Positions 1-64,000 of a DNA stretch of 64,000 nucleotides are shown in pieces (within the stretch, counting starts at the first letter, position 1; the number at the start of each line of letters is the position of its first letter). The notes beneath the pieces are model-generated. The model was not told where the DNA came from and did not search any database. It saw nothing but the letters and a program-made list of their open reading frames with translations. The translations under genes and the position numbers were made by a program. The DNA comes from Diadema antillarum (taxonomy: Eukaryota): NCBI RefSeq assembly GCF_040938485.1, contig NW_027271683.1:930001-994000 (forward strand), in the 5' to 3' direction.

Positions 1-12335: not shown

Positions 12336-12975
12336 TCTTAGTTCTATATCACAGCTATCACAACAATAAATCTAAGATCAAATAGATTTAAAAAGGCAAA
12401 GTATTCAATATCATTATCATCAATCATATAGGCCTACTGTATCAGCAATTACGCCATGGTCATGAGTAAATCAAAACAAAACGAAACAAAAAACCGCTCT
12501 TGATAATGGCTTGTCTTCCAATATGTTTTCTGTTTAAATTTGTTTCCGGCTTTAGAGTGTGTTATTTAGAGGTGTTTTGATCGAGGAACGGGGTTCAAGC
12601 ATAAGAGGTCGTTATATAATCCACACACCATTGCTTATAAATATACAAATATTTGTCTGCACGCTTTTGTGGTTGCGTGAATTCTTGTTTTGTCTTTTAA
12701 GACGCTTTAAAGTCTGTTAAAGTCATATACTTTCACCTTATTATCATCACTATCAAAATCAGTAATATCAAGTGGTTATACATCAAAACTGATAATGTAA
12801 ATGTGCTGCGAACAGATGGCATCAAATTGTTAAGGTTTATGATTATATTGATGATGATCTCTCAGGAAAATCCTATGTTAATTGTTTATGTATATTGCTT
12901 GCAGGACAGCAAGAAGTACTGGAATTCTCTAGAAACTAAAAGATATTTTTTTCCAAGTAACGCTATGAAACAAAT

Positions 12976-13661
12976 GTGACCCTGCACCTCAAAACAAACA
13001 AAAAGTCGCCAGACATGAATTTTTTAGTTAAGACCATATTCTGAGAGAGCAGACTTTAAGCTTTAAAATGATGTATAACTTAAATCAAATGGACTCTCCT
13101 AACCTATCTAGATATTGGAAAGAGAGCGCAAACTCAGGGAACGTGTGAACTGAGAAAAGAGGCTCTGAAGTACAGTGTCTATTCAAGCGCTTAATCTTTA
13201 CCAAACCGTGCTGGCTGTGCGATGAATGGGACAAAAAAAAAAAAGGAAATAAGCCACCAGAGTAACAACAATGAAGGGATTATGAGATTAAACTGAAATT
13301 AAGCGTGCCTCATTCTGTCCATAATTAATGCCAACTTTCAAAGCAGTAGCCCTATCCTTTCAAAAGTTATTAGAGTTGAAAGTGAAGAGTGTGGACAAGG
13401 TTTTTCAGAAATGGAAAAGGGATTCTAAAGACACACCTCATCACATTATTCTACCAAAACTGTTCAAGATAAACTGCAAAAAAGAACACACTTTTCTGCC
13501 CGTTTTAGATACCAAAATTTAGCATAATGTAAAAGAAGACCCGCTCTTTCAGAAAATATGAAAAAGTCAAGTTCGGCTAGGTTGACCCATTTCACTTATT
13601 TTCAGTCCTCACGCAAAATCAGTGTGTGCGACTTTATGTTCGTTTTGAGGTGCACGGTCAC
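12976..13661. mobile_element. MITE family A, copy 2 (complete, 686 bp; Sola1-like TSD)
   Basis: GTGACCCTGCACCTCAAAACAAACAAAAAGTCGC...GCGACTTTATGTTCGTTTTGAGGTGCACGGTCAC, flanked by AAAT on both sides (12972-12975 and 13662-13665). Confidence 0.88.
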
Positions 13662-14659
13662 AAATGTATGGTACTTTGATAGATTCATTTTGTATAGTGG
13701 TATCTTAGCGCAGGAAAATTCTTCTTGAAGTTTCAAGGTCCTGACGTCTTCCCAATAATGTAATTATCAGTCATTCCCGGCCCCCATTTAAAAGAAAATT
13801 GAATTGTTATGTTCTAAAAACGTATAATAAGCCTCTTCCATCCACTGTTCATTAATAGCAAGAACGCCTTTCATCCTTTGGTGTCCAGGCAGACTGAGAT
13901 TCAGTAAAACACTATTTTGACTCTATACTATTATCTTAACCCAAATCTAGAGTCAAAAGAGTTTTTATTTTTGTTTTTTCTGAAGAGGACTGAACATGGT
14001 ACAGTTAACATACTCTTTTTTATTTTTCGTTCTAATTTCTTTGTGTGTGTGTGGGTGTGTGTGTGTATCATAGATATCAGCAAAGATTCACCACAAATCC
14101 CGGCTAATTTTGCTTCCTTTATGAATATGAAAAGCATTCAACATTAAAGAACCAATCAATATTCACACAAACGCTACATTTAGTTTTGTTGCAGTACGTT
14201 TGATTTATTTCATGTTTTACATTGTAATTTGATGATCTTGATTTTCTTTTTGTCAAAAAATATGCATTTTATTTGGTTTTCTGGCAAAATAGGATATAAT
14301 AAGGCCAATTCAATTCAATCTTTTCACTTACTTTTCTTATCGTCGCTATAACATCCTTAGGCATTATTATCATTATTGTTGTTATTATTACTACCAATAT
14401 TATTATTACAGGGTAACTGTATAGGCTTTGTACAGAACTTTGCATGTATATCACTGCGATTATGTTATTTGTAAAATTGTCACGTAATTCACTTTGCAAT
14501 TACCTGTTTCATAAACATATGCGCTTTTCCTATCCCTAAATTCACCCTCTCAAAAAAAAAAAACGGCTGTACATGCAATTATGGTTTTTCGAAAGTAACA
14601 CAGACAGTGTGTAAACTACATAGTGATCTGTTGCTGGTAAACTAGAACGCAAGCGCAAT

Positions 14660-14760
14660 GCAATCAAAATTTCTGTATTAGAGCATCATCAATATCAAGC
14701 ACGGAAGCGTCAAGTGAGAATAATGGATGCAACTTCAAAAGTAATTGCAGCGTCATGCTA
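14660..14760 (+). promoter_or_regulatory. Shared upstream module, GPCR3
   Basis: AATCAAAA...GAGCATCATCAATATCAAGC...GGATGCAACTTCAAAAGTAATTGCAGCGTCATG, about 600 nt upstream of the ATG; the ETS-like core is degraded. Confidence 0.45.
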
Positions 14761-15331
14761 CATTTCATGTCCATGATCTTACTTGATTCACATTTCACAA
14801 TGGACAAGGATATCTTGGCAGGTCCCCAGTACCCATTAATTAATGACGTCTCGAAACGTGCATGTGCAACCCTACATTCAAAAAAAAAAAAAAAAACAGG
14901 GCTGAATGTACCAACAAGTATATAACGTCGAAGACGTGGTAACAGCCACCTATCTTAACCTGAAAATTGGTTTGAGCATGGCTTTCGCAGCAAAACTCTT
15001 CTGTCCTGAACAATCTTACACTTGAAGACCACGGCAAAGGAAGCAAATCTGAAAACAGATAGAGGAAGAACTCCATTTCTTGCAAGTCCTTCATTACACA
15101 TTGTGGTGTCCGATGTCGAACTATCCACCTATACGGTAACGCGGATTGAGATCCTGACTTTGCGAAATACATGTTGGAAGCAAATAATGATTGCTAGTAT
15201 CATCATCATGTCATTTAAACAAAGCAACCTATGAAAGAGAAAATTTGTCATTGCATGATACGCTATCCTTTATCCGGATAGACAGAATTGATACTTTCCG
15301 CAGAAGTTGATCCCGAAAGGTAGGGCACAAA

Positions 15332-16445
15332 ATGTTGTTCTTCGATTTCTGTGAAATATTCAATCTTACAAGCGTGCTTGATGAAACTTCCGGAGACAAA
15401 GTATTCACTGCTGTTACATACATTCAACTCGGGGTCTCGAACCTGCTGAACCTGCTTCTATTGATTGCTCTGCGGACTCCTCTGGCTAACTTTGACGAGA
15501 TATCCCATCGATTCTTTCGTGTGCTTGCTGTACTGAATTGGATGTACAGTGCGTACTGTATCATCGTCCGAATCTGTGCAACGATGTTACAAAATCCACT
15601 CATTCTCCTTGAGATGCTTGTTGTGGACATTTCCTTCATAATGGCAACTCAACTCCTGGCACTGTTAATCAACCTAAATCGGTACATCATGATAACTCTA
15701 CCATTGCGATACAGTTCTCTGGTTAACAGTCGCCGAGCCAACTTTACTATTGTGGGGATTATCCTGCTCTCATTGATGTCTGTTGTTGCTGCTCCCTTCC
15801 CGCATTCACCTTCTAAAAGAATCCTCTCCGCGTTCATCGAATGTAAGTTTGATTCTATCGGATATCTTTTGGGAACGGTGAAGGTCATACTTTGTATAGG
15901 AGTAGTACTGTGTGCGGGAATAATTATATTAATAACCAGTTTGAACTTGAACATTTCTCATTGCAAGACGTCTTCAAAGGCAGGTGTTCAACAAGCCACC
16001 AGTGGTTCTGAACCCAGCCGGGATAACGGAGAATCATAATCTGCAGAACCAGAAATCGTCTAATGAAAATCCAGAAGTACAGGAGGGAAAGAATATCCTC
16101 GTTACGCCGCGGCGTCTGCGCTCGAATTCAGCGCACGGTAGGAAACCACCAGCTCGCGAGATGAAGAAATCGATCAAGGCAACGATCACGATGGCTCTCA
16201 TCACAGGTTCTTTCTACCTTTACTGGATCCCTCAGATTGTGAACCTAACATGGGTTCCGTTGGTTAGGCTTAGGCTTTCGATGTGGTGGGCGTACTTTGC
16301 GGGTAGTCTACTTTACAACAGCTTGTGGCTGAATGTTCTCGTCCTTAGAAAGACCGATAAGCATCTAAAGTCCACAGTTAGGAATCTACTAGGACGCTTA
16401 GATCTGAGGCAATGCTGGAATATATTTGCCGGTGTCTTTGTTTAA
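15332..16445 (+). pseudogene. GPCR3: 7TM receptor paralog with a 2-nt deletion frameshift at the end of TM5
   Basis: Span is 1114 nt versus 1116 in intact paralogs. At about 15951-15960, AACATTTCTCATT replaces the CAC-ACC-TTT-CTC-ATT-type sequence. ORFs 15332-16039 and 15984-16445 carry the two halves in different frames. Confidence 0.85.
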
Positions 16446-16451
16446 ATGTAA

Positions 16452-16463
16452 ATATATATATAA

Positions 16464-16514
<51 letters not shown>
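16452..16514. repeat. (TA)n microsatellite immediately after the GPCR3 stop codon
   Basis: About 60 nt of near-perfect TA repeats. Confidence 0.95.
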
Positions 16515-16517
<3 letters not shown>

Positions 16518-17054
16518 CTGTGATTTATACTTGCCCGAACCGCTTTAAATCACATTCTATGTAACATATTTTAGGCAACACGCTTAAAACGTCTCGATCG
16601 TCACCTATTAGTTGTTCATCCCCGTACCGACATTTTTTTTTTTTAAGTGGTGGCACTTGCGACATCAGTAATGTGAAAGGGAACAGGGCTTCATCCCGTT
16701 TTAAAGCTGGGGGGGGGCCGGGGGAGCAAAGCTTTCGAAGGAGAGAAGCCGGCGAGCGGAGGGAGGGTGTTGAGGGAGTTTTTCCACTTTTAGAATTGAA
16801 ATTCAACGGCAATTTTGAACGGCTAATGTTTTAAAGTCGAGGTGTCCGTCATTTTTATCGTTATTCCACGTGTCAAGGTGGGAGAGGATGTTGACGGCGG
16901 GATACTGTTATCACTTTTGTAGAAATGACATTAAACGACCTTGTCCAGATTTTCCGTGGAACATACTTGGAAAATTGCTAAAATTTCCGAGGTGTACCGA
17001 GGTGGTTCGAGGTGGGGGGGGGGGGGGGTGCAGGAGAGGGTATGGAAGGGGATG

Positions 17055-18440
17055 ACTTTGGCTCAACGTCATTCTGGTCGTCTGGCCACCACTGCCCAAC
17101 AGTGAAAGTCTGACATTGGAATGACGTTGGCACAATATCAAATAAACATCATATCAACCATATTTCCAATTTGAATACTGCATTTGTCTAGTGTTAATCC
17201 ACCTTGAAAGTATGTATGTTGGCCCAACATTAGAAATATTAGAAATATGACGTCGCCCCGACGTCATTTGACCATCGGGCCAACATTGGGCCAACAGTGA
17301 CTTAATTTAAGCTTGTCATTGGACTTACGTTGGTTCAATGTCAGACCGACATTATACCAACCATGACACCACTTTGAATGCTACGTTGTCCCAATGTTGG
17401 TAAAACGTCATGCGTGTATGTTAGCACAACACCAGAATATGACGTTGGCTTAACGTCATTTTGGTCGTCGGGCCAACACTGGTCTAACAGTGAAAGTCTG
17501 ACGTCGGACTGACGTTAGCACAATATCAAATCAACATCATATCAACCATATTTCCACTTTGAATACTGCGTTTATTCAATGTTAATTTGATTTGAATGTG
17601 TGTTTGTTGGTTCAATGTAAGAAATATCACGTCGCTCCGACGTCATTTTGGCCATCGGGCTAACATTGGCCCAACAGTGAAAGCCTGACGTTGAACCGAC
17701 GTTGGTTCAATGTCAGACCGACATTATACCAACCATGATACCATTTTGAATGCAGTGTGCTGCGTTGTCCCAATGTTGGTAAAACGTCATGCGTGTATGT
17801 TAGCACAACATCAGAATATGACGTTGGCTCAACGTCATTTTGGTCGTCGGTTTAACAGTGAAAGTCTGACGTTGGCACAATGTCAAATCAGCATCATATC
17901 AACCATATATCCACTTTGAATACCACAATTGTCAAATGTTAATCCAACTTGAAATTGTGTTTGTTGGAACAACGTTCGAAATATGACGTTGCTTCGACGT
18001 CATTTTGGCCATTGGGTCAACATCGCCCCAGCAGTGACAGCCTGACGTTGGAACAAAGTTGGTTCAATGTCAGACCGACATAATACCAACCATGTTTCCA
18101 CTTTGAATGCTGCGTTGGCCCACTGTTGGTCTAACGTCATATGTGTATGTTGGCCCAACATTAAAGTATGACGTTGGCTCAACGTCATTTTGGTCGTCGG
18201 GCCACCACCGGTCCAACAGTGAAAGTCTGGACGTTGGACTTACGTTTGCAGAATCTCCAAGTAACATCATAATCATATCGACCACATTTCCACTTTGAGT
18301 ACTACATTTGTCCAATGCTAATCCAACTTAAAAGTGTGTACGTTAGCACAATGTTCGAAATATTACGTCGCTCCCACTTAATTTTGGCCATCGGGCCAAC
18401 ATTGGACGTCGGCACAATGCCAGGTCAACTTTATGCCAAC
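17055..18440. repeat. Tandem repeat with alternating ~185-bp A/B monomers (~370-bp higher-order unit, ~3.7 copies)
   Basis: AACGTCATT(T/C)TGGTCGTC at about 17064, 17452, 17831 and 18181. (G)ACGTCATTTTGGCCATCGGG-type sequence at about 17260, 17640, 17997 and 18380. TCAGACCGACAT at 17341, 17713 and 18070. Confidence 0.88.
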
Positions 18441-20276
18441 CATATTTCCATCCCACAGAAAGAAGAGTTTAAATCTTAAGATTTGAAATTATATAAACCG
18501 CCAAGAAATTGCCTAATCTTCTTTATGGAATCTTTGTCAACAGGTCAATAGCTGCAAAATATTGACGCCGTATAGTACTCGGCAGGTGTTGAGAGAAATA
18601 ATTGTTTTCTGTTGTGAGGTCTGAAATTACTTTTGTTTTATTGGACGTAGCCTCTTGAAAACGAACTGATTACAAACTTCATTGGTTTAGTATTTCTGAA
18701 AGCGTAATCAATCTGACAATGTGGTAGTTATTTACAGTAATATGGCATTATTTCTCTTTCAGAAAACATCAGCTGATTAAAAAAAACAAAAAACATGGGG
18801 ATTGGAAGGGAGCTGGTGCTTATGTTCTCTCATTCTAACTCCCAAATTGTAGTGAAAACATGGAGTCGAATGTACATAATCATATTCCTGCAACAATAAC
18901 AAGAACAACACAAATAATAATTCGTCGCTAATAAAAAAAAATGCCAAAGCATTAATTTTCTCTTACTATTTAGAACTATAACAAAACAAACGTATAGAAT
19001 AAAATATAGAATGCGATATTCAATTAAGTGTCACTTCCAAAAACCCAAGCCTTGATTTTCTATTACTATTTAGAACTATAAAGAAACGAACGTATAGAAT
19101 AAACTTTACAATGCGATATTCAATAAAGTGTCACTTCTTAATACCCCATCCAAGAACTAAATATCACAAAAACTCATTCATATACTTTGCGATTATCTCG
19201 TACAATGCACCCCTTCGCAATGTTCAGAATTGCAGGTGCATCCATTTTTCTCCCGTTCTCCAATCAAAAACAAAACAAAAAAAAAATAAAAATTTACAAT
19301 TTAAACGAAAGGAAATGCAAACGTTTGTGTGCATTAATTGATCGAGATGGTTTTCTGGTCTTCTTTTTCTATTTTCTTTCTTCTGCGTTTGTTGAGTCTG
19401 CAGGTCTATGAAGATAACTTGGCGTCTTCCCGCTTCAACTATATGATATTTGATATTCCTACTTTTTATTCGCATGATATGTGTGTATTGTTTAATTCTA
19501 TGTATGTATGTTATTTAATTCACCCTCCAATAACGTTGGTGTAATTTGATTTGTGTAACTCGTGAACACATATTCCGTGTATTTTCATTGATGTATAAAT
19601 TTATGTAAAACTGCAGGACGCTTTTGGAAAGCGGTTTTGTGCAACTGAGTATAGGCCAATCCTGTAAGACATTAAAACGAAACAAGAAAAAATAAATGAA
19701 TAAGTATTTTGTCAATTTGTGTATTTTTTTCGGGGTCATTGTGATTGGCAGATTCCATTCAAGGCGTCCTTTTTATGCGAGGCACTGCATCGACTTTGTT
19801 ACATGCGATAAATATCATTGACATCAACGGTTCTTGCTACTTCAAAATACAATAACAGACTACTGACAGGTGAAGGTTTATTGAAAAGGATTGATTCACT
19901 CACCTCAGACTAACGCTTGTGTCGATCAATCAGAATCATTCGGAAATATGTTATTTTATTTCCTTCTTCTCGCTTTTACCTTTCTTCCAGCTTTTGCATG
20001 ACATATCTAGAGAGCAGTGACATAATAGACGAGTACCTATTTGAACAGCACCTCATTATTCATCATAGTTGTAAATTGAAGTAGTAAATGTAATTTTTAT
20101 ACTTCGATATACAAATCCAATGAGTTTGTATCTTATTACAGTTTGCATATTACAATTTAATCATTGTAGTCGCTGTCATGGTCACGAGTGTTATACCTAG
20201 GCCTATGTTTATATTCGTTAACTCCAGGAAGTCACCAGAGGGGGGAAAATGTGATTAAACTTTAAATGTCCTTGTT

Positions 20277-20312
<36 letters not shown>

Positions 20313-20379
20313 GCTGTTGCTGTTGTTGTTTTGCTGGTCAGTCGATGTCGATTGGAAACCTTGAACTGAAGCGCGGGTA

Positions 20380-20411
<32 letters not shown>

Positions 20412-20619
20412 GGGGGGGGGAGGGGGTTTCCTGAAGAAACCCGGAAGTGGCATAAGAAATATAAATTGGGCCCTTCCACTTTTAAATAAAGCGTGGCGCC
20501 GGCTGTGTATATATGCCTGAATGTGTTGTACATACATACCAGCATGGATCTGTCCATTACGCGGCCAGTGTGTATGAGAGGCTTATAATGGTCTCTTGCT
20601 GGCGAATAAGAGTGGCAGC

Positions 20620-20715
20620 ACCATAATCAAAACGGTGTGTTTGGACATCGTCAATTAAGCGAGACTGCATCAGGACAGATCAGTATATATAACCCTTGCG
20701 GAATAATTGTAGTGT
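20620..20715 (+). promoter_or_regulatory. Shared upstream module, GPCR4
   Basis: AATCAAAACGGTGTGTTTGGACATCGTCAATTAAGC...TATATATAACCCTTGCGGAATAATTG, about 575 nt upstream of the ATG. Confidence 0.55.
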
Positions 20716-21260
20716 CATGACGCTACAATCATACCCAATTGATGTTTGCCAACGGATGAGGGATGTGTAGGCAGTTTCCTCATCAGTTTTCTTCTATGGC
20801 GCCTCAAAACGCACACGCGTATTCCTGATCCCCCACATAAGTAACGTCGAACCGTGAGAATAGCTCCTTATATTAACCTTTGCCGGAAACTTGCATATCT
20901 TGGATTGAGTGTCGCTTCTGCATCAGGAAAAAACAAAGGTTGTCTGATATCGTTGGGAATATCTCTACACTTTGAGATAAAGACAAAAAAAAACTTAATA
21001 GAAGGCAAGTTCAGCAAAACTGAAGCAGATAAAGACGTGCATTTCAACATGCATCGTGGAGACCAGAGCAATGTCATTTTCTACAGAGGTGTATTCATTC
21101 TGTCTTCTTCTTTGCCTGTTAGATAGCAGCGAGTAATCTTTGCCATTTCGTTAACCGTTCAAAACCGTGAGAGAGAAACAGCGACTGCCAGTTTATATTG
21201 TCATTTGTAACTTAGGCGGGTTGTTTCGCCCAGAGCTGATTTCGAACATTTGGAGACAAA

Positions 21261-22376
21261 ATGTCGATTTCAGATTTATGTGAGATAGTCAATATCACCA
21301 GCGTGCTTGATCAGTCTCTAACGGACAGAGTATTTTCCACCATTACGTACATTCAACTCGGGCTCTCGAACGTATTGAACCTGTTTCTGTTGATCGCTCT
21401 GCAGACTCCTCTGGCTAACTTTGACGAGATATCCCATCGGTTCTTGCGAGTGCTTGCTGTACTGAATGGGCTGTACAGTGCGTATTGTCTTATTGTTCGA
21501 ATTTGTGCAACGATTTTACAAAATCCGAATATTCTGATTCAGACGCTTTTCGTAGACATTTCGTTCGTGATGTCAACTCAAAGCCTGACATTGCTAATCA
21601 ACCTAAATAGGTACGTCATGATAACACGGCCTCTGCGATACAATACTCTGGTTAACTCTCGCCGAGCCAACATTGCCATTGTGGGAGTTATCTTGTTCTC
21701 ATTGCTGTCTCTTTCCGCTGCTCCCTTCCCCGATTCATTCTACGAAATCCTCCTTCTTGCATTCATCAAGTGTGACAATGATTCTCTTGAAAATATTTTC
21801 GAAACGTTGCAGGTTATAGTTTGGATCGCAGTGCTAGCATGTGCGGGAATAATTATATTTATGACCGGTATAAACGTGCATACCTTACTGATTGCAAGGC
21901 GTCTTCATAGAAAGGTGTTCATCCAGCCACCATCGGTCATCGATCCATCTGTGAAGAAAGAAAATCATAATCTGCAGAACCAACAATTGTCTCACAAGAA
22001 TCCGCAAACCCATGTAGGAAAGAAAATTTCCAATAAATCAAGTCGTATATGCCCGAAAATCATAAACGGTGAGGAACCGCCTGTTCGCGAGGTGAAAAAG
22101 TCGTTCAAGGCAACTATCACGGTGACTCTTATAACAGGTTCTTTGTACCTGTACTGGATCCCCGAGATTGTGAGTATATCATGGGTTTCACTGATCGGGA
22201 TTTCGCCCCCGATGTGGTACACGTACCTGTCAGCGAGTCTTATTTACAGCAGTTTGTGGTTGAATGTGATCATCCTAATTCTGACCGATAAATATCTTAA
22301 GAGAACAATCGGAAATCTTCTTGGACGCTTAGATGTGACACAATGCTGGAATCCCTTTTTCGGTGTCTTTGTTTGA
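21261..22376 (+). CDS. GPCR4: intact intronless class A 7TM receptor, 371 aa
   Basis: Open 371-aa ORF with FVDISF...INLNRYVMITRPLRY, LYLYWIPE and YSSLWLNVIIL; colinear with the paralogs. Confidence 0.93.
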   Translation: MSISDLCEIVNITSVLDQSLTDRVFSTITYIQLGLSNVLNLFLLIALQTPLANFDEISHRFLRVLAVLNGLYSAYCLIVRICATILQNPNILIQTLFVDISFVMSTQSLTLLINLNRYVMITRPLRYNTLVNSRRANIAIVGVILFSLLSLSAAPFPDSFYEILLLAFIKCDNDSLENIFETLQVIVWIAVLACAGIIIFMTGINVHTLLIARRLHRKVFIQPPSVIDPSVKKENHNLQNQQLSHKNPQTHVGKKISNKSSRICPKIINGEEPPVREVKKSFKATITVTLITGSLYLYWIPEIVSISWVSLIGISPPMWYTYLSASLIYSSLWLNVIILILTDKYLKRTIGNLLGRLDVTQCWNPFFGVFV

Positions 22377-23890
22377 ACATCATAGCTTAAAAAACACCCA
22401 ATGCAACTTTAAAATGTTGTATTCTTTTATACAAGAGCCTTTATTAAAACAAACTCTTATTCTTGGAAACACTGCGTATTGCTCCTAATCCTCTACACTT
22501 GTTCATCCTGATATTTTCTGCTTCGATTATTGAGATTTCTTTACCCTATTTGAGCTTCTCTAATAATACTTTAGAAACTAATGCGGTAGTAAACGTGATC
22601 ATTTATACTTAATTTCAACTACTCGGTCGTCATCATGTATAAAACATTAATTCATTATCACTTTCGTGTCTTTAAATTTATATCATCATTTCCCTTATTG
22701 TTGTTCCTTTTGTCGTCAGTACGTCACAGCCTCTTTTAATAATTCTCATCCTCATTGTGTCTATCGCAATGCACTCTCTTGCAATGTTCAAAATTGCATG
22801 TCCTTCCATCTATATCAAAAAAAAAATTAAGAAAAGCTTAAGAATTCCGACTTGATTTTAGCGATTTCAACAATTTGAACGTCTGTGTCCATTTTGACCG
22901 TGATAGGTTTCTCATCTTCTATTTCTACTCTCGTTTTTTCCTTTCTTCTACTCTGGTTAAGTGTTTTCAAATATTTTGTTTTTTTTTCCCCTCTTCAACA
23001 GTAAAATTTGATATTCTGACTTTGTATCTGCATGAAATGTGTATATTGCTTAAATCTACATATTATTGTTTAGAGTAACGTTGTAGTAACTCGATTCGTG
23101 TAAGTCGTGTACATTATATTCCAGGTATTTTCATTGTGTATAAATCCACGTGAAACTGCAGGTCGCCGCCGCTGAAAATGTAGATTTGTGCGATTGAGCA
23201 GGCCAACCCTGAAAGACAACAATATAAAACAAATAGATAAATGAATAAATTGATATCATATCAATCTATGTATGTGTTTGTTTGGTTGTTTGTTGTTGTG
23301 GATGCGATTGACAATCCCTAGCGGAAGACTGTGCGGTGCAAATACCAGCGCTGTCTTAAAATTTGGCAATGCATGGACACTGCCAGGAGCCGCGGTAAAC
23401 ATCGATGACATCTTTGGTTTTTAATACTTCCAATTACAATAGATCACCGACAGGCGAAGGTTGATTGAAAGCGGCTTTTTCTCTAACCTCGGGCTCTATC
23501 TTACTTTGGAGATCAATTAGAATCATTCGTGAAAGCGATTTTGTTTTTTTTTATTTTCTCTTACTTTCCTTTTTTACTTTTACTTTCCTCATGCATTTGC
23601 ATGATAAGCCAAAACCAGCGACTTATTTCAACAACTAGTTGCTATCGTGTGGTATGATAAACGAGTACAGCATGATTGATCACAATTATACTTTGAAGGA
23701 GTGAAAGATGATTTACTTTGATATACAGCTTCAGTAAAAATTTCATCCTATATGAGTTTTCAAAAATTGGAATGGATCATTAGTCGTTGTTATTGCCAAA
23801 ATTATTATTTCTGTTTTCAAGTGTTACAGCTGAGAGTAGCTTGAAAAAAGCTGAGCTGTTTGTATATAGTCTCTTGAGCAAAGTGCAAAT

Positions 23891-24562
23891 GTGATCATGC
23901 ACCACAAAACAAACAAAAAGTCGCACCCCTTGATTTTAAGTAAGGACTCAAAAAAGGTGAAATGGTTCAACTAAATCAATCGCGAATTTTTCATATTTTT
24001 CTGAAAGAGCTTTCCTTCATCTACATTATTCTTCATTTGGTATCTTAACAAGAATGGGAAAGTGTGTTTTTAGTCGATCTTGTACAACCCTTTTTTGGGG
24101 AAGAGTATATGACTTTAAGGGGCCGCTTTTCATGTCTTGAAATCCTTTGCACACTCTTCACTTTCAAGTCTAATAACTTTTGAAAGGATGACGCTACTTT
24201 TTTGAAAGTTAGCATTAATTATAGGCAGAATGTGTCCATAGAACATATTTAATTTCAGCTTTAATCTGATAATCCCTTCATTGTTGTTGCTCCAGTGTTG
24301 CATCCTGTGTTTTGTTCCTTTCATGGCACATTTAGCACGGCTTGGTAAGCGCTTGAATAGACTGTACTTCAGAGCCTCTTTTCTCAGTTCACACTTTTCC
24401 AGAGTGTGTGTTTTCTTTCCGGTATTTAGGTAGGTTAGGGGAGTCCATTTCAATTGAGTTATACATCATTTTAAAGCTTAGAGTCTGTTCTTTCAGAATC
24501 TGCCCTTTTAACTGAAACTCCATGTCTGATGACTTTTTGTTGTCTTTGTGGTGCAGAGTCAC
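23891..24562. mobile_element. MITE family A, copy 3 (672 bp)
   Basis: GTGATCATGCACCACAAAACAAACAAAAAGTCGC...GACTTTTTGTTGTCTTTGTGGTGCAGAGTCAC with AAAT TSD (23887-23890 and 24563-24566). Confidence 0.85.
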
Positions 24563-24590
24563 AAATTATTTAAGTAATATCTATGTATAA

Positions 24591-24633
<43 letters not shown>

Positions 24634-24637
<4 letters not shown>

Positions 24638-25614
24638 ACGGTCAAGTTCACACAAATAAATACGAGGCGGTCTCGGTGAATTGAAATGAACAAATCTTCC
24701 GGAACTTTATTAAGAATTTGCGTAACAGTCAGTTTCAACCGGAATGATCATTCTTATTTAAAGCGTTGCAGCGAAATTAACCATAACAATTCAAGGTTAG
24801 ATTGGATCGTTTCAACAAAAGATATTAACTTAAAGACGGATTATGTGATACCTGGCCAGAGTTTTATCCTAACAGAACGGGGAGGCGACGCCAGACGTTA
24901 TCATATCACGTGGGGAACGCGTCGATGCACGGGGACGTCGTCGGATCAGCAGGCAACGCTATCTCACTCAGGTCAGCTTGCAGCTCCGCGACTACGCCGG
25001 GCAGAAGGGCGTTGGCCGCCAGGTGCGCGCTGCCACTCACACAGCCTCGACGCCCTGGATCGACCTCGGCGTGGCTCCCACTAATTGCCGTGTAGCAATC
25101 ACAGGTGGGCGTTGGCTCCAGACCGCCTGGTTTTTCGCCTGGCCAAGTCAACGAAAACTTATCGACGCCGTCGTCGTCGAAGGGAAACGGGCTAGAAGCA
25201 GGTTGACATCTCCTGGATTATCCTGCTGTTTAGCACTTTAACTCAGTTCGCAGAATACTTGTCTTAGGGAAAGCAATTTCTCCCAAGACCATGGACGGGA
25301 CGTTGAGAAAGTTATAACGGTCCTCTCTAACCGGAGTCTGATTGTCGACTGACGCGAGCAATGGATTTTTTAATACGAGTATTCTCACATACATGGAAAA
25401 TTCCGTCAGGCATGCCTAGCTTAATGCATTCACAGCATTAAACTCAACCTGGGCGAAATGTGTGGGGCTGCGGCTCAAACGAATAACTCGACATAAAGAT
25501 TACATAACCGGCGGTGTTTACAAACATTCGCGATCGCGCACGTGTGATCGCATACACATGATCATAAAACATAGAACTACATTCTAAAGTGATTACATGG
25601 GCAAATTCGTAACA
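24634..25614 (-). repeat. 3' LTR (981 bp)
   Basis: TGTTACG...CGTAACA termini; about 97% identical by eye to 27593-28606 but lacks a ~32-bp segment. Confidence 0.92.
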
Positions 25615-25625
25615 CCCCCACCCCT
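25615..25625 (-). other. Polypurine tract
   Basis: Minus strand AGGGGTGGGGG directly precedes the 3' LTR. Confidence 0.8.
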
Positions 25626-26299
25626 AAAAGAGAAAATATTACTCTAAAGTAATATTTTCGTTACTATGAAGTAATATTTTCGTTATATCAAAACACGTTA
25701 CAATATTCAACTTCATCATCCTGCATAATTTGTAACAAATATCAAACATCAGCTATTTAATGGCTTTATTATACACACACAATATACATTATTTAGCCAA
25801 TCCGGATTATAATAAACACGGGGACATTATCGTATGTGTTTCACAACATTATCTCTTCACTTTGCTAAAGTTTAACATTCTGGCTGTGTTGTAACAGACC
25901 TGTATTATAAACCTTCTTTCATGTTTGCACATGTTTTCATACAAATACCGGCAAAATTTAAGGAGTAATTACTGTAAACATTTTCTGTTAAAAGGAAACA
26001 CCTTAATATTTCAGAAGGAGCCATTTTATGTCTCCCTTACAAAATACATGTGTACTTTTGTTGGTATCGTGTCCTTCCACAAAAAGAAAAAAAAAACATT
26101 TGAGCATCGTTTCTCCATTCTTTGAAATTCATTTCAATCCTTCCAGTTTGAAATGCAGCACAACCTAATATTTCTCATGATTTCAATTATCCCTTCTTCT
26201 TTTCACTTACAAAACAAAATGGCGGGAATGACACTAACTGTGTGTCTAAAACTTGAAACATGAACATTCCCATCCTACTTCGTGCTTTAACACTTGTTT

Positions 26300-27436
26300 A
26301 ACGAGAAACTACACTCTTGCTTGAGTTTTCCTAATGCCAACGTGACCTCCCATGGGAATTTCATGAGCAACTCTCAGTATCTCTCTACGATAATTCACTG
26401 GCAACTTTATTTGATGCACCACTGATCAACTTTCACTGGCCGGCCTATCAGGGGGGCCGCCCCTTCCTCATCAACACACCGGATCTCCTGTGGAAGCACT
26501 CCGGCATACCAGCAGTTTCATTCTCGGAAACAGCAGTAAGAAGCAAACGTTCAAGTGTTGGATCTTTTTGCTGCGCTGCAATCAGGGAAGAAGGACAATA
26601 CTTGCCATAATTAGACTGAGCAGAAACATCATCTAAGTTAGCAAAAAACGTTCCTGCCAACCGAACAGAGTCATCTACAGACCCAAAATCATCTGCCTCG
26701 TCTTGCTTCGCCTGACCTGATTGTGACCTTGTCACCACACAAACAGGAAATACATCCGGGAATTCTTCTAGCAACTTTTCAGTTTCAGGTTCAACAACCG
26801 GATCACTTGACACAATTGGTGAGACTGAGACCTTTCTCCCAGCCAAATCGTTCCCATCAACAAATCAACCCCATCCATGGGCAGACCGGGAACCACACCA
26901 ACCATAACAACTCCAGTGACTAAGTCACTCTTCAAGTGTATCCTATACAAAGGTACAGAAACGTAGGTTCCATCAATACCCTGTATCAGTGCACTAGCAC
27001 AAGATGAACCATCAGCAGGCAATTTATTCACATCACCTGCAAGGAGAGACTGCGCTGCTCCGGTGTCCCGCAGGATTCTCACCGACTGCACTGCACCGTC
27101 ACCAGATTGCCAAGAAACCTCACCCTTTGACATGAAGCCACGGTAACACTCAGACATGTTATCTACACCTCCAGGGTTATTGCTTCTATACACTTTTTCA
27201 AGACGGTCATGCCCCAAAACAGCAGCACTAATTCGTTCTCCTAAAACTGCAAGTACGGGTTTGGCACCCTGCTTTTTACTATCCCGTTGTAGCTTACAAC
27301 ATTGTATCTGAACATGTCCCTTCTTGGAACAATAGTGACATGTCACCTCTTTCTATTCAGCCTTTCTCAACTGTTTAATCTTTGGCAGAAAAACACCACC
27401 GTCCACAAAATCCTGCACTGAAAATTCCCCAGACAT
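26300..27436 (-). pseudogene. Degenerate gag-protease-integrase fragment
   Basis: MSGEFSVQDFVDGGVFLPKIKQLRKAE* (ATG at 27436) joins KEVTCHYCSKKGHVQIQC, then ILRDTGAAQSL...GVDLLMG, a frameshift, QQKDPTL...VLMRK, a frameshift, and QIKLPVNYRREILRVAHEIPMGGHVGIRKTQARV*. Confidence 0.85.
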
Positions 27437-27575
27437 GGTTCAGTATACACAATACTTGACACACTAATGAAAACTTTACTGCAAACTTTGCAACAGTAGA
27501 ACAAGAGCACAAGAACAAGCCTATATTTAGACTTAATTTGAACAATGAAATACAAGGCTTGCGAAATTCGGTTTA

Positions 27576-27589
27576 CGGACAAGCCCCCA
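27576..27589 (-). other. Primer-binding site for tRNA-Pro
   Basis: Minus strand TGGGGGCTTGTCCG, 3 nt from the 5' LTR, matches 13/14 to the tRNA-Pro PBS TGGGGGCTCGTCCG. Confidence 0.85.
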
Positions 27590-27592
27590 ATT

Positions 27593-28606
27593 TGTTACGG
27601 TCAAGTTCACACAAATAAATACGAGGTGGTCTCGGCGAATTGAAATGAACAAATCTTCCGGAACTTTATTAAGAATTTGCTTAACAATCAGTTTCATCGG
27701 AATGATCATTCTTATTTAAAGCGTTGCAGCGAAATTAACCATAACAATTCAAGGTTAGATTGGATCGTTTCAACAAAAGATATTAACTTAAAGACGGATT
27801 ATGTGATATCTGGCCAGGGTTTTATCCTAACAGAACCAACGTCGGGGCCCAACTCATCTGCGACGTGACGGGGAGGCGACGCCAGACGCTATCATATCAC
27901 GTGGGGAACGCGTCGATGCACGGGGACGTCGTCGGATCAGCAGGCAACGCTATCTCACTCAGGTCAGCTTGCAGCTCCGCGACTACGCCGGGCAGAAGGG
28001 AGTTGGCCGCCAGGTGCGCGTTGCCACTCACACAGTCTCGACGCCCTGGATCGACCTTGGCGTGGCTCCCACTAGTTGCCGTGTAGCAATCACAGGTGGG
28101 CGTTGGCTCCAGACCGCCTGGTGGTTCGCCTGGCCAAGTCAACGAAAACTTATCGACGCCGTCGACGTCGAAGGGAAACGGGCTAGAAGCAGGTTGACAT
28201 CTCCTGGATTATCCTGCTGTTTAGCACTTTAACTCAGTTCGCAGAATACTTGTCTTAGGGAAAGCAATTTCTCCCAAGACCACGGACGGGACGTTGAGAA
28301 AGTTATAACGCTCCTCTCTAACCGGAGTCTGATTGTCGACTGACGCGAGCAATGGATTTTTTAATACGAGCATTCTCACATACATGGAAAATTCCGTCAG
28401 GCACGCCTAGCTTAATATATTCACAACATTAAACTCAACCTGGGCGAAATGTGCGGGACTGCGGTTCAAACGAATAACTCGACATGAAGATTACATAACC
28501 GGCGGTGTTTACAAACATTCGCGATCGCGCATGCACGTGTGATCGTATACACATGATCATAAAACATAGAACTACATTCTAAAGTGATTACATGGGCAAA
28601 TTCGTA
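27593..28606 (-). repeat. 5' LTR (~1014 bp)
   Basis: Direct repeat of 24634-25614. The outer terminal ACA is replaced by TAA, so no TSD can be read. Confidence 0.9.
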
Positions 28607-28939
28607 TAATAAGAGAGAAAGATAAAGATGAGAGTGTGTATGTGTGTGTGTGGTTGCAGTAATATATCAATATTTCTCCACTTTTTAAATTTTTGTTTTG
28701 GTTTTTCCGTGGATAGGTGGATTTTGTTTTCGGTATATCATGTATTAATGTCTTTTCTTATATGTCCAGTATTATATTCAATGTGTTGGATTTTGAAAAT
28801 TATCAATCAGCTACACTTACAATTGCTTACAGCAACTTACCTAAGGTTTGGATTTGTCTACCGCCCCCATCCCACCCCCCCCCCCCCCCAAAAAAAAGCG
28901 CGTATAATAATTTATAAATGGATTTAGGTAATAGGCCTA

Positions 28940-29019
<80 letters not shown>

Positions 29020-29109
29020 CTGTAGGTGCAAACAAAAATGATTTTGTCGATTACGCGGTCAGAGTGTAACAGACGCTTGAAGAGGTCTCTTGCTGGCAAG
29101 TACTATAAG

Positions 29110-29205
29110 AGAGCAATAAAAAGGGTGAGTTTAGAATCGTCAATCAAACAGATCAGTGTCAAGGCAGATGGGTGAATTGTAAAACAACCGGAATAATTGC
29201 AGCGT
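29110..29205 (+). promoter_or_regulatory. Shared upstream module, GPCR5
   Basis: GAGTTTAGAATCGTCAATCAAAC...TGTAAAACAACCGGAATAATTGCAGCGTCATG, about 645 nt upstream of the ATG. Confidence 0.5.
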
Positions 29206-29824
29206 CATGTTAGTACCGTTTACCATGCGATCATCAAACCAACTGCACTGATGTTTGACAATTGACATGTAGGGATGTTTAAGCAGTTTCCCTGTCAGTT
29301 TTTATGGCGCCTCAGAAACCTACACGCTCACCCATTATGATCTATACCTCATTACAATCACGTCGGTGGGTGAAGTTGATCGTGGGAATAGCTCTTCATA
29401 ATCAGCCTAGTTGGAAACGTACATCTCTTGGATATCCGCGCCTGTCGATTAAGCGTCACTTTTCGAGAAAAAAAAGGTTTATTATTGTTGGTGGGAATTC
29501 TACGCTTTGAAAGAAGACAAAATGTTTCAATAGACGACAAGGTCTGTACAACTGAAGCGTGTAAAGACGCACATTCCAACATTCATTGTGGAGACTAAAG
29601 TTCTGTCATCCGTCTAGTACGTGAAAAGCATGCTAGGTGTATTTATTCCGTCTTCTTCAATGCTTGTTGGAAAACAGCAAAGAATCGTTGGCATTGTGTC
29701 AAAAAGATTCAAACAAACAATGAGAGGAAAATTACGACTGTGTTAAACTTTACATCATTGTACGTAAGCTGAACGGTTTCATTGTTTCGCCAAATAAATC
29801 TGATATCTGAAATTGGTGGACAAA

Positions 29825-30931
29825 ATGTCGAATTCAAACTTCTGTGAGATAGTCAATGTCACAAGCGTTCTTGATGAAGCTCTTGGAGACATAGCATTTT
29901 CTGCCGTTACGTACATTCAACTCGGGGTCTCGAACCTGTTGAACCTGTTCTTGTTGATTGCTCTGCGAACTCCTCTGGAAAGCTTTGACGAGATATCCCA
30001 TCGGTTCTTTCGAGTGATTGCTGTTTTGAATTGGCTGTACAGTGCGTACAGTCTCGTCATTCGTACTTATGCAACGATTTCACAACAATCGCTCATTCTG
30101 ATTCAGGCGCTTTTCGTAGACATTTCGTTCGTGATGTCAACTCAAAGCCTTACATTACTGATCAATCTTAATAGATATATCATGATAACGCGACCTCTAC
30201 GATACAGTACTCTGGTTAACGCTCGCCGAGCCAACGTTGCAATTTTGGGAATTATCCTGTTCTCAATGCTGTCTCTTGCCGCTGCTCCCTTCCCCGATTC
30301 GCCCTACGAAAGAATACTGTCTGCATTCATTCAGTGTGACAATGATTCTCTCGGACATTTTTTTGAAACGTTGCAGGTCATCGTTTGGATAGCGGTGATA
30401 TCATCTGTGGGATTGATTATATTCGTAACAGGTATAAACATGCACACCTTAATAATTGCAAGGCGTCTTCATAGGCAGGTTTTCATGCAGCCACCAGTAG
30501 TTGCCGACCCATTAGGAGTCACAAAGAACCATAATCAGAAAGATAAGAAATTGTCGCATGAAAACCGGCAAACCCCGGTAGAAAAGAAAATCATGAATTC
30601 GCGCCATGACAAGTCAACAAACGATCTGGACCGGCCTGCCCGCGAGCCGAAAAAGTCGTTCAAGGCAGCTATCACAGTGGCGCTCGTAACAGGTTCTTTC
30701 TACCTGTATTGGATCCCGCAGCTTGTGAGTGTATCGTGGGTTCCATTGATGGGGCTGTCACCTCCGTTGTGGTGGACTTACATATCAGCGAGTCTTATTT
30801 ACAGCAGTTTGTGGTTGAATGTGATCATCTTAATAGTGACCGATAAGCATCTCAAGAGGAGAACCGGGATTCTCATCGGACGCATAGATATGAAGCAATG
30901 CCGGAATCCCTTCTTCGGTGTCTTTGTATAA
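29825..30931 (+). CDS. GPCR5: intact intronless class A 7TM receptor, 368 aa
   Basis: Open ORF. ATG 29825 (MSNSNFC) was chosen because it puts Cys at position 7 as in the paralogs. ICL3 is 3 aa shorter. Confidence 0.92.
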   Translation: MSNSNFCEIVNVTSVLDEALGDIAFSAVTYIQLGVSNLLNLFLLIALRTPLESFDEISHRFFRVIAVLNWLYSAYSLVIRTYATISQQSLILIQALFVDISFVMSTQSLTLLINLNRYIMITRPLRYSTLVNARRANVAILGIILFSMLSLAAAPFPDSPYERILSAFIQCDNDSLGHFFETLQVIVWIAVISSVGLIIFVTGINMHTLIIARRLHRQVFMQPPVVADPLGVTKNHNQKDKKLSHENRQTPVEKKIMNSRHDKSTNDLDRPAREPKKSFKAAITVALVTGSFYLYWIPQLVSVSWVPLMGLSPPLWWTYISASLIYSSLWLNVIILIVTDKHLKRRTGILIGRIDMKQCRNPFFGVFV

Positions 30932-31518
30932 ACACTGTAGTCATTGGGTTTTTAAGTGGATTAGTCATCATATTGAAAACTAGAAATAAATGAATGTCGA
31001 GATATTTATTCTCAGCATCATTTCCATTGTTGGCTTTGATCCATATGTTATCAGTACACTTCGGTTTTCTCTAATTTTATTTTCATCTGTGTCTCTGATT
31101 TTACATTGCATTTTCCCTTGTCTGCTCAGGAAACTATTTGTATGTTCTGTGTGGCAGAAAATATCTGAAAAAAAATCATTCCATCCAAGCTCGTTGACGT
31201 TAATAGGTTCCAATTATTACATAAAATCTTCAGAAAAGTATCGTTGAATTGAAAACAAAATTCAGATGTTTTCACTAAACTGAATAATAATGGGAATATA
31301 CAATTGAAATACAACTATATGTGTAATATTGATTGTTCAAGCAATTATTGTCATGATGGCATTCATTTTCAAAGTTTTTGAATGGAAAGTGAATATTAAA
31401 CTAGGGCCCAGCACAGTGCAACGGTGCGTAAAAAGCTGTCTTAATATATTTTCATATTATATCTCTTTATACAATGATCAGATGTATGTATCATGTAACA
31501 AAACACAGATGTTGCTTA

Positions 31519-31520
31519 CT

Positions 31521-31557
<37 letters not shown>

Positions 31558-31838
31558 GAGTGAAAATATTGACTCTTAAAGGAGTGAATACAAAAAAAAA
31601 AGAGAGTGAATTTAGAGTGAAATTGGAGTGAACTTTGAATGAAAATTTTCATTTTCACTCATTTTGGAGTGACGTCAGGGATCACTCGAAGATTTTGGAG
31701 TGATCCCTGAGGTCACTCTAAAACGAGTGAAAATGAATATTTTTACTCAAAATTCACACCAAATTCACTCTAAATTCACTCTTTTTTTGTATTCACTCCT
31801 TTAAGAGTGAATATTTTCACTCGATTTTTTTTAGAGAG
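31519..31838. mobile_element. Fold-back MITE, palindromic over its whole length, TA-flanked
   Basis: TA|CTCTCTTTAAAA...CTCGAGTGAAAATATT...GTGACGTCAGGGATCACTC (apex at about 31690) GAGTGATCCCTGAGGTCAC...AATATTTTCACTCGATTTTTTTTAGAGAG|TA; rich in GAGTGA/TCACTC submotifs. Confidence 0.85.
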
Positions 31839-31899
31839 TAGATATAACCTTGATAATGTCTTTTTAAAAGGAAAATCAAATAAAACTTTGAAGAGTTAA

Positions 31900-32292
31900 A
31901 GGGATAGTACAGCATTTGTTTAGATTCAGGTCTTCAACATTTTCTAGCTACTTAAGAAACCATTTTTACACGAAATGTTAAAGAGCATAGGCCTACTAGT
32001 CTAGAGGAATTCAAAGTTTATTTGACGAAAATTGGTTTTGAAATGGCTGAGATATCCACAAACAAAGTAAAACAAAGCGATCCTGATAAAAAATGGTTCC
32101 ACTTTTTATTAAGATCGTATTGCTTTGGATATATCAGTCATGTGAAATTCAATTTTCATCAAATAAACTTTACATTCCTTTTAGAATAATATGCTCTTTC
32201 TTATTTCATGAGGTCCCTCATTATCTTGAAATATCACCATAAAAACCGCTGAAAACCTGAGCCCCCATCTCAATCGAGACCATACGATCCTT
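31900..32292. mobile_element. Kolobok-like non-autonomous element
   Basis: TTAA|AGGGATAGTAC...CATACGATCCTT|TTAA: TTAA TSD, purine-purine start, short imperfect TIR and an internal inverted repeat (ATGGCTGAGATATCC / GGATATATCAGTCAT). Confidence 0.6.
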
Positions 32293-33804
32293 TTAAATCG
32301 TGAAAAAATGATGGATATCTTCAAAGAGGCATAAATCTGAAAATGGCTGTTAAGTAATCTCTTTACTTTTGAAATTCAAATTGATTACTATAACGGTCAA
32401 ACCAATCAAAGACTTGACAAGTCATTTATTTTTTGTTCAATGCAGATCGTTCATTTTTCTATTTCATGAGAAGACAACAATGAGAAAAAAGACATGCATG
32501 AAATCACAGAGGGAGAGAGAGGTAAAAAACGGGAAAATGTTTATTTTTCAAACTTGTTCTTTTTCGAAACAATTTATCACAAACTGTCATACGATGGGGT
32601 TACGTTCATTTGTGAAACAAGTTTTTATTGTGTTATTACAAATCTACTTGGATATCGATAATGACTTCCCTTATGATATTTTTCTATTACCCTTTTCGTC
32701 TGTCACGCCCTGTCATCTGTAATTGTGATATAACAATAAGTCTTCAGAGAGCTGTCCCTATCAAAGCAGCTTCGAGACGGAACTAGGATCGAAGGGGTAC
32801 GGGTGCTCGTTTTTCCCCCATATATTTCTATCTTTCCAACTCCTTAGACATCAATTGGAAAAGTGAAATCAAATGAATAGCACCTCCTGCAACAACAACA
32901 AAAAAGTAATCATGTGTCACGCATGAAGAATATGATAAGCAATTTCTCATTACTATTACGTCTTTATCAATACCATATTAATCTGCGATACTTTTTTTTC
33001 CGTTGTGTGTACATGACACTTCTCATTACCACGCTTATTCATGGCGCAAATATACAGCGTCTGCTTTTTTTTGTTGAGCATTGCATCGACACTGTCACGT
33101 GCTGTAAACATCACTGACATTAATGGTTCTTACTCCGTCAAAACACAGTAGCCTACGACGTTTATTGAAAACGACTTTATTAACTGAGTTCAGACTGTAG
33201 CTTGTGCTAGATCGAGTAATTGAAAACGTTAGGGAAATTTTCTTCATTTATTTTCCTTTTTCTTGATTTACTTTTCTTTCTGCATCTGCATGATGTGTTA
33301 AGAACAAGGATTAGTCTTCAAATGTCAATCTGTCAGTGTGTGCATGGTTTCATTGATCACATACAGTGATTACGATGCATGCATGACATAATCTACATAC
33401 GAGCAAATCGTCTTTCGAATAGCAATATAAGAACCCTTGTGGTGTAATGCAGACTCTTTCTACTTTTGGTGGGTTATTAATTTTTGTTGCTGTTGAACGT
33501 TCCTTCTCTCCCTCTTCATCTCTTTCCCTCTCGCTTGCTCTGTCACTCTTCATTATGTGATATATATTATATATATGCACATTATGTAAGTATTCATGTT
33601 TATGTACTTATATTTGCATTTTACTTTATACTTCTGTGTGTAATATATAATGAAATGCATGTTTGTATATGAAAGTATACCTCTCTGTATACCTCTTCCT
33701 TTCCGACCTTATTTATCATCTCCCCTTAATCATTATAGCTGAATGTATACATCCCAAACAGAATGCAATTACAAGGACGTATTGTAAATTGACCACAGCC
33801 GCCC

Positions 33805-33841
<37 letters not shown>

Positions 33842-34604
33842 TGTTATTAGTCTCACAACTAAACTCAATCAGTTGAGATAAGAGCGATAAGGGTTTTTAT
33901 TTAGTTATCATCATTTCGCACAAAAGGTATGTCAGGCCTTCATGGAAAACACACACATGTCAGTCACGCGTATTGATGTCCAAAACTTAATTTGTTCTCA
34001 AAAATTAATATCTGAATTTATGAAAGAAAACCAGCAAAATTCTACCTCAAGTGAGAAGCTGACTGACAAGTTATCGTGATCACACGTATTATAGGACCCC
34101 TATTAAATCGGCAAGAATACATTAGTTGTCATAATCATGGGTAAAAATAGTGCTTTAGATGATGGCTCGACGTTGCTGTTTTCCTTTGTTTATACTAATA
34201 TGTTCCGTCTCAGAGCATACGATGCTTAGAAAGTTGTTTGACCTTTTTAGCAAGTATGTCAAAGTTCGGAATGCAAGTTTAATTTTGTTCACATTGGCAT
34301 TATGAACTGATGAAAGATGTATGAATAAAAATATTTGGGTGCGTGTTTTCAGTCTAATGTTCGAATTCATGTTTTGTTTTAAGTTTTGATTATTATAAAA
34401 AATATTCGTAAATCTTTAAGTATTTCAATTTGCCATATTATGTAGGGCAACATGTCTCCCACCCCTACCAGTAAAAAAACAACATATGTAATGCATATAT
34501 CTATAAGTCTAAGGAGCACGCCTCTGCAGATGAAACACAACTATCCCTGCCAGTTTGTAAACAACGCTTAGTGGTCGCTTGTCGGTGAATTAGAGTATGA
34601 ATGC

Positions 34605-34670
34605 AATCTAATCAAAAAGCATTACCCCGTAGAAGAGTGGATTATAAACTTCCGGAGTAATTGCGGCGAA
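34605..34670 (+). promoter_or_regulatory. Shared upstream module, GPCR6
   Basis: AATCAAAAAGC...GAAGAGTGGATTATAAACTTCCGGAGTAATTGC, about 565 nt upstream of the ATG; the homeodomain-like part is deleted. Confidence 0.5.
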
Positions 34671-35209
34671 ATATTGCTTTTCTTTCAATGATCCTACTTG
34701 ATTGATCTTCCACTGTACATCGGATGATGTCTTCGCAGTTTCCCAGCACCCGACTTTTGGCGTTGATGCCACGGAACGGATATACGAATTCGAACAATTG
34801 CCCACGTATCGAAAAGTAGCCTAATTAGTAACTTGGTTTTAGCATCGGTTTTTGTTTCTGTCTTACAGCAGCAAAAAAACAAAAGATAGAAAGAAAAGAA
34901 AAGACGTTTGTCAAGAAAAATCTGATACTTGGAGAGGGCAAGACAGACAATCTCAATAGTAATAGGAGAATAACTTACAAGAGCTTCAATGCACGTTTCT
35001 GTTTCCATAGTAAATCTATCCGGCTAAGTACGTGTATCCATTCTGCCTTCGCCGGACACAAGTCGGAAAGGAACCAATAATCAATTTTACACTAATACGT
35101 TCAATATCATTCTTTGTGTCTGTGCATATTAGAGTGCTATTCGACACGATTCGAGGAGACAAACTGGCTGTTTTTCCCCTGTAATTGATATCGAAAGGTG
35201 GAGCATAAA

Positions 35210-36355
35210 ATGTCGACTTTAGATTTTTGTGCGATGATCAATCTCACAAGCGTGCTCGATCAATCTCTCGGAGAAAATGTATTTTCTGCTATCACTTACA
35301 TTCAACTCGGGGTCGCGAACGTATTGAACATGTTTCTGTTGATCGCTCTCCAGACTCCTCTGGCTAACTTTGACGAGGTATCTCATCGGTTCTTTCGAGT
35401 GCTTGCTGGAGTAAATTGGCTGTACAGTGCGTATTGTCTTATCGTCCGTATCTGTGCAACGATTTTACAAAATCCGCTCATTCAGATTAAGATGGTTTTC
35501 GTAGACGTTTCCTTCATAATGGCAACTCAACTCTTGGCACTGCTAATCAACCTAAACAGGTACATCATGATAACCCGACCTTTGCGATACAGTACTGTTG
35601 TTAACACTCGCCGAGCCAACATTGCACTTGTGGGGATTTTCTTGTTCTCACTAGTATCTCTTTGCAATGCGCCCTTTCCGCGTTCACCTCTCGAAAAAAT
35701 ACTTTCAGCATTCATTGACTGTGACAATGATTCTCTTGAACATCTTTTTGAAATTTTCCATGTCATAGCTTGGATCGCAGTAGTAGTATGTGGAGGAATT
35801 ATTGTATCAATAACCAGCATGAATGGGCACACCTTACTCATTGCAATGCGTCTTCATAGGCAAGTGTTCACCCAGCCACCAGCGGTCCCGGACCCATCGG
35901 GTATTAAAGAAAATCATAATCTTAAAAACCAGAAATTGTCGCATGAAAAACAAGGGACTTCTGAAGCTCCTTGCGAAAACCCACAAACTCATGCGGAAGA
36001 GAAAATCTTCAACAGAAATCGTCGTCTGCGCTTGAAGTCAGCCAACGGTAGGGAACCACCAGCTCGCGAGCTGAGGAAATCGATCAAGGCAACGATCACT
36101 GTGGCTCTCATCACAGGTTCTTTCTACCTGTAATACTGGATCCCTCAGATTGTACATATAACTTGGGTTCCGTTGGTCAGGCTTCCGCCTCCAATGTGGT
36201 GGATGTACTTGGTGGTCAGTCTGGTTTACAGCAGCTTGTGGTTGAACGTTGTCATCCTCATAAAGACAGATAACAATCTTCAGAGGACAGTGAAGAATCT
36301 ACTCGCACGCGTAGATTTTAAAAAGTGCTTGAATCCATTCTTCAGTGTCTTGTGA
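35210..36355 (+). pseudogene. GPCR6: 7TM receptor paralog with an inserted in-frame TAA in TM6
   Basis: CTG TAA TAC TGG at 36128-36139 versus CTG TAC TGG in the paralogs. The frame is intact on both sides (ORFs 35198-36133 and 36173-36355 share a frame). ICL3 has a 10-aa insertion. Confidence 0.88.
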
Positions 36356-37574
36356 ACATTAGATAAGAAGAGAAAAAAAACACCTTCCTATACATATCTC
36401 TGCTTTATACTTAGTAGAAACTTCTTAAAAACATTACATTCAAATATCTGTCGATAGTTATATAGACCTTTCATCTTGCTTGTCAAGTTGTTCATTCTGC
36501 AGATATTTTTGCCTTGCATGTTGGGCCCAATTTTAGCGTCTTATTCCTTATTTTTTCGTAACTAATGTTACCATTGTTTTCATTATTGAAGTACTACCTT
36601 AACCATGGTTAATATGTCATTTTTTAATTATTCTGATGATTAGGATAGAAAGAATATTGATAATAATGGTATTACTATTGTATATTTTATATTGTTGATG
36701 TCGTTAATATTTCATAATCATGTGTAGAGTCATTTTAATTTTCCTTTCCCATTGCCCTCTCGGGACAATATTTGAATGTTCTGTGTGCAGATAATAACAT
36801 CAATCATTCTAATCAGATTCGCTAATCTGAAACAATAAAATTACACACATTTTCACTGAATGAAGTACTGATGGAAAAACTAGAATGTACATTGATGGAT
36901 CAAGCAATAATTGACAGGCTGCAATTCGTTTTCAAAGTTTCTGGCGGAAAACTAATGATAATTAATCCAGCACTGTACATCGACTCGTAGAGTTGCCCTA
37001 ATAAACATGCTATGGCTCCTATAATAATTATCACCTTTATGTAATACAACGCAAATGTGGTTTAAATATAATGTTTCCTTATCTACAGGAAACCGACTTT
37101 TTTTTATTCAAATACAGTTTTGAGGAAAAAGAAAAGGTGTGCCCTATATACCCAGTCGTGCACTGTGCAAAATTGAAGATTTTTCTTGTGAAAGTATGAA
37201 AAAGTCTGAAAATAGCTTTCAAACGATTACTTTATTTCAGGAATACCAATTGATTGCAAGGAAAATAACAGTCACAACAACCAAGAGCTACGACATTCGA
37301 GGAAGAGTAAACCTGAAATATGAGAGGGTGAAAGATAAAGAGATTATTATATATGTATATGTATATATTCCAAATTTTTGTTGGGGTTTGTCAACAATTA
37401 TAGCTACACGTCGCCATGGCTTGGTGCCCTTTATCTCGTATCAAAAACGAAATTATAATGATTCCAACTTGTATTGCGCCAATTCCATTAAATGAAACTC
37501 CAGGTGCACTCGGAGATGATAGTGTAAAGTACTACAGAGAAGCATGTGCAAAGGTGCACTCCTCCAAGACTTTA

Positions 37575-37694
37575 AGGATGGTGAGTTAGCTCTGTCGATA
37601 GCGCGTCTGCCTCATGATCCAAAGGACCCCGGTTCGATTCCCGAGTCCCGCTGAGCAATGTTGTGTAATCATACCGTCCCCTCTAGTAAGAGGC
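37575..37694 (+). mobile_element. 5' part of a tRNA-derived SINE, split by the LINE
   Basis: A-box-like TAGCTCTGTCGATAGCG and B-box GGTTCGATTCC; colinear with 60537-60655 up to CTCTAGTAAGAGGC. Confidence 0.85.
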
Positions 37695-38064
37695 TCACAC
37701 ACTCACTCCTTGGAGTGAGTGTGTGCACCTATGGAGGTTGCCACTCTAAGTAGCTCCCAGTGATACTCTGTTTTTTGCCATTTTGCATTTACAAAGAGTC
37801 ATCAAAATATGTGTAACGTTGCAACTTTGTCTCAGGATACTGCTAGGAAAGTTTCTTCCAGTTTGATTGTATGAATCTCAAGAATTCTGAGTTTCAAGTT
37901 TTGGAGATTTGCAATAGCTGAGACTGTCTAAGTTGCCATGTTGACCATACCCCCCGGATACATCCAAGCCTGTTTCACAGCCACACTTGGATGACCTTCC
38001 AGGGATGAATAGAAGCCTTGCTATTCATGCTACATAGAACCCAGATTCTTGGACTTGGATCACA

Positions 38065-41000
38065 ATGGCCTCTAAGAGGATTGAGTCTATTATCCTCTTC
38101 TGCCTTCTTTTGTGTGCACTGGCCTGTGAAGGCAATGGAAATCCCTGGGCAGTACCTGTGTTAGCTAACTTGTACACCACCTACAAGGGCTATGTTGGGC
38201 AAGCTGAGTATTTATATACTACCAAGTACTCTGGACCACCAGTACCATATCATTCGAATTCTTCAGCGAATTTTCGCCCATCTCTTGTGACCTGTGGTGA
38301 CGTAAGCCCCAACCCGGGACCTTCACGTGCATCTCACATACATCAGCATGACCAGCAGGCTGTGCCTCAGTGGCAAGATAAAACTAATGTATGTTATCAT
38401 AGACCCAGACTCTCCCTCGCGGGTCAAGCTGCAGTTCGTCTTCATACTCAGAAGCTCGACCGTGAGGTATGGAATCGAATCCACCAACTGGGCATTGCTC
38501 GCCGACGGAAAACCCAAAGGGTAGAAGAAGGAACAGACCAGATGAGAGAATCAGCGGTATACCGAAAACTGGGGGATGCCGTGCAGAAGTTCACAAATCC
38601 TGCCACATCGCCACTCGTGTCTCCTACCGCCCTGAACCAAGTATGCTACCGGTTCAACGGAGTGTAAGCCACCATAATCTCGTTCAAATCATCAGAGAGG
38701 TCAAGCCATTCCATGTGAGTTATAATTTCCCACGCTTTTTTATGAGCAATATGAGATCCCTTGTTAACAAGTTTGATGAACTAGAGCTGTTCCTCCGAGA
38801 TAAAGACATTGATTTGTGCGCTGTGACTGAATCTTGGCTGACCTTAGATACTGTTGACTACTTCTCAGTCCATGGATACTCGCATTTCTCAAAATGTCGG
38901 ACTAGTCGAAGAGGAGGAGGGGTGTCCTTGTTCATAAGACACGAGCTTAATCCTTCTCCTGTTACGGACATCGCTGTGCCCAACGACCTTGAAATCGCCT
39001 GGGGGCATATTCGCCCCCGGCGCCTCCCTCGCAAAATCTCGAGCGTATACATCGCAGCTTTATACTCACCCCCAAATAGTGGTACTGAAGAACAGATGAT
39101 CGATCATGTCGTTCAGTCAATCGATGACCTGCGATTGAGACAGCCATCTAGTGGCCGGCTGGTTGTGCTGGGTGACTTTAATCGGCTAGATACAGATGTC
39201 ATTTGTGCCAATTGCTCTCTTCGACAGGTAGTGGACAAACCCACAAGATATGGCTCAATCCTGGATAAGATCTTAACAAACCTCGGGGACTTTTACAAAC
39301 AAGTTGCCATACTTTCCCCCCTCGGAAAAAGTGACCACAATGTGGTAACCTGGTTTCCCAAGGAAGTATTTCCCCGTGAGCCCAATGTCTTGACTAGGCG
39401 TGTCTTGAGACCCATCCGTGACTCTGACGCAAGATGTTTTGGTAGGTGGATCTCAAATCAGTCCTGGTCTAGTGTTCATGATGCCCAGATACCCAGACTA
39501 AATGTGATGAGTTCTACTCCACCCTTCACCAAGAACTGAACACATTCTTCCCTCAGAAGGAGGTATAACGAGTCCACAACAGAGACAAACCATGGATCAC
39601 CCCTGAAGTGAAATCGCTGATAAGTAAACGACAACATCTTTTTGTGAACGGCCCCATAAATGCTTGGAAAGCCTGCCGCAATAAAATCTGTAGGAGCATT
39701 CGCCGAGCGAAGAAAGAATTCTATCATGATCGTGTTGCCAAATTGAAGAATGATGATCCTGCGTCATGGTACAAAAACATTAAGCTCATGACGTCACGTA
39801 GCCAGTTAAACGAGATAATCCATGTTCCGGATGTTGATAAGTCGAAAGCAGACGTTGTCGCTGAAACCATCAATTCGCACTTCATAAGCATCTCAAGTGG
39901 TATCGCACCCCTTGAAATGTCCAAACTCCCACCGTTGACGTCTGATACCCCACCTCTTCCAAGACTTGAACAATGGGAAGTGATGCGAGAGTTGTAAAAA
40001 GTGAGTCCAGGGAAGTCTTGTGGACCTGATGGAATACCGGCGAGAGTGATAAGGATGTTTTCACTTGAATTAAGCTCCCCGTTACGTCACATTCTGAACA
40101 GTTCCTATACTGAACGTGTTGTGCCACATCAGTGGAAGCAAGCAATAGTAGTTCCTGTCCCGAAAGAGAAACCAGCCAAAATCGATAAGCTTAGACCAAT
40201 AGCACTTACAGATCATTTTGCAAAACTTGCTGAGTTGTTTATCACTAAGTGGTTGGTGTTTGCCATTGATCCCTCCCTTGACAGTAAACAATTTGGTAGT
40301 AGAGCTGGTATGTCATGTACGCACTGCTTAGTGGATATTGTCAACTTTTTATCCAAAAAAGCCGACAAGCTAGGTACTACGTCCGTGGTAGTTACAACAG
40401 ATTTCTCCAAAGATTTTGATAGAGTAGACCACTCAATAATCATGTCAAAGTTGGTTGAATTACAAGTCCATCCTTCTCTCATGTCTTGGATTGCCAACTT
40501 CCTCACTGACCGATCCCAGCGTGTTCGCTACCGTGGTTGTCTGTCCTCAAGTCGATCTCTCTATGCGGGAGTACCACAAGGAACACGTTTAGGCCCAGTG
40601 TTATTGCTGATTCTCATTAACGGCGCCTTGATGCCATCCAGTATTGAACATTGGAAATATGTAGACGACATGACGATAGCGGAAGCAACACAACTAGGAT
40701 CGGTCGGTGAAATGCAAGGTACCCTTCAGAAATTAGACAGATGGTGCACTACAAATAACATGCAACTGAATGCTTCTAAATGTCATGTAATGAGGGTTGA
40801 TTTTGGTAAAACCCAGTTGCCTTCTACACAATGTAGTCTAAATGGCCAGACTTTGGCTGAAGTGGATGTGGTAAAAATCCTAGGTGTTGGTGCAGTCTAA
40901 CCTCAAGTGGGACAGCTACGTGAGTGCCATGCTGTCAAAGGTTAGTAAGAGATTGTTCATGTTAAGATCATTGAAATCTTTTAAACTTCCAATGAAAGAT

Positions 41001-41399
41001 TTATTAAAAGTGTACACAGGTTACATCAGACCCCTGGTTGAATATGCCGTCCCGGTGTGGCATCCGGGTCTTACACAACAGCTGTCACTCCAAATTGAAA
41101 GGGTGCAAAAACGAGCCCTACGAATGATCTTAGGCGAATCCTACGGCACCTCTCTCAATGCTCTCGAAATAACACAACTTAAGTCTCTTTAGGCTCGCAG
41201 GCATGATGTATGCTGCAAATTTGCGAAGTCACTGCCAAAGTCACAACAATTCAGGCACTGGTTACCAGCACCTCGACAGACCAGGTACTCTTCATCTTTA
41301 AGAAGGTCAACACAATATCCCACTGTGAGGTGTAGAACAGAAAGGTACAAGAGAAGCCCAATTCCATATCTTATTGAGTTATTGAATACTAAACAATAA
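38065..41399 (+). pseudogene. LINE polyprotein (~1110 aa reconstructed): hydrophobic leader, 2A-like motif, AP endonuclease, reverse transcriptase
   Basis: APE motifs SNMRSL, VTESWL, GGGVSLFI, LGDFN, ILDKIL, SDHNVV. RT motifs GPDGIP, VPVPK, LRPIALT, DFSKDFDRVDH, GVPQGTRLGP, YVDD; C-terminal RCRTERYKRSPIPY. Lesions: frameshifts at about 38520, 39485 and 40887; stops at 39566, 39995 and 41190. Confidence 0.93.
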
Positions 41400-41429
41400 T
41401 TAGGAAAGGTTTAACGATTTAAAGGTATA

Positions 41430-41977
41430 GTTGTATGAGACAATTTTTTTTAGGCAATTGTGAAGTAACTGAAATCAAAGTTGGTGTACATTGCGGTATT
41501 GAAATATGAATGTGAAAGGTATGATTATTGTGTCCGTCACGAAAAGCGTTGTCATGGCAAACAATTTTTTCTTGGTAATTGATTTCAAATCTGTTATGTA
41601 TATCAATGACCTGAGGTGTAATTATGTTATTTGAGAGAATATTTCGGGCCGTGAAGTCAAAGGTCAAAGGTTAAACGTCAAGTGAAAATTTTTATTTTTT
41701 TTCTTTCTAGCTCGAAAATGGTTCAAGGTATATTCATGGAACGTAGTAAATATGTATGTATTGATAAGCAATGATTGCCTTGGAATTTAAGGGTCAAAGG
41801 TTTAAGATAAATGTTTATTATTTTACTGTTTTTTTTCCTTATCCTTATCTTTTTCTTTATGTTTGTGCAATACCGGTATTTTCAGAAGCTTGGTGTGTAT
41901 TTGTATTACCTTACAAAGAGAATATTTTGGGCTATGAGGTCAAAGGTTGAAGGTTAAAGGTTAAGTGAAAATGTATT

Positions 41978-42012
<35 letters not shown>

Positions 42013-42271
42013 TTCGGAAATGGTTCAAGGTACATTCATGCAACTCAGTGAACATACCTGTACCGATTGGCAATGATTGTTTGAAATTTTAGGGTTAAAG
42101 GTGAAGGTTAAGTGTACATTTTTCCTTCTTTGTTTCTCCCATGCTTGTGCAATGCTGGAGGGTATATTTTGAAGCTTGGTGTGTATTCGTATTACTTAAT
42201 GGTTTTTTTTTCCCGGGGGGGGGGGCATGAGGTCAAAGGTCAAACGTTAGGTGAAAATGATTCTTTTATAA

Positions 42272-42309
<38 letters not shown>

Positions 42310-42560
42310 GAAACGGTTCAAGGAATTTTCATGGAACTAAGTGAATATGTATGTATTGATAGGCAGAAATTGTTTTGGAAATATTACGGTTAAAGGTCAT
42401 ACATAAAGTGAAAATGTTCTAATTTCAATTTCTTTTTTTTTCTTCCTCATACCCGGAAATGGTTTAAGGTACAATGTACATTCATGTAACTTAATGAATA
42501 TTCATGTACTGATTCGCAGTGATTGTCTTGGAAACTTTAGAGTCAGCGATCCATGTCAAT
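41430..42560 (-). repeat. Tandem ~290-bp units rich in AAAGGTCAAAGGTT; probably a Helentron-associated (HINE-like) element nested in the LINE 3' UTR
   Basis: GG/GAAATGGTTCAAGGTA..TTCATG recurs at about 41715, 42017, 42309 and 42456. The reverse complement has TTGACCTTTGAC, ACACCAAGCTTC and GACGGAC motifs, as in the 11870-12335 element. Confidence 0.55.
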
Positions 42561-42783
42561 TCAAACTTTCATTATTTTTTTTGTGTGTGTATTCACTGCC
42601 TGAGAGTTTCTTTCTTGTTCGAATTGTTCTTGTTTTATGTGAGCCTGCGTGTTATTTTGATTTTGTAATTTTACATTTGTATGTAATACTTTGTATGTAT
42701 ATTTTTCACTTTTGTAAAATCATTTGTAATTCAGCCTCTGGCTGCAATCAATGATCTGTTGAATAAAGATACCATTGATAAAA

Positions 42784-43030
42784 AGGCAAAAAAACTCTGT
42801 CCCTCGGATAGGACATAAAATAGAGGTCCCGTGTATGAATGAATGACGACTCATGCATGTTAAAGATACCGCTTCAATTTATTCATCACAAAGAGCAGGG
42901 TATTTAACCCGGTGAAGTGGTCCTGCCTATTAGAACATCCAACTGGACCCTATGGAAGACCAGCTATCGCAACTGAACATGGGCTATCCAGCCATTTTCT
43001 CCGATGGAAATCAAACAAACAAACAAACCG
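42784..43030 (+). mobile_element. 3' part of the split SINE (Deu-domain-like core)
   Basis: AGGCAAAAAAACTCTGTCCCTCGGATAGGACATAAAA...AAGAGCAGGGTATTTAACCCGGTG...(AAAC)n tail, colinear with 60655-60900. Confidence 0.88.
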
Positions 43031-43759
43031 TATGTAATGACCACAAATAAACCAGAGTCTACTGACCGAGATGATCAATCGGAGTTGTATACATTGACTA
43101 AATCAACGAAGCATTACACTTATGAAGGGGAAGAATCTTGTACACTATGGAAAACAGAAAGCACAAATTTTGTTTTATTTGATGCTCTGATTGATTTGCA
43201 ATCAGAGTGGTGACTTCACAATAGCAGCAATATGGGTGTCATGGGGTTATATAGCTGATAAAACAAGTTCTTGATTGTACGTTTAAGTTATTCAACGTTA
43301 TAATCAACACATATACGCCTCCAATTAAATCAACAAGTAGGTCCTACGCGTCCGTTATTGGTACAAATTAGTGCTTCTCATGATGACTCAATACTGTTTC
43401 TGTTTACATTAAGTACCGGCTCAGAAGAGCATTATGTCGGTAAAAGTCTTTTGATGTAAGTTCGCAGTGCATGTACAATAGCTCGTTATTACATTAGGAT
43501 GATAATGCAAATACCACTATTTGTTCATACATATATTTTTTTTTTTGCGCATTTTCAGTCGAATGTTCGATTTCATGTTTTCTGTTCCAAGTTTTGATTA
43601 CATGCACTGCCAAATGGATTCGTAGAATTCATCAAGTAACTTGATTTACAATCGCTTGTATAGGCCTATCAACATGCTTCATCTTCCCCTACAAGCGTGT
43701 AAACAATGCACAAAATTGTCGCTTGCTTTTGGTTGATTGGAGTGGAGAGTAAACGCCGT

Positions 43760-43845
43760 ACAATCAAAACGTTGTGTTTGAGCATCGTCAATTAAGCATC
43801 ACCGCGTCAGCAGAGAAGAGTGGATGTAAAACTTCCGGAGTGCAT
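43760..43845 (+). promoter_or_regulatory. Shared upstream module, GPCR7
   Basis: AATCAAAACGTTGTGTTTGAGCATCGTCAATTAAGC...GAAGAGTGGATGTAAAACTTCCGGAG, about 525 nt upstream of the ATG. Confidence 0.55.
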
Positions 43846-44350
43846 AGGCCTAATTACAGCTTCATATAATACTGCTTTCTTTTTTATGATCCTATTTGAG
43901 TGATATTTCACAACGGACATGACTTGTCAGCTTCCCAGAACCCATTTGACGCCTCCAAACACATAATACGTGCGCATCTGGAGAATCGGGTATAGCCTTA
44001 TACGTGCTGACAAAGATTCGTCACAGACGTTGTAACTTTGAAACTTGTTGTAAACTAAAAACAAAAGGCGTCGTTCAGTAGAGATCTAACGCTTGCAGAA
44101 GAATACATTGAAGTATTTCTCAGTTGCTTGCATGCTCTTCATTACACATCGCGGTATCCGCTGTCATGCTACCCATCTTCTTACGTGTATTCGTTCTAGC
44201 CTTACAGAGATCACATTGAACTTCGACGAATGATCGATAGTGTATCATCAGTATCACTCAAAGTAACGCCCTGCGAAAACTGTTTATTAATGTTGACGTT
44301 GTTGTTGTTGTTGTTTTCCCTGAAGTTAACCTCGGAAGGTGGTGTACATA

Positions 44351-45469
44351 ATGTCGACTTCAGATCTCTTTGAGATGTTCAATGGCACAAACATACTTGA
44401 TCAATACTTTGATAATAAAGTATTTTCTACCATTAATTACATTCAACTTGGGGTATCGAACATACTGAACCTGTTTCTGTTGATCGCTCTGCGGACTCCT
44501 CTGGCTAACTTTGACGAAATATCCCATCGGTTTTTTCGAGTGCTTGCTGTCTTGAACTGGCTGTACAGTACGTATTGTTTTATCGTCCGTATCTGTGCAA
44601 CGGCTTTACAAAATCCGAATATTCTGATTCAGACGCTTTTCATAGACATTTCGTTCGCAATGGCAAGTCAAAGCCTGACATTACTAATCAATTTAAATAG
44701 GTACATCATGATAACACGACCTCTGCGATACAATGCTCTGGTTAATACTCGCCGTGCGAACTTTGTCATTGTTGGGGAGATCTTGTTCTCATTGCTGTTT
44801 CTTTCATTTGCTCCCTTCCCACATTCACCCTTCAAAAGAATCCTTTCCGCATTTATCGAGAGGGATTTTGATTTTCTTGGACATTTTCTCGAAACGTTGG
44901 AGATCATTCTGTCGATCGAACTGGTAATATGTGTTGTTACAATCATATTCATAACCACCACAAACGTGCATATCTTCTTCATTGCAAGGCGTCTCCAGAG
45001 GCAGATGATCAACCAGCCACCGGCAATCCTGGACCCATTGAGGGTTACAGACAACCATATTCAGGACGATCACAAATCGTTGCCTGGAAAACAACATAAA
45101 CATCACGTGGTAAAGAAAGTCTCCAAAACGCTGTGTTTTTTTCGCTCGAAGCCAACAAGTGGTCCCAAACATCCAGCTCGTACATTGACGAGGCCAGTGA
45201 AGGCAACGATCACGGTGGCTCTAATCACAGGTTCGTTCTACCTGTACTGGGTTCCTCAGGTCGTGAACCTAATATGGCTTCTGCGGGTCAGGCTCCCGCC
45301 TCCAACATGGTGGACGTACTTGGTTGGAAGTTTGATGTATGGCAGCTTATGGTGGAATGTAGTCATCCTCATACTGACGGATAAGCATCTTAAGAGAACA
45401 GTTGGGAATCTTCTTGGACGCATCAATTTGAAACAGTGCTGGAATCCATTCTTTGGTGTCTCTGTTTGA
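44351..45469 (+). CDS. GPCR7: intact intronless class A 7TM receptor, 372 aa (lacks both Cys7 and the ECL2 Cys)
   Basis: Open ORF from ATG 44351 (MSTSDLF), with FIDISF...INLNRY, FYLYWVP and YGSLWWNVVIL. Confidence 0.92.
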   Translation: MSTSDLFEMFNGTNILDQYFDNKVFSTINYIQLGVSNILNLFLLIALRTPLANFDEISHRFFRVLAVLNWLYSTYCFIVRICATALQNPNILIQTLFIDISFAMASQSLTLLINLNRYIMITRPLRYNALVNTRRANFVIVGEILFSLLFLSFAPFPHSPFKRILSAFIERDFDFLGHFLETLEIILSIELVICVVTIIFITTTNVHIFFIARRLQRQMINQPPAILDPLRVTDNHIQDDHKSLPGKQHKHHVVKKVSKTLCFFRSKPTSGPKHPARTLTRPVKATITVALITGSFYLYWVPQVVNLIWLLRVRLPPPTWWTYLVGSLMYGSLWWNVVILILTDKHLKRTVGNLLGRINLKQCWNPFFGVSV

Positions 45470-46436
45470 ACATTCATTGATTAAGAGAGAGAGAGAGAAC
45501 AGAAATTTACAGCTATATTTTGAGTGCAAGAGATTTATTCTGTAAAGCCACATACGTCAACATAAATGATTATGGTATGCAACTTGAAAATATCATCAAC
45601 CCTCTGCGTGAAACACTCATTTCCTGTCCAAAGTGTATATGTGAAGGGTTTGTTTGCAAAAACCGATAAGTCCTTTTTTGAAGATTTTGAAGTACGATAT
45701 CTGTCATAAAGTACAAAATAATACCTTTTAAATGATATATTGGTCACTATATAAAAAGGTATATTTTTAAGTTATGGTCAAAAGAAGCAAAAATTTTCTT
45801 ATTATTCTCTTTATTTTTCTTGACCTTTAATCGCAAATATCTCCATTTGGCAAATATGGACTTATCGGTTTTTGCAAACAAACTCTTCATGTGTACAGAA
45901 TTTGTGAACATTCGACTCATTGACACTGAAATGAGTCTTATTACGTCTTGTTTGTCATATTCTGGTTCCGCATTCGACTGGTATTTTCTCCGCTCATAAC
46001 TTTTTCTTTTTTTGTTAAACTTCAGGTTTTCACTCATGTACATGCGTTTCGTTACTACATACCGTTGTAATCATAACAATTCTTTATGCATGTACTACAT
46101 TTGCAGTACGAAGAGTCGTTGCTGATTTCACTTCTATAACCGTAATAAATACGATTGTTATTATCAATGTTGATAATATAACAATTATCAAAATTGTCAG
46201 TAGTTCAGTTAATCTTCTGGTTTGTGTATATTCTCCTATGTACAGTTTATTTTTCTATCATATTCATAATCCATCAAATTTGAACATAGCGGTACATCTA
46301 TGTATATACTATCTTATACTCATACACAGAATACGTTTTTTCGTTATTGCGGTCTATATGCTGATCTGAATGTACTTATAAGTGACAGTCCACATGTCGT
46401 TAAAACTCCTGATTATAAAAAGATATATATGTATAT

Positions 46437-49400
46437 GGGTCAGAATTTTGAACGATGTACAATTGAGCCAAAACAAGGCAAAATTTAAAAAGTAGGAAAT
46501 TCTCCAAATTATTCATCTTACCTGAAAGAGTATAACTCAAGCTTTAATGTGAACCCAATTATACTAGGATTTTCCCAGAGGAACAAGTTTTTATTCACCG
46601 CTGAAGTTTACCATGTCCAGAGCAGCGAACGTCCGTGAGGACTAGTACAGCACATACACTTGAATACCATTTAACATAGTTTGCAAAGATCTGATTCAGT
46701 TCAAAATCCTATCAAAATATCTTAAGGGACATGTGTACGTGCTTGCAGAATATTAAGCTTGTACTCTTAACCTGTACGTAATGGTAGACAACTGATGATT
46801 TAACTAAATTCGTCGTTTCTGTTGAAATATTGCTCTTCCGCTAAACACTTTCTCCACTTTACGCGCATTTTACAGAAACTCAATATTTTGACCTCTTATT
46901 TCACTATCCCATACTTCAATCCCCACTCCCAAATAATAACATACCCTTTTAAGATGTATCTGATCTATGCAGTCTCTATAACCCAACGAACATAGCATAG
47001 TTTTCATCACGGAGGTTCGCATGTAGCTCACGGACGTTCGGAACAAACAAGATGCAGCTCTCTTGAGTTGGAAACGCATTCTACTCACAACAAACAGCAA
47101 TTTCATGTCGAGAACAAACTCCTCTGCAAAATCCTGAACAGATATTACCAATTCTTTATTATATAAGCTTGTTTATCTTCTCATACTGAGGAATAAAAGG
47201 AAACAATTTTTTCCATCTCTCGTAAATGAACGTACAAACGTACGTGTAATCTCAGTGACGTAGTCCATCCTTGAGAACGAATATATATCAAAATTTCGTT
47301 ATCATGAAGTAAAGATTCAGGTCCTAAATTTGTTATCTAAAGTCTACAATGCAAAATTTGCTTATAACGAACATGGTCACAGCTAAAATTATGACAAATA
47401 ATTAACAGAGAAAGACAACAGGAATGTGCTGCGTTATAGAAATACGAAGTTTAGCTGGGGAGGGCAAACGAATACGTTGGGAAGAAATCCCTCTATGTTT
47501 GCTCCTTGTGTTACACACAGTTACCGAGGAGGGTTTGTATTATTATATTAGTCAGAAATGATAATAGGTTCGATACTGCGAAGTTTCTTCATAACAAGAC
47601 ACAATAAGTCCATATTACTTGGATGTTTGTGACTTCGATATTATACAATATGGTTTGTTATAACAAACATTTTGTAGCGCGTCATTTCGGAGGCTCGTTA
47701 TTCATACAGTTTGTCAATACGAAAATTGATAGAGTTCGTATAATTATGAAGCTTTTTTATTCGGTAAATGATAGGAATCTCCGAAGGTTAATCGAAAGGT
47801 TTATTAATGGGAACATGAAAAATCATGTTCGCTTATCCAAATGTGGAGAAACAAGCAACTAAAATCCTCCAAATTTCAAAACCTCATAATAACCGTTTTC
47901 ACCTAAACGAATATCAGGCCCTTTCCACTTTTAGAAGAACGGACCTAAAATAATGATCCTTAATATTTATTTTTCGGACTAACAAACTTTCGGAATAAGA
48001 AATTCTTTAATAACAAACCTCCTTAATTAACTACAAACTTTTTATTTTTATTTTCGGAATAACAAACCTTTGGACATCGGAGTAACGAATCTTAGGAAGA
48101 GCGAACGTATCAAAGTGCAACCTTAAACCTATTCTTAATCATTACTTTTTTTAACATGTGTTTTCAAAGTAAGCACAAAAGCACAAACAAAATGACGATC
48201 TCTCTGTCTCTTAAATGTAAAATGAAAAAAAAAATCTTGGAAAGAATTACAAATGAACATTGCTTTTCATTGATGAGTATAAAACAACACCATGTGATGA
48301 TAAGCGGAGGATTTGTTTGTTTTCATCAGACAATAATTGTATACTGCATTATTTTTGTTCGCTTGTGACGGTATTTCGATGAATAAAAAAACATAAACAA
48401 ACAAACAAAAACTTCTCCAGAGGAATTTGGTACAACGGGAGTGCACTGGCAATTCTTTTCTCTGTGTGTTGGAGCTCGATCCCTTCTCTGTTTCTCAGTC
48501 ATTTTTATTCAACTGCTTCCACGTCCTTTTGAAACTTTTCCATTTTTTATTCAACACATGCCCATTACAGACTTCTTCCGTCATTATCCTGTATGTGATC
48601 ACGTAGCACTTTTTGGATTTGTTTTGGTTTGTTTTGTTTTGTTTCTGTTTTCTGTTTGGTCGCAGCATGTCCAGGCTATTGAGGGAATGAGAGAAAAATC
48701 GTCATGAAGAGAAAAATAAGAATGAATTAAGGCATTTAATATCATGACAATTACAGCGAACGTCCGTTATGGAGGCCAAAACTGGATGTGTTCTGTTTGA
48801 GACGGCAGCTACCATACTCAAAAGATAAACACTTGGCGCACCTGTCACTAAAAAGTGGCACTGGTCCTCTTTCTCCTACTATGTAATCCATGGACTTATT
48901 CTACCAACGAACATCCGTGACTAAAACGTTTTCCTGTTGTTATTACAAGTAAATTGAGTGCTGAACATTATTCACTTTTGGGTATGAGCGGCTCGGTGAT
49001 TTGGTAATATTTTCAACTAACATTAACTTTATGTGCAGTGATATATTTGTAATTATCAGCAATTTCCTTTCTCGGACAGAACGTCCGTGAGCGAAACTTT
49101 CAGAACCTGTAACAGTACAAATTGTCTCCAGGTCCTCATTAGAAAGAAATTTAAATGCACAGAAATTACAGATTACGCAAAATTCCATTTACCTATAACT
49201 TTGTTTTCAGTGTTTAGCTGTTTTTTGTATAATTAGAGGGAAAACAAGCGTAAAATTGTGAGTAAATTTTCAACTGTTTCTTCATCATGATCACATAACG
49301 CCTTAAAAATTCTGAAACTACTGCCCTAAACTCATTGTTTTCTTTGTAAAACTTTATTTGTGGCTATTGGAGCTAAAAGTTTTAAAGAATACAGGACACT

Positions 49401-50586
49401 TTCGGGACAAGTTATCCCTATCGAAGGGATTGCATACGTCACGGACGTTCGCTGGAATTGTCACGGACGTTCGTTCTACTGATAGGGTCATGTTCCCGGA
49501 CGGATAACTAATCGGCAGAGAGTACCTAGCCTTCCTAACTCTTTCAAAAATTTGAAAAGGTATTGTCAATGCAAATTATAAGAAATTTGACATCCTTACA
49601 ACATATGTATTGCTCAGAGGGGGATCAGGAGGTGAATTTTCAAAGAAAATATTAATTATTTGTTTGGTTTTCGGTGAATTGCATGGTCCAAAAACTGCGG
49701 ACAAGCCTCAGTCCGCTCCAAAAATAACATACAGCTCCTCGGCTAGAGAGCCAAAGGTAAGATGCACCTTCGTCATCAAAGCAAGATGGTGTCCCACTCG
49801 AAAACGTTTTAATCATCACGGACGTTCTTTTTTTCTCGGAGGTTCGTCTAAAAATATAATTTCGGTTCCTATTTGACAAAGGATGGACAGAAACTCAAAA
49901 CAAACATATTATCGTGTGGCTAGATCTTTGTTGATTACGACTCAGAACAATATCACCAATAGCGTTTAATGGGATACGATCTATATTAGAAAACAGCGGA
50001 AGCACGTCCGTGACGAAAACTGAGTATAATTTTGCATAAAAGAATATTACGTCCCATGTACAGCCAGCAGACGTACACTTTTTGCAGGATATGTTCATTA
50101 GGTGGAACACCAAATTTTCGTATACATTACAGTTGGGACAACAAAGTAGAATTTGCAGCAGCGATAGAAATAAAAGCACCACGGACGTTCGTCTGTTTAG
50201 GACTTTGATATTTCAATTGTTCTCTGTGATTTTATACGTGCTCATAAAGTTCTTATAATTTTGTGGTTCATACTCATGATGTGTCAGATCCAGAACATGG
50301 TCAGATATTAGATGCCACGTACCATTAAAAATGCACATCATTAGTTTGAAAAACAAAAATTATTGTGAAAATAGCGTTTTTACCGTATTTTTACGCTTTA
50401 AGTCCTTGTCAAATGAAAAATATCAGGCAAAAGTTAACCAAACCATATATTTCCTGAAAGGAAATTTACCAATCTTTGAGATGACATGAAAAATCTGGTT
50501 TCTTAGATCATCCTGGCGTGTTCTAAGGGAAAGAATGTCATAAGGTGCGAAAATTGGCAATTGTACATCGTTCAAAATTCTCACCC
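46437..50586. mobile_element. 4.15-kb non-autonomous TIR DNA transposon with internal 12-mer repeats
   Basis: ATAT|GGGTCAGAATTTTGAACGATGTACAATTG (46437) and CAATTGTACATCGTTCAAAATTCTCACCC|ATAT (ends 50586) match 28/29. Eleven GAACGTCCGTGA-type motifs lie inside. No transposase ORF seen. Confidence 0.8.
47260..47570. mobile_element. Old, diverged relative of the 56455-56874 MITE
   Basis: Shares AAATTTCGTTAT..GAAG, GCTTATAACGAAC and TTTGCTCCTTGTGTTACACACAGTT with 56480-56720; no termini found. Confidence 0.4.
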
Positions 50587-50643
50587 ATATACTGACACAC
50601 ATTCGTATCAAATACATTTCTTTCCAATCGATCTGTAAGATTT

Positions 50644-51769
50644 TGTTACGACCAAAATCACACTGAGAATGATCGCACAAAAGAAACAATCAACTAATGT
50701 TCAGGCGGTTTATTAACAGTAATATTGTGGGTACAGACTGGTAATCGGCGTCATATCAGTACAACAATGATCAATAGAAACAATTACAAATCGGTAATGG
50801 AATCACTTACATGCGTCCAAACTATCACAAAGTCGCTACAGTTCCCTGATAGTGTCCAGATACGATGTTCGATGCACAAATGAATGATCCGCGATGCACC
50901 GATGAATGATTCCTGTGACGTAAATCCAGAGGCACAGGTTACAATAGTCCGCGTTATAATTCCAGGGTATATGTCCACAATAGATCCACAGTATAATGTT
51001 CCCAGCAAAATGTGCAGAATCCAACGACCACGTCCAGTCGATGCGTTGAATGATGATTCACTTTATATTGTCCAGCTAGGAATCCAGCCCGTCACAGCTT
51101 TGCCGTAGCAATGTCCGTTGACATTAAAATATGGAGTCCAATGAAGGCACATTAATTCTCTGCAGGCAAAATGTATCCCAGGCCAAGTATCTCCACAAAC
51201 ATAACAGGTCAGCAGGTAACACAGGACTGACTATAACAAGTCGCTTCAGAGCCAGAAGTGACGTAACTCTCAGAGCAGAGGTGTTGGGTACTCTGCCTAC
51301 TGCAGAATTTCTCTGGCTTATATACTATCCATTCAACCCCTTCTAGCACATTCTATAACTCTCTCCAACCTACTAGCCAGTCCAAGTTCCAGGAAACCTG
51401 GATGACTCACTGCCTAACTATGTACAACACATCATTACCAAGAATAACTACCAATCACATTGGGCTACAGGGACAGTGCCTCACTCAGCCAAACATGTAA
51501 GCACTTCCCAGAACTTTCTGGAATGGGTGAAATCATTCTAGATTGAGTGAGCTATAATGTATTTCCTGTTACATGCATGTACTGTATAGCTACATTGTAT
51601 ACCACCTAGAAAATTCTCCTCTGATCTGGTCAGCCTGTATGTACTATATCTATACCACATAGAATGTTCTCCATTAATCTGGTCAACCTGTGTACATACA
51701 CATTAAAACAACCATGCATACAGTACATCATACATATGTACATAACTACTAGTGTGTACGTTTGTGACA
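50644..51769 (-). mobile_element. Probable solo LTR (~1.13 kb)
   Basis: Plus-strand TGTTACG...TGTGACA termini. On the minus strand there is a TATATAAG box (~51315-51322) and an AATAAA about 65 nt from the 3' end. GC is higher than the flanks. No TSD is visible (ATTT vs ACAG). Confidence 0.55.
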
Positions 51770-52112
51770 ACAGAAAATAGAACACGTAACGTTTCAATAA
51801 ATTCACTTAATGGAGAAAATGATTTTTTTATTTATCCAGCAATCAATTGCCTAATGTTTTCATTTCGTTTTCGTTTTCTATAACATGAGAAGCGAAGAGT
51901 CATCCAGGACCGCAGATTTTTTTTTTCTAGGTGGAGGTATATACAGTTTGATTTTTGGTGTAACTCAAATGTTATGCAACAAAATGCAGATGGCTTTTAT
52001 TCAGAATAATAATGACTTGATAAAACTATTTTCGGTTTATAATGTTTTCAGTTTAGGGAATGATGCTGAGAAAGTCTTTGAATCGAGATTCAGATAGAGT
52101 CCAAGTATAATA

Positions 52113-52403
52113 CAGGGTGTTCCTAAAGAAAAGTAACCGAAGTTCGAAGGTCGGCCAAGTTTTTGGTTTGTGAGGTACGAAACCAACTTTTCTGAAAGTT
52201 TGTGGCTTCATCGTTTGTTTTTCACATCGTTTTAATAAAATGCTATCCCCTCTGTTAGCATTTTCTAAGTGGCTGTAATTTACAGTCTCTTGTTAGCAAG
52301 TCATTCAGCCCTTACCTTTTATGCACCAATTTCTACCTTCGACGTGTCCACCTGTCTTGTCGACTTTGGTTACTTTTTTTAAAATTATTTTAGGAACGCC
52401 CTG
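52113..52403. mobile_element. Tc1/mariner-type MITE
   Basis: TA|CAGGGTGTTCCTAAA...TTTAGGAACGCCCTG|TG (TIR 14/15; right TA apparently mutated), plus a subterminal inverted pair AAGTAACCGAAGT / ACTTTGGTTACTT. Confidence 0.7.
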
Positions 52404-52789
52404 TGTAGATCGTCATTACATTTATGCAAGTACATGTATATCACTATTTGTATACATGCCGATATTTTTGTGCGCGTTTTCGGTCGATTTTTCAATTGCA
52501 TGTTTTGTCTTTCAAGTCGTCAATTATTGTCAAATGTATTAGTAAAATTATCATGGAAGTATATTTGCAATCGTCTGAAGTACCATGCCTCAACCCCATC
52601 CCCCCCCCCCCCCCCACTGTGACATACGTATTATATACGTGTGTATTTGGTCTATTCGTGTAAAATGCTCTGTAATATAATATATACTTCATAAGTACAT
52701 GCAAATCGCGGTCTTGTACCACCAACGCAGCGGGCTTGCATACCATTTCTAAGATGGTTGCTAACTGGTGAATTGGAGAGCAAACGCGA

Positions 52790-52880
52790 TCCAATCAAAT
52801 CGTCGTGTTGGAGCAACGTCAATTAATGAAGAACGACCGCGTCAAGGTGGCAAAACGGATGAGAACTTCCGGAGCATGCG
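52790..52880 (+). promoter_or_regulatory. Shared upstream module, GPCR8
   Basis: AATCAAATCGTCGTGTTGGAGCAACGTCAATTAATG...GGATGAGAACTTCCGGAG, about 385 nt upstream of the ATG. Confidence 0.55.
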
Positions 52881-53241
52881 GCATCATACTGCCTACTTGA
52901 TTGATATTTCACAGCAGACAACGGTGTCTTGTCAGTTTCGCATCTTAGCATCGTCTTTGCATCAAGAACATGTACCTTCAGGAAAATCTTACAATGAAGG
53001 CAGGATAGCAAATCCACTATCAGATAAAGACAGTTCCTCGCACGAGTTTTACTTGATACACAGCGTGGTTTCCAACGTCGCGTCGAAGCATCCAAATATA
53101 GACCCATACTTATTCTATCTTCGCCGAGCACATCACTAAAACATCCCATTATAAGAGACTGTGTCATTGGTTACTAGTCAAGACTACACGAGCGGGTTGC
53201 TTTCCCCAAAAGTTGATCCCGTTATATAAGCAGTGCACAAA

Positions 53242-54342
53242 ATGACGACGGCAGATTTCTGTGAGGTGATTAATAACACCATTGCGTTTTATCAATCTAG
53301 TGCAGACAATGCATTTTCTATCATTAATTACATTCAACTTGGTGTCTCGAACGTATTGAACATGTTTCTGTTGATTGCTCTGCAGACTCCTCTGGCTAAC
53401 TTTGACGAGATATCTCATCGGTTCTTTCGAGTGCTTGCTGGAGTAAATTGGCTGTACAGTACGTATTGTTTTATCGTTCGTATTTTGGCAATGACTTTAC
53501 ACAAACCCTTCATTCTGTTCCAAATGATTTTCGTGGACATTTCGTTCATAATATCAACTCAAAGCCTAACATTGCTAATTAACCTAAATCGGTACATCAT
53601 GATAACTCGACCTCTGCGATACTCTACTCTGATAAACACTTGCCGAGCCAACACTGCCATTGTAGGAATTTTCTTGTTCTCACTGTTGTCTCTTTCCTTT
53701 GCTCCTTTTCCGAATTCACCTTTCGAAAAAACAATTTACGCATTCATTGAGTGCGATTTGAATACTCTTGGTATTTTTTTCGAAATCTTGGAGGTTATTC
53801 TTTTGATCGTACTGGTAGCATGTGCAGCAACAATTATATTCATAACCGGCACAAATTTGCACATCTTCTTAATTGCACGGCGTCTCCATAGGCAGGTGGT
53901 CAACCAGCCGCCGGCGGTCCTGGACCCGTTAGGGGTCACAGACACCCACATTATCGACCATCAATACCCACACACCCAGATGGTAAAGAAAATCTCCAAA
54001 AGGCTAGGTCGTCTGCGCTCGAAGTCAACAAAAGGCAAACAGCGGCCAGCTCGTACATTGACGAAGTCGGTGAAGGCAACGATCACGGTGGCTCTCATCA
54101 CAGGTTCGCTCTACCTGTACTGGGTCCCACAGGTTGTGAACATAACATGGTTTCTGCGGGTCAGGCTTCCGCTTCCTAAGTGGTGGACGTCCTTGGTGGA
54201 AAGTTTACCGTTCTTCAGCTTGTGGTGGAATGTTGTCGTCCTCATACTGACGGACAAACATCTTAAGAGGACAATCAGTAATCTAATCCGACGCATCGAT
54301 CTCAAGCAATGCTGGAGTCCACACTTTGGTGTCTATGTTTGA
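53242..54342 (+). CDS. GPCR8: intact intronless class A 7TM receptor, 366 aa
   Basis: Open ORF from ATG 53242 (MTTADFC) with a shorter ICL3; all family motifs are present. Confidence 0.92.
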   Translation: MTTADFCEVINNTIAFYQSSADNAFSIINYIQLGVSNVLNMFLLIALQTPLANFDEISHRFFRVLAGVNWLYSTYCFIVRILAMTLHKPFILFQMIFVDISFIISTQSLTLLINLNRYIMITRPLRYSTLINTCRANTAIVGIFLFSLLSLSFAPFPNSPFEKTIYAFIECDLNTLGIFFEILEVILLIVLVACAATIIFITGTNLHIFLIARRLHRQVVNQPPAVLDPLGVTDTHIIDHQYPHTQMVKKISKRLGRLRSKSTKGKQRPARTLTKSVKATITVALITGSLYLYWVPQVVNITWFLRVRLPLPKWWTSLVESLPFFSLWWNVVVLILTDKHLKRTISNLIRRIDLKQCWSPHFGVYV

Positions 54343-55811
54343 GCAGTTATCGACACATGTAAAACAAAATACGACAAAACAAAGCTTTACAATTTTACTA
54401 TGTGTGCTAAAAATTTGTTACATAAAACCCGTATCGCCTAAAATACCGCAAAACCCAGGCAAAATATGTATAGGATTCTTGGCACGTCTTGCTCGTCATA
54501 TTCGATTCAAGCATGCATCTTGCTGATACTATTTTCTACATTTGCTTCTGGTCAGTTTTTCCTTTGTTTGTTTTCATTACATTACATAATATATATGCAT
54601 TGCTGTTCCATGGTGATATCATTTCTTTATTCAATACTACATTGTAGTACTATTACTACAATCAATTTGTCCGACGACTATTATCGTAACTACGATTGTT
54701 ATCAGTAAGAATTATATATTGTCATTATTGTTGCTGATGCTGTTTATCTTCGTGAAAGATACGATGCATGTTTAAAAGAAAAACAACTCCATTCAAGCTT
54801 CTTGTGTTTGACAAGATCTAGCAGTGTTCAGTTTGTAAGACTGGTAGTTTAAGGTTTGAAAATAGCGCATGTAAAATCTTTATTAAATTCAGTAAGTGGT
54901 GGAAATAAATAGCTTCATTTATTAAACAGACTATTGACAAAAGCTTCGATTCGTTTTCACAGTTTCTAGATGAGAAGCGAAAAATGCTAGATAGCATTGG
55001 GAATCGCAGAGTTTTTCCTTTTTTTAAGATGCACGTTCATTATGCTCCTTTGTGTAAAATAAAAAAAAAAACGCAATGAACAGATATATATAATAACCGA
55101 TGTAATTTGTTTACAATTATATTGCCCCAAGAAGAAAGGATTAACATTGTGTAGATTTGAACAAATCTATCTTATAGGATTCAAAAAGCAGGAAATCTGA
55201 AAATGGCTCTGAAATAAGTTTTGTTGATAGTCTTTATTTCATTAAACACCGATTGATTAAAATTGCGAAATCTAACAATAATCTTCATCAACTTCCGAAA
55301 TATTTATCACGGTTCCCGTTACAACTCTCCGAGAGCTGAAATTAAAGCAGCAATAGACAGATAAAAGTAACTACACGTGTATACGTTTTACTGATTTCTT
55401 TACTGGTCATTTACTTTTTCTCTTGCAATCAAACGAAATATGATTTGGTGTGTTTTCAAAGTGAATATAAATATATTTTGTCAAACTTTGGTAAAATTAC
55501 GTTCTGGTATGTAGAATGCTAAAATGAAAAGTACTTTCGCATGTAATGAAATCGACGTTGCCAATCAGTCTATCACAGTTATTCTGTCACGTTATACTCC
55601 ATTCTTTATGAGGGCAATGTTATACGCGCCCGTAATTGATTTACGTACTGATAAGTAATAATCATGAAAAAAAAAAGTTTTCATCGAATGTTTAACGCCT
55701 TCGAGATCTGGATAGAGGTTATCCGCGTTTCTATGGTCGATCGCTAGAAAAGCAAATGTATTCTTCTGCATGAAACTTAATTCGTCAGTAGTTGCCCGAG
55801 GTCGAAAAGAC

Positions 55812-55958
55812 CAGGGGCCCCGTTGCATAAAAGTTACTATTATGGTAACTTTGCCATCCAATGGTAACTACCATGGCAATTATACTCAACAGCCAATCAA
55901 ATCCAGAATTCCATGGAAGTTACCATTGGATGGCAAAGTTACCATAATAGTAACTTTT
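55812..55958. mobile_element. Truncated palindromic MITE
   Basis: GGGGCCCCGTTGCAT left end, then ~41-bp perfect inverted arms AAAAGTTACTATTATGGTAACTTTGCCATCCAATGGTAACT; the right terminal segment is missing. Confidence 0.65.
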
Positions 55959-56454
55959 CACCTCAAACACAAGAGGTATATGTTTATTGTGTAGAGGCCT
56001 GTTCGGTGTTAAAGTTAAAATAGTTCATTCTGATTTCATGAAATGGAAGTTCAATTTCAATTCATAATTTAAGACTCGTGGCCCAAATGGAGACTTATGT
56101 GTTGTTTTTATATCCAATATCAACTTGCTACATTATTTTGATTGCGATACAATCATTTTGGGCGGAGATTTTGTCTATAGGTATGTATACACTTTAAAAA
56201 AAAAAAAGGAAAGAGGGACATCTGATTACTCATTTAATTCCGTAGAAATGATTGATGAAAAGCAAGAATTAAAGATAATAAAAAGTTTTGGTACCTCAAA
56301 AGTTTCCCTGAATTTCCTTGTCTTGGTTTGTGTTTCACGTTAAAGTAGGCTACGTTGTCTGTGAAAATTACTCGCCCCAAAGTGCTCTCATGTCTTAGTA
56401 ATCATGTAATAATGGTTTCGTACCAGAGCCGTCGCCGTACAGCGTCGATAAATA

Positions 56455-56874
56455 CAGTGCACTCCCGTTACAACGAACACGGTTATAACGAAATTTCGTT
56501 ATAACGAAGTCTTTTCCGAGCGCCACAGACAAAGAAAAACAAAAGAATTGTGCTCCGTTATAACGAAATGCGAATTGCTTTCGATAATACGTAGGGGAAC
56601 AAGCATTTATAGCGTCTCTGCATGGGTGAACGCTTCACACCACTGTGTGTTCGCTCCTTGTGTCACACACAGTTTCTGAGAGGAATTTGCGTTTATTATT
56701 GTAATACAGTTATCCCATCACATTTCACATAGCTTTGCAGTGTATTCAGCAAACGTAATATACGTGGTTCCTTGTTTTCGTTATATATTGTATTTGTTCG
56801 GTTATAACGAAATTTCGTTTAAAACGAAAGAAAACTGCCGGTCCCGAGCATTTCGTTATAACGGGAGTGCACTG
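56455..56874. mobile_element. Tc1/mariner (pogo/Tigger-like) MITE
   Basis: TA|CAGTGCACTCCCGTTACAACGAA...TTCGTTATAACGGGAGTGCACTG|TA; TA TSD and a ~23-bp TIR. Confidence 0.9.
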
Positions 56875-57409
56875 TATTGTACGAAACCACTGACTGCGAC
56901 CAGCAGCGTGCAGCCCATTGTACGCATAGCTAACTGCGACCAGCAGCCCCATACGCATAGCGTAATGGGGCTTCGCATTGTAGCATTCAGGATCATGACA
57001 GAATTAGTATCGCGGGTAAATGTCAACTTAAAATCCAAAAATTTCTTCGATTTGAAGACATACCAATTAAGTTGAAGTATTGAAAACAGGCTTCGAACAA
57101 CGTTTGGTTCTGCAAATAGTCCCTTTCTTTTCGAATTGATGACTGAATGTGACTCCGTCGAGAGGACCTTGGGAGAGCTGTACACTGACTACTACGGCCA
57201 GCGCATGCGCACACAAACATCTTATCCGTTGATGGATTTGAAATTTGTGCGCATGTGATGTGTTCGCATGCACTGGCTGTAGTATTCAGTGTATGTAGCT
57301 CTCCCAAGGTCCTCTCGGCCGAGTCACATTCAGTCATCAATTCGAACAGAAAGGGACTATAGGCAGAACCAAACGTTGCCCAAAGCCTGTTTTCAATACT
57401 TCACCTTAA

Positions 57410-58720
57410 AGGGGAAGTCCGGACGATTATCAGCCGTTTCGTGTGTAAAGAACAATATTTCATGAACCTATTACCCTTTTCCCGACGAGAAAAGACCATC
57501 AGATACATTTACTATGATTTTTTTTTTTAAATAAGGTAATTCTTCATGTTCGAATCCGTCGCGAGCTGCCCTTCGTACTATCTGTCCCAGGATGCATTGC
57601 GCGTGACGTATCGGGCGCAGTTTCCTCAGCTGAGAGCACCGCGAGCGAAGCCCAGCTACGCATCGATCTCCCATTGCACTGCTGACTGCGGGCGGTATTA
57701 ATATGTGTGCCTTGTCGGCGCTACTGCAGGAGACCGTACACCGATTTAGGAGTGCTGTTGCCAAACGCTGTATTCCTTTATTCAAATAATCTTCGTTATA
57801 TATCTATATAAAATCTTCAAAGATTAATGTAAAATAGTTGCAATGCTATAACATTTTCATTTAAATTGAAATATGTATGTATTATAATACTGCCGTACTT
57901 ATTAGTGTCCGCCCCATCACTTACAATGCATTAGCTGTTGTCGGGCTGTGCAGGCATACATTTACGTCTGCTGCTGCCAAGTGCTATCACAATCCGCGAT
58001 CGTTTTTTCGACTTCTGAGTGTGAACAATCTGAAATCAGTCTGTCAATGTCAGAATTATTGCCTCTTTTGTTGTCCGAGACTGTTGAAAAGTGTGTCTGA
58101 CGGTGATAAAATACGACAGTATACATGTAACTTGAACCGAGGAAGAAACGCCAGCGCCAGCTTGGTACCGCCGCCGCGCCGCGCCGGTAACTACGACCAG
58201 CAGCCCAATACACACAACGTAATCGGGCTGCGTGTTGTAGCATTCAGGATCATGTAAAGGTAGTATCGTGGATAGATATCAATTTAAAATCGAAATATTT
58301 CTTCAATTTGAAGACTTACTAGTAAAGTTGAAGTATTGACAACACCCTAACACTTGACACATCGGCATTTTTTTAATGAAGCAATAGATCATGCCGCGTG
58401 CATCCGCTGTGTGGTCAGAGACTGTTGAGCGGTACGCTACTACCGCTTGCTTGGCCCGTATCACCGTTGCTCAAGCAGGGCTCCCCCGAGCCAGCTGACT
58501 ACGCTCCAAGCAAAAAGCAATGTGAGGAGGAAACGTCACGCTGTCACGTGATCTTTCTCGCCGGCGTACAGAAATCGAACGGTTACGATTCAAAATTAGT
58601 GATGCTAAAAAATCGATTGTGGCGAGTTGGGAGGGTCTTTTTCAATGAAACTTAGTCATTATGGTCCTTTATTTATGTAGATTTTGGTTAATTTTTTTCA
58701 AAATCGTCCGGACTTCTCCT
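57410..58720. mobile_element. Kolobok-like non-autonomous element nested in 56273-59038
   Basis: TTAA|AGGGGAAGTCCGGACGATT...AATCGTCCGGACTTCTCCT|TTAA (TIR 18/19). Confidence 0.9.
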
Positions 58721-59431
58721 TTAATTGGTAAGTCTTCAAATTGAAGAATTTTTGGGATTTGAAGTTGACATTTATCCTGCGATAGGCCTACTAAATCTGT
58801 CATGATCCTGCATGCTACAATGCGAAGCCCGATTACGCTATGCGTATGGGACGTTGCTGGTCGCTATGCGTATGGGGCTGCTGGTCGCAGTTAATTGCAT
58901 GATTACTAAGACATGAGAGCACTTTGGGGCTAGTAAGTCTCACAGTGTTAGTTATATGAAAGGTACTTTAACCTGAAACACAAACTAAGACAAGGAAATT
59001 CAAGGAAACTTTTGAGGTACCAAGACTTTTTATTATCTTTAAGATAGATTTCGGTGTATGTGAGTCAAGCCCTCAATTCCGCAAGTTTCCTTGGAGTTCA
59101 TGAGATAATTTCTGTCGCCTGGATTATTTTCTTGTCTTACGTAATTTAAGGGCTCAAATTGATAAACGTAACTACAGCCAAAGGTAGGAGATTCTAGACA
59201 TTTAATACATTGTAAGTGTATAATATAAAGGAATATGATAGTATTTCACGCACACATTGTTATACGCATACACACTCTCAACAGCGTTCCGCGGGTCTTG
59301 CATTGCATTCTGTAATTGGGACAAAGCTATGCTAGACGACAAGTCAACAGCATGACGTGTGGGGTATTCAAGTTCGGTTCGAAGTATTTCGTTATGGCTG
59401 AATTTGCCTGTGATAGATGTAAGAAGACAAT

Positions 59432-59578
59432 GGCGGACGGTTGAAACCGTCAGCCTACTACCATGCAACTATACAGCCACGGCGTTCTTATTGGTTAAAA
59501 CCTTCCTCCATGGCTGTCCCAGGATGGATGTATACTACTTACACGGTTGTATACATGCAATGGCATCAACCGCCCGCC
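59432..59578. mobile_element. Possible 147-bp MITE
   Basis: AT|GGCGGACGGTTGA...TCAACCGCCCGCC|AT (12/13 inverted match plus AT flanks). Confidence 0.4.
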
Positions 59579-60536
59579 ATAGAAGACAGACGACTCTTAT
59601 GAAGGCGAAGGAATATGACCATAATTAATCTCAAGTCAACGTTCAAGACACGATTTCCTGTAAATGTGGAAAGAGTGGGACAAAATAATATGAATTTTTT
59701 ATTAATATCTATTCGATGAGTGACATTTACGACAGTCTGGCCACTCTTAACTGTGATGAGGGCTGTTCCACTGCTAGCAAAAGTAGGTGAGACTATCTAC
59801 AGTTAGAAGAGCAGCAAAAGGCCACTTGTTTTTTTTTCAAAGACAAGGTTTTAAAGTTTTGACGGCCATATGTACAAAAATTAATGAAACGTTAATATTA
59901 CTACTTATCTTTGCAACTATTTAGTTTGTCATAATTATGAAATTTTAAGCACTAGACTGAAAAATAAAATACAAGTTTCCGAGGACAATTAGCTATCAGA
60001 AAGTGACTATGAAAACTTGAAGTCTAAATTCAAAAAATATGTGGCACCTAACTTCAGTTTCTCTTTTCTCGTTACATGTAACGTATCACTAATACAATGT
60101 ATGAACCATTTGACATGCGGTGTCAAAAGTGGAGATATCGCAATTAATTTGTAAAAGTACTGAATAAATTTAATGGCATATCATAGAATAGTGCAATATT
60201 CCAGCATATCACTCAATTTCTAATATTATCACTCCCCCTCTCTCTTTCTCTTCAAATTTGTATTTCGTCAGCCATCACTCAAAAACCGCCCCTTACCCTA
60301 AAAAAGAAAGAAAAAAAAAAAGATGGTTCCTTGCACGACAATCTTCAGGACACAAACAACTTCAAATCAAAGGTAGCGACATTTTCATTTTCTGAAATAC
60401 GACTGGATGTGTGACAACTGAGAGAGTGAACAATGTATCGGGAGAAGAGCTGAAAAAACGAAAATCACCTCTTCCCTGCTTTAGTTTCTCTCCGCAGCTA
60501 CCATTCTCTACAACCACCTTCGCATCTATCTACAAA

Positions 60537-60900
60537 GGGCGGTGATTTGGCTCAGTCGGTAGCGCGTCTGCCTCCAGATCCAAAGGACGCGGATTCGATC
60601 CCCAAGTCTATCTGAGCAATGTTCCGTGTAATCATACCGCCCCCTCTAGTTACAGGCAAAACAGTCTGTCCCTCGGATGAGACATAAAATTGGTGGTCCA
60701 GTGTGTGAGATAGTCATAACTCACGGACGTTAAAGATCCCGCTTCATTCATTCATTCATCGCAAAGAGCAGGGTGTTTTAACCCGGTGAAGTGGTCCCAC
60801 CTCACATCAAACTGGACCCCATGGAAGACCAGCTAGTGCAGCTGAATATGGGCTGTCAAGCTATCTTCTCTGATGGGAAAAATGATACAAATAAACGAAC
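60537..60900 (+). mobile_element. Full-length tRNA-derived SINE with a Deu-domain-like core
   Basis: A box TGGCTCAGTCGG and B-box-like GATTCGATCCC. The core GTCCCTCGGATGAGACATAAAA...TTAAAGATCCC...AAGAGCAGGGGTGTT-like...ACCCGGTG resembles the DeuSINE central domain as recalled, not searched. Confidence 0.8.
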
Positions 60901-61149
60901 CTCAAGAGACTGTTCACAAAGCACATCACGATCTATAAACCATGATACATGTAACTAGATTGGTTTTATTAACAAGCGTTAATCATTTTTTTCTTCTTTT
61001 TTTGTTCCCCCTTCCGGAGAGACCCTTTCCCATTCTGGGTTTTACAGTGGCAGGCCACAACATTTCACCCTGAAACAAATCCGAATAATCATTAGGTACA
61101 AGTTGGTTCAATACTTCAAAACTTTAATAAGCCTACATCGGTTGTTACT

Positions 61150-61250
61150 GAAAATAAATAAATATATAAATAAATAAATGAATAAATGAATTAATGAATA
61201 AATAAATAAATAAATAAAATAAATAAACGAAATATATAAATGAATAAATG
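61150..61250. repeat. (TAAA)n-like microsatellite
   Basis: Repeated AATAAAT/AATGAAT units. Confidence 0.85.
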
Positions 61251-61321
61251 GTTGAGAAAACTGATGCCTATCAGCTTAAAAAGTATTCAAAGTGCAGAGG
61301 ACATTAGCTCTTTCTCCTTGT

Positions 61322-61583
61322 TGTAATTGAAGGGGTCGGTGCAATATAGTGCTAACCCACACTATTGTCAAAATTGAGTTAGATGCATTTTCATAATCCT
61401 TATCCTTTACTCTAAACTCTGTGAAAATATCATATTTGAATTCAACCAATAAGACGGTAAAAATGCATGCATTCATGTTTTATTAATGTACAATGTATGG
61501 ACTTTCCAAACATTCAACAGCGATTATCTCAAAATGACTATTGTGTGGGTTAGCACTATATTGCACCGACCCCTTCAATTACA
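61322..61583. mobile_element. MITE with TGT...ACA termini and a 4-bp TSD (Ginger-like)
   Basis: 41-bp perfect TIR TGTAATTGAAGGGGTCGGTGCAATATAGTGCTAACCCACAC; TTGT at 61318-61321 and 61584-61587. Confidence 0.8.
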
Positions 61584-61588
61584 TTGTA

Positions 61589-61821
61589 GTCACTGAAGTG
61601 AACTGACTGAAATGAACTGATTTAGTTTACGTGGTCACTGAGGAAGTTATGACTGCTTGCTAGCAAGCAACCATGGAAATAAAGACTGTATAAAGTCACC
61701 TCCTAATGACCTTATAGGCTATGTGGATAAAGTGTCTTTCCTGGGGGCGCAATCGCTGCAGCCAGGGGACTCGAACCAGGGACTTTGTGAGACACAGTCC
61801 ATCCAATGAGCCACAACTACT
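61589..61821 (-). mobile_element. Second tRNA-derived SINE family (CORE-like), minus strand
   Basis: Minus strand TGGCTCATTGG (A box), GGTTCGAGTCCC (B box), GCCCCCAGGAAAGACACTTTATCC (CORE-like segment) and a (TTCAG)-type tail. Confidence 0.55.
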
Positions 61822-64000
61822 CTTCATTCATTCCGTTGTGCCTCAACCACGTCACGACAGCACTTTGTGCTTTTTCATGGTGCCACATCAGGTAGGAAAA
61901 ATTAAGAGTACTGTACTGGATTTTCCTCACAAAAATTCTCTAATTGTTGTATTAAAAAGTACTGCATTGATCTACATGAAGTTATGAGGCTGATAAATGC
62001 ATGACACACTCATTTCCAAGAGTTAAAATGTATAAAAAGAGAAAGAGTGGGAGAGATTACAATTTTGTAGGAATGAAACAGCCCAGCCAATCAAATAATT
62101 TATGGTAACGTTGAACTCTATACTTAAAATGCTGTAAACCAATCAGTTAGCGGTCACTCTCGTCATTTTTTTCTCCCAGCATCTCCACCGACGATGAAAA
62201 ATAACAATGGTAAATTTGCATAGATGATATTCAATCACTGCATTACCAAATGAGTTAAGTTTTCAAATACACTGTACTTGTATGTCATTTTCTATGGTAT
62301 ATTCCTCTTCAATCCATCTACCGTAATTGCCGTTCGCACACTTCACTTGAATACGTGTGCTCACTGTCGGTGAAGAATATTCACCTCATTACTACAAACC
62401 TTCCCTTTGTAATTAATTCTATTCCACACTGATATTCTCTGACTGAAATTTTGATATACTGTCAAAGAATATTTCCACATCCACATATATGTCTGCAAAT
62501 TTAGTGTTTGCACTTTCTCATGTAGTGCACAGCTTACATTAATATTTTGACATAAAATTGATGTGCATTTCACGACTCAATACTCTTTTGATAATGCTCA
62601 GACTTTCACCAAATTTTCTTTGCCACACATACATTTCTGATAACAATACTCACACCTTTCTTGCTCTAAAAAATCATTCTGTCACCGACTACAATAAGCA
62701 CAATGGGTTTCAGAGACAGGAACAGTATTGAACCAAAACCTGTAATACATTATACATGTACAGTGCATGAACACGCTAGATCAATTTTTGTGTATTTTGA
62801 AGAGAGTCAAGCACTTGGGGCTATTTCAACACCCTTTCAAATTGTTTTCTTTCTGGTACACTGTAATACACCTGTTATACTGTAATTTCTGGTCAAAAAA
62901 AAAGTCTACTGAAGAATCATAAACCACTGCAAAAATATACAGCATGTACAACTTTTATGCATCCTGAGACACCTTTTGAACACGAAATACGACACAAAAC
63001 AAAATAGTAATGCACCAGCACTACTACAGGGATAGTTTGTACGAAATGAGTACAATGCCATATTCAACCTTACACCACAACAAACAGAATTAAACAAGAC
63101 TATGTTGAATAGTGATGCAATGTCATTAGTACACACACACAAAACTCACATAAAACAAGTTTCCTTCTTTACTTTTCAAGTTATTACAAGGAGATAGGAT
63201 TTGAGTTGTGGAATATCTCATTAAAGGCAATCAGTTGCACCAAGATTAGGATAAAGAACTGCACAATGGTTTAAATTATTAAAAAAAAAGATGCCAAATC
63301 AGAAAAAAGAGGGAAAAATCACTATTGAAAATGACCCTTGATCACATCTTTACATTCATTGCACTTCATACTTTCAATCTTTAATGACTAGCTCCAGAGT
63401 ATTCAAAAATCGCTGATAGAAATTTAAACTCTCTAGAATGAAGTCTATGCCAACAATAAATCCCCTAATATTGCAGATGTCTTTGCTGCATACGCGTAGA
63501 ACCTACATGTAAATCTGAAAAACTGAAATTTCTTCTTACAACGGCCGCCACTCTACTGGAGCGTGACATTGTAAGCCCAAAATGCTCATATTCTGGCATT
63601 GCCTTGAAGGAAAGTTACATTAGTCACAGGTCTTTATCACAACTATGAAGTAATGAGTAATCTATGTGCACTTTTCACAGCAGTCAGGTGCTATAAAAAA
63701 TATAACACACCTGTACAAATTTCATAAAATTAGAAGATTACTTCTAATCATACATCTAGTTAAAATCCGAAAGGAAAGTATATTCACTTTGACCTCAGGT
63801 AATTTGAAAGTATTTCATCCCGGTAGCACACATCAACTTCGTTGCTTACTTGATAATGTATAACTACTCAGTTCTCACACCAACCACTAGTCATACATTT
63901 CAGTGTTTTGAATCATAATATTCGATGGCAGCAAAATATAGAAATAAAGAATACAATCACACGATGAAATATTCTCTATCAATTTCACAAATCAAAGATG

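Follow-up and report, generated by a model that had tools for sequence, protein, structure and literature searches.

In the GnRH receptor (GnRHR), a C14-C200 disulfide connects the N-terminus to ECL2. N-terminal disulfides are frequent among class A receptors: a 2026 survey predicted them in 86 of 146 human non-olfactory receptors that have an N-terminal Cys (PMC13486327). Of the predicted bonds, 14 reach ECL2, and in 13 receptors without a canonical Cys the N-terminal bond may act as a cap (PMC13486327). In LPAR1 (LPA1; PDB 4Z34), the N-terminal Cys is bonded to ECL2 (PMC13486327) and the TM3-ECL2 bond is absent (PMC8779880). The olfactory receptor OR51E2 depends on a C4-ECL2 bond for its surface expression (PMC13486327). 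Besides the canonical bond, HCAR2 has C18-C183 (PMC10682194), and TAARs are listed among the receptors with extra N-terminal disulfides (PMC13486327).

A preliminary description of the locus studied here, an array of receptor genes in the sea urchin Diadema antillarum, had proposed a bond between the N-terminus and ECL2 with GnRHR as precedent. GnRHR turns out to be the weaker analogue since it keeps C3.25, the canonical C114-C196 bond of GnRH1R being intact (PMC7576152); LPA1 and OR51E2 are closer. HCAR2, TAARs and GnRHR all have a disulfide running from the N-terminus to ECL2 or to the top of TM5, but this bond is additional to an intact C3.25-C45.50 bond and does not replace it. LPA1 resembles the urchin family more fully. 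It is a class A receptor without a C3.25-ECL2 bond in which an N-terminal Cys reaches ECL2, the corresponding urchin bond being a probable one. The N-terminus of LPA1 packs over the extracellular face. The AlphaFold2 model of the urchin receptor GPCR4 also draws an N-terminal helix, with low confidence. In contrast, the N-terminus of LPA1 is longer, LPA1 has further intra-loop disulfides, no specific sequence kinship with the urchin family is detectable, and the urchin Cys is located merely 4-7 residues from the start, beside a glycosylation sequon. OR51E2 and other ORs with an N-terminal Cys share with the urchin family a short N-terminus with a Cys at about residue 4 and, as is probable for the urchin receptors, a partner in ECL2 and the compensation of a missing conserved bond. 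They are also chemoreceptor-type genes, intronless and expanded in tandem. However, ORs keep C3.25-C45.50 and their N-terminal Cys replaces the 45.40-45.60 intra-loop bond, whereas the urchin family lacks the canonical TM3 partner. Because LPA1 and OR51E2 have comparable bonds, the mechanism is less novel than first implied. By analogy with them, the probable N-terminus-ECL2 tie of the urchin family is to be seen as a further example of a known alternative disulfide, not as a new principle.

As genes, the urchin receptors recall the sea urchin surreal-GPCRs (cited in PMC7042368), which are lineage-specific class A expansions of chemosensory type; in both cases, intronless class A genes form tandem clusters in an echinoid genome. 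On the Diadema side, the genes evolve fast (dN/dS about 0.4), pseudogenes are frequent and there are no close homologs outside urchins. We found no paper describing the Cys pattern in the published surreal-GPCR groups A-F.

The window, that is the whole stretch of 64,000 nucleotides analysed here (C795:930001-994000, contig NW_027271683.1), contains eight same-strand tandem ORFs of about 370 codons each. These genes, GPCR1 to GPCR8, are all on the + strand and without introns, and encode divergent class A GPCRs. GPCR2 (9076..10191; Cys7 9094-9096, Cys171 9586-9588), GPCR4 (21261..22376; Cys7 21279-21281, Cys171 21771-21773), GPCR5 (29825..30931; Cys7 29843-29845, Cys171 30335-30337), GPCR7 (44351..45469; 372 codons, both Cys absent) and GPCR8 (53242..54342; Cys7 53260-53262, Cys171 53752-53754) are intact. 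GPCR4 serves as the reference, GPCR8 is the sister of GPCR7, and neither GPCR5 nor GPCR8 has Cys82, found at the top of TM2 in others. The three remaining genes are broken in the C795 haplotype. GPCR1 consists of a 5' piece (1625..2101; Cys7 TGT 1643-1645), in which the family sequence is lost after '...LINL' at an insertion, and a 3' piece (4138..5043) that runs from the NRY motif onward and contains the ECL2 Cys (TGT 4438-4440). GPCR3 (15332..16039; Cys7 15350-15352, Cys171 15842-15844) is truncated, with several stops downstream. GPCR6 (35210..36133; Cys7 35228-35230, Cys171 35720-35722) has a premature TAA.

Within GPCR1 (window 1472-5043), the insertion measures about 2.2 kb and is located at the NRY motif; broken GPCR3 spans 15332-16500 and broken GPCR6 spans 35198-36352. 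The counterparts of these three genes on the colinear contig C1967 (L010, L012 and L006, respectively) are full-length intact ORFs. Functional receptor genes seem to be subject to presence/absence polymorphism between C795 and C1967. Between GPCR6 and GPCR7 (38065-40900) lies a non-LTR retrotransposon, whose ORFs match an Exo_endo_phos endonuclease and an RVT_1 reverse transcriptase.

Pfam 7tm_1 (PF00001) is detected in GPCR4, GPCR7 and GPCR8 with 38.6-44.2 bits, against a curated cut-off of 30.5. The canonical microswitches D2.50, DRY, CWxP and NPxxY are replaced throughout the family; the alignment shows N at 2.50, NRY for DRY, YWIP for CWxP and N-V-x-x-L for NPxxY. Pro is absent at 5.50, and an Asp or Glu is conserved at 3.32 by gapless count. 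Despite the replaced microswitches, the family is a divergent member of class A and not a non-member. AlphaFold2 predicts a confident helix bundle for GPCR7 and a seven-helix bundle for GPCR4 (pTM 0.71), with A2A, beta1, alpha1A and MC4R as Foldseek neighbours (probability 1.00). These neighbours are generic class A receptors and reveal no specific link to LPA1. By sequence profile, the best solved relatives are A2A and GPR21. Residues 1-20 are predicted with low confidence in GPCR4 and GPCR7 (pLDDT <50), except residue 7 of GPCR4, where pLDDT is at least 50. This bump at the single residue Cys7 may be taken as a weak hint.

The Cys pattern reported for the eight window genes was confirmed, every quoted letter being checked. 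Codon 7 is TGT in seven of the eight and TTT (44369-44371) in GPCR7. In ECL2, the same seven genes have TGT or TGC as codon 171, where GPCR7 has AGG (44861-44863). As also reported, position 3.25 is not a Cys in any of the eight. It is a Leu, but a Gln in GPCR6, and the region 3.21-3.29 is free of Cys. Position 3.25 was placed by a gapless count of 25 residues from the Arg in the NRY motif towards the N-terminus; a HMMER alignment to A2A moves the register by three residues and still leaves no Cys in the 3.25 region. GPCR4 has six Cys in total (7, 76, 82, 171, 194 and 362), none of which is in TM3. Cys171 is found 26 residues before the 5.50-equivalent, that is roughly at 45.50, the exact equivalence not being established.

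Residue numbering in GPCR7 is sound because an in-frame TAA (44327-44329) makes the ATG at 44351 the true start. Upstream of this ATG, the region 44296-44329 contains a (GTT)n run and a polypyrimidine tract ending in AG, with the TAA directly next, 22 bases 5' of the ATG. This arrangement resembles a splice acceptor at the end of an intron in the 5' UTR. Both GPCR7 codons are upheld by the contigs of four public runs, which come from four studies and bear two species labels.

Six-frame searches of the 1.75 Gb assembly returned the same closed set of paralogs each time, with a clear score gap to other GPCRs. The genome contains 38 intact ORFs of the family in three subgroups, with identities going down to 35%. 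Group A is made of the main array of 14 loci and a smaller cluster, group B shares about 37% identity with group A, and group C has one locus only. As contig C1967 is colinear with C795, many loci occur twice. An aligned N-terminal Cys is present in 34 of the 38 intact paralogs, and two others (L034 and L035) have an N-terminal Cys elsewhere. The latter carry two N-terminal Cys each, at non-aligned positions, and their Cys pairing could differ from that of the rest of the family. As for the ECL2 Cys, 35 of the 38 have it. No paralog has a Cys at 3.25 (0/38), and a TM3 Cys occurs only in L007 and L013, deeper, at 3.30. The N-terminal Cys is residue 7, or residue 4 in one subgroup, and lies inside a near-invariant C-x3-N-x-[S/T] glycosylation motif. 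Together with the ECL2 Cys, it forms the sole near-invariant extracellular Cys set over a family tree whose length is about 8 substitutions per site. Every pseudogene fragment that reaches these sites still has the Cys.

Joint presence or absence of the two Cys was followed across these 38 paralogs. Both copies of GPCR7 lack both residues, and the count of co-loss events is still one, in the GPCR7 clade, as in the window. The co-variation, described as perfect on the basis of the window, holds for its eight genes (8/8) but not genome-wide, since one form, L024, combines Cys7 with Gly171. L024 (C1967:118713-119834) is the counterpart of L023 (C795:904962-906083) and has an intact ORF. Its codon 171 is GGT, and this is its sole departure from the 53 columns considered below. 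Thus, Cys7 without Cys171 exists in at least one assembled haplotype. L023 and L024 differ at 37 residues, four of these differences involving Cys: from L023 to L024, Tyr30 becomes Cys (TM1), Cys76 becomes Gly, a Cys at the end of TM4 becomes Phe and Cys171 becomes Gly. Their dS, 0.14, is high for alleles.

The nearest relatives outside the family show the complementary pattern. Outgroup L049, from the same genome, has C3.25 and the ECL2 Cys and no N-terminal Cys. The urchin proteins P0003 and P0004, GPR52/GPR21-like by name, have the NRY motif and the ECL2 Cys in common with the family, whereas they keep C3.25 and lack the N-terminal Cys. They are the nearest named relatives, at a remote level of similarity (profile E-values 1e-24 to 1e-20). 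The motif MGEFDMCEMYNFS and the ECL2 Cys, but no C3.25, are found in a distant urchin subfamily represented by P0002 and P0156 (about 25-30% identity); in P0002-type proteins, the N-terminal Cys is followed by N-F-S. The best matches of P0002 in the Diadema genome are the present family. Thus, from the family to its outgroups, the N-terminal Cys and C3.25 exclude each other and the ECL2 Cys is constant, as a partner swap predicts.

The P0002 contig (L051) carries two copies, both frame-broken and both with the Cys pair. Further P0002 matches in this genome, on C1225 and C802, were dropped as broken genes of another type. P0001 (XP_011672223.1, Strongylocentrotus) is a close relative of P0002. 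It appears to be a chimeric gene model, in which the TM4-to-C-terminus half of a family-type GPCR, with a duplicated loop segment, follows about 150 N-terminal residues that are unrelated. Word-indexed searches of the protein collections found no family member besides the two P0002 copies, and an exhaustive profile comparison yielded no close homolog, its best hit having E = 4e-26, so that sampling across species is thin.

Two copies of GPCR7 are assembled. L018 has Phe7 and Arg171 (TTT, AGG) and L019 has Leu7 and Ser171 (CTT, AGT). Run X1 contains the two forms at comparable depth, its second contig having exactly the five differences expected of L019. L018 and L019 fit two haplotypes, a fixed duplication being the alternative. 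In the maximum-likelihood tree they group together in one clade with full support, and GPCR8 is its sister. Family comparison gives TGT as the ancestral codon 7 and TGT or TGC as the ancestral codon 171. The codons imply one ancestral loss per site, TGT to TTT and TGT to AGT, and then a second change at each site in one copy. Of 53 columns that are invariant in 24 other close paralogs, GPCR7 deviates at three, two of which are the Cys sites; the chance of hitting both Cys among the deviating columns is P ~0.002. The GPCR7 stem represents about 2% of the total tree length, which gives P ~0.04 for independent losses on the same branch. The GPCR7 copies differ at 27 of 372 residues, and sites 7 and 171 are both among these (naive P ~0.005).

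Both GPCR7 copies have a Glu in the middle of TM4 (residue 143, 44777-44779, about 4.51) and another in TM5 (residue 190, about 44918-44920, about 5.43), at positions that are hydrophobic in all relatives; the labels 4.51 and 5.43 are a count from the alignment. GPCR7 also has a Ser in place of the adjoining Trp188. Taken with the loss of the Cys pair, the two Glu suggest a remodelled pocket in GPCR7.

The co-loss would say nothing about pairing if GPCR7 were decaying or functionless and had lost its Cys under relaxed selection. We judge this quite improbable. Pseudogenisation is admittedly frequent in the array, three of the eight window genes being already broken, and the Glu residues in TM4 and TM5 of GPCR7 are odd. 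No public run recorded as RNA contains GPCR7, and RNA evidence was found for no copy of the family. Against decay, the ORF runs unbroken over its full length in each of the two genome copies, and contigs under a second species label are free of frame-breaking changes in the approximately three quarters of the ORF that they cover. The dN/dS is 0.45 between the GPCR7 copies and 0.41 between GPCR7 and GPCR8, which is the family norm (0.3-0.57 for most other pairs). With changes at just three of the 53 invariant columns, this family-typical ratio indicates that GPCR7 is constrained, not decaying. Moreover, recent pseudogene fragments retain both Cys, so decay does not hit these codons first. Because its ORF is intact and under purifying selection, GPCR7 is probably a working receptor without the bridge. 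Cys7 and Cys171 might also be conserved for separate reasons, unbonded to each other, with the ECL2 Cys paired to Cys82 or free, the N-terminal Cys in some other role and the joint loss in GPCR7 a coincidence. This seems to us unlikely, even if the probability of coincidence on the tree is not negligible and L024 has Cys7 without Cys171. Apart from the two, Cys82 (about 2.63), located towards the extracellular end of TM2, is the only Cys close to the outer face; 30 of 39 aligned rows have it. As a general partner of the ECL2 Cys it was rejected: eight copies that lack it retain Cys7 and Cys171, and GPCR7 has it but has neither of the two. Conserved unpaired extracellular Cys are unusual in proteins of the secretory pathway, which also counts against separate conservation, as does the mutual exclusion of the N-terminal Cys and C3.25.

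Intermolecular bridges, in disulfide-linked dimers or to a secreted or accessory partner, would involve the same residues, both of which are exposed on the extracellular face, and sequence data cannot tell intra- from intermolecular pairing. However, a closed intramolecular pair is the simplest reading of two Cys, and no others, that are conserved together and lost together, and in the structures of LPAR1 and OR51E2 the same arrangement corresponds to intramolecular bonds (PMC13486327). Bridges between molecules are therefore, in our view, very improbable. It is rather likely, from the pattern of conservation, that a disulfide between the N-terminus and ECL2 (Cys7-Cys171) replaces the TM3 bond in this family.

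The data establish the Cys pattern with its conservation and its complementarity to C3.25, the co-loss and the continued constraint on GPCR7; we infer the bond itself, its putative function as a lid over the pocket and the activity of GPCR7. On this reading, with an intramolecular Cys7-Cys171 bond, the history is as follows. In an urchin-specific, intronless and chemoreceptor-like tandem expansion, the canonical Cys3.25 is absent, and the ECL2 Cys171 is most likely bonded instead to a Cys near the very N-terminus. The bond would tie a glycosylated tail of 22 residues across the extracellular face to ECL2, as in LPA1 and OR51E2. Both Cys were replaced in the ancestor of GPCR7, by the TGT to TTT and TGT to AGT changes. 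Once the bond was lost, neither site would have been constrained, and each was altered again in one of the two copies. The array could even display the 'life cycle' of a disulfide within one species, from a family-wide partner swap through a segregating single-Cys intermediate, L024, to a fixed, functional and bridge-free GPCR7. With Glu at 4.51 and 5.43, the latter would have a remodelled pocket, and another class of ligand could enter through its opened vestibule. We put this wider scenario forward as a possible, if doubtful, one.

The sequences have a value for annotation, as the Diadema members of the family are absent from the protein collections searched. The natural double-loss (GPCR7) and single-loss (L024) variants would be useful for studying what folding, surface delivery and ligand access need of the bridge. 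The recent finding that an N-terminal Cys can stand in for a conserved bond that is missing (PMC13486327) would be broadened from mammals to echinoderms. If the N-terminus-ECL2 bond is real, the most conserved disulfide of class A has been replaced, throughout an invertebrate receptor family, by a fixed N-terminal tether.
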